DNA from: Adineta vaga
Lineage: Eukaryota; Animalia; Rotifera
Reading direction: 5' to 3'
Assembly: GCA_021613535.1 (NCBI GenBank)
Contig: CP075494.1
Location: 10,354,001 to 10,418,000, forward strand
DNA: 64,000 bases
The translations under genes were made by a program, and so were the position numbers. Positions 1 through 64,000 of this stretch are shown in pieces. The notes beneath the pieces were generated by a model. It was not told the origin of the DNA and did not search any database. It was given only the letters and a program-made list of their open reading frames with translations. How positions within the stretch are numbered: position 1 is the stretch's first letter; every line of letters starts with the position of its first letter.

Positions 1-657
1 ATTCTTATGGCATGGGCATCATTTGAAAGACATATCTTAATATTTCATGAACAGACGATAACAACTAGAAAAAAACGATTTTTTGTTCATTATTTACCAG
101 TTACCTTAATTATTTGCTATTGTCTTCTTTATTATCTAGTAGTTATGGCCTTTCCACCTTGTGAAAATGTATACAATTATGATGAAATATGGTGTTCATC
201 ATCATGCTTATATAAAAATAAGATCTTAATTATGTTCGATACTTTATATAATGACATCTTAGCTACGTTACTTGTTGCATTCTTCAGTTTGTCATTAATT
301 ATTCGAGTTATCTGGCATCATCATGTTCGATTTGGTCGACAAGCTCGATGGCGAAAACATCGGAAAATTATCGTTATACTTCTATCAATATCTCTGATTT
401 ATCTCCTTTTCAATTTACCAATGATGATCTTAGAACTAGCAGCATTTTTTGGTTTATCTGAAAATACAGTAGACCAACTGGAGCCTTATTTTGAATTTCT
501 AAATTATTTTATTTTTATCATTTATCCATTCATTTGTTTGAGTACTACGACTTTCGCAAAAATCTGTAATCGACGGCAACGACGAGTGATTGCTCCTGTA
601 GTATTAACAGTAGTAGGATCACGCCCGAAATGTCAACGCCCATTTGTTCAAGAATAA
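1..657 (+). CDS. Orphan rhodopsin-like (class A) GPCR, 3' part (TM3-TM7); 5' end lies outside the window
   Basis: Frame is open from base 1. ILMAWASFERH is a DRY-like ERH motif ending TM3, followed by hydrophobic helices, TM6 'FNLP' and TM7 'YPFIC'. Confidence 0.8.
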   Translation: MLMAWASFERHILIFHEQTITTRKKRFFVHYLPVTLIICYCLLYYLVVMAFPPCENVYNYDEIWCSSSCLYKNKILIMFDTLYNDILATLLVAFFSLSLIIRVIWHHHVRFGRQARWRKHRKIIVILLSISLIYLLFNLPMMILELAAFFGLSENTVDQLEPYFEFLNYFIFIIYPFICLSTTTFAKICNRRQRRVIAPVVLTVVGSRPKCQRPFVQE

Positions 658-1878
658 TATGGAAAGTATGAGAATAACAATTAGAAACAATATTAATTAT
701 CGTTCTTTAACATTTTAAAAATAAACATATTCACATACATAATGAAATATTGAAATAATTCCTTATCAGAGATCAGCAGAATACCCTGATTATGACTAAA
801 CTGTACTTGACAATATTGAACATATAGAGACAGTAGTTCTTTCAAAAGATTTTTCATAAGTTAGCAAAATATGTATCAAGAATGTTTATCAAAAATAATA
901 ACACAGATCAATTTTAAAATCACTTTCTGACGAAAAAAAGCTCGTGTACTTGTTGATTTCTATTTCTTGAATACGCATGTATACTTCGATGTTCTATCAC
1001 TTCAGCCAATAACTTGACTCACTAAAGATACATCATGCACTAGAAATGCGAAATTAAAAGAATCGTTATTTCATATGGTGAATATAATTTACATAGACCA
1101 CATAGTTTTCTCAGAACCATCTTGAGCATATGTATTCTTCTTAAAAGAAAATACTATCATTGATATTTATGCAACGATAAGAAAAAAAGTTATTTAAATG
1201 ATCTTATAAACAGTTACTCATTCGCATCCTTGATCACGAGCAAAAATAACACAGAAATGAACTCTGTATATCTAGATCTGGATTAATGCACTTTATATTA
1301 GAGAAAGGTGAACTTTCATATTGATATATGTCATCGTTAAACATTTTTACTAACAAAGATGATCTTTTCAAATGAATTAAAGATTAATTAAACATGAAAT
1401 TTATGACGATGATTGATCGTTTTTACAGAAATCTATCGCAATCTTTCTTTCCATAAAGACGACTTCGATTTTGTCTAAAAGTAATAATACATCAGTAGGA
1501 AACTCATAGTTTAATATTTAATAATTTAATTATTCAAGCATACTAATGCGATAGACTTTTAAATTAAATAAACTTCATTACATTATAAACAAGCGTTAAA
1601 TCTCCTACTGAGAGTATTTAGATAAACGACCTTGTTCATGATAGTCAAATGAATCTCTGACACGGAAATTGAAGCAACAATCTAATGAATTATCAAATGT
1701 ATGTTTGTATCAAATGAGAGGATGTCGTGTTTTGAATAGCATTAGTATAGCTTCGTTGTTAGTCAAACTATCGTAATCCTAGACAGGAAAAACGAGAGAA
1801 TAGAAATGTAGGGAGAAAAAGAAGATAAAAAGAAAGTGTAAGTCAGAAAATACTACAAATCTTTCTTTACATCGGATT

Positions 1879-2535
1879 ATGATGGATGAACACATTGATG
1901 ATAATCAAATCAAAACTGATCTTCGGTATCGTTTCGAATATCTATCAAAATTTCTTAATTTTACTCCCAATGATATAACAATGTTAAATTCATTAGCACC
2001 CCATGTATTTCCACGTATTCCGGTTATCGCTGACACAGTGTATCGAAAATTATTCTCCTTCGATATAACAAAACATTATTTTCTTGTTCGAAATCAAGGT
2101 TTTGAAAAATTTGCTGCAGTCAAAGAACCTCAAGTTACATTAGATTGTGCTCAAATGACTTTTCGAAAAGATATGTTAAGTATGTATCTAAAACGTGTTT
2201 TAACACAAGGCGATTGGAATGATGCATTTCTTCAATATTTATCTCAAGTTGGTAAAATACATACGAATCAAGCTGGTTCATCATCTATCAATGTGGATTA
2301 TATTCATATCAATGCATTGTTAGGTTTTTTAGAACATATTCTTATTGATATTCTTTGGACAATTGACACTATTGATAGTCAAACGAAACATGATATGATT
2401 ACAGCAGTTAATAAATTATTTTGGATACAAAATGATTTTTTTACCATGCATTATCTAATGACGATTAAAGATCTTTCATCGACATCACATGTTACTGTTA
2501 AAGAACCGACATGTTGTTTTAGATTTAATCTTTAA
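1879..2535 (+). CDS. Protoglobin-like single-domain globin (bacterial/fungal type), paralog A, intronless
   Basis: Motifs 'LRYRFEYLSKFLNF', 'VYRKLFSFDITKHYF', 'YLSQVGKIH' (likely proximal His) and 'NKLFWIQNDFFTMHY' match, from recall, the protoglobin-domain family of bacteria and fungi. Confidence 0.85.
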   Translation: MMDEHIDDNQIKTDLRYRFEYLSKFLNFTPNDITMLNSLAPHVFPRIPVIADTVYRKLFSFDITKHYFLVRNQGFEKFAAVKEPQVTLDCAQMTFRKDMLSMYLKRVLTQGDWNDAFLQYLSQVGKIHTNQAGSSSINVDYIHINALLGFLEHILIDILWTIDTIDSQTKHDMITAVNKLFWIQNDFFTMHYLMTIKDLSSTSHVTVKEPTCCFRFNL

Positions 2536-3540
2536 TAGATTGTATGTATGTCTTCAAAATTTATTGATTAAAATCGTGCAAAAAAAACATAAATTTTTCG
2601 TTTCATCTTCAACATAAGTCTACTGATAGATTAGTCAATGGCATATAAACGAGACATTCTAGCCGAAAAAATCAGTTAAAATATAGTTGTGTTGTATTTC
2701 AACGAGCTTTATCAAAAACCTTTATGTATTCTTTTTAGAAATCATCAACGAAGAAAAAAATGAATAGGATGTCATTCATTGTACATTTACAAGTATAATC
2801 TGGAAAAATGTAGACATGTCTTTTGTTCTCGAATTAATCATGTTAAGATATAAAAGGTAATAAAAAGATCGAGGATATAAAACACTGTATTTAGAAAATA
2901 AAAAACTTCATCGATGAATACTCAAATTTCTAATAGGCATGTCAACAACAGATGATCTCAATGAATATAACAGTAATTAAAAAAAACCTATTCAAGTGCT
3001 TTTTAATGTAGCACTTCGTATTTCTTACAATGACGTATGATAATTATAATCTTTGGATTTTTATAGAATAATACACAATAGAAATTCAAAAGTCATGTGT
3101 TCCTAACATATTCTTTTCTGATCGAAATATTTAATCTAATTCCATCTGGCAAGCTTTATAGTCTGACATAGAATTTAATTCGATTAGATTAACTTGTTCT
3201 CTTTGTTTCTAAATCAAGTTATTCGAAGTCAATGGTAAAAAACAACAAAAACTATTCATTTCTAAATGATTATCGTAACACATCAGTCATTTCAAAAGAA
3301 AAATAAAGCACAATTAAAAATGACTAATATGACGTATTTCGTTTTAATTCAAGGATTTGTCCTTCATCATGTTTAATCTATTGAGAGAAAAAAAGAGTCA
3401 GTTTACTGTCATTACACGCACCCTATTCAATAGAAAAATGTCTAATAACTAGTGACATTTTACCGTATCTATCATGCAAGCTTTCATTGTGAAATATCCG
3501 GAGAGAATCTTTAAATATACGCTCTAATGATACTATTTTC

Positions 3541-3541
<1 letters not shown>

Positions 3542-3577
<36 letters not shown>
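3542..3577 (+). repeat. (ATC)12 microsatellite
   Basis: Perfect atc repeat read directly from the sequence. Confidence 0.95.
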
Positions 3578-4378
3578 TGAAATGCACGATACTTTGGAAA
3601 GATTACTTATATAAACAAATTTGCAGCCCTGCATAGAGATATATCTCTCGAGTTAGTTGTTCATTTACTGAAAAGAAAACAGATTAGTTTCTTTCTACTA
3701 TCATCAGGTACTTCAACCCTTGCTTGTGAAACGATAATAACAGCACTGCTTGAATGTCAAATACATTGTCGACAGTCTTTCTCTGCTATTCAATCAATCA
3801 GCATTGAGATAATATTATTTTGTGTATTTAAAACTTTATTATAATGCAATTAATACCATAAATAGAACTATTCATTTTCTTTCTTCGTCAAAGAAATTTC
3901 CATCTAATCACTCGAGACATTGTCATAAACTATAATATATCATTCTATATTTTTTCCTGCACTATCATAAAACTGAGTTATTTTCATAATTCAAATGAGA
4001 AGAAAAATCAATAATGAATGATTACTCTTCGAAGGATTTCTATCTACAATTTTGTTTTTTTTCCTATTCAATTTGATGTATCGCTTTATCACATATTTTT
4101 TTCCTTAGTAGAATATAATAAAATTTTTCTCACATGATCGATATATTTTCATCTGGCAATCCTCTAGCACTACATTAGTTGTGTATCCTTGCTAATAATG
4201 AGTATCAAGTTCTTTATAGAAATATAGTATTATTATTTCTTTTCTCATTCTTTTTCTTCTATTCTATCTATACTACCAGCGGCAAGGAGAAAAGAATGTT
4301 TCCGCTACGAGAAAATCTTCAAACGATGAAAACTAGACGAAAAAAAGCAATTCATTCTATATTTTTCTTTCTATACTG

Positions 4379-5032
4379 ATGACGGAACACATTGACAACG
4401 ATCAATTGAACAGCAATCTTCGTTATCGTTTCGAATATCTATCAAAATTTCTTAATTTTACTCTCAGTGATATCGCTTTACTCAATAAATTTGCACTTCT
4501 GCTCGTTCCACGCATTCCCGTTGTTGCTGACACTGTCTACAGGAAACTACTTTCATTCGATATAACAAAACAATTTTTCCTTGTTCGTAACGATGGATTT
4601 GATGGTCATGTAGTCAAAAAAGATACGAAATTAACATTAGATTGTGCTCAGATGACTTTTCGAAAAGATATGTTAAGTATGTATCTGAAACGTCTTCTAA
4701 CACAAAAGGAATGGAATGATACATTTCTTCAATATTTATCTCAAGTTGGTAAAATGCATACGAATCAAGCTGGTTCATCATCTATCAATGTGGATTATAT
4801 TCATATCAATGCATTACTAGGATTTTTAGAACATATTCTTATTGATATTCTTTGGACCATTGATAGTATTGATAATCAAACAAAACATGATATGATTACA
4901 GCAGTTAATAAATTATTTTGGATACAAAATGATTTTTTTACCATGCATTATTTGAAAACATGGCATGGAGATGAATCTACAACGGCAAAAGAATCACCGT
5001 CGACGAATAAGAACAAATACTGTTGTTTATAG
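4379..5032 (+). CDS. Protoglobin-like globin, tandem paralog B, intronless
   Basis: Collinear with and highly similar to 1879-2535; same 'VGKMH' and 'NKLFWIQNDFF' motifs. Confidence 0.85.
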   Translation: MTEHIDNDQLNSNLRYRFEYLSKFLNFTLSDIALLNKFALLLVPRIPVVADTVYRKLLSFDITKQFFLVRNDGFDGHVVKKDTKLTLDCAQMTFRKDMLSMYLKRLLTQKEWNDTFLQYLSQVGKMHTNQAGSSSINVDYIHINALLGFLEHILIDILWTIDSIDNQTKHDMITAVNKLFWIQNDFFTMHYLKTWHGDESTTAKESPSTNKNKYCCL

Positions 5033-5588
5033 AAGTTGATTCAATTTTTCTGAAAAATTTACATAAAAAAAAATGAAGAAAGAAACTATAAATAAATTAT
5101 GATTGTGATTGTCGTCTGAAATTGAGAATTATTTTTAGTCGGAGAGAAAAAAAAGAGTTTTGCTTTGATGAACAAGACAAAATTTATTATTTCAACAATC
5201 AATCGAATGATCAGATGAAAACTTAGCAGTTTCAATAGTAATTTCGGACTTTGTCGTGTGCTGTGTGTTCTTTTAATTTAAAATATGTTAAATCAGCCGA
5301 CTTAATATGAATATATATTTCTTATTTCTATTTGAAAGTGATAAGTACCGTTATGTACTATGAGAGACAGTTTTATTGAGTTCAAAAACAAAATTGTCTT
5401 TCACATTTATACTTCTTTGATGATCGTTCCTCTTTGTTTTTTTCTCTACTATTCGGCTTCACTTATTTTATTAGTACATTCGCCTACGATTTCAAGCGAA
5501 GGAATGTATATATATATATACACAAACAAATGATTTCTTTCATTTTATATTCAAAGTAATAAGAATACGGTATTCTGAGACAATCATT

Positions 5589-6683
5589 ATGGAGCAAGAC
5601 ATCAATGATAATGAAGGTATGTAAATATATATTCGATTGAAAAGATGAATGATTTCAACATTGAAATCGATCTATTTGCTGAAGAGAAGGTATAAAATAT
5701 CATGTCGTTTCTTTTTCTTTTTGTTTTGTATAGGTTTTTCTGATAGTCAATCATTCTCGTTAACACGTCCTTCAAGTGCCGCTAGTTCAGATATGCCAAA
5801 AGTGAGTCTTCGATCACGTCGAAATAGTTTTCTTAAACGACAATCATCAACTATTGATGTTAATGATATATCTCCATTGGAAACGAAACATACACCAATC
5901 AAAGTGATCGTTGTTAATGGAAAATGTTCACAAATATTTAAATCAACATTAGAAGATTGTGTTGAAGATTGTATTTTAGAATATCCTGAAGAACAAAATT
6001 CTGTTTATGTATCGAAACCAGGACAAACAATACAAATACCAGTTGGTAATAATCGAAATCCAATTATTTCGATAAGAGAACAAAGTGCCAATGCGCGATC
6101 ATCGGCGAAATCAAATCGAAGACAAAATTCAATTAATCAATATACTTCACAACAATCAACAAGTAGTGCACGCAATATTGCAGCAAATAATTTTGCATTA
6201 CCATCCGTTGCTCTCGCAGCAACAACATCTGCACGTATACGTCATCAACTTGCTCAACAAAAATTTTCGGTAGTTGAAAATATAACTGAAGAACAATCAT
6301 TTATCGCACCAATTCCTGTCATACCAACAATTGAACAAATTGAAATATCACCTGATGAAACAATTTCACCGAGTCCAAATCCAGAAATCACGACTTTATC
6401 ATTACCTTCTTGTCGACGAAATAAAAGACAAATGTCATATCGTGAACGGCAAAAGGAGTATCTTCTTTCTGATTTAGTGATGCTTGGTCCTGAACATTTC
6501 GCTCATGTCTTCAATCTACCACGTTATCAATCACGATTACGTCCACGAAATGATAATCTATCAGAACTTGATCGAGTTAAACAGGATCTTTTTCATCGAT
6601 ATCTTTGGACACAAAATCCTCAAGTCTCATGTCGTATTCGTCCCCATACAACGGCTACACGTCGAACAACACTTGTTATCTAA
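5589..6683 (+). CDS. Hypothetical S/T/R-rich protein (2 exons: 5589-5616, 5734-6683)
   Basis: MEQDINDNE followed by G|GTATGT donor and TGTATAG acceptor joins in frame to the long ORF. No domain recognised. Confidence 0.65.
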
Positions 6684-7107
6684 TAGTGTAAATATTTTCT
6701 TGTGAGAAAAAAAATCAGTGAAATTTAATACAATTTGTTCTGCTCCAGATTTCATCTACATATGATTTTCTAATGAGAGCGGCTTGTATATACATCATAT
6801 GAAATAAAAATCAAAACGTCTGTGACGTCCTGCCGATAGACGACAAATGAGCTCGTTAAAACGGCTCGGCAGGAGAGTGTGAAACATTATCGGCATGCTT
6901 CAATGAAGTGAGTGAGTGAGTGAAGAGCAAATGATTATGCACACCAGAGAGAACGAGAGAGAGAGAGAGAGGGGAAAGAAAGAAAGGAAGAGAAAGTGAA
7001 CGAAGAGAAAAGGAGAACAATCATGTTCATTCATTTTACTTTCAATTGATCATACTCATTCATATAGACAATCGAAAAAGCATCCGTACATTCATTTCAT
7101 ATGTATA

Positions 7108-7431
7108 ATGCCAGAAGAAATCGAAAGTAGTAAACCGTAAGTTTGCGCAATGAAGAATTTTGTTGATCTTTTATGCTATTCTTTTTCCAGTCTTCTGTTA
7201 CCAATTGAAAGTCAAGATCAATTTGAATTTTTTATTGAAATAACTTCCACTCCCAAAGCAAAATTTACTCAACCAGCATCATCAACACCTGTCAAAAAAT
7301 CTTCATCATCATCTCATAGTAACAATAATCATAATAATACTCGGACTTCTGTTCGTTCCCGTCGAACATTAAAACGTACTTATTGTAAGAGTGCGATATT
7401 CTTTCGTCAATTAAAACGAACATTTTTGTAA
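7108..7431 (+). CDS. Small hypothetical protein of about 90 aa (exons 7108-7136, 7191-7431)
   Basis: MPEEIESSKP with a GTAAGT donor and TTTCCAG acceptor stays in frame. Contains STPK/STPVK motifs and a basic C-terminus. Confidence 0.5.
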
Positions 7432-8009
7432 ATATTTATTCGAAAACAAACCCGCAAAATGAGTGGAATGCAGTGCATATTTTTTTTCTTCATATTCAAA
7501 AATAAATCGTGAATGATATAATCTTTGATTGTGAGTTTCAATTTGATATAGATGTTCAACGATCGTAATCGATTGGCATCTAACTGTGAAGTAACTTCAA
7601 AAGAAAGTGATTAGATATTAAAATTACTTTCCTCTTTTTGTAATAAATAAATAAATAAATGATTCTTTCATTAAAGTGTAATTAGATGCAAATCGAATAG
7701 ACACTTTTCTTTTGAGTATATGATAAGTTTTTATATGGCGGAAATTTCAATGGATTTATTCATTTGGAAAGGCAATTGAGAACATTCACGAGGGACATGT
7801 GCAAGTACGAGAAATATGTCAAAACGAAAGAAGACTGATAAGTTTGAATTTTAAAAACAAATGAATAGAAAATTCTTCAAATCACACTACTCAATTACAA
7901 ATTTTATTCATTCAATAATAGAAAATAAATCACAGATTGCTTAAACATATTATTGCACGAGAGAAAGAAAGAAGAAAAATAATCATGACTGTTTTAATTC
8001 AATTGAAGT

Positions 8010-9352
8010 TCATATAGCAGCAAAACTTTTCGATGATGGTTGGGAAAATTTTCGTTTTACAATAAATATTACTGCAATAATTGCAACTATAGCTGGTAAA
8101 GCTAAACTAATAATTAATGCCACTGTTACGAATCCGGCTGTTGAATCAGGTTCAAGTAAATCAAGACCAGTTGTAAATTGAATAAATGAATAATTTGTTT
8201 TCGTAAAAAAACCTAAAATATAAAAAGGATAAAGCTCGTTTTTCTCTTCTTCTTCTTCTTTGAATTACCATCATTGGCTTGACCGAGTGAAATATTAAAT
8301 GCAGATGCATAATTAAATGGAACAGGAAAAATTGAATTGAAGATTCCTTGATCAATTGTTGTATTTAATGTAAAATTGTTTTTTATATCGTAGACTTGCA
8401 TTAACGTATTTTGTTCAATTGTTCGATCTTCACTTTGATAAACAACTGGTTTCCATAACATCGATGATGGATATAACGGACTAAGTGATCGTATTTGCCA
8501 GACCTTAAATATTCCTTAAAAAACGAGAAAAATTTTTGCTTTTGTTCATGTATAAAAATTGATTTTTACCAGGAGTATATTGATCATCAATGTAACTGGA
8601 TGAGAATATTCGTGAACCTTCGTGACCAAGCATGATTTCAAGTATTTCAAAAGCAAATCGTGTTTTGGATGAAGCGAAACTGTCAGCTTGAAAAGCAATA
8701 TTAAGAAAAATGCTCTTGGGTGCTGTTGTTAATTTCGGAAATTTACTATCACGTTTTATTGCACCGTCATAAACAATATCAACGGTTAATGATCCATTCA
8801 ACTAAAAGAAATGAAAAAAATATATCCTTTTACAAAAAATTAACTTTGAAACATTTCTCTTCGAACCATTTCTAATGGTAGTGTAAATCTTGGTTGTTCT
8901 GTGGGTTTCGTTACAAAAGTAATATTATCAGTTCTAATGTTTGTAATCCAATGTGAAGCAGTTATATTATCATTATCTTTTAAGTTACCATCATCATCAA
9001 CATCGATAAATTCAATAATACGCCGAAGAACAATGGATAGATAATTCCCGGGTTTCAAACCATCGAACGTAATAGCACCGCTATAATTCCTGGCGAATAA
9101 AGCTGGATAATTAATTGTTGCTTTTGCACCTTTTGGTGTTTCAAATATACTAATAGTTAATTCATCAAAGGATGAAAAGATTATATGAATACTACTATCA
9201 CCAACGGCATAGTTTGTATAGAATAAAGCTGTATTATTTGAATCTTTACATTCAGGTAAATCACATCCAGGATTGATTGTGAATGGTACGGAAGCATCGA
9301 TAATGTTTGGAAGAAGAAAACAAAAAGAAATTAGAATATAAAGAGAAGTCAT
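8010..9352 (-). CDS. GLMP: Glycosylated lysosomal membrane protein (GLMP/NCU-G1 family), multi-exon
   Basis: Signal peptide, 'INPGC...C', 'YIDDQYTPG', 'MLWKPVVY', 'FNISLG...DG', then a C-terminal TM helix (LPAIVAIIAVIFIV-KRK) and short tail ending SFAAI* at 8010. Confidence 0.85.
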
Positions 9353-9959
9353 GATGGAATAAATCTAAAATATGAGAAAGATCCAATCCTTGGTTTATTC
9401 AATAATGATAAACGTTCATTTTTAGCTTTTTATAATGGTTGTTTCTCTTAACAAGCATTAGATCAAACAAAATTGTCTCGAATAGTTTATGAGACCTATG
9501 TATAAATAGTCCATCACACATGGATTTTGAACATTCTATTCTTACCTGATTGAAGACTATTTGTATCAATGATAGTATTTCTTTAGATTCATTATTACAT
9601 TTAAATAGCAAGCAAATCATGAATAAATAATCAACTAGCTTTATTAATCAAAATATTAATTTTCGATAAAGCATTCTTATCATGTTTTCACATATTCTCT
9701 CACAGATTATAATGATAAAAAGATTAAAAATTTCAATTCAATTATCATATCTTGTTTGGCCGCGTCGGCTTCATGTCCATTTCGATAGACATCTCGTTCT
9801 ATGAATTAGTTTCCGATACCAGCATTGTTAGCAGTAATCACAATCATTTTTTCAAAGCATAGAAAATGAAAAGAAAATTTCATATCACATACAAAATCAA
9901 AAGAAACCGGATCATCACAGTAAACATTATCTAAAAGTATAAAAATAAACAGATCTTTT

Positions 9960-11099
9960 TTATTCATTATCAAGTTCAACAATAATCGGTTTTTCATCAT
10001 CGGGTTCATCATCAAAAGTCCATTTAAATGTTTCATTTAGAAATTGTTTCATTTTTTCTGCACGTTCAAGTAATTTTTCCGTATCACTACCTTCCATTTG
10101 GTCACTATCATTGAAAGCAGTTAAATTAACAAAGAAATTCTCCAAAGATTTGTATATATAATTTTCTTGTTGATCAATATCGACAAAGAAATGTTCACCA
10201 GTTGTTAATTCAGTTGAAAAATATTTCAATTGAAAATAAATCATTTGAAGAAAATCAATATAAACATTTGGCCAACGACGATATGCTTTTTGACAAGAAC
10301 AAATTAGACGAAATAAAGATTTCCATTGTTCAAATCCATCATATAAATGACCGAGAAAGAAAACAATGAAACTAAGTTGTAATTCACATAAAATTCCATG
10401 AATATTCGAATCAAATCGTTGGGCAATGATTTTTTCTAATTCATTTGTACGATCAAGTTTTGATTGAGTTAAATCTGAACCAGAACAAGCAATTGTTTTA
10501 TTCTCAATCGTAGTAAATCGAAAAGCAAATTCAGGATTCTCGATCATTTTTGGTAGACGAGATTCTGCTTCTGTTAAATTCTTTGGTATTGAATATTCTT
10601 CTGTCGTTTTCTTATGTTCATTTGGATTATAAACATTAGCAGAACAAATGTGACCGTTTGATGGAAGTAATTTTTGTAGAAAATCATAATTTAAATGATT
10701 AGATACCGATAACCATTGACGATAAGTATCGAGAGGATAAGATCCAAGTAAACGATCTAATTCATAGCGTTGACTACGACGATTTTCATATTCATCTGAA
10801 GTAAGATGTTCACGTTGAAAGAGATTTTCTTTCGGTGACCAACGCACGACAATTAACATTTGATTCGGTTGTTGAATATTAATGAAAAAACTTTGTCGTG
10901 AAGATAATTCTTTTGTTAAAGAATCCCGTTCACTGTAATAACAATAATGTATACCAGGTGGAATCATTTTAATGCCATGAAATTGTGAACCAATTTGCCA
11001 AAAGTACATATCAATACCAAATTCCATCTCTTTTGGAGCATCGAGAACAAGTAGAATACCACCGGATTCAAATAATTGACGAGCTGTATCAGAATTCAT
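9960..11099 (-). CDS. AAR2: AAR2 U5 snRNP assembly/splicing factor homolog, intronless
   Basis: 'ARQLFESGGILLVLDAP..EFGID', 'FHGIKMIPPGIH', 'ILCELQLSFIVF..GH.YDGFEQWK' and C-terminal 'DDEPDDEKPIIVE' are AAR2 motifs. Confidence 0.95.
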   Translation of the reverse strand: MNSDTARQLFESGGILLVLDAPKEMEFGIDMYFWQIGSQFHGIKMIPPGIHYCYYSERDSLTKELSSRQSFFINIQQPNQMLIVVRWSPKENLFQREHLTSDEYENRRSQRYELDRLLGSYPLDTYRQWLSVSNHLNYDFLQKLLPSNGHICSANVYNPNEHKKTTEEYSIPKNLTEAESRLPKMIENPEFAFRFTTIENKTIACSGSDLTQSKLDRTNELEKIIAQRFDSNIHGILCELQLSFIVFFLGHLYDGFEQWKSLFRLICSCQKAYRRWPNVYIDFLQMIYFQLKYFSTELTTGEHFFVDIDQQENYIYKSLENFFVNLTAFNDSDQMEGSDTEKLLERAEKMKQFLNETFKWTFDDEPDDEKPIIVELDNE

Positions 11100-11101
11100 A
11101 T

Positions 11102-11121
11102 CTGAAAAAGAAAAGAAAATC
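11102..11121 (-). promoter_or_regulatory. Unpaired 3' splice acceptor (candidate SL trans-splice site) 2 nt upstream of the AAR2 ATG
   Basis: Minus strand reads TTTTCTTTTCTTTTTCAG|AT-ATG inside the 33-nt spacer after the ALKBH7 stop. Confidence 0.55.
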
Positions 11122-11132
11122 TTGACAAAGAT

Positions 11133-11956
11133 CTAACCAGCAGAAGGATCAAGTGGCATATTTCTACACATAATCGATATCCGACGATTTCGTGGGATAT
11201 GATTATTATTAAAATAGGATTGTTCATTTTTGAGAATTTCATGTGTGAAATCAAATCGCGCGATGTTTCTAAAAACCCAAACAAGCGATATTTGAATAGA
11301 ACAAGATTTTCAACGAAAATTACTTTAAAATATAAAGTGATTTTGGTTTGAGAAGAATATCTACCATCATTGATTTATCATCTTTATGAACTAATCTCAT
11401 GACACTTGAGGAAAGAAATGATAAACCAACGATAGTTGTTCCACAATACTAAAAGAATTTAGATTAACATTTTATTGGAATGAAACTGAGATTGATTCTT
11501 ACTCGAACAGCATCAATATGTGGTTTGATATAACCATCTTTTGCTATATCAAGTACATGAACATGTACTAACGTTTGCGTAGGATCATCGAATGCAAATT
11601 CTCGAATACGAGAGAGAACTTGTTGATTTTCCGGTGACCAATCTGTTTTTTCAGCTTCACGATAACCATGAATAGCCTAGAATATGAATTCAAACGGTTC
11701 AATTCATTTAGATTCGATTCCAAAACCTACATACGTCATCCCAATGTGAGTATTCATAACGTTTACGTTTCATAAAACCATCGATTTCTTTCAGAAAATT
11801 GTTGTATTCATTATCAGTTAAATAATCATCAAAGATACGTAATGCATCCGATTGTTTTTGTAAAAGATCAGCTACTTTTTGAGAATTATAAAGAATATTT
11901 GACTGTGTTGAATAAAAACGAGGAAAATATTGTTTCAATAATCTACCGGTGATCAT
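11133..11956 (-). CDS. ALKBH7: AlkB homolog 7 (mitochondrial 2OG-Fe(II) dioxygenase), 4 exons
   Basis: Spliced product has a transit-like N-terminus (MITGRLLKQYFPRFYS), 'RKRYEYSHWDD|AIHGYRE', 'HVLD..DGYIKPHIDAVR|YCGTTIVGLSFLS' (HxD), 'RFDFTHEIL' and 'RNRRISIMCRN'; stop at 11133-11135. Confidence 0.95.
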
Positions 11957-11961
11957 TCTAT

Positions 11962-11991
11962 CTAAAACAATAACAATGATTATCATTTATT
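11962..11991 (-). promoter_or_regulatory. AATAAA overlapping the FSAF1 stop, plus an unpaired acceptor 5 nt upstream of the ALKBH7 ATG
   Basis: Minus strand: AATAAA at 11991-11986, then TTGTTATTGTTTTAG|ATAGA-ATG. Confidence 0.5.
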
Positions 11992-12829
11992 TCCTGAATG
12001 TTTTCTTTTTTTGAGGAGGTTTAGATTTGCTTTTCACGTTTGAAATATCTTTTTCCGATAATTTTAAAACGCCTCCTCGAAATTTTCCAACAGATGAAAA
12101 ACGCATGGAACCAACATCGCCTTCGCCAAGACGTTTTTGTTTCGATCGTTGAAATGGTTTTTGTTTACTATTCGGATTCTTCTGAAACATATCACCAAGT
12201 AATCGTGCCTAAATCAATGAGAACAGATAATTTTAATGAAGATGTATATCCTATGATCACTTACATTTTCTGCATCTTCTTTTTCCTTCACTTTTTTCAC
12301 TCGATTTTCTTCGAGTAATTCACGATAGTTGATAAATTTCCGTTTTGGTGGCTATACGAAATGTTCCTATATTCGTTTAGGTTATTTAAATAGAATCAAT
12401 TACCTTTGCGCCTAAACTAACGGCGAGTGCTACACGAGCATCTTCATATTTACTTTTTTCAAAACCTTTAATACCAAATTTATGTACATCAAATCGCGCC
12501 TTTTCCAGATCGAATTCAACATTATCTTCTTGTTGAGATGTTGAGATTTGAGTTTCAGTTTTCTAAACATAAACGTAAAAACACAATCGATAGAAAATCT
12601 TTCCAGTTACTTTGATCGGTTTCTTTCTTTTTGCTCGATCTTGAAATACAATAGTTTCCACTGTTGATTTCGTCGCCTTCTTCTTCTTCTTCTTCTTTTC
12701 GTCTTCTACTTGTTTTCTCAATTTTTTTCTTTCTTTTCGACGCGCATTTTTACTTTTCACTTCCTCATCACTATCAAAGTCTGGTTCATCGAATAGCATC
12801 GTTTTAATATCACCAACATGTCGCGACAT
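11987..12829 (-). CDS. C1orf131: C1orf131/FSAF1 (DUF4602) 40S processome assembly factor homolog, multi-exon
   Basis: Internal exons give 'FDLEKARFDVHKFGIKGFEK...VALAVSLGAK|PPKRKFINYRELLE'; last exon gives 'VGKFRGGVLKLSEKDI'. These are DUF4602 hallmarks. Confidence 0.9.
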
Positions 12830-13518
12830 GATTATCGACAATTCCAATCCTACGATGAAAAATATGAAGAAATATTTTTTTTAGAAGTTAAGAAACGAAA
12901 CAACATGCATACACGAAATGACCTGCAGAAAAAGTGAAAGTCCTATTTCTTATCATCATTGGTGACTCACGAATGAACGAATAAGCTGTAACGATAGATT
13001 GCGCTAACTGTCAATTCTTACCATTCAAAGATACTTTTGAATCATGAAAATGATATTCTATTTATTGAAAATATCTTAGAAAAACAAATTCTTATACATA
13101 TATTTTATAATTATCATCTGACGCAAACATTGACACACAGCAAAAAAAAATCAGAATATTATCCAATATTACTTCAACGTACAAAAAATAACCAAAGCAA
13201 ATTATCATTAACATTCGCGCATTGAACATTAGAAAAATTCAAACAATTTCTCTAGAGAATTAACACAATTACATATAAAAGAAAAGAGAAGGTATCTGAC
13301 AAAAAAAATTCCAATAAACAAATTTTCAATATACAAAAAAAAGAAAAATTCATCATAAATGCATTTGCAACAACGATCTACAAAAAAAAATTATCTTCTC
13401 TAAACAAATGCACCTCTATCCAAAGAAACAAATTTGTAACACTCGTAGAAACTGTGCGATGCTTACGACTGTTGCCGCCGCCTTTCAATTTTAACATACA
13501 ATTACTTATAATATACAT

Positions 13519-14211
13519 TCAAATCGATAATTGATCATCAACGGATGCATAACCTGAACTTGAACGTCGTGAACGTTGTTCATGTTCTTGCTCATCAATT
13601 GTAGCTTGATCACCATTAGGTGGGATATATTGTGGTGCATATGTATAACCTGGTTTAACAATAATCGATGAACGTCGATATTCATCATGAATAAATGCAC
13701 AATTTTGACCTAGAACAAACAGAGGAATGCTTATTAGAAAAAAATACATAATTCGTTCGAAAAAATTTGATTTACCATAAGGACAATTATTTGTCATATG
13801 AAAAAGTCGACATAAGACTGATTTATGATTTGCATTGCGTAAATCTTCAGCTCCATGTGCGAATGTACAATCACCATCAAATTTACATACACCAGTTTCG
13901 ACATAATATTTGCATAATTCTGTTTTGTATTTTGAATTGCTCGTTGACCACGAAGCAATCTTAGCTTTATCAATAACAATGACAGGACCACATGGAATTT
14001 TTGAAAATGCTGTATTTCGTGATAAACGCATGTCCTAAATAACGAAAAGAATTACTTTCAGTATACAAATTTGTTTCCATCGACTTACAAAAGCTCGAAT
14101 ATATCGTTTCAAATCTACTTGTTCATCATCACGAAACATTAATTCAAACATTAATTTATGTCGATAAACTTCTCGTTGAGTTTGATAAACTGATGAAGAT
14201 GATACTGACAT
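13519..14211 (-). CDS. Tandem CCCH zinc-finger RNA-binding protein (TIS11/ZFP36-like)
   Basis: 'KYKTELCKYYVETGVCKFDGDCTFAHG' and 'HKSVLCRLFHMTNNCPYG|QNCAFIH'. First exon starts MSVSSSSVYQ at 14211. Confidence 0.85.
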
Positions 14212-15717
14212 TTGTTTGTTTGTTTCGTTTATTTTTCAAGAAATAATGATAAAATTCGTTCTATATATATAGAATCTAGACAAAATGAAACAAATTAGTT
14301 TAGCAACACAAATAAAAATAGCTTACAAATTAACGTTCAAGTGTGAAGCAGCAACAGCAATAACAATTGATCAACCTACGAACATACAATGATATATATT
14401 CATTTAATTCTCAATAGTCCGCAATGTGAATGTGAACAATTAATGAATTAATCTATGACAAGAATGATTATTGAAACTAATTGTACGACAAAGTTCAAAA
14501 TATAACTGAAAGAACGTACGTAGAATATTTCTGTCTAATGTTGGCGATTGTACATAAGATTCGTCGTTCGTAGAACTGTGTGTATGTCTATTTGAATGTA
14601 TCGATTTGTCAAAATGAAGAAGAATATTTAACTGTGTTTGTTTGTCTACGTGTGAACGTCACACTATCGAACGAAGAAGAACAAACAGATATATACATAT
14701 GGCAGCAGCAATGTTTTCTTTCTCATCCGTCCTAGGTTTAAATTGCATATATGAAGATAGTAGAACAACAAACAGTTTACACGGACGGACGGATAAAAGA
14801 GAAAGAGACCACTTGTTGATCATTTGAATATTACAGAGTTGAAATTCACAAGGATAGAAAACAAAATGGACGAACAAGATGATGATTGATTGTCAAAGAA
14901 ATTCAAGATAAAATCATCAAGAAAAGTTTACTGTTGATTTATTTTCATGTTTTTTTCTTCTTCTTCGATTAGCTAAGATTTTTTTCACCGACGTCATGAG
15001 AACATCAGTTTTCTCGAGATTATCATTAATTTGTCTGTCGATAGGAGAATGTTATGATGATATATACAGCAAGACCACCCAGAAGTTTTGACGTATTTTT
15101 CTTGATAAATGTTCTAGTACAATGATCTATTCAGATAGAGTAATAATTACATGAGGACATTATTGACTGAATTTCATTTATCATACGCGAAAAAGTGTTG
15201 CATACGGTCAATAGATTTATCGTAGACGATGAATCAGAAACAACAAGACTAATATAGTTTCAATACATAAACAATAATAGCTATGAATAAGCCGGATTAC
15301 TAAGTAGAAATATTGGAGCATTAGACTGTTTGACCTAGAATGTTGCTACATTGGTTGTCCGTAAATTTTTTCATATCGATTATCTAACTTCTGTTCGATA
15401 GTCATCGAGAATTATTTTTTCTATTATCATGCATAAGTGATAATTGTCTAAATTAACAAAACAAGTTATTGAGAGTGAAGAAAGCAGAGCTTTTGTTTTT
15501 GCGGTTTGTAATCGTCTAGATCAAATATTTTATTCAAATCAATTGAGATTTAACATGTGAAAAAAAAATACTGTGGACAATATATGGTTATATATACGTG
15601 GAGTTTTAGTGAATAATACAGAAATCGCTTGATTATCTGAAGGATAATGCACAACAAACATCGAATCATATCGAAATGCAAAGAAAAAAAAGGTCATTTT
15701 GTTGACGAAATTTTGCT

Positions 15718-15982
15718 TTATTGTGCTGTGTCAGGTGTTGCACCAACTGGAGCTACAGGAGTTTCTTTACATGTTGTTTGATCGCCAGAGAGATGACCCT
15801 TGTTTTCAGCATCAGCTTTCTTGTGTGGATCATCAGCTGGAGTTTCTTGACCAGTAATTTTAGCTTCAGCAATTTCAGCTGCTCTAATTAATTTTTCATC
15901 TATTTTATACGAAAACCATATAATTCTTTTTTCAAGAAGCTTATAGTAGACATCTTTACTCACTGTTCTCTCCGGAACTCAT
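15718..15982 (-). CDS. Small hydrophilic protein of about 66 aa (2 exons)
   Basis: MSSGEN with a GTGAGT donor splices via an AATAG acceptor to NEKLIRAAEIAEAKITGQETPADDPHKK...DTAQ*. Confidence 0.65.
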
Positions 15983-16366
15983 GATTATAGTTGCGTAGTT
16001 ATCGTTTGTTTGTATGTATAGAATCTAATGAATGATAGTTACTCTCTGATCGATGCTTTTATCCCTCTTTTTCTTCTTCGTCTTAGATCGGAGATAGAAA
16101 CGAGATTTCTTCTTTCTATCGTTCTTTTCTTCTTCTTCCACTAGAATTGTTGAGAAGATATTGGCGCGTGATGTGACAGAAATAATTCCGTACACAAATA
16201 TACATATTGATATTTGACCAAAGTCACGGATAATGAGAAAGGCTGGAAGAAGAAAGAAAAAAAAGCATCATCTTTGTTCTGTATTTGGATTCGAGCCTTA
16301 TTTATTATGGATAGATAAAAAAAAAAGAGAGAGAGAGGAGATATAAAGAGAAAGCAAAAGATAATG

Positions 16367-17236
16367 TTAATGAATTGATTTAGTGTATTGTTCAAGTTCT
16401 TTTTCAAGTTGTTTTAAAGAATTTGCATCATCTTTATCTAATTTATAGGATGATGAAGGCAGTTTTTGTCCAGGTTTAAATGTTTGTTTGTTTTTATTTA
16501 AACCAAATAAGTTTTTAAGAAAATTTCTTTTCGCACCTTTTTCACCACGTGCGATACTAAGTAATTGTTTGATTTTGGATTCTTTTTCCGGTGGAAAACC
16601 ACTTTGTAAACCTTCTTCGTCATTATCATTGTCTTCTGTTTGATTGTCTCCTTCTCCTTCTTCTTGATCTTCATTGTCAGAATTCGTTGGTGCACGAGTC
16701 GAGAAACGATTTTCCGGTGCATTTGGATTTTGATTCGTTGGAATAGTTGATCCACTATATTTTCGATTAGGTCCATTACAACCAAGTAGATTCAATGCTT
16801 GTTGAAGTTGAGGATTTAAATTACTAACACTGTAAGCCATTTTAACATATTTATTATCACAAACATCATTCATATTTCGAGCAGCTAATGCTTGTTGAAC
16901 AATCATTCCAACAGCAGCACCTAAATAAAATGAAATATTTCATTCAAAAAAATTCAAAAGAAAAAATTTCATACTAAGCATAGTAATAACAATTGGATTT
17001 TTTAATAATTCACGAAATTTCGATCGTTCTCGTGGTGGAAGATCACTTTCTACATCACGATTGGATTTCGAACTTCCACCAAATAATCGTGAAAGTAAAC
17101 CTCGTTTCTAAAAGATAAAGACATAATCATAAAATTGAAAGTAATTGAATTATTTGCATACATGAATCACATGACTTTGAGTTGCTAAAATTGTTATAGC
17201 TAAAAGCCAAACGATCAACAGCTGTCGAGACCACAT
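16367..17236 (-). CDS. Secreted precursor protein with dibasic sites (3 exons), function unknown
   Basis: Exon 1 MWSRQLLIVWLLAITILATQSHVIH (signal peptide), exon 2 KRGLLSRLFGG..., exon 3 containing the 179-aa ORF. Junctions are GT-AG and in frame. Confidence 0.75.
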
Positions 17237-17694
17237 TGTAATTTATACTGATTGCTTGTTTTACTGTCGATGGAAGATATCTTTTATTCCAAACTGAATT
17301 CTTCCGTTTATATTTACGAGACAAATGCGTATTCTTCTCTTCTAAAACAGGATGCCTTGAGATAATCGATAGATTCTTGAAGATTGACAGCAACACATCT
17401 TAAGAAAACAGCTGACTACAAAGAAAATCTTTTATTAATGTTACGACTCGAACTAGTTGATTAGTTGACATTTGCGTATCGTTACTTTTTTACTCAATAT
17501 TCTTGATCTTATCAATAAACAATGACAACTGATTCATATGAACTTTTGTCCCAATATCATTCCGATGACGTTTTCATACAATTTTATTTCGAGAAAATCA
17601 ATTTGTTCAATAATATCTAATAAAAATGACGCAAAAAAAAATTATCTTATTTACGTCGATCAATATCTACGACTACTGTGTATTTTTTTGTTGA

Positions 17695-18282
17695 TTAAAA
17701 AATAATGTCTTTAATAATAGGTAAATTTTTAAACAGCTGTAAAAGTATATTTGCATAATTCAAAATCGGTGATGTTGGATTGTCTGATGAACGTCCAAAT
17801 AATCGACGATACCAACGAAAAGGTGACAAAGCAAGATGACCTACAGTATGCGATCGAACTAGAGCATAACATGAAGCATGAATATTATTGACAATAATTG
17901 TTCCTTGTTCAGTTAGAGGAGCCATTAAACCTTGTTTTTCAATCTCAATAATATCTGTAATTGCTTCCCAAGTTGTTCTATTCGCATATTTAGATGGTAT
18001 AACAAGAATTTCTTCGCCTTTTGATAGTTTTTCTGCCCAAACAAATCCACTATTTCGACGATGAATTAAATGACGTGGTGATAGTTCAATCTGTGCATTT
18101 TTAGTACGAATACGTAAATATGAACCTTCTTCATTAAGATCTCGATGAAGAAACGCAATAATAGGTGAATAAGCAATTTGATCTTTATCATCATATATTC
18201 GAACTTGTTGACCAATTTTTAATGAAGATAATGCAACTTTACCAACATCAAGAACATCAACGGTTGCATCCGCAGGAAAACA
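17695..18282 (-). other. Hog autoprocessing domain (Hint module + SRR) within the last exon
   Basis: N-terminal CF (Cys codon 18280-18282), SxxH block B, 'APLT.QGTIIVN...ASCYA' and the SRR helices align motif by motif with the Hedgehog C-terminal domain. Confidence 0.93.
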
Positions 18283-20140
18283 TTCCGCCTCTAAAATATG
18301 TCAATGAAATAAAAGAAAGATAATTATCAGATACGACTTACGTTCACAATAGACACCTCGATTTTTATTTCGACATTGACAATAAAATTGATTATCTGGT
18401 TTACGTATGCACTGACCACCATTCAAACATGGTGATGGATTACATGGATCATTACTACAAGTTGGACCAGAAAATTCTGGTAAACAACTACAACCACCAT
18501 AAGGTTCTTCATTCGTTTGAACACATGTACCTATTCATAAGACTTTAGAATCAATTTCAAAATTTCTTATCGAATTACCTCCATTGAGACATGGATAAGC
18601 TGAACAAAAATCTGTTGAATCACATCTTGGACCAGCAAAACCTGGTTTACATACACATTTATTTGACACACAGGTACCCTAGACTTACAAAAAAGTGTCA
18701 TTGTCAATCTCAGTTATTTCGTTACCTGTGTACCGTGACAAGTTGCATCTCCACAAGGAACATAACTAAATTGATTACATGTTATTCCACGAAATACTTG
18801 TGTACATATGCATTGTGCTAATAATATTTATCAACAAAAATTTTCTGTAGAAAAAAAGAGATAATCTAGTTTTTTTTTCGTTGCTTTACCTTGATTATTT
18901 TCTAATACAACACAAGTTCCACCATTTTTACTAAATAAAAAAACATATTAGAAGATTTTCTATTTTATCATTTCCATTACCAAGGATTTGGTTGACAACC
19001 AAGTGATCGAATAGCTGTTTCACATTTAGGGCCTCGATATCGTGATGTACAACGACAATATCCATCCGATTGTCCAACTTCTACACATGTTCCATCATGC
19101 ATACATGGATTTGTATCACAAAATCCACCATATATTTGAGTATCAGTTGAAGTTGTATTATGCAGTATCTCGCAATAATCACCTATAAATCCTAGACGGC
19201 AAATACAAATGCCCTAGAATTTAAAAAAAGGCATAATTCATTCGAGTTGTAAAGAAACTTGATAACTCACTTTTGTGGTCGCTGAATTTGTAATAAAACA
19301 ACTTCCACCATTTTCACATGGATTTGTTAAACAGAAAACAAATTGTGAACGATTACCTACTGCTACAGCAAACATTCGATTATTATAAATTTGTTCATTA
19401 ACATTTGATGAACCTAGACCAGCAATAGCTGCTAGAGTTTCTGCATCAAATTGTCGATATTCAGCAACAGGTAATTTTTTACTCGGTTTCTTTTCTGTTG
19501 TATATTGACAAAAATCACCACGAGATTTTGTTGGACAATTACATCGAGCACCATATGCTATCAAAACAAAACACAATTTTCGCATTGTACATATTCTCAA
19601 AAGATGATCCTATACCAGTTTGAACACATGTACCACCATTATGACAGCTATTTGCTTGACATGAAAGTAATGTTCGACAATCTTTTCCAGTATAATTTGG
19701 TGGACATAAACAAATAAAATCGAAATTTGCTACATCAATACAAGTTGCACCAAACCAACATGGATTAGCTACACATTGTGAAGTGGCATTACATAAACGT
19801 TGACATGTTTCACCACATACACCCTTGAGAAAAGAAAAATCGAAGAAAAATAAAAATTATCTTTTAGAAAAATTTACTTTAACACAGTGACATGATTTTT
19901 GGATTAATCCGCTGGGTAAACGAGTTATTTCACATTCACCACCGCGACAATCATCTGATTGACAAAATTCTGAAGTATGTTAAATTAAATTATATGATAA
20001 CTTTTTTGAAAAATGAACATTTTTTTTACCAGCATGAATTGAAGAATAAATTGAATAAAAACAAATGATGAATAAAAGTGTCTAAAATTCATATTTTTTT
20101 CTTCTGATCATATTTCTCAATTAAAAAAACTTACCTTCAT
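17695..20140 (-). CDS. Hedgehog-related protein: signal peptide + 9 EGF-like repeats + Hog domain (Hint + sterol-recognition region), 11 exons
   Basis: Spliced product: MKTLLFIICFYSIYSSIHA signal; nine EGF units (e.g. CVANPCWFGATC..CLCPPNYTGKDC, CNPSPCLNGGQC..CQCRNKNRGVYC); then QAE|CFPADATVDV..LKIGQQV..YSPIIAFLHRD..ELSPRHLI..WAEKLSKGE..GLMAPLTEQGTIIVNNIHASCYA..HTVGHLALSPFRW..ILNYANILLQL. Confidence 0.93.
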
Positions 20141-20672
20141 GATTAAACTTTGTTCATAGTATAAAATACAATCCTTATTCGTTTAACTTTTATGTCAAAT
20201 AATTAGAATGACGATCAATCGATTCTCTTTCTTCCTTTTGTCATCAATATACTTATGTAAAGTAGAGAGATGAATATGTATACGAAAGTTGATCCTGTTC
20301 AAATGTCGATAGATGCACTTCGAGGTAATAGTAGTCTTATATAAATGAAAATAATACAAGACGTTTGTTTGATTGAGATAGATGACATAAGGTAGTAAGG
20401 AAATGCTGACCTTAAAATGAGGATTTTCATTCATTTGAGATCAATTTTCTTATTTGAAAAAGGCAGCAATTCAAATTCATCAATATATTCTAATGACCTT
20501 GCCAAAATAAAATATGCTAATATGTAATGAGAGAATGAGTGTTCAAAAAAGACGAAGAAGAAACGAAAGGAAAAGGAAGATATTGACCTGTATACAAACG
20601 ACATAAAAAAAAAGGATAAGAAAAGAAAACAATGAGAGAGAGAGAAAGAGAGATTAAGACACATAAAATAAA

Positions 20673-23600
20673 TTAATTAGTCTCATTAGAAATATGATGC
20701 GTTTCATTCAAGTTTGTATTGATTAGAATATCTGGATTTAAATGTTTTTTCTCTCGTTCTTTCCACGGTGTTATTGCCAGGCGAAATCGCTGTAAAATTT
20801 AAGAGAAAAACAAAACAATTAAGATTCATTTCTTTATCTACAAATGACTGATTTACTGTGGCTAAACTTCCACGTTCTACTAATAATTGATAGATAGCAA
20901 CACCTGGGATGAATATAACCGATGACAAAGCAAATACCCAACCAACTAGATGACTCCAATCCGGATACTAAAATACATATATATATAGATATAGATATAA
21001 AGTTAATCAAATCGATTTCTCAATCGTTAATCTTTTAAACCTGATAATAATACGGATCAGTTAATCTTCCATATGTTGGATGAATGTGTTGAATAAGACC
21101 CGAAAGAACAATACCCTTAGAGAATAGATGAAAAGATGAAAAAAAAACAAAAGAATGATATTTGTCATTACTCCAAGAAATAATGGTGCAGCTAAACACC
21201 ATGTTATAATCCAAAATTTTCCTGGTTTACTTCCTAACATTTCTTTGACATCTTCACTTATTCGTTTAATACCATACAGCCATGAAACGGCAATAGCTTC
21301 GAAAAGTACTGCAATAATAATTGAATAAAAAGCTAAAAATAAAACAATGTCTCTGTTTCATTCGCTCGATCGTATTCTGCATATCGATATACCTGCATAG
21401 TTTTGTAATAATTCGACAAAATATACACCAGCATCAGTACAACATGGTATACCAATAAGAAAATAAAACAAGAACAATATTCCAACGAACCATTCTCGAT
21501 GACGACGAAGTACTGGAAATACATCGCTTAAAGCTGTGATGATGGCTTCACTTCCACCAAACTAGTGAACGAAAATGTTTATGCTTCAAAAAAATTCAAT
21601 CAATCATTACCGATGAATCTAGACCAAGTGTTAATAACATCAAGAAGAAAAATATAGCCCAAACAGGTGCCCATGGCATTGTTGCTATTGCTTCTGGATA
21701 CACAATAAACACAAGTGTTGAACCTTGTTCTGCAACATCACTGATTGCTCGTCCTGATATTTCACTCATATAACCCTATGACACGAAAGAAAAAATATTT
21801 TGATTACATTTAATATCTATAAGTTCGCTAAGATGTGTAGTTTGCTTCCGACTTGTGATCTGATTATCTAAAATATTGACTATAGAAATCTAATATCCAA
21901 TTGAAAACTGAAGAATAATTATATCTATCGCTTATTAATTCATGTTCATTGACATCCATAATTATTTTTTAAGTACGAGAATCTAGGTATTCTGATTATT
22001 AATATTGAGGTATATGTGTTTTTACTTCTCATGCGTTCGATTTCATACCAACTTGACTCATGATCATTCTTCTCACCGTTTAAAGTGATTATTGTCATTC
22101 ACTTCCTATTCTTTAGACAATCAATAAATATAACTTACCAAAAACATGAAAATGACAAATCCACTAAGAAAACTTGTTAAACTATTCACTGCTACTGTAA
22201 TCATTGCATCTCTAAAATTAAATCACTGCAATTATATGATCAGATTGAAAAGAAAAGAAAATTCTACCGATAAACATTATGATGAAAATCATTATAACTT
22301 GCAAATGCCATTAATACACCGAAACCAGGTCCCAAAGAGAAAAATGTTTGTGATGCCGCATCAACCCAAACCGATGCATCAGATAATTTACTCAAATCTG
22401 GTCGAATATAGTATTCAATACCTTTCATTGAACCGGTCAAAAATAAACCACGAATCATTAAAATGGTTAAAACAACATAGGGAAACAATGCTGTAAACCA
22501 AACAACCTAAATAAAAGTAATGTATAGAAAGAATTTGATATCTTTGTCTTTACTTTGCCTGATGTTTTAATTCCTTTCCACATAGAAAAATAACAAATCA
22601 GATAAATAATAGCAAGACAAGCAAGATTTTCCAGATTAACATTGCCTAAACGACCCAAACTAAGATTTCGTTGTGGTTGAAGCCGATAGACTTGTAAACT
22701 AATGGAACAAAGATCTCAAACAAATCTTGAACAATAAAATTCACTTACTGAAAATATTCTTGTGCTGGTGAAACAATTTTCGAACGAGCTAATGCTTCCG
22801 AACAATTCTCATACAAATTCATTGGTTGTAAAGCTTTCTCTGTCGAATTCCAAAATTTCGTACAATTATCTAAAAAATCACGACGTGTTTCGACTGTCGA
22901 ACAACTTTCTGTATTCCATGGATTATCTAGGAATAAAAATTCGAAAAATTAATCGAAATATTACGAGACTAAACATACTGCATTGACTCCATGGTAATAT
23001 TCGTTTAAATGAAGCAAAAAGATAATATAATCCCCATGAAATGACTACATTATAATAGAAATCAGTATAGAATGCTATGACAGTAACCGCCCAACCGATT
23101 CCAGCAAATAATGGGCAAATTTTTTTCCAACAAGTTATTGATCCTCGTCGATAATATTGACCAAGTAATAATTCCAAATAGAATAGAGGCATTCCACCAA
23201 GGATAACTGAAAGCATGTATGGAATGAGAAATGCACCTGGAAGAGAAAGAAAAATGAGAAGATTTCAAGAGAATTCATTTAAAAAAAAACCTCCGCCGTT
23301 TTTGTAACATAAATATGGAAATCGCCATATATTTGCTAAATCGACAGCGAATCCAATAATTGATAGAAGAAAATCCAGTTTTTTACTCCATTGTTCTCGA
23401 TCTTCTGTTCGTAATTGATTCGAACGATTTGTTGATGAAAGATTAATCATGGTCACACTATTTCTTTTCTTTGGATGTTCTTCATCAGTTGTACTATTAT
23501 TAATCGCTATCATTGGAACTAAACTTGCACTATCAACAGTTAAATGTAACCCATCATTTTCATCTCCATGTACATGTGTTCTTATCATATCAACATCATC

Positions 23601-24031
23601 ACCTAAAATAAACAATTTCTAATCTAGTACATATCTACAGATGTGAAATAAAAGCGAAGACTGTTTTCTTCTCTAACTAATTGATCTCGATCTCTCATTG
23701 AATATTTAGGATGCTCTGTATTGACTCGATTGCTTGATTATGAAAGACGAAATTAACTGTTTTTATGTTGATAGAAAGAAAATTGATCGGATTGTTTTTT
23801 TTCTATGTCCGAAGGATATTTACTCTTCGTTAAAGAAGAATACAGGAAATCAGCTCGTTTGACAAAAGAAAAGAATTAGAAATTTAATGAACGACAATAC
23901 AACAGTTTTTTTTCTATTTGTAATTCAAATGAATTATTAATTATTTGATTTTGAACAAAGAATATCTCTTCTCTTCTAGACTTACGTCCACATGTATTGA
24001 TGTTTTGATGACTTAAGATTCGTTTGACCAT
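20673..24031 (-). CDS. SLC6 Na+/Cl- dependent monoamine transporter (DAT/NET/octopamine-transporter type), multi-exon
   Basis: '[37 protein letters not shown]|AFLIPY' (TM1 Asp), 'WKGIKTSGK', '[27 protein letters not shown]', '[14 protein letters not shown]', 'LTLGLDS'. Start MVKRILSH at 24031; stop at 20673. Confidence 0.93.
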
Positions 24032-24948
24032 TGTTTCAATTGCAATCACTAATTATATCTTCTATTCATACCATGTTCAGAAACAAAAGTAATATGGAAT
24101 AAGTATCTTGAAATGAAAAATAATTATGAGAGATTTTTTTTTCTTCTATTCATTGTGATTATTAAAAAAAAAGAAGAAGAAGAAGATAGAAGAAGGAAAG
24201 AAACAAGTTTTTTAATCGAAGAGATTGATGGTTTGTCAATTGTTCTCCCTTTTTTCTCTCTCTCTCTCTCTCTACATCTTTCTTCTTTCTTCCGAACGTC
24301 TTTTGAATAATATTGCGCACAATGACAGCGTTTTTCAAGCGAGAAAAATCACTGTTAAGTGTAATCAGAAAATCTTGCACGACTTTTCTCGTCTGCTGTT
24401 CGATTCTTTTAATAATGCCTTTTTCGATGCGCATGCACTTATTCTCATCTGGTGTGTACCTTGAAGAGTTATCTATAGACATGAGAAAAAACCCAGAAAT
24501 CAGTAATTTTCTATTGTTTTAGAAGACGAAATCCTTCCTTTTTCTTCTAAATATGTCAAGATTGATAAAAACGGATATCGATATGAAAAGCTTTATTTAC
24601 CTATTTGATAGTTCGTTTTTCAGAGTCTTTAAATAACAAGAAATCTTTAGTAAATAGATATCAATCAAATAACTAGAAGGCAATGGAAGAAATGTATATC
24701 CTATTTACATTATTCGAAGTGTCACGAATAATCAATAGTTAAATGGCAAAAATGAATCAAAAACATCCGAACTCGATCGAGTTCTAAAAGACAAAACAAT
24801 AAATAGGGGTTAGTTGATATCGACTTAATCTCCATTTTCATCATCGACTACATCTTTAAATCAATAGATTTGAAATAAGATCTTATATTTATTCAGATCA
24901 AAACAACACAAAAGAAGAAAAAAAAGAAACGAACTTTTGTTATCGATA

Positions 24949-26511
24949 TCAAAATATTAAAATGCCGAGTTTTGATAGATTTTTTTCGATATCATTCTGT
25001 CTTCGCTTTTGATTTTGATAGGTTGTTGAACAACGTAGAGAATCAATGGAATGTAAAATATCTTTTAAACATCGTGATCGATTTTCTTTTGTTATGGACA
25101 ATGGTTCAAGAATATGTTCGATTGAATTCGAATGAATTTGCTTTTGTAATTGTGTATATTCACGATCACGATGACGTGATAGAGCTAGTTTACGTTGTTC
25201 AGATGTATCAACAACGGTTGTATCCATTAAATCAATTCTATTCGGTGCACGAACTTTCTGTTTTGATGTATGAATATGATTATCATATGTCGAAATAACA
25301 GGTGGATTATGCATAGATTTTCTAGAAGAGAAGATAATAGAAATAGATGGAATGAAAGAAGTACAAACCCTAATTCGATCTCTTCACTTAGAAATGATTT
25401 TGCATCATCATATGTCAAATCGGATCCATCAACAATTGATGATGATGATGATTTATCTTTTAGTTTTTTTGGATGAACATCTTGCGATTGATTTTGTAAA
25501 GCCTGACGACGTAATAAAGGTAAGTAACGATTTGATTTACTTAGAAATTGTTCAGGATATTGACGAAATTGTTGAAGAGTATTTTTCGTTGGAATCATTC
25601 TCGCAGGCGATCGTCTGGAATGAATTATCGGTTTCATCTGTTCTTCCATGTGATCAACTGTTGTCATTACCGGAATAGGATTTGTTGGAGGAATTGGATA
25701 TGTTCGTAAACCATGGGCTGATGTGACATTTCGATTGTATTGTTTATCTTTATCATTGGATAGAGGAGGTTTTCTTGAGATATGAGCCGATTGAATGTTT
25801 CGTTCAGGATTCATTTGAAATTGAACATGACGTTCTTGATTATCATCCGATTGTTCTGTTGAAGACTAGATGATAAAATCTAAAGAATTCGTTTCATATC
25901 GATTATATTTACCAATTTCTTAGCACTTGATAGTTGAATATGTTTTTTATTATGTCGAAGAAATACTTCTGTCAATGAAGCATTTGATTGTTTGTCACCT
26001 TGAACTGATATATTTCGTTTCATTTTTGCTGCATTTGATGAATGAGCACGCATCGCTTTATTTGTACTATTATCTTCAAGTAATTTTTCTGGATCGATCG
26101 CATTCTCTTCAATATCACTCATATCAAAATATTGACAACATTTTCGAACATAATTTAATGTACTAAAATCATTGAAAATTATCGATAGATTTCAGTAAAA
26201 AAAAAAAGCTTTACTGAAGAATCGGTTCACTATCTTTAAAACGTATTGCCTGTTTATTAATAAATAATTTCTGATTATAATTATGTCGTTCAATGAGTTT
26301 TTCTCGTTGATCGCCTAATTGATGTAATTGCATTTGAAGAAGACGATTCGATTGAGAAAATGAATTTTCTAAATGATTCGATTCTCTCATATCGTATGTA
26401 TATGTTCAAATCTATACCTTTTTGTATCCAACGTTCAATACGTTGTTTTCGAATAAGTACTTGACTTGAACGAAGTGCTGCTGATTTGCAGATCGGTTTA
26501 TTATTCGACAT
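24949..26511 (-). CDS. Hypothetical low-complexity hydrophilic protein, multi-exon; 3' end uncertain
   Basis: Chain of minus-strand ORFs (26511, 26122, 25814, 25314) separated by short intron-like gaps. No domain recognised. Confidence 0.5.
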
Positions 26512-26851
26512 TTCTTTGTTAAGAGAAAAAGAAAATCCGAAAAATGAATTGGAAAATTTATTTTTGTATATTAATGTATAACAAAAATGTAATTATTTTT
26601 TGATTGAAGTATTGCATTTGTAAGAGACCCGTCTTATGATTGTCTTGTTAATATAAGAGAAAGAAAATTTTTATTAGTTTATGTTGAATATTTATTTTAG
26701 AAATAGATGACATTTCTATGTTGTCCTGAAGCTTTAGGTTTTTTTTTATTAAATGAATATGAATAGTATTGACAAAATAGATGTATTTTGTATATATGAA
26801 TGAATGAAAAGACAAAACAAATAATAATATGTGTATTTTCAAGTTTATTTA

Positions 26852-27265
26852 TCATTTTTTTCGTCTTAAACCTAAATATTTGTCCGGTATATAAGCTTGT
26901 GGATATGATGATATTCGATGACCACGTGGAATTTGAAATAATTCACGTAAGTGTTTCTTTCGTTCAGATATAGGAGTACCTTTTGGAATACTACAGGCTC
27001 GATGAAATCCATTTGAACTACCATACAATAATTCTGTATCATTTTCAAAGACTTTTTTTCGTAGACTGACATGGAATAAACTTAATTCACTTGTTTTTGA
27101 AGGTTTCGCTTTTTGAACCACTTTCTGTGAACCATAGACAGAATAAGTATCCATATGAAAACGTAATCGTGCTGATATTGGACGATCTGAACTAGATTTG
27201 GATGAATATGAACGAAAGAGAATTCTCGTAAAATATCGAGAAGATTGCAAAAATGATGAAAACAT
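26852..27265 (-). CDS. Small basic protein with a mitochondrial-targeting-like N-terminus
   Basis: MFSSFLQSSRYFTRILFRSYSSKS is R/S-rich and lacks acidic residues; a splice acceptor lies just upstream of the ATG. Family not recognised. Confidence 0.6.
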   Translation of the reverse strand: MFSSFLQSSRYFTRILFRSYSSKSSSDRPISARLRFHMDTYSVYGSQKVVQKAKPSKTSELSLFHVSLRKKVFENDTELLYGSSNGFHRACSIPKGTPISERKKHLRELFQIPRGHRISSYPQAYIPDKYLGLRRKK

Positions 27266-27487
27266 TTTCCTATAATCTAAAAGACACACGAAAAATCTAT
27301 TTCTTCGAATTTTCTCATGCTTTCTTTTTTGATACTTAGTAAGAGGCCTGCTTTTTTAACTATAAATCACCAGTTGACAACAACAACAACAACAACATAT
27401 CGTTCCATTTGTGATTAAAAATTAGCGACCAAAAAAATTTATTCATATAAAAATTAAGAAAGAAAAAAATATCATAGATAAGCAAAA

Positions 27488-29247
27488 CTAATATGGATCT
27501 AAGCCCTCCCAGTAATGTTTACTATATCCATCTTTACAATGATCCAACAAGATTTTTCTTCGTTGATCACAATAACTTGTTTTATCCATTAATTTCAAGA
27601 TCGCATTTGAATCTGCCGTAAATTCTTGCTCGAAAAATCCCGATAAAATTTCCGTTGCTTGCTCAAGATCCGCTTGATTTTGTTCGAAAATTTCCGATTG
27701 ATTATTTCGTTGTAAATAATAAGCAAATGGATATGTATATTTCAATGTTCGACGACATTGTTGAAGAACATTGAACGCTTTTTGAACCGATTCAACTTCA
27801 GTATAAGTCATAGATTCAGTTTGCATTTCTCGCTTACGTTGTTCAACCTTATCAACTAATTTCTTTTCGAATTCAAGCGATTGATTATGCGTTTGATAAC
27901 GTGTAAAATAATGTATATAACGTTCAAGAGTTTCACGAGCTTCCGATTGACTCTTTTCTGCTTCGTCAACTTTATAAACGTTACATTGCTGATGTCCTGC
28001 CCAAATACCTAGATCGAAATGAAATAAATATTAATGTGTCTATTAATCTTATGTAGAATTACGTAAAAATCAGTACGTACCGAAACATAACCAACAAAAT
28101 TCATGACCACATCCTGGTTTTCTACAAGCTAAATTAAAACAAAAACGATTTTTGATTCTGATTAAACAAAAAATCTAGTCGTCATACTCATATGATTACA
28201 ACCACCATTTTTTTCAATACTTGATCGACATTTTGGACATTCCTTTGTATCTAAATTGAATTTTTTTATTGAATTCATATTGAACAAACAAGATCAATGA
28301 TTTACTAGCAAGAATCCATTTTCCAGTCATTGATTCATCTTGATTTTTCTCTTCCCATTTGTCTAACATTGAACATTGTATTGGCGCATGCCATTGTTTT
28401 GAACATTGAAAACAGAAAACATTTTGACATTGATCACATTCAATTAAGTGTGCACAACTTGTTGAATATGTTTTTATTTTCACAATCGTCGTACATCCAT
28501 TTCCTGGACACCAATTTGTCAATCGATTCGTTTCAACAAATATATCAACTAAATATCGTTGATAACGTTCATGAAGATTTGTATCATTGATTAATAATTT
28601 CAATATTTGTTCATCATCAATGATTTGATTACATCGAGATGGACAATAAACTGGACGACCGGTACCACTATGAAAGACACTCGATTGAAGATATCCTTGC
28701 CAACAACTTAAACAATGTTGATGTCGACAAGGTAAAGAATAGAATTCAGCGAGAGGCTGTTCAGAACAACAACTAAAACCAAGAATAAATTTAAATAAAA
28801 ATATTTTTCATGAAACTTTTCGCAATAATTACGTTCGACAGATTGCATTTCCGTTTGTTGTTGCATGTTGAATAATTGCAAGCATAGGATCAGTTGAAGG
28901 AAAAATAGCTGGTGAAAGAGGATTCCATTGAAGTGATGGAGAAAGATATGGATTTGCAACATTGAGTGTTTGAAATAATTTTTCAGGATCATCATAATAT
29001 CGGTCTAAAACAAAAACAATCATATGATATTTGAAAGAGAATACATCAATTTACCAGTTAAAGTATTTTTATCCCAACTAAAATGATTTAATATTAATCG
29101 CACTAATGTTGTTGATGGTAAACCAAGTATTTCATTCATTTCTTTTACTATTTTCTTCATTTCTTCCAAAGCTTCTTCTCCAGTCATTAGAAAATATATT
29201 ATTTGTTCATTTGTAGTAATTGTTGTCGGAGATATTTTTTGATGCAT
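27488..29247 (-). CDS. Ariadne-family RBR E3 ubiquitin ligase (ARIH1-like), multi-exon
   Basis: UBA-like 'VRLILNHFSWDKNTL|DRYY', RING1, IBR 'WCPGNGC...CDQCQNVFCFQCSKQWHAPIQC', RING2 'TKECPKCRSSIEKNGGCNHM', and Ariadne domain 'CRRTLKYTYPFAYYL..NQSEIFEQNQADLE'. Confidence 0.92.
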
Positions 29248-29956
29248 TTTGATATTTATTTTTTTATAAAATGAAATAAAAGAAATAAACAATCTTTATG
29301 GACTCAATCAAAAGGTATGGGCACCTTGTCCTTGTTTTGTTTTATGCATAAATGATGATTCATATCTCAAATATGAAAAAACCGTAAAATTTTATTTAGT
29401 CTGTTCGAATGCGACATCTTTAGTTTTCAAATAAGTTCATGAAAAATTCTTCTTTCAGATTGATTCAAATACAAAGTAACCGTATTTCTTGTCCCAATAT
29501 TAAATGAACTAATTAAACCTTTCATTAACTGAATAAACTCCTATAATCATCACGTTATGCACGTAGTAGATGTGTCGAGAGTAACGTGGCACGTTCATTA
29601 TTAAAGTATAGAAAATAAATTGGCCTACTTTGGATATATTTCCTAAGAACTCATAAACGTATATAGTAATAATTAGAGCACAAACTCAATCGAATACATC
29701 GAGGAAACGATGTTTTGTATTTATTAACATAATTTGATTAGAATGTTTTGTTGAACTAAATAAATAATAATATTTACAACACTCTTGAATGTGTAAATCA
29801 GTAGCAAAATCCCTCGATTTGTTCTTTATCTCAAAATGAAATCGGACTGATAAGATTATTTTTATATACTTTTTTGTACGTGTCTTTTTATTCGATGGAA
29901 ATAAAAACAAAACTGGGATGATACACTCGTTTTTATCTTCTTCTAACTGTTCGTAA

Positions 29957-30415
29957 TTAACGTCGACGACCAACAATACCATGAGCATAGAGGGCTTTTT
30001 GGAGTTCCAATGGAATTGTACGTTTCTTATATGGACGAACTCGAACAATAGCATTATGTAATTTAAAAATTGGGCTTGGTCGATAATAATTTGGATAGAT
30101 TCTCTTTTGCCACAGATTAGTTGAAGATAAATCATCGTCATCATCATCATCAAGAGATGCATAAAAGGAACCGTCGTTTTCAGACAATATATTAAATCGG
30201 CCACGATCATCATCAAATATCAATGGTTGAGATGCATAATTATTGACTCGATCAATACTATAAGCAGAGATTTGTCGACTATGGTTAAGAAATATGAATA
30301 AAATAAACAGAGTGAAAATATATGAAGTAATATTGAACATTGGAATGAACTAGAAGTATAAAAGAACTAGATAGACATGTAATTTTTATTTCAATGATCA
30401 TATTACCTGAGCCAT
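29957..30415 (-). CDS. Neuropeptide precursor A (predicted TIPLELQKALYAHGIV-amide)
   Basis: 9-nt exon MAQ, phase-0 intron, FIPMFNITSYIFTLFILFIFL signal peptide, acidic spacer, then KKR-peptide-G-RRR*. Confidence 0.85.
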
Positions 30416-31878
30416 GAAGAAGAAGAAGAAGAATGAGTATTTGCTTTTCTTATTCAATGAGAAGTTCGATTATTCTATAAGTCGATTCAATTAGAAAAGA
30501 GTTTATATACTAGGATAATCATGAAAACTAACTGCTCTCATACAATGAGCAGTCTTTTTTTTCCACCCACATCCATTTGGATTACGCACGACTTCGATTA
30601 AATATTTGCATTTTAAACTATTTTTATGCGTAAATTATCTTATTTACTGTCGTTTCTCATATCAATCATTTTTCTAAACGAGAAAAAAAGTAAGAAATAT
30701 CACTAGAAGCGTTTTTCTTTGTTCTTATACGCAAAATCATCGATCGACGTCATATACATCAAACAAATCTCAAACTTTACTTTTCACCTCGTTGAACGTC
30801 ATTTACTACTAATTTTAATTATTGATTATTTAAGATCAAAGAAAACACTCAGGTACGTTAGTCATTTGAAGAAAAGTCGAACAAAGTCACAACTTACACT
30901 AGTTACAAGCATTGCCTATCTATCTCTTGCAATCCTTTTCGGAATTAATGAATAGCAATATATCTCTTTGTCTCAATGTCATTGATAGACAGATCTAATT
31001 TAAAGGAGAGAAAAAAAATACAATAGAATTGATACTTTACAAGTTATTGAATTTGTCTGACATATCTCTTGACATGAATGTTGTCAAGAATAATATCGAC
31101 TACAAATTAATATGTCATCATTATATCTTCTTCTCTTCTATTAATCGTAAAATGAATTTATAGATGGAAGAAAACATTTACACATTTATTTCCTCTTATG
31201 TTATTTTCGAGAAATGTCTATGCGTGTTCCTTTTACACAATACATTAAATAAAATCTCCATGATTTCTTCCTACTCATTCTTTAAATAAAAAAATTCTAT
31301 AAAGTACATCACAACAATCCAACAGAAACTCTATTCACTATGTAGATAAAAATATTTGAAGATTGTCACACAATTGACATAAACTGAATACGTAGTATTC
31401 ATGAAAAATGAGATAAAAGTATATTCTTTATTCATATGAATAATTCCACATTGGCGCAAATGTAAAACATAAAATATTTATCAAGAATAATACGATTCGG
31501 TATAATGAAAGAACTTTAATTGCATTTTTAATTCTTGTCAAATTTTTCGGACAAATAAATTTCTTTAAAATACATGTTTATGAAGCGATAATGGATGAAT
31601 TTAAATGAAAAAATAGATATAAACCTTTCACTGATATTCTCTCTCTCCCCTCCTTCAGATAATTCAGAGTGTAAATAGGCAAAGATTTTTGTTGTGAATA
31701 TATTTATTTCATATTTTATTATTGACTGAAATAAGCAAAAAAATAAATGCAATCATATTTCATCGTTCTTATGTTGTTCTATATCAAGGCAACAAAGTAC
31801 ACGAACATGAAAAAAATCATAGTGATTCACACCTAAAAAGCAAAAATAATTACATATACGTATGAAATAACAGTATTG

Positions 31879-34288
31879 ATGGCTAAGAAAGTGTCTCCAT
31901 GTCTTTTAACATTACCTACTGAATTTGTCTATCGAATTCTTGATCAACTTGACGAATTAACAATACTTCTTTCCATACGAAATGTTTGTATACGATTAAA
32001 TACAATCACAGACACATATTATCGATATCAAGTAACGTTATTACTTGATATATTTTGAGCATTACTTATGTATCTAGATTTTCACCAAACTAAATCTTGC
32101 ACATGAAAGATTAAATAATGAACGTTTACAAAATCTTACCAGTGTACTACGAACAAATACAGTAATATTTATTAACTTGCAGATGTATCACTATCATTTT
32201 ATCTAGACAATTAGAACTCTCAGTTTTAATCATAACAAAATAAATGATACCAATATTCAAAATATAGCTGATATTTTACGAAACAATACAGTAAGATAAA
32301 AGTTTCCAAATTATTAATAAATAAACATTTTTACGAATGATAAAACTAGACATTGACAACATTGAATCTTTATTGCAATCAAATAGGTCCTGTAGGAGTA
32401 CTGCATTTGACAGATGCTTTGAAAAATAATCAAGTAAGATAGGTTATCTGTTTATGAATCATCTATTAACAGATTTGCATTTAGACATTAATAACTATTG
32501 ACCTTTTTGATAATCATATAGGAAATGAAGGTGCAAAATATTTTGCTGATTTATTACAATATAATAAAGTACTGGTCATCGATACTTTGCTTATTTAATA
32601 TAGATAATTTTATATAGACTCTTCGAATATTGAATCTTCCATTGAATAATATCGATGACGAAGGAATAGAATATTTGGCACATATGTTAAACAATAATAC
32701 AGTAAATAATACTGGTACTATGTTGTTTTTTCATGGGTATAACTTTTAGACATTAACAAAACTTGATCTTCATCAGAATAAGATTGGTTTGCGAGGTGCA
32801 CAATCGATAGCTGAAGCATTACAATACAACATGGTTCGATAAGATTATTATTGATATCTATATATATATCGTTTTTGATATAGACACTTGCTATACTTAA
32901 CCTTAATCATTGTCAAATGGGAGATCAAGAAGTTCAGCATTTAGCCATAATATTAGAAAAGAATAAAGTAGAAAAAGTCATTTTGTATCTATTCAATGAA
33001 ATGATTTCTTGATAGGCACTGACAACGTTGAATCTTCAATTAAATAATATTGCAGATGAAGGGATACATCATCTAGCTAATTCATTACGAATGAATACGG
33101 TAAACGCATCGAGTTCGGAAAAAAAAGAAAACTTTAACTATGACGTAGTTTTGTGACTACGGAACATCGAATTCTCTTAAATGTTCTAATCTATTCAATA
33201 GACACTGATAACACTCGATCTTCAAATGAATTACATCAGTTCTCAAGGAATCAAATATTTAGCAGATGCGCTACAAAACAATACAGTATGTCTAATTTTC
33301 TTTTTCTTTCATGGTAATCCGTATTATAATTCAATATAGTCAATCACCGTAGTTGATTTACAAGGCAACTTAATTGATAATAACGGTGTGAAATATTTAG
33401 CTCATGCTTTACAAACAAATCAAGTATGAAAATTTCTCATATTTTGCATAATCTTTTTATATCTTTCGATGTAGACTATCATAACTCTTAATCTACGAGC
33501 CAATTTCATTAGTAATGATGGAATTAAATATCTTGCTGATGCATTAAAATTGAATACTGTATGAGAATGCATTAGATTATTTCTTCCATCAATGCTATAT
33601 GGAATCATTTGTAATAGACACTTACAACAATCATTCTTTGTTTGAATGAAATTGAAGACGAAGGTGTTGAATATTTAGCAAATGCATTACAAATCAATAC
33701 GGTATGAGTATTAAACAAATATTTTATTTTACTTATATTTAGTTTGATAGACACTTATTACCTTGGATCTTTATAAAAATAAAATAGGATTTCAAGGAGC
33801 TTTGCACTTGTCGAATGCATTACAGATTAATAAAGTAAAACAAAGTCGTCTCTTAAATACAATCTTGATCTAATGTTTGTATTTTAATATAAATATAGTC
33901 TCTTAAAATGTTAAATCTTCGTGATAATTATATAAATGACGAAGGTGTCAAATATCTAGCAAATGCTTTACAAGCAAACAGAGTAATTGAAATTTACTGT
34001 TCCATGTTACAGTACATATTGATAATTTTTATTAAATTTATATCTATAGACACTTGAAACATTGGATCTTGAAGTCAATGAAATAAGTGATCAAGGTGTA
34101 CAATATCTACTTGATTCTCTACAACATAATACAGTAATAGATTTGTTACTAATTATCTATTATTCTTTTATACAATATAGACATTGACAACACTAAATCT
34201 TGACTGCAATAGAATCAGTGAATCAATGTTCCAATCGTTAACGAAACTATTAGCAAAGAATATACCAAGTCTACAAAGTTTTCATTGA
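31879..34288 (+). CDS. F-box-like + 16 RI/NLRC3-type 28-aa LRR protein (17 exons, about 506 aa)
   Basis: Exon 1 (31879-32031) is F-box-like: 'LLTLPTEFVYRILDQLD..TILLSIRNVCIRLN'. Fifteen 84-nt exons follow, each TLxxLxLxxNxIxxxGxxxLAxALxxNx; terminal exon 34181-34288. All junctions are GT-AG, phase 0, with no stops. Confidence 0.92.
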
Positions 34289-34615
34289 AATTTGAGATCG
34301 ATGATAATTATTTCATTCTTTTTCATCTGTATTTTCAAGTCAAGATTGAAGTTACCCTTGGACTCTAATACCTACATTAATAGTCTTAAAATAACTTTCT
34401 TTTCTTATATGACAGTTTCTTATCACCATCTTATCGTATTTTAATCTTTTTTTCGCATAGAGTTAACATGCACTATTTTCCTATCAACATTATCCATCTC
34501 AGTATAATCACACGAATACATTAATTCAAAAGTTTTATTTTATTATTAATCACATAAGAGAAGATCAATTTACAAATACACGTAGAGTTCAATTTCAATC
34601 AAGTTCATCATTGAA

Positions 34616-35053
34616 TTAAGAAGGCTAGAAGAAAAAACACATAAAGAAAGATTATTTGAGTTTGTAACTATCAAGAAAACTTACTGTAAAATTCATGATG
34701 ACATGAATTTCACCATGTGATGATAGACCAAATTTAGCTGGAAGTTTAACCCATTCATTAAATCGACCATCATCAAAAACATGTTTCAATTTAACTTTTC
34801 CACTTCCAATTGAATCTCGACCGATAACATCAGCATCATAGACATCGAAATGAATTGTATCATCACCTTTTTGTAAATTGAATGTAAATCGTTCATTCCA
34901 TGTTGGATTATTCGAGTTGGAGATTGTTGTTGTACGTTGTTTATATTTTTTCTCTAAGTAGATTTCAACATATGCATCATTTTGTCCAACAATATCTCGA
35001 TCTTTGAGGTTACGTCCTTCGGCAATGATGACTTCAAGAGTACCAGCTGGCAT
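34616..35053 (-). CDS. Stand-alone Ca2+-binding C2-domain protein of about 125 aa
   Basis: 'GTLEVIIAEGRNLKDRDIVGQNDAYV...NPTWNERFTF...VYDADVIGRDSIG'. A final intron after NFT adds PS* (stop 34616-34618). Confidence 0.88.
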
Positions 35054-35487
35054 TGTTCTGTAAATATGTTTGTTTTAAAAGTTTGGAATTGAGTTGAATA
35101 TGATGGTTTCTAATTTTCGGTTGACTTTAAATAGGTAAGGAAAAAGAACGCACGCCCTCGAATAAATTGTTCTTTTCTATATATGACATCACCGAATATA
35201 TTCTTATCAATTGACGCGAGTACTGTATTTGTTGTAGAATGAATCAAACTTACGATGTTAAAAAGAAACGGACAGAACAAAATAATATAATAGTAATCGT
35301 AAGGCGATGACTCATCCTTCTTTTCAGTATGAAATGTTAGAAGAGGACAGGTGACGTCAGTAATCAATGTCCGCAAATATGAAAAATTATTAATCATGAA
35401 AATTGTCTTTTTCATTCGGTACATTTTTGCTTTACTACACAATATGATAAATTACAGAGTGATTTCGAAAGATATGTAACGAAAAAA

Positions 35488-37304
35488 TTAAGTTTTTGAA
35501 CTAAGGGGTGGTTTCCGTGTGATGGTTTGTAGTAGTTGCAGATCTTGTTTTTCATGTGATATTCGATTTGTTGTGCGAAATGCTGGTCGATCTTGAAGTT
35601 TACCATCATCTGTTCGAGCAAAAAATGTTCGTGAAACCATTGGATCTCTAAAAAATAAACAATATAGAATGAAAGAGTATAATACTAAAACATCGAATAT
35701 CGGCAATTACTTTTTCAAAAATTCAACGGAATTTCGTGTTTCACACGTGCGAGGATCATTTGGACCATAAACGAATTCTTGCAAATCAAGACACTGTAAC
35801 AAAAGAACCGTTAACTCTTTCCGTAATTAGAGAGAAAATCTATTCCTACAGCTTTTAAATGTTCCGCAGCATTGAGACATTCGCCTTCTCGTAAATAAAT
35901 TGCACCAATACGTGATTCAGTTTGAATCACTTCGTCAGAAAATTCACCAAATAATCGAATTTTATCTACTAAAGTCTCACAAAGAACATTCAATGCATCC
36001 TAAATGAACAGTATCAACAAAACTTTTGTTAGAGAAATTTATTCGAAAACAAACCTGATATTTTCCTATCTTCGTATAAAAAATCGCTAATTCATCGATA
36101 ACTTTCAAAGTATTTTTATTCATTTCATTATTTGGTTGTTTATATAATTCAAGCGCGCGTTGAAAATCTTTCTCAAGTACATCTAGAAAATATATAATTC
36201 ATAAAGAAAAATACGATCTTTTCTCTTGTATTTACCTGTGAACTGATCTGTTCGTACTTTGACAATTGTTCGTTCTAAAATTATCTTAGCTAGTTGATGT
36301 TTATGTAAGATTGAAGGTGTCGTTTTCTCTTGTTGTTCAGCTAGTTCAATTGCTTTGTGAAAATATCGTAAACCATCAGAAATTTTCTCTCGAAAATTAC
36401 TAAAATATGAACCAGAACGTAAATATAAATCCATTCTTCGTTGAATTTGTTCATGAAAATAAAATTTATGAATATATTCTGCTAATTGAAAGATTATATT
36501 TTCTATTTTATTTTCATATTCTTTAGTATTGTTCGTAATTATATCAAATTTTAAGACTAAATATTTCATATTAATTTGATCATAATCATTGATATTCAAT
36601 AATTCCTTTAATTTTTCTAAATACTTTTCAATTAATTTCATATCATGTTCAATATGTGTTTTATCAATCGATAGAATATGCTTATTTTTTGTTAATTTAC
36701 CATCACGTTTAGCATAGAATGAACATTTAAGTAGAAGAATGTAAATATCATAAGCAAGAAGATTAGTAATGAGATTTTCATCGCTTGATTTGATTTTTAA
36801 TTGTTCAAGAATTTGACGAGCATTTAATGCATGCGTTTTTGCTTGAAGTAAAAAGGATTTTTTTCGATTGAAATAAAATTCACTGAGACTTATATAAGCA
36901 CGAGCATTTTCAATTGAATTATCTCCATATTCAAGACTTTTATAGACTTGCATAAGAACAAGTTGATTAAGATATTCTTCGGACTAAATAAAAGAGAATA
37001 GAAATAGACAAAGAAATATATATATATATATGTATATACTTTGGATTCATTTGAAGATTCGAGAATATCTTTTTCTAAATCTTCAATTTTTTGTTTGGGT
37101 GTACGTAAATCAACACCTGAATAGATTTTATTATTATTTTTATGAACGATCAAATTCGAAGTAATATCATCTGTAGTTAAACTTGAACGACGTGAACTCT
37201 GTCGACGTTGACGACTCGCACTCAATGAACGTATTTTTACTCTATGAAATACAGAAACTGTACAGTTTAGAGAACTTTGAAAATATCGCTTACTTTTCCG
37301 TCAT
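35488..37304 (-). CDS. TTC23: TTC23/TTC23L-like tetratricopeptide repeat protein, multi-exon
   Basis: 'LEYGDNSIENARAYISLSEFY...LLQAKTHALNARQIL' resembles the TTC23 N-terminal TPR; C-terminal TPRs 'FGEFSDEVIQTESRIGAIYL..G...AAEHLK|CLDLQEFVYGPNDPRT'. Confidence 0.7.
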
Positions 37305-37522
37305 ATCTTCAAATGAACTGTCAATCTACAACCATGATGATTAGAAAACAGAAGAGTTTAGTTGCTATGCATTCCTCTTTCGATAGAGGCCACTGTTAAC
37401 TCGATAGATGTGCATCTCTTTTGAAAACAAGTTATGGAAATTTTCTACTAGTTTTATTTTCTTTTTCATTTATTTTATTTCATTAAAATTCAAAATAAAT
37501 CCAATGTATAGTTCTTTCGATT

Positions 37523-37902
37523 TTAACGTCGTCGGCCTACGATTCCATGAGCATAGAGAGCCTTCTGAAGTTCGATTGGAATAGTACGTTTCTTATAGAA
37601 TGGAAAATGACCATATGTGAAACCAAAATCACTCATTGCTGAACGATCAGGACGATTGTTGTTAATTTTGGAGAAAAGATCAGCATCCAGTGCTAGAGTT
37701 TGTTTGATAATACCACTATTATCAATATGATCTTCATCATTTCTTGAACTATCAATATTTCTTGCCGATACAATGACAATCAGTAAAAATAAGAAGGCAA
37801 TAAGGCGAAAACATGATGGAGAAACGGAGAAATCGAGCTAGAATTATCAATTAAACAGCATTAGGTCCAAATCATTTCTTGTAGAGAACTTACCTTGCTC
37901 AT
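37523..37902 (-). CDS. Neuropeptide precursor B (predicted TIPIELQKALYAHGIV-amide); absent from the ORF track
   Basis: MSK|LDFSVSPSCFRLIAFLFLLIVIVSA-RNIDSSRNDEDHID...GFTYGHFPFYKKRTIPIELQKALYAHGIVGRRR*. Same 9-nt first exon and phase-0 intron as precursor A. Confidence 0.88.
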
Positions 37903-38454
37903 CTTAAAAATAAAATAGGAGAATTTTTATGTTGTTGTTCTTCGAAATGTAAATAGAACGAACGACTATTCTACGTATATATAGATCTATATGAGAAAGA
38001 AGGATCATTTTTCTCGTCGAATTTCAGAAGCATAATATACGCTTTTTCTCAAATGATAAATTCATATGATACCTTTTCAGATGGGATATCTACTACTACA
38101 TGAGATTTCTCATTAAAATCTACTATGATCAATGACGTTAATCAAATGAGAATGAATGTATCAAATGAAATAATTAATATAAATACTATCTTATCCGTTT
38201 TTGTTCGCCTACTATACGTATTTGATTTAGTATAGACATTAATTAAGAATTTGGTCATGATAAAAAAGAAAGTTCGTGTAGTCTAGGTCTTTATAATCCA
38301 ATATATTCTCTAATAAACATATCTAGTCGGTATAATAAAGTAACATCTGACGAAATTTCATTTTCTTGTCTGAGTCAAAGTTTACTTTTTGATAACAATG
38401 AAAAAAACGAAAAAGAAAATTTCATTTTTATAATCTTTTTAATCAGCAACAGTC

Positions 38455-40059
38455 ATGTTGCTTTTTTCTCTATTCATTGTCGTTTTACTTGCACAAATTC
38501 CTTTCATTCAATCACATTGTCAAAAAACACCTCTCTGTCATTATAATAGCAATTTAATGACAATAACATGTAATCGTGCATTTGCTGAACACAATATAAC
38601 AGTTCTCTTTCCTGATGTATCATGTTTTCCACCGGTAAATACATATTTATTTCTAAATTTTCAACAAATTCAATGGCATACATTCGAAAATATTACTTTT
38701 CCGGAAAATGATATCTTTAAGATCAAATTAATTAATATATCAATAATTGAAACTGAAGCATTCTCTGGTTCGATTCATATCCCGGATAGTTCTCGTTTAA
38801 CGATTGAAATTGGAGATTCACAAACGACATCAGATATTATTATCCAACCAGATGCATTCAATCGAATTAAAATCGAACATTTATATTTTCGAAATCTAAA
38901 TAGTTTCAATGGACAGTCAATCTTTGATGCGAATTCATTTGGTAATGATCTTGATGTCAATGTTCTTCTATTCGATCAATGTAATCTAACTGGATTTTCA
39001 AATCTTCTACATAAAACTGCTAATATTAATCATCTTTCTATTCGAAATTCGCCATCATTTGTGCAAATAGCCGATCTAAATTTATCATCCCTGTTAACAA
39101 CATCCAAATCATTGGAAATATCGAATACCGGTCTTCAAATGATCAATGCACACACATTTCCAGCTTGGTCACTTATTTTACAAGAATTAATTCTAACAAA
39201 TAACTCCAACTTCGAAATCTTTCCGTCAACATTTGTCGATGGTGTTTTAATGAAATTGAATAAACTTGATTTAAGTTATAATTCAATACATACGATTGAT
39301 ATTAATTACAATTGGTTTGCATATAGTTATGCGAAAGAATTATTATTACGAAATCAACAACTTGATCTATTTTTGAAATCAAATATTCTGAAAACATTAC
39401 CATTTTTGCAAAAAATCGATTTTTCCGGAGGATTTATTGGTGAAAATAAGGATGATTTGATTAGAAATCATTTTTTTTATACGACAAATTTAACTTCCAT
39501 TGATATATCTTATACAAATTTAACTGAACCAATGATTATTGATTTACTAACACATATAAGTCAAACAGCAAATCGATTAGTTGATATCTATTTAGCTGGT
39601 CATCAATTAACCGATGAAAATTTTTGTTCTTATTTTACTATCTATAAAAATGCACCGAAATTACTCAATCTTCTCTTAGATGAATCACATAAATGTAATT
39701 GTATTATTGAACTATTCTATCGAGATACTGTACCAGATACTCGAATTAATAATTCCATATTACATCCATCATGTTTACTTGATGCTTCTCGACAACGTTG
39801 TGATATTCAAGCGCAATTGGCTTTATCAAAATGTTCTCTTGGTGGACAAAATCCGGAACCAAGTCACGACGATAATAATAATATTGGAGATTATGCATTT
39901 GGTGCTATAGTTGCTGGAGTAGTAGTCGTTCTCTTGGTCATGCTATCACTTGGATATGGTGTGTATCAACGACGTCGCCGTGGTACTGAACTCACGATGG
40001 ATCAACCTGTGGAAAATCCTCTTGCAGCAATTATTGAAGAACGTTTAGAAAACGTTTAA
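38455..40059 (+). CDS. Type I membrane protein with extracellular LRRs, intronless
   Basis: Signal peptide, Cys-rich LRRNT, LRRs ('LQELILTNN', 'LNKLDLSYNSI'), LRRCT-like 'HKCNCII', TM 'AFGAIVAGVVVVLLVMLSLGYGVY' + QRRRR, and a short tail. Confidence 0.88.
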   Translation: MLLFSLFIVVLLAQIPFIQSHCQKTPLCHYNSNLMTITCNRAFAEHNITVLFPDVSCFPPVNTYLFLNFQQIQWHTFENITFPENDIFKIKLINISIIETEAFSGSIHIPDSSRLTIEIGDSQTTSDIIIQPDAFNRIKIEHLYFRNLNSFNGQSIFDANSFGNDLDVNVLLFDQCNLTGFSNLLHKTANINHLSIRNSPSFVQIADLNLSSLLTTSKSLEISNTGLQMINAHTFPAWSLILQELILTNNSNFEIFPSTFVDGVLMKLNKLDLSYNSIHTIDINYNWFAYSYAKELLLRNQQLDLFLKSNILKTLPFLQKIDFSGGFIGENKDDLIRNHFFYTTNLTSIDISYTNLTEPMIIDLLTHISQTANRLVDIYLAGHQLTDENFCSYFTIYKNAPKLLNLLLDESHKCNCIIELFYRDTVPDTRINNSILHPSCLLDASRQRCDIQAQLALSKCSLGGQNPEPSHDDNNNIGDYAFGAIVAGVVVVLLVMLSLGYGVYQRRRRGTELTMDQPVENPLAAIIEERLENV

Positions 40060-40520
40060 ATTTCTTTTATTTTTGTATAACATTGATTCAAATGTAATTT
40101 CGAGAGATGGTCTTTTTTTTACGTATGAACGTATTTTTATGAGTAATAAAAGATGGCGCTCTTTTCCAGTTGAAACTATTGGAGAAAATAATTGATTTAC
40201 TGTTCAATTAGAGATGAACATGAACATTGTTCAATCAAAGAGAACTGAACGGTTTATTTGGTCAACGATTATGACAATTATAGAAGAATAGGACAACATA
40301 AATGTATTGTTCATGATATTGACTAAAGGATATCAATTATTCTCATCTTGGTTTTGATCATCATAAACATAAAGGTTAGTGTGTACGATTGAAACTCAAG
40401 TTAATATTTGTTGACTTGTAGTCTATGATGAGAAAATGCATGTCTTTGTTTTTTTGATAGCGTTGAAGATCGGATGGAAATGAAGAGAAACCGAAAGCGA
40501 GAGAGAAAAAAAGAATATGA

Positions 40521-41867
40521 TTGACATTTGTTTTTGTTTGTTCTATTTTTAACGATCAAAATCTTGTCAGAATAGCAAACATCAAAACTCAAGATCTCGT
40601 TAACGTCAAGAGTATGTTTTCTTCTCGTAGGTTAGCATTATATGGTGGACATGAAGATGAAGTCAATTGTTTGATATTTTCATGTGATTTCGAAATTCTT
40701 CTTACAGGATCAATACAAGGATGTATTCGAATATGGAATACAGTTCATGATCGTTTAACATTTAAAATTGAAGAAAGAAAAGGTCGTATTCGCGCTATAA
40801 CAATTTCAAATGATGACAAGTACTTTGTAACAAGTGCAAATGATGTCAATATTCGTTTGTATGAAACACGAAGTGGAAATTTGTTGTTTCTCTTGAAAGG
40901 TCATCGATATCCATCGGATTGTGTACATTTTTCATCGAATAATCAGTTAATTGCAAGTGGTTCATGGGATTGTCGAACAATACTATGGAATGTGATAGTA
41001 AAAACCAAATCAATTAAAATGAAAGTGTACTATTTGGTTTTTTTTTCTTCTATAGACAGGAGAACAAGTGTACAATTTTGATGATCATAGCAATGCAGTG
41101 CAATCAATTGCTTTTCATCCAGATAGAAATATAATGGTAAGACAATATTTCTGTATATCTTGATTTGAAAGTTCATTTCTTTTTTTTCCTATAGATAACT
41201 GGTTCTCATGATCATCATATCTTTCTATATGATTTGGAGAATTTCTCATCATTAACACCTGTTAAACTACAAGGTCACTCGAATAATGTTCAAGCATTAG
41301 CTTTTTCTCATCTACCATATTTTGTATGTAAATTCAATCTTCGAAAATTCCTATCTAAAGTTCATATCGTATTCCTAGGCATCAGCTGGATGGGATAGAT
41401 CCATTATTATTTGGCATCTTGAAACTTATCGTATGCATTCTCGTCTATTTGATCATAAAGGATGGATTCAAGCCATTACTTTTCGTGATGATCATGGTTC
41501 GATATTAGCTAGTATTGATGATGATACAGTTCGTATCTGGAATATCCTTACAAGTGTTTGTTTACATCGATTAAAAGTAATTCTCTTTAGTTATTTTTAT
41601 TAATTTCTTATAAAACAGAAATATTTCATTCAGATTCTTAATGATCTATCATGTTTCGTTCGATTTCTACCAAATAATCGTGGTATTGTTATTGGTGGTA
41701 CTATTTATGAAGTTCTTTTCGATCAACAAGTATCTTCTCGCACACGTTTAATTACAAAACGTGTTCGTGAACCATTTACTGGTATAACTAAACTAACATC
41801 ATCATCACCAATCAACACATATATAAAACTTCCAAAACTTGAGTTTAAAAAAACTTTTAAGAAATAA
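40521..41867 (+). CDS. WD40-repeat protein, multi-exon; 5' end uncertain
   Basis: 'GHEDEVNCLIFS..LLTGS..IRIWN', 'LKGHRYPSDCVHFS..IASGSWDCRTILWN', 'GHSNNVQALAFS', 'ASAGWDRSIIIWH'; stop at 41865-41867. Confidence 0.85.
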
Positions 41868-42068
41868 ATTCTGTCATCTACTGATAAGTGTTCTCTGTTA
41901 TAAAGAAAAAAAAGACAAAAAATTTTATACTTTCGTCTTTTTTCTTTGTCTTTTCATAGCTATATAAATATTTACTGATAAAAATGAAAGAGACTCTCAT
42001 ACTTTTTTACTGTTGCGATTGTAAATTTTTTTATGCATTCATTCTAGATATTCTATCGATTTAAATGA

Positions 42069-43344
42069 ATGAATCGATGTTTGATATACACTCGTTTTTT
42101 TCGATCAACAAGAATTATTTCCATATGCAAACGATGTTTAACATTCATACTTCTTTTCTGTGTACTTATCTATAGTGTTCTTAAAATTAAATTAACGATC
42201 GATTATCATGATGCACATATCTTTTATCAAACTCAACAATCTACCTGTAAGAAATCTATCAATCAAAGTGAAGAAAAGCCGAAATTAATTCTTTTTTGGA
42301 CCAAAGTATTTACAAAATCAATCGATGAACATCATCTGAATAATTATCTATTTAAATTACCAGGACGTTGCGGTACAAATCGATGTTTAGTAACAAATAA
42401 TCGACAAGATTTATGTAGAAGTGATGCAGTTATATTTCATGCCCGAGGTCCTATTCATATGTATGATATGCCTAAATTACGTTCATCTCATCAAAGATAT
42501 GTTTTATTGACAAAAGAACCACCTTATAAAACAACAGCGATCGTTGGACATTTGAATTACTTTTTCAATTGGACAGCAACAGTAAGAGAATTTGTTATTG
42601 TATGTTTAATTCTTCAAATATCTGTTTTAGTATCGTGTTGATTCGGATATAAATTATCGATATTTTCAATGGCATCGAAAGATTCACTTAGATCTGGAAG
42701 TAACAGAACAAAACTATTTACGCAATCGTTCAGCTCGTGCAGCATCAATGATTAGTAATTGTTATTCTCAAAGTAATCGCGAAGAATATCTTCAACGTTT
42801 AGAATCCGTCATACCAATAACTCGAATAGGTTTTTGTTCGAGAAATAAATGTCGTCAAACACGAGATAGTTGTTTACATCAATTAGCCGATACACATCCG
42901 TTTTTTCTTGCTTTTGAAAATTCTTTATGTCGAGATTATGTAACAGAAAAATATGCTAATGTGATAATGACTAGTCAAATGATACCTGTGGTCTTTTCTC
43001 AAACTCCAAATCTTTACATTCCTGGTTCATTTATTGATGCAAATCAATTTACTTCTCCCGAAGAATTAGGTCGATTTCTTGTATATCTTGTTACGAATCA
43101 AACAGCCTATGATAGTTATTTCAAATGGAAAGATCAATATGAACTATTAATACCTGATGAAAACGATTATTTATGTGAATTATGTCGAAAATTGAATGAT
43201 CCAAATGAACCCCATAAAGTATACGATAGTATGAAGCAATGGCTTTATATGTCTGCCACTTGTCAACGATGGATATCAAAATTAAATGAAACAATCGATA
43301 TAGCCGTTGATGAAACAATGGATTATGAAGAACCTTGGTTTTAG
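42069..43344 (+). CDS. Alpha-1,3-fucosyltransferase (GT10), 2 exons
   Basis: Type II TM, 'ILFWT', 'SDAVIFH', 'FFNWTAT|YRVDSD', 'MISNC' and the alpha1,3-FucT motif 'FFLAFENSLCRDYVTEKY'. Confidence 0.93.
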
Positions 43345-43936
43345 ATTCTTATCATTCCAATTTGTGACATTTTATTGTATTATATCGTTTTTATATGCAG
43401 ATATGTCAAATCTATTTGTTTTTAAATTATCAAATCTTTTAAAAAAATGTATTACAAGAGATTTTTCAATATGATCTCTAAGATAATGTTATAAAATCGT
43501 TTCGGCTATAATTATTCCATTAGTTAATCATAATTTATCCATCTATATGATGTTAAAAGGGAATATTCAGACACCTTTTGCAACTGAATAATTTGCACTC
43601 ATTCGATAATAAGAAAAGTGATATATTATTAAGTACTTAAATTTGATATTGTATAAATATGATGAAAACGGATATAAGATATTGGTCCATCAGTTTTTAA
43701 CAATAGGAAATTAATTACAATAATGTAAATGGACGATGCGGATATTTTTAAAAGAAAGTTAATAGAACTTGTACAGACTGAAACAGCTCCACAAGACGCA
43801 GACCTTTTGCTATATCCGTACTCTTCTGCCGAACTATAGATGCGAGATTTTGATTCGATAGTGTTGATTTACTAAGCTCACACTATCATAATCTTTATAT
43901 ATATATGTTGTTTTTCAAAAATCCTAAAATTTCAAT

Positions 43937-44640
43937 ATGTCGATGACAACATTATTAGCTATTTAAAAAGGTATAATCCGTTTCGGCTTATCAATAATGC
44001 TAATATTAGAAAACGTTGGAAACTTCGTTACAATTATCATATTGGTCAAAGCATTGAAAAAACAATTGAATTCGTGTTCAATATTTCTATGTAAAATACT
44101 ATGATATGATCTACATGTTTTTTAATGTTATCATGTAGTTTTAGTAAGTCTTCTAGTTTTTTTTTGTGAAGAAAAACAGTGAAATAAAATGTTTTCTTTT
44201 CGACGTGGTTTTGGCAATCTGTTTTCAAAAAGTAATCGTTCGTTCTATCTCACGTCCATACGTAGCAATTCATGTCATAGTTGGTATTCGTACATTGCAT
44301 AATTTGCGATCTAGTCGATTACGTATTGCTCTAATCGAGCTTACATCTAAAACAGTTCGAATTTTAATTTACTGTTTAACGACCATTCTATATGCTGTAA
44401 ATATGTCCTATGGTGTAATGACCAAATCAATTATTGATAGAAGTACGATGGGATTAGCAGTTGAATCATTGTATAGTTACATTATTAGTCCTCTGCTAAC
44501 GTTTACTTACTGTTGTATACAATTCTATGGTGAGATATTTATTACGATGTTACTCTTTGTTCTAATTGAAATTGTATTTTTATAGTTTACATGATATTCT
44601 TGTGAAAATTTCGACAGATTAATTCATGAAAGATTTTCAC
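43937..44640 (+). pseudogene. Degenerate GPCR pseudogene, tandem copy of the 44996-46071 gene
   Basis: MSMTTLLAI*KGIIRFGLSIMLILENVGNFVTIIIL...NSCSIFL has TAA at 43964-43966 and aligns with MSTTTLFSIQQNIGRYGLSILFISGNIGNLFTVLIL..NSCSLYL. 'LAVESLYSYIISPLLTFTYCCIQFY' matches 'LAIESLIGYIISPFLNFMYCCAQFY'. Internal segments are missing; 3' end approximate. Confidence 0.8.
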
Positions 44641-44995
44641 TACTTTATATTAGATATGCAAATTAGTTTTATTCACTATGGCATTCTAATTTTTCACTCA
44701 AGATGAAAAATATCCCTTCATCCTAACTCATATTTCACGAAACATGACACATTCATTTTTGTAAGTCATATTTTTCAAACGACAGAGTAAGTTTCTCAGG
44801 TTTTTTTTAAAATCCTGCCAAAGACAGATTAGATGTTACAAATATTCCTCGAATGTTTCTCCCAGGAAAGTTCAGACTAAAAAAGACCCTATTTTCAGTA
44901 AATTAATCTATCTAAAACAGATCTAATCGTTTCTTGCTTTATCTCAATCAATATAAAGGAATAATATACTTTTCATTTTTACTCCTTTTTCACAA

Positions 44996-46071
44996 ATGTC
45001 AACGACGACATTGTTTTCTATACAACAAAATATTGGTCGATATGGTCTATCTATCCTATTTATTAGTGGAAATATTGGTAATCTATTTACAGTACTGATT
45101 CTTGGTCGATCCACGCGACGAAGACGCAATTCATGTTCACTTTATTTACTCGCTGCTTCAATTTCAAATTGGATTGTTCTCGATACAGGTTTGATATTTA
45201 ATATTATTGGTATTGATCATACAGACCCGCAACATACATCAAATATTATTTGTAAATTAAGATGGTCAACTGTTCATGCTTTACTAATGTTATCACGCAG
45301 TTTTAGTAAGTTTATCTTTCTCTTTAATAATTCCTCTTGTACATTATTTTATTTGTAGTGATAGCAGCTTGTATCGATCGATGGGCACTATCTTCATCTA
45401 ATATTACAATTCGATCATTTTCTCGACTACGAACAGCTATTCATACTATTATCATTCTTGTCATTGTTTGGACAATTTTACCAATTCATATGATAGTCTT
45501 TTTTAATAATAATACTGGTCGATGTAGTCCTTCATCAGGTACCTATGCATTTTTCTATGCGATCTATTCATTGATAATAATTGGTATTTTACCATTGTTA
45601 CTAATGATTGTATTTAGTACGCGAGCTTGGTATAATTTACAAAGGGCTCATAATAGAGTTCTACCAGAGAATCATCAGAATCAGAATATTCATATGCGCA
45701 AACGTGATCGTGATCTATTGAAAATGTTAAGTGGTGAAGTGTTTCTTTATTGTTTAACAACTATACCTTATCCAATCAATCAGATCTATAGTGTTTCAAC
45801 AAGTTCCATGATAGAATATAAAGATCCAATACGTCTCGCGATTGAATCATTAATTGGATATATTATTAGTCCTTTCTTAAATTTTATGTATTGTTGTGCA
45901 CAATTTTATAGTAAGATAGAAATCATCTCTTATGATTTATTCAGTTTTGTTGTTTTAGTCTATATGATATGTTCACATAAATTTCGAAAAGAGTTTCGTG
46001 GTTTATTTCGTCGGCCAACAATCAATAGAGATCATACTATGCCAATAACACATCATGTAGGTCATCGTTGA
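44996..46071 (+). CDS. Orphan class A GPCR (3 exons)
   Basis: TM1 'GNIGNLF', 'CSLYLLAASISN', 'ICKLR', 'AACIDRW' (DRY-like), TM5 'GILPLLLMIVF', TM6 'LTTIPY' and helix 8 'HKFRKEF'. Confidence 0.9.
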
Positions 46072-46209
46072 TATGACAACAAGATTAACTAACTATAAAT
46101 GTCTTCTTCATGATTGTATAATAATTGAACCAATAAAAATCGATGTATATACATCAAAGTTATTGTTGTTAGAGAGAGAAAAAAAAGTTCTTTTTTAAAT
46201 AGTAAAACG

Positions 46210-47244
46210 ATGAATAAATCGAATGGTAATCGCAAGGTAGGTATTGATCAATTATTTAATGAAAATTTCAATCAATTAATTTCTTTTGTTAAGGCATTAT
46301 GTGTTGTATCAAAAAACCCGAAACTTGTACAAACATTATCTCATTCCGATACAATTCAAATTACATCTGGATTCAAGTAAAACAGATCATTTATCTTATG
46401 TATTTAGTTTATTTTTTTTCTTGTATAAAAAGGGTATTCAATACACGAATTCAAGCATTTGATGATCACTCTTCTCAACCTTTAGTAACAATTAGTGATA
46501 ATGAACATTCCGAGTAAATTCTTGTCTATCTATTCATGTATCTCAAATGAGAATAGCAATGAACTGGAATCGCTATTTTCCTCTTGCATTGATCCAAATC
46601 GATTAGGAAACACTATCGAATGAAGAGTTCATTTCAAAACTTGTCCAATATCGAAATTTGACCTTTCTTATGAGATAAACAGAAAACACTTAACAATTCA
46701 TCGTGATTTTTCAAGGGTACTATTGACTGCCCAAACTCATCTTTATATGTATATTTAGATTTAGATTATATCCAATCATCATCTAAATGTCATTTCGTAA
46801 GCACATCGATAGATAGAACGACTATAACTACTAACGACTGGCAAATAATAAGAGATACTAATAAAGTATACACACTTTGGAGAAAAATATCTTCAATCAA
46901 TGTAAATATTTACATTAGAAGTACTTAAGATCATCATGGAAAGAACTGTTTTCTTCACCTCTTATTACGATCAACAAGAATTGATAGATGATAATATAGG
47001 AATAAAATAAAAGTCTTGAAAAAATTTTCCTTTTAGTAATGATGATCATTTTATGTCTCCTGTTCATAAATTAACAAAAGAAGAACTATGTGAAGAATTA
47101 CAAATCTTTACATCAAAAAATCATACTTTACTTGCTGCTGCTGATGATGATGATGATTTACAATTTCGTACAGAAGAATCATTGAAGCGTTCGATCTGTT
47201 GTTATCAATCTTTATTTTTAAACACATCTTGTATCATTTCTTAG
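46210..47244 (+). CDS. Hypothetical multi-exon gene, incompletely resolved
   Basis: The first three exons splice in frame (MNKSNGNRK|ALCVVSKNPK..|VFNTRIQAF..). Middle exons could not be joined confidently; the last ORF ends at 47244. Confidence 0.35.
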
Positions 47245-47326
47245 AAGAAAAAATAGGATTTTGTTTGATTTTACTCTCCTTTTTTAAGTCAGATGAATAG
47301 TCATTATATCTATCTATTTTTAGATT

Positions 47327-48510
47327 ATGTCTGATTCACGTAATAACAATCAATTTATTGATAAACAATACATTTCCTTTTGTTTATAGAATCTCTAATA
47401 GATATTCTCAAACGTGAACAAGGTCATTTCGATGCAGAATGTATTCTATTTATTGATTTGAATTCTCGAAGTAAGTTTTTTAGAAAACAAATCTTTCTAT
47501 CAGAAGAAAAAAAACACTCTCATTTTCAATAGATATTACTGATGCCAATAGTTTAAGTATCTGTCGAAATATAATTATTTTAAATTTAAATAATAATCAA
47601 TTAACTAATATTCGTACATTTGGGGTATTTACACAATTGAAAATTCTTTCCGTGGCTCAAAATCAACTTACGTCATTGGATGGTCTTCAAACATGTGAAA
47701 ATTTAGAAGTATTAAATGTGGCAGGAAATGATCTAACAGGGTGAGAAAAAATCCAGTAGGATTTTTACAGAAATAACCTTGAAGACGAATGATGAGTGTG
47801 ATATGATTGACACCTGTCGAGAAGTTTGAATGATAGAGATTATGTGATAAAAAGTCAATGATGACAATATATTGCTACTATGATAGACAGAAGATATTTC
47901 GATAAAAGAAGAAAAAGAAGAAGAAGAAGAAGATTATGAAGTTTATACTTCGGTCAAAACTGTATAAAAACACTTTGAGAACATCCTTGTTTACTGTTAA
48001 CATAACCTGTCAACATAATTATGCTTAATACGTTCTTTTTCTCTTTCGTATCTGTAAGATATTTATTTGTATTCATTCTTTAGACTTAAATCTCTTGCAC
48101 CATTATTACAATTGACTTATTTACGATCTTTATGCTTATTTGATCGACAAAATAATCTAACCAATCCTCTGTGTAATACTTCATCTTATCAGCAAGATGT
48201 AAAGAATAATTTACCTAATCTCGGTACTTGATATTATACTCGTATTCATGGACATGAGAAAAGAAAAAGAGTGTTTGTTCTTTTAGATATTCTCGATAAT
48301 GAATGGCTTGGTCAAGGTTTTCAAGAACGTCTTTCTTCGTTAGAATCTACTGTAAAACAATTAGAAAATCCTTATCTGAATACAAAATCAAACTCCGTTG
48401 AAAAACCGACAATAATCGTTACAAAAACTTTTAGTTCCGATGGTTCGATTCAATCTGCCAATGAAGAATATGAACAATTCTTACAATCAATTCGCATGCT
48501 TGTCAACTAA
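47327..48510 (+). CDS. LRRC61: Leucine-rich repeat-containing protein 61 homolog, multi-exon
   Basis: 'LKREQGHFDAECILFIDL', 'LDGLQTCENLEVLNVAGNDL', 'NLTNPLCNTSSY' and 'LPNL|DILDNE' match recalled LRRC61 motifs. Confidence 0.85.
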
Positions 48511-48803
48511 CATTGTATATAGAAAAAGAAATTAATTTGATAGAATAATAAAAACGAGAATGCGAGATTTTATTAGATTATTAAAGCAGAAAAAGAAACA
48601 CGAAGAAGAATTTGAAACACAATACAAGTTAAAATAGAGAAACGAAAAAGAAGCAGGTTAAAATAAAACGATATAAATGTGTTTGCGTATACGCGTGCTT
48701 CCTAATCTAGAATATACTGATCAAAGAAAGATGAAGAGAAGAGAAAAAAAAATGCAACTAATCAATATAAAAAGAATAATAATATTATGAAGAATTCATT
48801 TAA

Positions 48804-50153
48804 TTATGTACGATATGTTTGTGTTGTTGTTGTTGGATGTTCATCACGGATAACGACGTCACGTACAACAACTGGGTCCTGTCTTCCGCCATAATTATCG
48901 TATGGTCCTTGTCGAACAACTTCAGTTGGAACTGGTCGATTTAATGGAACTGTTTCGACAGTTACATCATGTGGACCAGGAACATATTCAGTTTTAACTG
49001 TTGTTGTTGTTACTGTTCGCACTTCTGATCCTAATGTTTTAGCTTTTAAAAATGAAAAAGCTAGAATTGCAGGTAAAACTAATGCAAGAATCATTGCAAG
49101 AATTGATAAAACAGTTGACCAACCAATACAAGCACGTGTACTTTCATAAACACGACTATGTTCGATCAATGGACCATAGGCATTACGTAAACGTTCTTGT
49201 GGTGGTGGTGCTGTTGTTTGTTGATAATAATTTTGTTGACTACGTGGTGCATAATTAGCAGGATTATTGGCATAGGGAAAATAGACCCATGAACGAGTTT
49301 TTTCCGAAAATTGTTGATAATGTGTTTCATTGTATGAATGTTGACCAGGTGCTAATGGGTATGCACGATAAGTTTCATGTGCTTGTCGACGAACAATTGC
49401 CGAACGGCCAGCGGTATGACGATGACCAACTTGTATTCCAAGTCGGGAATGAATATATGGATATGAATCAGCAATTGAGCGTGTTTCTCGTTTAAGATAA
49501 CTGAGCAAGATAATAAGACCAATTAATAAAAAGAGAAATGCAACAAATGAGAGAAGAATACCGATTGGTTTTAATAATCCATGATATTGAGTTGTTAATA
49601 AAGACACAATAAGAACAACAAGACCAAGAAGAATTAATGCAGTAACTTCAAAAAAGATAACTGCATTCCAATGAGCATATCGTCGACAATGACAATTTCC
49701 TGGAGATGATATTCCAGGAGCACATGTTAAAAATGAACCACGAAGAGTAGATGTTTGTGATAAACAACGATGTAAATCGTCTTCATTTTCATCTTGTAAT
49801 CGTGGAAAGCGTGTACTTGCCCAAACATCAAATTGTTCATCATTATTTGCGTAAACTTTCACATCGCGTGAATATAAACCATACGTTTGATCAATACGAC
49901 TATCATCATAAATATATGCGGGTGCAACACGTTGTGTTGCATTGAATAATGGGCCAAGATGAGTTACTTGATATTTCCAATGATGAGTTATAACAGCAAA
50001 AAATTGAAGAAGAAAAGCGGCGATTGCTAATAAAAGTGCAAGAATATTTAATAAACGAACAAGATTTTTAGTTGCCACAGGATCTGTTGCTGCTTTGACT
50101 TTCGCTTCATTTTTTGCAGCAGATGTTGTTGTATCTTTAGATGTCTTTGCCAT
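48804..50153 (-). CDS. Claudin/PMP22-superfamily four-TM protein with expanded loops, intronless
   Basis: TM1 followed by W...'YGLY'...C..C (variant of the W-GLW-C-C signature), TM2, TM3, and 'IGWS' before TM4. Confidence 0.75.
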   Translation of the reverse strand: MAKTSKDTTTSAAKNEAKVKAATDPVATKNLVRLLNILALLLAIAAFLLQFFAVITHHWKYQVTHLGPLFNATQRVAPAYIYDDSRIDQTYGLYSRDVKVYANNDEQFDVWASTRFPRLQDENEDDLHRCLSQTSTLRGSFLTCAPGISSPGNCHCRRYAHWNAVIFFEVTALILLGLVVLIVSLLTTQYHGLLKPIGILLSFVAFLFLLIGLIILLSYLKRETRSIADSYPYIHSRLGIQVGHRHTAGRSAIVRRQAHETYRAYPLAPGQHSYNETHYQQFSEKTRSWVYFPYANNPANYAPRSQQNYYQQTTAPPPQERLRNAYGPLIEHSRVYESTRACIGWSTVLSILAMILALVLPAILAFSFLKAKTLGSEVRTVTTTTVKTEYVPGPHDVTVETVPLNRPVPTEVVRQGPYDNYGGRQDPVVVRDVVIRDEHPTTTTQTYRT

Positions 50154-52278
50154 CGTCCTTGTTTGCTTGCTTCAGCAGTGGTTTTGTTGTTATTATTATT
50201 ATTTCTCTTGTGGTAAAAGGAGTGGTAGTGGCGATGCGTTAGTCAATGCTCGATTAGCATGAGACTGTCATCGGCGTTGTCGTTTGTTTTTTTTGGCGCC
50301 CAAACGAGAAAGAGAGACGAGAGAAGAGAGACGAGAGAAAAAGAGAAAGATAGGAGAAGAGAATAGACGTCGTTTGCTTCAATCTAATATCATATCTTTG
50401 CCGTTATGCATCTTTCATTTTTTTTTTCTTCCCTTCTCTTTCCTTTTCACGTACAAATACAACTATAAATTTGACCACATATAACATACACAATTAGATC
50501 GGAGATGTTATTTGAGGAAGAGAGGATATAAATAAGTACGAAGCAGAAAAGAGAGAAAATGAATGAAATTATGATTAATATTGCCTATAACGCTTTTTCT
50601 CTCTCTCTTCCATCTTTCGGGATGAGTGACGACCACAGAAAATAAACATAAAGACTCTCATTGCTTTGCCACTCAACAAAACAAGGACATTTCTTTTTTG
50701 GGTTATATATGTGCCATTTCTTTACTTCCCACCTGCTGTTTAAGAAGATCTACTGATCTATCATATATATATATATGTCTATCTATCCTTCATTGAATGA
50801 TTCTATTCATCATGCAAGTTGACTTGATGATCAGAAGGAAAGCAGAAATTTATCAGAACGTGTTTATTTTGAGTAATAAATCGTTTATCTTCTCATTTCT
50901 CTCTCCCACCCTCCCTCCCGCTCTCTCTCTCTCTCTTCTCTGCTCATCAATGCAAATAATCATCAAAATAAAATATATCAACAGACCAAAATCGTTATGT
51001 TGTACACAGATGAACTCTCATAATGATCACCTTGATATGCATCATTCACGCTAGAGGAAAGAAAAAGAATCTTCGTACATATATGTATAATTTCGAAATG
51101 ATTATTATCAGTATACATTAACGTGAACTTGTTTTAATGACCCAACATCGCTTTTCAATGTTCTCTTTAGATATTCAACAAAATTCCAATTCCTAATGAA
51201 AGTATTTCGACAATTTCATCGGCATATCTATCACGAACTAGAGTGAGAAAAAGAAAAGAAAACTTCGTTGTTAATTCTATTACGGGTCTAATAAATTTCT
51301 CTTGTACGATTGACACAACGTTCAGCATAACAATTGTGTATTAGTTTTTCTTTTTCAAATGCAGAAGGTCGTAACAGCTGCCACTTAGTAAAAGAAATCG
51401 ATTATGAACAAGATGATTGAATTGAATATATTTATATCTTTCGAGAGATAATTAGAAGAAAAAGTTTCTAATAATAGTTAGGCATAACATTCTACTCTTG
51501 TTCTTCTTCTTCATTATCTATTTTCTAGATTATTCAATATGGCAAGAGAAAAACAAAAGGATAGATAACAGAAGCGAGAAAATACCCGTCAAGATAAAAG
51601 TGTTAGACCTATCAACATTGATGTTGCAAAGCAACCATTCTATACTTGGTAATAACTCGATTTCTCTCGAGTACAACTGCTTCGATTTCCTCTATAACTT
51701 GACATTGTTTTTCTTCGATAATAAACAAAAAAGCAAAGTACAAATTTCAAGTTTATTTTCTCATGATTGGATGCACAGTATAAATATTTCCTCAAGGAAT
51801 TAATGAATATCTCTCAAAGGACTTTTGTTTTCTCATTAAATCGGACATTTTCCGCTATTTACTAAACTACTCAAATAGAAACGATTCACTCTTATATCAA
51901 TATGAAAAATATGTTTTGATGAAATGGATAGAAACTTTCCAGCTTGTAATATCTTCTCATGATCATTAATCAGTGTCAAAATTTTTCCTCCTACACAATG
52001 ATCAATTGATAGAAATTCTCTCGAGAAGTTCGACAAATCACAACAGAATCCATATGACTGTTTCATATTCTTTTTTTTTTCTTTTAAAATCATTTACAAC
52101 GGTTAAAAACAAATTATTTTTATTTTATTAAAGTAAGATTTATTCATTACTCTTATACTCGCATCTGACACACAAAATTCGACAGAAATTATGTCGATCT
52201 AACTAATCATACTTTTTCTTCCGGATAAAGCACATATAAAAAAAAACAATACGAAAATTAGTTAATTTAGCTCATGAT

Positions 52279-53531
52279 CTAATCCATTAGTTCTGGACCT
52301 AAAATGCGTGGAACGCATTTGCCAAAACCATATCGCCATGCTATTTCGATTGGAATTAATTGTTGGTGCTTACGATAGAATTGATAAATATTTGAAGACA
52401 TTTTATAAAGGAAATCATCATCATTATCTTGTGCATTGCCATGATTTAAACGAAAATAGAGAAGTTTATCGAAATATAATGAACCTGTGGAAACTGAACC
52501 TTCATATGTTATCTGTCCTAAATTGTATTTATTTGATTGTGGTTTATATCGAAAAGTAAATGATGCATTTTGTTCTTTATTACGCATATCATATTGATTC
52601 AATTCATTCATTGTTACAACCGATAAGGTATTCGTTTGATTATTCAATTTAAAACATTGATTAGGTGTTCGATCTAATAATGATCTTTCAAAACAAACAT
52701 ATGGCAGTTTAAATGCTAAATGAACCGTTGTTTTTACATTTGCCATAATATAATCAATTTCAGCTAATTTCATATATGAATCTGGATGTTCATTATCTGG
52801 CCAACGAAGATAGATACCTGATCGGACAATATATTTCGTATAAAGATATTTATCTTGTATATGTAATTGATGAATTGAACCGGGTATTTTAATATTACCT
52901 GAACCATGATGACGATGAATGAATAGAAAAGCAATCATGATCGATAAAGCTAAATTAACTAACCAAACAGGTATGAGAAATATTGGAAAACAGATATATA
53001 AACGTTTAGCTCGACACCAATTCGGTATATCTTCTGATTTAACATCATCACGTAAGAAAGTATAGAGATTGTAGAGTTTCCAAATTGTCACAAAAATGGA
53101 AAAGATTGCTTTTGATAATGATGACATTTTAAACCAACCATCCCGACATAAATTCACGTGAAAAATAATCATTATTTGTGGAATTTCTTTGATAATTGCC
53201 CATAATAAATCAATTGTATATGAACGTACACGAAGACATTCTTCTGCTTTCAAACAACCACAACAAAATATTAGTAACATCAATTGTATACATGCAAGAA
53301 TAATGCCAACAGATGTAAAAAATGAATATCTACAAAACAAAATCATTGATTCTAATTTGATGAGAAAAGAAAATCTTACGCAGGTAATATCCATCCTTCT
53401 AATTCACCATAGACAAGACCATTTTTTATTCCACGATTTTCATTGATAAAATATCCATCTAATATTAATGACCAAATCAATATGATCAAATTTAGAAAAA
53501 CACTTTGCATACACATTCGACATGATACCAT
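52279..53531 (-). CDS. Uncharacterised multi-pass membrane protein with a large C-terminal soluble domain (2 exons)
   Basis: Exon 1 MVSCRMCMQSVFLNLIILIWSLILDGYF...WILPA splices to YSFFTSVGII.... About 5 hydrophobic segments and an 'IIKEIPQIMII' motif. Confidence 0.7.
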
Positions 53532-54133
53532 TATTATTATTATTCTAAAACAAATAAATGAGTATTATCAATCCTAAACCATCGCTTTTTCGATATTCTC
53601 TTCTCTTCTCTTCTTTCTAACAACTAGTACATGAATCATTATGATCTAATAATTATACATCAGACAAAAAATGATAATCATCATTTTTTTTCTGTTCTCA
53701 TTTAAAGTAGTCGTCTTTACATGAATAATTGTCTAAAATTGAGAAACGAACATCGTATAAGTTCGGTTAATTAACATCTCATTCTCATCTCATCTATATG
53801 ATATTCGATTCCTATTGGTTTATTTTCTATCCAATCAACAATCATTATTTATCCTCCTTATTGGAAAAGTTTCAAAATTAATCTTGTAGCGTAATAATCA
53901 ATTACTTTCATTTATTTTTCTCTACATGATTAACAAAATGTTGTTGTTGTTTTTTTTTCTTTCCCATAAAAATCAAACAGCTGTTGTTCTCTAAAAAAGT
54001 AACGTGTCTTTTTTTTCTCTCTCTCACACACACACTCAAGACAGATCCATGGTCAATGTTGGATATTCCATGATTACAACGACTTGATCAACATAGATTT
54101 ATTTCTTTTGAATTTTTCAATAACATCAGAATA

Positions 54134-57100
54134 ATGAATACACCGTGTAGTCTCGAACATTGTCATACAAATCTATTTGCTTTGGTAATTGTGAAAGAAT
54201 TTCTTTGGAAATATGAAATTTTTCATTGAATGACTCTTTTTTTAGCAAAGTTTAAATGATATGAAATGGAAATGTTTTCGTCGGGCAACGAATTATCGCT
54301 TAGAAAATACTCAATCTGGTCGTTTTGATAATTATAAAGATCCTGTTTTAATTGCCTATTGGAATGCTTTACATGAGGATATTCTTTGCGCTTGGAGACG
54401 TGTACCAAACGATGATGGACAGAAAACTGAAAGAGAACTTTGGTTATTTGGAATTAATGAAAATCTTCCATCGGTCTTACCCAATTTAATCCGTAGGAAA
54501 AGACATTCTTTCGTAATAACTCTTATTATTCGTTTTTATTTAGCTATTCCTCATGCACATGGTTCATGGAATGAAAGTGCAATGTCTTATGATTGTCGAT
54601 CAATGTTATTTAAAGCTTTGCATAATATGATTGAAAAGTAGGAGGAAAGAATAATGATTGGTGATATATGTGTTTTCCTTTTTTATTAGATATTTGTTAT
54701 CAAAAGGTTTTGCTCGTCTGAATAAATGGTTTGTTTTACCAGTTAATGAACATTCCGATGTAAAAGTGTATGTAGAAGAATCAAGAGTTGTTTTTCTTTT
54801 TTGTATTTAGAATTCAAAGAAAAAAAACTATCGAAAGTATCTATATTTAGACCGAATTACTCGTTTAATTTCAATTTTTTCCTTCATGGTGATAATAAAG
54901 TATGTGCAAGTGTTGATGTTCAACGTCATAAACAGATACTCCATCTGACGAATAAAGATCTTGAACAAACTTCACCATCGAATGGTATATTTTAAATCTT
55001 TGGCTTTTGTTTGAAATTATATTATTTTCTTTTATACAGTTATCTTAGCACCGTATGGAATCAATGGAATGCTTATTGGTCATATTAATCGAGATATAGA
55101 TATCAATAGTTTACGTGAAAATTGGGAAAGAAATTATCCTATTCGTCATTTGGATGGTTTACCTGATTTTGTTGAAGTGACGACGAGTAAAATGAAAATT
55201 TTCATTTCAATTCAAGATTTTCTTCTTTTATTTTCGAAGGTAATATGCGAATGTTTTATCCTACATGTTATGTATATAAAATTGGTACAAACGATTCATC
55301 GGATACGACGAGTGAAAATGCATCTATGAATAAGAAACTGGATGTTTCATTGAATAAAAAATCAAAACTACGAGCAACAGTAATCAACACACCTTCAACT
55401 TCAGTATCAAATACGAATAAAATCGAAAATTCTCTGATTAAAAAATTTGCAAATAATTTATTGATCAGTGCACAACGAACGAATTGTATTGATTTAGAAA
55501 AAACGTCAGTACTAAAAACAAACAATCATTCATTTTCTTTTCAATCGAGAAATATTTTTTTCTTCTAGACAAGTGAATAAACATGCCGATATCTGCTCAG
55601 TCATTACAGATCCTACAAATCAACATTTATGTCGATGTACCCAATGTATACCAATCAATATTCGTTCAGCTCCATTCATTCCATTTCATCGTCGTCCTCG
55701 TACAACTCCATCGAATGGATCGGATTCATCTCTGCGATCGAAAACTGAAGCAATGAAACATGAAAGTCAATTTGAATCGATTGAAAATTCCGATGTCATT
55801 ATCGAACCAACTCTATCACCTATACCTACAACTAATACTCAACCTGCTACAAATGAAAAACCAATCGATTGGATTGCAACGACACCGAATAGTGTCGGTA
55901 TTTCAGGTCCACCTTCTGTTCTTCCTGTAACTACAAATCGAAATTCTCCAGCAGCTAATTCTATACCATCAAAAGGTATTAAACGTTCAGCAACAATCGC
56001 ATTTGATGATACAATTGTCGACGATGATGAACGTGAACATCATCAACAAACATATGACTTTTGTGGAACTGTGTCCTTGTAAGATTTTTATTGTAAAATT
56101 TTAATTTCTTAAACATTCTTTTTCAATTAAGTTTACAATTACCATTGAAACGCTTTCGAATCGATGAACATTCAAATTTAAACAGTTTGGAATCGATAAC
56201 AAATACTCCTGAACATGTTTATCATCATGGTCAACCAACTCCTCCAAGTCCTAGTCAATTACCAATTCGTGTATGATTCTATCTACAATATTAATTCATA
56301 AAATAATTATTTTCTCTATCTAGACAACATATGATTTTGAAGAAAATGATGATGGAATTTCTCGAACAAGTTATTTACCTTCAACACCAAACAATACTCG
56401 TTTAAGTCAATCCTCTTTCTATACAACAGATGGACCATCTATGGCTGATTTAGACACTATACTTGATTCACAAGATTCTACAGAAAATAAGCCTACTACT
56501 TCAAATACTCTTTCACATTATACTTCGGATAGTAATATAAAATCACCCAGTCGAAAAGAAAACATTCTTCCACCACCACTACCACCTGCTCCAACTATAT
56601 TGATTAACAATGGATGTGTTTTTCCATTCAATCGATCATTTAATGGAGGTTTGTTCACATCGAAAAGATTGAATGTTTATCTATAAGATAACTTCTTTAT
56701 TTAGTTCTTCATGAAATGGAACAAATCTATAATACTCCACCAGGTTCTTCATCATCAGAAAAACTTCAAACATTACATTCCCCTTATGGTATTATGCTTG
56801 ATACTTCTAGTTCTGTAGCAACTACTTTTGATACATTAAATCAATTCGGTCAAGAATCTATTCTAGCACCTTTCGAATCACATACAATTACGGAACAATC
56901 GGCTTATTTTCCAAATAATAAACTTTCATTAATCAAATCTTTCGAACGTTATGAACCATCAAAAACATCATTTCGCCCAGCAAGAATACGTCATAAAGCA
57001 CTTCGACATTGGAAACCAATAGTACCTCTCAATGATCTTTCTTCAAGTCCACTAAATAATCAACAAATTCTTCGTCAACATGCAACACCACGTTCCATGC

Positions 57101-60100
57101 CTACTCCAACACATTATTCTCCAATGCGTTCAAATGATATACAATCTTCACCTTATCCTTCAAATCGTTCGATTGGAAGTGTTCAAACTTTAAATAGTCC
57201 AATGGGTAGTCTTACTTCTACAATTCCTGATGTTGATTCATTAATATTCAATGTTTTACTTAATGACAGTATTTTAAATCTCTATCGTGATATTAATTTT
57301 GATTCATGCGTCCTATGTGCGTGTACATCCAATGAATTATCAATTCATGGTGTCGATTCTATAGTTTATCTGGAAAAATCACGCGAGCAAATGAAATCTA
57401 CACGTTCACAACTTTATTCTCATCAACAATCCATCTATGCTCAACAACAAACGATACCCTCAATGAATAATCCATGTTCATGTGGATTTTCCGCTGTTGT
57501 TAATCTACGATTAAGTTATTCATCAGGATTATTTTATGAAGATGAATGTGAAATAACGGGAACGAAAAGTGAAGTCAAATACCGGCAATCTACTGATCAA
57601 TTGTCGGTTAATCTATTAGAATTAATCGAACGAAAAGAATGTTTATCATCACCATTTGATTACTTTAACTATCAAACAACGAAACAAAAACCAAATACTA
57701 TTGATGCTTTACAGATATTAAAACAACCATATCATCAATGTAAGTTCCTAAGAAAAAAACATATTATTTACACGTGAATTTTTCATTTTGATATTTCAAT
57801 AGGTGAAAATGATGCTTGTCGATTAGCAATTGATCATGCTCGAAATAATAGTAACGTTCTAATTGCAGACGATATTGAAAAACATTTTTGGTTGCATCAA
57901 TGGTCCTACTCAACATGTAAGAATATATATATCTAAAATCATTCGATTTTTTTTCAACTAATTTCATTTAGTACCACTTGATTGTGATCAACAATTGATT
58001 ACAATGTTACGTTCATTACAACCACTTCTTGTTGATGCGTTAAAAAAACGTAATGTGAATGGTTTATGGAGTACAATCGATGGGCCATTAACATGGAAAT
58101 CTTTTCAACAATTATTATACGTTCAGAATCAACATGCACATCTAGAAGAACAAATCAGTGGTCCACAACCTATTCCCTATGTTCTAGCTGGTCTTGATCG
58201 TGAATGGATTACGTTAGCACCATACGGTGTCAAATTTTGGGATAAACTTTGTCTTGAACCTTATTCGAAACGAAAAGATACCGGTTATATATGTGTGATA
58301 CCAGATAATGATTATGTTTGCTCAATGACCAAGACATATTTTCGTGAATTTTCAGCACATTATGAATTATGTCGATTAGGTTTACATCGACCTGTAACAA
58401 AACTTTTTCCTGATCAAGGTATTTTACGTATATCTTCACAAATGAATGAGTCATTAACACTTCCAAATATTGATCAATGGTTTACAGATCATGAAAGAAC
58501 ACATCCACTTGGTAATCGATTGAAACTTTATGCACAAATACTCAAAGATAAACTTGGTAAGAATAAATTTCATCGAAAAATTTTATATATGAATGTTATT
58601 CTATTGTATAGCAAATATTCTTTCAACACAACTCTTCGATGGTACATTATTAGATGATATTAATTCACGTCGTGATGCTTTTCGTAATCCAAATGATCTC
58701 TCGTCATCATCATCATCATTTGATTTACAATCAACAAATAATGATACAACGACAAATGGTTATATATTTTCACCAACATCATCATCATCTTCATCAGCTG
58801 CTGGTCTAATTGCCAATAATATCTACACAACTGGATCAACGACAGGTGAGATGTTTTAAGTGCATCTTCAACAAATCTTTCTTCATCTTCAAATGGAACA
58901 ATTATGAATGGTCAACAAGTTGATCCGGTGGATTTACAAGCATTTGAATCATTCTACCATGGTCGATCATTAAATGATGATCAATTATTTTTTGTCATTT
59001 ATCTTATTGACACATTTCGTTATGAATTAATTGGATCATCAACAAATGAAAATGAGAATTTAAATCTTGATGAAACTCTTGATGTATATATTAAAAAAGC
59101 GATTTTTCGTATTTATATGGATCTTATTAAAGATTTACCCGAAAAAATCTCGAGTCGAATTAATATTCAAGTAAAAAATGTTTACTTACTCAAAACATCT
59201 CAATCTAATCTTTATTCTATTTAGATTATTCCATTTGAATCTATTGTTAATCAACAAGCTGAATCTGATTCTGAACTTCGTATAACTCAATTCCGACGAT
59301 TATCATTTCATATTTATGATCAATTACGACGAACGATATCTTATACAACTCGTGCAAAATCTTTAACAGGTTTTGGTCCAGCTGCATCGGAAGAAAAAAC
59401 GCCGGCAAAAATAGTAACGATCAATCTTATTTAAACGAAAAACAAAACAATTTAATATTTCAATTTTATTAGGTCTTGCAACTTTATACACCGGCATATA
59501 TTCTTTCACCGAAATCAGATTTTCGTTTTAAATCATTTGCTGATATCAATGAACAGACGAGTATCAACGGAAGTATTCTCTTCTGTTCGTATTGTTTGTC
59601 GGATGATCAACGATATTTATTAGCTACATGTTCAGATGATCGAGGAGAATTATTAGAAACATGTTCAATTAATATTGAAGTACCGGATAGGTAAATAAAA
59701 GAATTGTATGACGTATGAAGAGGATAAACTAGTTTTCTTTTAGACATCGAAGAAAAATGCAACATTGTCGAAGAATTGGTTTACAAAAATTATGGGATTT
59801 TATTATGCGAATTGTAACAAGTACTACAATGCCGTGGAGAATAGTTATTGGAAGATTAGGAAGACTTGGCCATGGAGAATTAAAAAGTAAAATCGTTGTT
59901 CATTTATATAAAAACGAAGATCAAACTAATTTCTCTTCTTATTAAGATTGGGGAATTATTTTATCAAAGAAAAATCTTGTTCGTTGTGCTACATTAATTC
60001 GTGAATCATGTTCTATGTGTCATATCCTACGTAGTCATGATCATCCTGTAATTCTATCTGCTTGTTTGATATCAATGGAAACACATCCTTTATTAACAAT

Positions 60101-61079
60101 TCTACCTGAATCATTTGAATTGGGAGAAATGCGTGGTACACAACCATCAAATAATAATACGACAAACATGCAAAATAATGGACAGGTACTCAACAATATC
60201 TCAGTAACACACATTCTCACTCTTCCAACATCAGCAACTGTTCAAGTAAGAAATTGAAACAAAAATTTAAGACGTTTCTTTGGAATCATTTTTTCATTTA
60301 TTTATAGCATGTTCAAACTATTCTTCGACCAAATGATCCTCGTCAAACATCAATCGATAATGATGAAGATCTATTTGGTCCTTTATTTGGTGCATTTGAT
60401 AGTGATGCATTCGACAATATGCAATCACCACCACCTGAATTTGATATTCCTGGTAATTATGTTCTCGATGCAAATCAATCGGGAAATTCGTCTGGTCATC
60501 TAAGTCGTCTAAATAGTTTATCCGTTTCACAATCAAATTACAATAGTACTGATCTCTATGGAAATTCTTTGAATAATTCCAATTTAAAATCGAATTCTTT
60601 ACTTCATCTCGATTCTGAAGTTGATATGAATGATATTCCCACATTACATCAACAACCACTTGCACTTGGATTCTATGTTTCATCAATTGGTACATTGAAT
60701 CCTTTACCTACATGGATGTTACAAGGTCAATATAATCAACGTCTAAAGAATTCTTCGAGTGTATTCAAAGCAACATTACATGTTAGTGTTCCGAATGCTC
60801 AACATTCAGATGATATGTTATTTGCTCAAAGTCATGATCAAAAATCAACACATCCACTAGATTCAAATTATACTTATGTTGTCTTGAGGTAAATTCATTT
60901 TTTGACAAAAATAAAAAACGATTTGTTTTTGTTGTGAATTCTTTAGACATGTTCTTGAATCATATAATCGTTTATCATGGTTACTAATCGATGCTAAAAC
61001 AAATGAACGTGCTAGTTGTTTACCGATTCATATGGAAACTTTATTAAGATTATATCATGCTTTTATTAAATTTGTATGA
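54134..61079 (+). CDS. MED13: Mediator subunit 13 (kinase module), many exons
   Basis: N-terminus '[12 protein letters not shown]|..IKWK', 'ELWLF', '[13 protein letters not shown]', '[15 protein letters not shown]', 'GPLTWKSF', '[10 protein letters not shown]', 'KSLTGFGP', '[17 protein letters not shown]', '[10 protein letters not shown]'; C-terminus 'SCLPIHM'. Confidence 0.97.
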
Positions 61080-62815
61080 TTTCATATTAGCGATCATCTT
61101 TCCCATGTGATCTTCTTGTTGTTCTTCTTCTTCTTGTTATTGTTGATTGATTTAAAGAAAGGAAACCCTCCCAAACAATTGTGCATTGTTATTCATTGTG
61201 ATCTGACCTATTCGTGAAATATAGAAAATAGAAAGAGACAATTTCGCTCGTATATATATATGTATACATATTTATTATTTTTCTCTTCGTTTTTTTTATG
61301 TATATTTTTTCTTTCTTCTTTTGTATATTGATTTTATTTTAGTGTGACTATTACTACTTGCTCTTTCTTTATTTATTTACTGATTTGGATTTTTCCTTTT
61401 GTTTTGTTTGTCATTGAGCAATGTTCGTTTGTTTATTTTTTTTCTCATGATGAACATGCAGAAGCAGTGATTGTCTTCTTTTTTCGGTTGTCACTTTCTT
61501 TTTTTCTTTTTTTAAACTTATTATTCATCCTACTTCCGCCTGTCCATGTTGGTTATGTGACAGTTGTTTTCTTTGCTTTTTTTTCTTCTTCTTTTTGTTT
61601 CAGCTTATAAAACTATCGTTGAACAACTGAATTAACAGTATGATTTTACTTGAGATAATTCAAAATCATGATGAAGGAAAATATCTTTAATTGACGAATA
61701 ATTTCTTTGACTTTGAACAAAAATAATTTGTACTTATACAGCAATTTTAGTAATTAGTCATGATAAAAACAACTAAACTAATTGGAATTTTGATAGTTTT
61801 TAACATGTAATAATACTGATCTTATTTCAGAATGTTCTTTTTTGCTTCCTCGTTTACGAAATACAAAACGGTCAGTTCCGGTCGGGATCTCACCCTCGAG
61901 TCAAGCGTCATTTCACCCTTCAATCTAATAAATAGTTTTCGATATGGCTGATCGTTTAAGTGAATCTATTGTAATCAACGCGCTAAAATTCGAAACAATC
62001 ACATGAAAAACTTTGATTTGTTTTCTCTTGTATTATATTACCTTTATCGAATACATCACTAGGTGTTTCGTACTATAAATTCTATTATCTTTTCGTTCAT
62101 AGAGAAAAAAAAGGGATTATATTATACAATACATTTGTTTATGCATGAATAATCTCGAAACGAAATGATGTCAAAATATATTTTGTATTTCTTTACACTG
62201 AAAAAATTCAAATTAACATCTGATACAATCCATTAATATCAGGCATTTTCACTGAGGTTTCTATGTGTCAATCATCATGCTATATGAAACAAAATGTGTA
62301 GGCGATCATTTACTATACGTCAGTTAGAATGTAAATTTTTCTTTTTCTTTCTTCTTCGTCGTTACTTTTTTTTTTCCTTCAAGCATGAAAAAAGAATGAG
62401 CGTACATGCATGTTTTTTCTTTCTTTTTTTCATATTTAGCTTATCAAAAGCTTTTCTTCTTCGTCTATTTTTCTCGTTCGAATGCAAACATCTGCCTATT
62501 TCTTTTGAATCCAAGAAGAAGAAAAAAATCAAATTAGAGAGAATATTTAGTATCCCACTTTCCTTGTTTCTCGCGGTCGTTCTCTATTTTTCTTCCTCAT
62601 ACCGGTGATGCTTTGAAAGAGAGAAGAAAAAGTGAGAGAGATAAAAGTTTCTAACATCACTGGAGCTGAACACATCATTTGCGTCGATAGACAAAGAACG
62701 AGTATATTTTTCCTTCAGATAGATTACTTTCTTCTCGAACATTACAATGGCGAAACTAGTTTAATTCTTTTTTTTGATATATTTTGAATAAAACGCCAAA
62801 GAAAATTACTGAACA

Positions 62816-63801
62816 ATGTCATCGAAATCAGATCATAAACAAGAACTCTCTCTAACAGCATCAGTTTCACAACAAATGGCTCGACAATTAGAAGCAGCTG
62901 CCGAATGTAAGTACTCAAATTTCATTGATCAGCACGGACAAATTAGCAATATGAGATTATCTTTTGAAATATGCACTAAAAATCCATGTTATTAGTTATT
63001 TGGAAATTCTGTCAAAAATAATCATGAATTATATGTTTTTCGAGGTTGAGCTAATAGACTGTTGTTCTGTAATATCTCAATATTGATTCAAGTTTTTTCT
63101 GCTTTTTTTCTCTTGAAGAAACGACAACAGAAGTACTTAATTTTCTTCTTTGTTCTTTGTTTTTAGCTGATGAAGAAGAAATTCCTGTCAATGCTTCTGC
63201 TTTAAGCCTTGGTGTTCGTGCACAAAAGAAACTTCTCAGGTATTTCTTTCGTCTTGTTTCAATTAAGTTTTGACATCGAGTCTATTTTTTGTATAGTAAA
63301 TTATCCTCAAAATCAGTCGCAAAAATCTTCATTGATGAAACAAGTGGTCGAATTTTAGATACTATTCATAAATTAGCTCGAAATTATTCGGGTAAACGTG
63401 ATGCAGATAAATTATTGAAATCGATTATAAAAACTATTGTAAAAATGGGTATTTTATATAAAAATGATTTATTTACTGATCATGAATTGAAATTAATCGA
63501 TGAATTTCGTAATCGTTTTCATTCGTTAGCAAAATCGATTATAACATTATATGAAGTTGATTTTAAATTCGATCGATCCGTTCTTACACGTATGTGTAAA
63601 GAATGTCAAGATTTAACACATAAAATTATCTCAACACATTTAACACCCAAATCACATGCACGCATTGATTTCGTCTATAATTATGTATCAAATTTAGATT
63701 TTCTTGAATTTTCATTCAATCCAAATTCAACAGTCAATCGTGCAATGATTAAAGAAATTGTTGAAGATATGCAGTCATTGATGGATGCTGGTTTTCTTTA
63801 A
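62816..63801 (+). CDS. TNFAIP8: TNFAIP8/TIPE family protein (sigmar-like), 3 exons
   Basis: 'LGVRAQKKLL|SKLSSKSVAKIFIDETSGRILD', 'IIKTIVKMGILY', 'YEVDFKFD', 'HLTPKSHARIDFVY'. Confidence 0.93.
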
Positions 63802-63920
63802 GTTTTCAAACAATGTTTATCAGACAATGACTATTCTTTGTATTTATCACAAATGCTTTACTTTTTCGTTTTCATTTTTTATTTTGAAAAATAATAAAAC
63901 ATATACATATAAATATATTA

Positions 63921-63997
63921 CTATCTGACCGAAGACGATGATGTTGATGATGATAGACGTTTAAGAATACTTGCTAATGCAATTAAATCACGAAAAT
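63921..63997 (-). CDS. Probable terminal exon of a convergent gene that continues beyond the window
   Basis: TAG acceptor followed by an open frame FRDLIALASILKRLSSSTSSSSVR*. Confidence 0.35.
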
Positions 63998-64000
63998 CTA

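What the first reader, a model, noticed from the sequence alone, without database searches (positions are those of the whole stretch)
17695..20140. EGF-Hog: a secreted nine-EGF protein fused to a complete Hedgehog autoprocessing domain (candidate sterol-tagged Notch-like ligand)
Seen: 11 GT-AG exons splice into signal peptide, EGF1-3, a linker of about 55 aa, EGF4-9, QAE|CFP and a 195-aa Hog domain. The domain has the Hint motifs and both SRR helices (HTVGHLALSPFRW; ILNYANILLQL). There is no TM segment and no Hedge domain. The ORF track shows only scraps of this gene. Known: in Hedgehog the Hog domain cleaves before its first Cys and esterifies cholesterol to the released N-terminal domain, and hh-related genes such as nematode warthog, groundhog and quahog place other N-domains on Hog. 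Inference: the cargo here is a pure EGF array, so the product would be a membrane-tethered, sterol-modified EGF ligand or decoy that combines Notch-type repeats with Hedgehog-type processing. I do not know of this architecture being characterised, but I cannot confirm novelty without a search.
Basis: partly seen in the sequence, partly recalled or inferred. Interest (0 to 1): 0.92.

Follow-up and report, generated by a model that had tools for sequence, protein, structure and literature searches.

The report
Secreted nine-EGF protein with Hedgehog-type autoprocessing domain
This is a real, transcribed animal gene (probably of a bdelloid rotifer) that joins nine EGF repeats to a complete Hedgehog-type self-cleaving domain. 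It is a new cargo for a known processing module, and whether a sterol is attached to the EGF part remains untested.

Summary
On the minus strand, 20140-17695, eleven GT-AG exons (introns 47-72 nt) give a 631-codon frame. It encodes a signal peptide, EGF1-3, a 58-aa linker, EGF4-9, the junction QAE|CFP and a 197-aa last exon. That exon matches Pfam Hint at 1.5e-42.

Spliced contigs from four runs (two studies) show 8 of the 10 introns. These include the in-frame EGF9|Hog joint, seen in two runs. The signal-peptide exons are not covered by RNA, but their layout is conserved in a paralog.

The Hog domain looks active. It keeps Cys1, SPRH (TXXH), SCYA and two SRR-like helices (AF2 pLDDT 91). The general-base position 46 is His rather than Asp, as in the engineered, active Drosophila D46H variant.

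A full-length ohnolog lies on contig C2, and one metagenome contig carries the same EGF-Hog layout. dN/dS is 0.12-0.40.

The genome gives 54 Hint matches, and no Hedge domain was found. The gene is therefore one member of a Hog radiation like that of nematodes.

The 'Notch-like ligand' reading has no support: there is no DSL domain and no TM segment. Sterol tagging is plausible but unshown.

The scan's first readers noted other EGF-Hog fusions elsewhere in this genome; I did not check them.

Verdict: new variant of a known kind, with moderate interest.

The parts
20135..20140 (-). Exon 1: the start codon plus Lys (ATGAAG), followed by a GTAAGT donor.
   Evidence: The identical ATGAAG|GTAAGT micro-exon is present in the C2 ohnolog. 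No RNA contig covers it.
20030..20081 (-). Exon 2: the hydrophobic core of the signal peptide (TLLFIICFYSIYSSIHA).
   Evidence: Kyte-Doolittle 1.56 over 17 aa. The ohnolog has an equivalent exon (ASLFLLGLHLLYFSSINA). No RNA contig covers it.
19878..19969 (-). Exon 3: the start of the mature protein and most of atypical EGF1.
   Evidence: It has no Pfam hit. Its 3' joint 19878|19823 is seen in run X2. It is 60% identical in the ohnolog.
19616..19823 (-). Exon 4: the end of EGF1, EGF2 and the first half of EGF3.
   Evidence: PF00008 at 1.1e-06, 29.3 bits. Joint 19616|19557 is seen in X1, X2 and X4.
19271..19557 (-). Exon 5: the end of EGF3, the 58-aa Cys-free linker and the first half of EGF4.
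   Evidence: The linker matches no Pfam family. It is the least constrained part (dN/dS 0.40). Joint 19271|19213 is seen in three runs.
18981..19213 (-). Exon 6: the end of EGF4, EGF5 and the start of EGF6.
   Evidence: PF00008 at 3.3e-07, 30.9 bits. Joint 18981|18930 is seen in three runs.
18890..18930 (-). Exon 7: a 41-nt micro-exon forming the middle of EGF6.
   Evidence: Both flanking joints lie in the same contigs of X1, X2 and X4. It is 92% identical in the ohnolog.
18726..18817 (-). Exon 8: the end of EGF6 and the start of EGF7.
   Evidence: joint 18726|18678 in X4. It is 87% identical in the ohnolog and in L021.
18579..18678 (-). Exon 9: the end of EGF7 and the start of EGF8.
   Evidence: EGF_Teneurin and EGF_2 pass their cut-offs. 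Joint 18579|18530 is seen in X1, and a 14-nt loose end in X2 matches the same joint.
18342..18530 (-). Exon 10: the end of EGF8 and EGF9. It ends four residues before the scissile bond.
   Evidence: PF00008 at 4.7e-07. It is 90% identical in the ohnolog and 85% in L021. Joint 18342|18290 is seen in X1 and X5.
18280..18285 (-). Predicted scissile bond: Glu(-1), codon 18285-18283, then Cys1, codon 18282-18280.
   Evidence: Cys aligns with C258 (Cys1) of Drosophila Hh in 6TD6, 6TYY and 1AT0. E|CF is conserved in the ohnolog and in L021.
17848..18282 (-). Hint module of the Hog domain. It carries His46 (18147-18145), the S-P-R-H motif (18081-18070) and the SCYA Cys (17871-17869).
   Evidence: PF01079 at 1.5e-42. 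The alignment to PDB places His on D46/H46. The AF2 model has pLDDT 91. Foldseek gives 6TYY and 1AT0 at target TM 0.90-0.91 and rmsd 1.5-1.6 A.
17698..17847 (-). SRR/ARR-like C-terminal region: helices at residues 147-153, 155-164, 174-187 and 190-196 of the exon peptide.
   Evidence: Predicted Hedgehog models in the Atlas align over residues 1-182, query TM 0.84. The motifs H..H.A..PFR and ..Y...L are kept, while the HW of HWY is LN.
17695..17697 (-). Stop codon (TAA). The RNA contig runs on to 17544 as 3' UTR.
   Evidence: X5 record 15.

Best explanation
The locus is a functional, expressed gene for a secreted Hedgehog-related ('Hog') protein whose cargo is an array of nine EGF repeats.

Shown:
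- The exon structure, and splicing of 8 of the 10 introns, including the in-frame EGF9-Hog joint.
- A full-length Hint module plus SRR-like helices, with the catalytic Cys1, S/TXXH and SCYA in place.
- Purifying selection on every part.
- Conservation of the whole architecture in an ohnolog and in one environmental relative.

Inferred mechanism:
1. The signal peptide takes the precursor into the ER, where the EGF repeats fold. Six or seven of them carry the C2-X4-S/T-C3 O-fucose consensus.
2. Cys1 of the Hog domain attacks the Glu(-1) carbonyl (N-to-S acyl shift).
3. The thioester is resolved by a hydroxyl nucleophile held by the SRR-like helices and activated by His46, most likely a sterol.
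4. This releases an EGF array of about 410 residues, lipid-esterified on its C-terminal Glu only four residues after EGF9. The array therefore sits on the outer membrane leaflet or in the apical matrix. The 197-aa Hog fragment is discarded.

The EGF fragment most likely acts as a surface or matrix adhesion or signalling module, not as a canonical Notch ligand.
For: - Gene model and phases.
- Pfam Hint at 1.5e-42 and EGF over its cut-off.
- Spliced contigs from X1, X2 and X4 (study P1) and X5 (study P2), with all joints CT..AC on the plus strand. The 18290|18342 joint is in X1 and X5.
- The PDB alignment puts the gene's C, H, SPRH and SCYA on C1, D46 (H in 6TYY), TXXH and SCYA of Drosophila Hh.
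- D303H/D46H keeps structure and activity and widens sterol tolerance: PMC9163320 section 11. D46H also autoprocesses in 293T cells: PMC12054796.
- AF2 model with pLDDT 91 and pTM 0.85.
- Foldseek top hits are 6TYY and 1AT0.
- Atlas Hedgehog models align over residues 1-182, including the helices.
- The ohnolog L022 is colinear for E3-E11, and L021 for the end of E6 through E11.
- dN/dS is 0.12 for EGF6-9, 0.34 for the Hog domain and 0.25-0.40 elsewhere.
- The 5' micro-exon and signal peptide are conserved in the ohnolog, and there is no TM segment.
Against: - No biochemical evidence exists for cleavage or for any adduct.
- Position 46 is His rather than the Asp of all true Hh proteins.
- The HWY motif of SRR helix 2 reads LNY.
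- For nematode Hog proteins it is still open whether cholesterol is the adduct (PMC2362128).
- The -1 residue is Glu, not the Gly of Hh.
- Exons 1-2, which encode the signal peptide, have no RNA support.
- The runs are labelled RNA only as a guess. Their RNA nature rests on the spliced joints themselves.
- The full-length spliced protein was never scored as one sequence.
Confidence: 0.62

Rival explanations
1. The gene is real and the Hog domain cleaves itself, but the thioester is resolved by water or a small non-sterol nucleophile. The nine-EGF fragment is then released as a soluble secreted or matrix protein without a lipid anchor. In this reading the Hog domain serves only as a maturation or quality-control protease.
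For: - The general base is His rather than Asp.
- HWY in SRR helix 2 is LNY.
- The adduct of non-Hh Hog domains is unresolved, hence the term 'ARR' (PMC2362128).
- C. elegans Hh-related proteins are components of the apical matrix (PMC10793445).
Against: - The C-terminal 50 residues are conserved between the ohnologs and L021 and fold as a helix-loop-helix superposable on Hh models. That is hard to explain if no hydrophobic adduct is bound.
- The engineered D46H variant remains a cholesterol transferase.
Confidence: 0.25
2. One reading: the product is a Notch-type ligand or decoy that engages Notch receptors through its EGF repeats while anchored by a sterol.
For: - There are nine tandem non-calcium-binding EGF repeats.
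- Six or seven of them carry the C2-X4-S/T-C3 O-fucose consensus, read from the exon translations. The consensus itself is from my own knowledge of Notch-type EGFs.
Against: - No DSL, MNNL or JAG-type module was listed for any exon at E<=1, apart from a sub-threshold JAG1-like_EGF2 hit (15 bits against a cut-off of 27) on exon 9.
- There is no TM segment or cytoplasmic tail for ligand endocytosis.
- EGF arrays of this kind are common in matrix proteins.
- No binding evidence of any sort exists.
Confidence: 0.06
3. The Hog domain is a degenerate relic and the protein stays an uncleaved EGF-Hint fusion.
For: - Some paralogs in this genome have lost the SCYA Cys: it is Asn in L006-L009 and L012, and Ser in L014.
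- Several Hint loci carry stop codons.
Against: - This gene keeps Cys1, His46, S-x-x-H and SCYA.
- The Hog exon is under purifying selection (dN/dS 0.34 against the ohnolog and 0.21 against L021).
- The Pfam score is among the three best of 54 in the genome.
Confidence: 0.05

Closest known systems
Nematode Hedgehog-related proteins: warthog, groundhog and quahog, and the 'short-hog' proteins of Enoplea (Burglin 2008, PMC2362128)
   Same: [quoted passage not shown]
- Both belong to a lineage-specific radiation in a genome where no canonical Hedge domain is found.
- In the quick tree the closest Hog sequences are short proteins made of a signal peptide, a mini-cargo and a Hog domain.
   Different: - The cargo here is an array of a generic, widespread module (nine EGF repeats), not a lineage-specific Wart, Ground or Qua domain.
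- The host is not a nematode; it is probably a bdelloid rotifer.
- The window gene's Hog domain does not group with the Hog domains of true Hh proteins in the quick tree. No named nematode Hog sequences were in that tree.
Hedgehog proteins proper (Hh/Shh), C-terminal autoprocessing domain HhC (PDB 1AT0, 6TD6)
   Same: - The Hint fold is the same (target TM 0.90, rmsd 1.6 A).
- Cys1, TXXH (here SPRH), SCYA and an SRR-like helix-loop-helix are present.
- By inference the two-step chemistry is the same: acyl shift, then transesterification.
   Different: - There is no Hedge (HH_signal) domain.
- The -1 residue is Glu, not Gly.
- The general base is His, not Asp.
- HWY in the SRR reads LNY.
- Sequence identity is only 28%.
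Engineered Drosophila HhC D46H (D303H), PDB 6TYY
   Same: - It has His at the general-base position, in the same FxHR context: FMHRN in 6TYY and FLHRD here.
- It is the best structural match of the model.
- The mutant keeps cholesterolysis and accepts non-native sterols (PMC9163320).
   Different: - 6TYY is a laboratory mutant of a true Hh protein. Here the His is natural, and it is also found in most Hog paralogs of this genome and in many non-Hh Hog sequences.
- Activity of the natural protein is untested.
Other 'X-Hog' fusions: choanoflagellate Hoglet, fungal GmGIN1, lophotrochozoan Lophohog, and the trypsin-, MACPF-, PAN- and collagen-Hint proteins of public metagenomes
   Same: A known or unknown extracellular module sits upstream of a Hog domain by domain shuffling (PMC2362128; PMC9695228).
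   Different: - None of those described or retrieved here carries an EGF array.
- The searches that could be run found no paper describing an EGF-Hog protein.

Membership tests
Hog-domain (Hedgehog-related) proteins, Pfam PF01079 Hint | A Hint module that matches above the curated cut-off over nearly its full length. | tested here: met
   146.1 bits against a cut-off of 29.7, profile positions 12-209 of 213. The fold match to 1AT0 and 6TYY has target TM 0.90-0.91.
Hog-domain (Hedgehog-related) proteins, Pfam PF01079 Hint | A nucleophilic Cys1 as the first residue of the module, directly after the cargo. | tested here: met
   ..QAE|CFP. The Cys aligns with C258 of Drosophila Hh and is conserved in the ohnolog and in L021.
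Hog-domain (Hedgehog-related) proteins, Pfam PF01079 Hint | The TXXH motif (T69, H72). | tested here: met
   The motif is S-P-R-H. The His is invariant in alignment A1. Thr is replaced conservatively by Ser, as in several paralogs.
Hog-domain (Hedgehog-related) proteins, Pfam PF01079 Hint | A general-base Asp at position 46 (D303 of Drosophila Hh). | tested here: not met
   The residue is His (FLHRD), aligned to D of 6TD6 and to H of 6TYY. The literature shows that D46H is active. The chemistry may therefore be kept, but the literal feature of true Hh is absent.
Hog-domain (Hedgehog-related) proteins, Pfam PF01079 Hint | The SCYA motif with C143. | tested here: met
   The sequence is ASCYA, and the Cys is invariant in A1.
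Hog-domain (Hedgehog-related) proteins, Pfam PF01079 Hint | A sterol- or adduct-recognition region after the Hint module (helix-loop-helix, motifs K and L). | tested here: inconclusive
   Helices are predicted at residues 147-164 and 174-196, with pLDDT 64-91. They superpose on Hh models up to residue 182. SH..H.A..PFR is kept, but HWY reads LNY. Binding of any sterol was not tested.
Hog-domain (Hedgehog-related) proteins, Pfam PF01079 Hint | An N-terminal signal peptide, so that processing takes place in the secretory pathway. | tested here: inconclusive
   A hydrophobic 19-residue N-terminus comes from two exons whose layout is conserved in the ohnolog. These exons have no RNA cover, and no signal-peptide predictor was available.
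Hog-domain (Hedgehog-related) proteins, Pfam PF01079 Hint | Autocleavage with transfer of the cargo to a sterol or other adduct. | not testable with these tools
   This needs expression, mutants and mass spectrometry.
Hedgehog proper (Hh) | An N-terminal Hedge / HH_signal domain (PF01085). | tested here: not met
   No exon of the gene matches it. Neither PF01085 nor a Hedge-domain protein finds anything in the whole genome. Those two genome searches had no positive control.
DSL-type Notch ligands (Delta/Serrate/Jagged) | A DSL domain (and MNNL) N-terminal to the EGF repeats. | tested here: not met
   No exon matches DSL or MNNL at E<=1.
DSL-type Notch ligands (Delta/Serrate/Jagged) | A single-pass transmembrane anchor with a cytoplasmic tail. 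| tested here: not met
   The highest Kyte-Doolittle 19-mer after the signal peptide is 1.39, and the frame ends in the Hog domain.
EGF-like repeat proteins (PF00008) | Six-Cys EGF units that match above the cut-off. | tested here: met
   PF00008 scores 29.3-30.9 bits against a cut-off of 21.5 in exons 4, 6 and 10. EGF_Teneurin and EGF_2 pass in exon 9. Nine C-x-C..G..C units were counted across the exon joints. EGF_CA (the calcium-binding type) was not listed.

The most novel reading that the evidence does not exclude
The gene encodes the first example of a lipid-anchored (sterol-esterified) EGF-repeat ligand. On this reading it is one branch of a bdelloid-specific radiation of His46 Hog processors, which together replace a lost canonical Hedgehog by lipidating many different secreted cargos. 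The natural Asp-to-His general-base swap would give these Hog domains a broader sterol range that depends on diet.
Probability: 0.2. Interest if true: 0.8.

Novelty: new variant of a known kind. Interest (0 to 1): 0.55.

Why it matters
- **Scope of Hog-mediated lipidation.** So far, Hog-mediated cholesterol attachment has been demonstrated only for Hedgehog itself. Whether other Hog domains lipidate their cargo, and with what, has been open since the nematode hh-related genes were described (PMC2362128).
- **A tractable test case.** This gene offers a well-folded, generic cargo (EGF repeats) that antibodies or tags can follow. Its active site looks intact, and it carries a natural version of the D46H swap that broadened sterol specificity in the laboratory.
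- **A second animal lineage.** Together with the roughly 35 other Hog loci, and with the Hedge domain not being found, the gene suggests a second animal lineage besides nematodes in which Hog processors radiated onto new cargos.
- **Limits.** The gene is one member of that radiation. Its architecture is probably already present, uncharacterised, in automatic protein annotations.

Tried and rejected
The joined 631-aa protein was never sent to any search, fold or family tool. As a result there is no full-length Pfam or InterPro architecture query, no full-length structure and no signal-peptide prediction. In scripts the exons were translated separately, and split codons were checked one by one.

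**Searches that gave nothing useful:**
- *Word-index search from P0042.* A trypsin-Hint protein, restricted to its Hog region, found only itself and one relative.
- *Word-index search with alignment A2.* P0009 plus the three EGF-Hog Hog domains was swamped by trypsin words and gave no EGF-Hint protein. Both searches are inconclusive and are not evidence of absence.
- *Metagenome locus scan.* It found only distant Hog relatives of 25-29% identity.
- *phmmer against 1.8 billion representatives.* It found 4037 Hog relatives but only two below 1e-30. Both are exon-sized fragments.
- *Protein Atlas by features.* It returned only Hint-only clusters, some with Rotifera as the commonest taxon.
- *Literature.* Eight searches found no paper on EGF-Hog proteins, on rotifer Hog genes or on Hedgehog in rotifers. 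Burglin's Genome Biology review is not held.

**Incomplete survey of Hog loci.** The EGF-Hog fusions noted by other first readers could therefore not be checked. Among the 22 best Hog loci, only this gene and its ohnolog have EGF units upstream.

**Unfinished tree.** The careful tree did not finish, so only the quick tree (SH-aLRT support) is reported.

**Considered and rejected:**
- *Two separate genes.* Rejected because of the spliced joint in the RNA contigs.
- *A pseudogene.* Rejected because the frame is intact and dN/dS is below 0.4.
- *A bacterial or intein-type Hint.* Rejected because Pfam PT-HINT scores only 12 bits and the best structural matches are Hedgehog.
Full report
**1. The observation**

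There are eleven exons: 20140-20135, 20081-20030, 19969-19878, 19823-19616, 19557-19271, 19213-18981, 18930-18890, 18817-18726, 18678-18579, 18530-18342 and 18290-17695. All ten introns are GT..AG and 47-72 nt long. The phases fit, and the CDS is 1896 nt (631 codons plus TAA).

I did so. The joined protein was never given to any search, family or fold tool, and that step is left out of this report.

**2. What the exons encode**

- *Exons 1-2* give MK + TLLFIICFYSIYSSIHA, a typical signal peptide.
- *Exons 3-10* give 56 cysteines arranged as nine six-Cys EGF units, several of them split by introns.
  - PF00008 passes its cut-off in exons 4, 6 and 10. EGF_Teneurin and EGF_2 pass in exon 9.
  - EGF1 is atypical and has no Pfam match.
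  - No calcium-binding EGF, DSL or MNNL model was listed at E<=1.
  - A 58-residue Cys-free linker without family separates EGF3 from EGF4.
  - Six or seven repeats carry C2-X4-(S/T)-C3. From my own knowledge this is the O-fucosylation consensus of Notch-type EGFs, and it is not specific to Notch ligands.
- *Exon 11* matches Pfam Hint (PF01079) at 1.5e-42, 146 bits, profile positions 12-209 of 213.
- No 19-residue window after the signal peptide exceeds Kyte-Doolittle 1.39, so there is no TM segment.

**3. Transcription and splicing**

Logan contigs of four runs from two studies were laid on 17500-20400. They show eight of the ten introns removed at exactly the predicted sites, all CT..AC on the plus strand.
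- The decisive EGF9|Hog joint (18290|18342) is in X1 and X5.
- Overlapping contigs chain exon 11 to 10 (X5, X1), exon 10 to 9 (X1), exons 9 through 5 (X4 record 12), exon 5 to 4 (three runs) and exon 4 to 3 (X2).
- Introns 1 and 2 are not covered.
- The X5 contig runs on to 17544, about 150 nt of 3' UTR.

The runs are labelled RNA only as a guess; the spliced joints themselves are the evidence that they are RNA. Two loose ends, at 18998 and 19303 in X1 and X2, match neither the window nor the paralog. They remain unexplained and probably come from chimeric contigs through EGF-like repeats.

**4. Is the Hog domain intact?**

phmmer against PDB sequences aligns the exon with Drosophila Hh (6TD6, 1AT0), human SHH (7E2I) and 6TYY.
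- Cys1 is present, in CFP.
- TXXH is S-P-R-H.
- SCYA is present.
- The general-base Asp46 (D303 of Drosophila Hh) is His, in FLHRD. It aligns with D of the wild type and with H of 6TYY.
- 6TYY is the engineered D46H/D303H variant. According to PMC9163320 (section 11) it keeps structure and cholesterolysis and gains activity on coprostanol and epicoprostanol. PMC12054796 shows that D46H autoprocesses in 293T cells.

An AlphaFold2 model built on a 40-sequence alignment has pLDDT 91 and pTM 0.85. It shows the Hint beta fold followed by helices at residues 147-153, 155-164, 174-187 and 190-196.
- Foldseek ranks 6TYY and 1AT0 first (target TM 0.91 and 0.90, rmsd 1.5-1.6 A), ahead of inteins.
- Predicted Hedgehog proteins of the Atlas align over residues 1-182, which includes the first SRR helices (query TM 0.84).
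- In the SRR-like region the SH..H.A..PFR motif is kept, but HWY of helix 2 reads LNY.
- The -1 residue is Glu rather than Gly. It is conserved in all three copies.

**5. Relatives and selection**

The genome (G000, 100.8 Mb in 6 contigs; the window is C5:10354001-10418000) holds a second copy on C2.
- Exons 3-11 of that copy are colinear, with the same intron positions.
- Its 5' end has the same ATGAAG|GTAAGT micro-exon and a signal-peptide exon.
- A Patched-family pair also lies on C2 and C5, which fits ohnologous chromosomes.
- A 1.8-kb metagenome contig (L021, ENA ERZ27284379) carries the end of exon 6 through exon 11 in the same order.

Nei-Gojobori dN/dS between the window copy and the C2 copy:

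| Region | dN/dS |
|---|---|
| EGF1-3 | 0.25 |
| Linker exon | 0.40 |
| Exon 6 | 0.30 |
| Exons 7-10 (EGF6-9) | 0.12 |
| Hog exon | 0.34 |

Against L021 the values are 0.04 for exons 7-10 and 0.21 for the Hog exon. Every part is therefore under purifying selection, and the repeats next to the cleavage site are the most constrained.

**6. The family in this genome**

PF01079 finds 54 exon-level matches, roughly 35 loci, several in tandem and some with stop codons.
- Neither PF01085 nor a Hedge-domain protein finds anything. These two searches had no positive control, so the result is 'not found', not 'absent'.
- Patched-family loci are present.
- Most paralogs also carry His at position 46. Three have Asp and two have Glu. 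One tandem group has Asn in place of the SCYA Cys.
- Among the 22 best loci, only this gene and its ohnolog have EGF units upstream.
- The other loci could not be fetched. Other first readers of the scan noted a '20-EGF rod + Hog' (s1-484496) and an 'EGFx3-Hint' (s1-484857) on other pieces. I could not check these.
- In a quick tree (SH-aLRT only; the careful search did not finish), the three EGF-Hog Hog domains form a clade (support 100). That clade is sister (support 96) to six short proteins made of a signal peptide, a mini-cargo and a Hog domain. It is apart from the Hog domains of true Hh proteins.

**7. Beyond this genome**

phmmer against 1.8 billion representatives gives 4037 relatives, but only two below 1e-30, and both are fragments. 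The long hits show the Hog domain fused to trypsin, MACPF, PAN, a second Hint or Hedge. Collagen and AIG1 fusions also appear. No EGF-Hint protein was retrieved. The searches able to see full-length proteins were weak for this purpose, so this is not evidence of absence.

**8. Literature**

Burglin 2008 (PMC2362128) describes the following:
- warthog, groundhog and quahog;
- 'short-hog' proteins with 15-34-residue cargos;
- cnidarian Hogs with novel N-termini;
- Hoglet and GmGIN1 as the only cases with distinct known domains.

The same paper states that it is unclear whether non-Hh Hog domains add cholesterol, hence the term 'ARR'. Lophohog is known from molluscs and an annelid (PMC9695228). 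C. elegans Hh-related proteins are cuticle and pre-cuticle matrix components (PMC10793445). No paper held here describes an EGF-Hog protein or rotifer Hog genes.

**9. The organism**

- the six-contig assembly of 100.8 Mb;
- the very short introns;
- the ohnolog pairs;
- Atlas clusters whose commonest taxon is Rotifera.

This is my inference, partly from memory of that species' chromosome-level assembly.

**10. Verdict**

The most likely mechanism is Hedgehog-like:
1. The precursor enters the ER.
2. Cys1 performs an N-to-S acyl shift at Glu-Cys.
3. A hydroxyl nucleophile, bound by the SRR-like helices and activated by His46, resolves the thioester. This leaves the nine-EGF fragment esterified four residues after EGF9.

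My estimates are about 0.95 that the gene and its architecture are as described, about 0.75 that it self-cleaves, and about 0.5 that the adduct is a sterol. The Notch-ligand idea is not supported.

The gene is a new variant of a known kind (Hh-related Hog proteins). It is interesting mainly as a tractable member of a Hog radiation in a second animal lineage, and for its natural His general base.

Noticed in passing
Whole genome G000: PF01079 gives 54 exon-level Hint matches, about 35 loci. No Hedge/HH_signal domain was found with either the family or a protein query. The situation resembles that of C. elegans. Absence is not proven, because the searches ran in six frames and had no positive control.
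   Followed up: partly
L002, L005-L009, L012, L014, L015, L017 against L001, L004, L019 and L016, L018: At the general-base position 46, most Hog paralogs of this genome have His, three have Asp and two have Glu. His is also the majority residue among non-Hh Hog sequences in alignment A1. True Hh rows have Asp.
   Followed up: partly
L006, L007 (two copies), L008, L009, L012, L014: A group of Hog genes, mostly tandem, has Asn in place of the conserved Cys of SCYA; L014 has Ser. C143 is reported as required for Hh autoprocessing (PMC12054796). These copies may therefore work differently or be inactive.
   Followed up: no
G000:C2:1118981-1120841; C1:15037258-15039456; C6:9613033-9615312; C1:17657229-17661217: Hog exons occur as tandem pairs 1.3-1.9 kb apart, and as one inverted pair. 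This points to recent local duplication within the family.
   Followed up: no
P0042, P0064, P0009, P0128 (trypsin-Hint); P0046 (MACPF-Hint); P0132 (PAN-Hint); P0172 (collagen-Hint); P0004 and P0005 (two Hint modules); an Atlas cluster AIG1-Hint in Mucoromycota: Public metagenome and genome proteins show Hog domains fused to many different extracellular or enzymatic cargos. Their organisms are unknown here.
   Followed up: no
window 18998 and 19303 (table 7): Contigs of runs X1 and X2 leave the gene at these two points and continue for 255 and 113 letters. Those letters match neither the window nor the C2 ohnolog. They may come from chimeric contigs through EGF-like repeats or from an unseen isoform.
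   Followed up: partly
window 13522-14031 (-) and 23268-23615 (-): The neighbouring ORFs are unrelated to the EGF-Hog gene. One is a CCCH zinc-finger exon (PF00642, 1.1e-13). The other is the first 40 profile positions of a sodium:neurotransmitter symporter (PF00209, 2.9e-20).
   Followed up: no
G000:C2:8946466-8947276 and C5:9688020-9688543: A pair of Patched-family loci lies on C2 and C5, the same two contigs as the EGF-Hog pair. This fits large-scale ohnology between those chromosomes. The genome gives 13 exon-level Patched matches in all.
   Followed up: no
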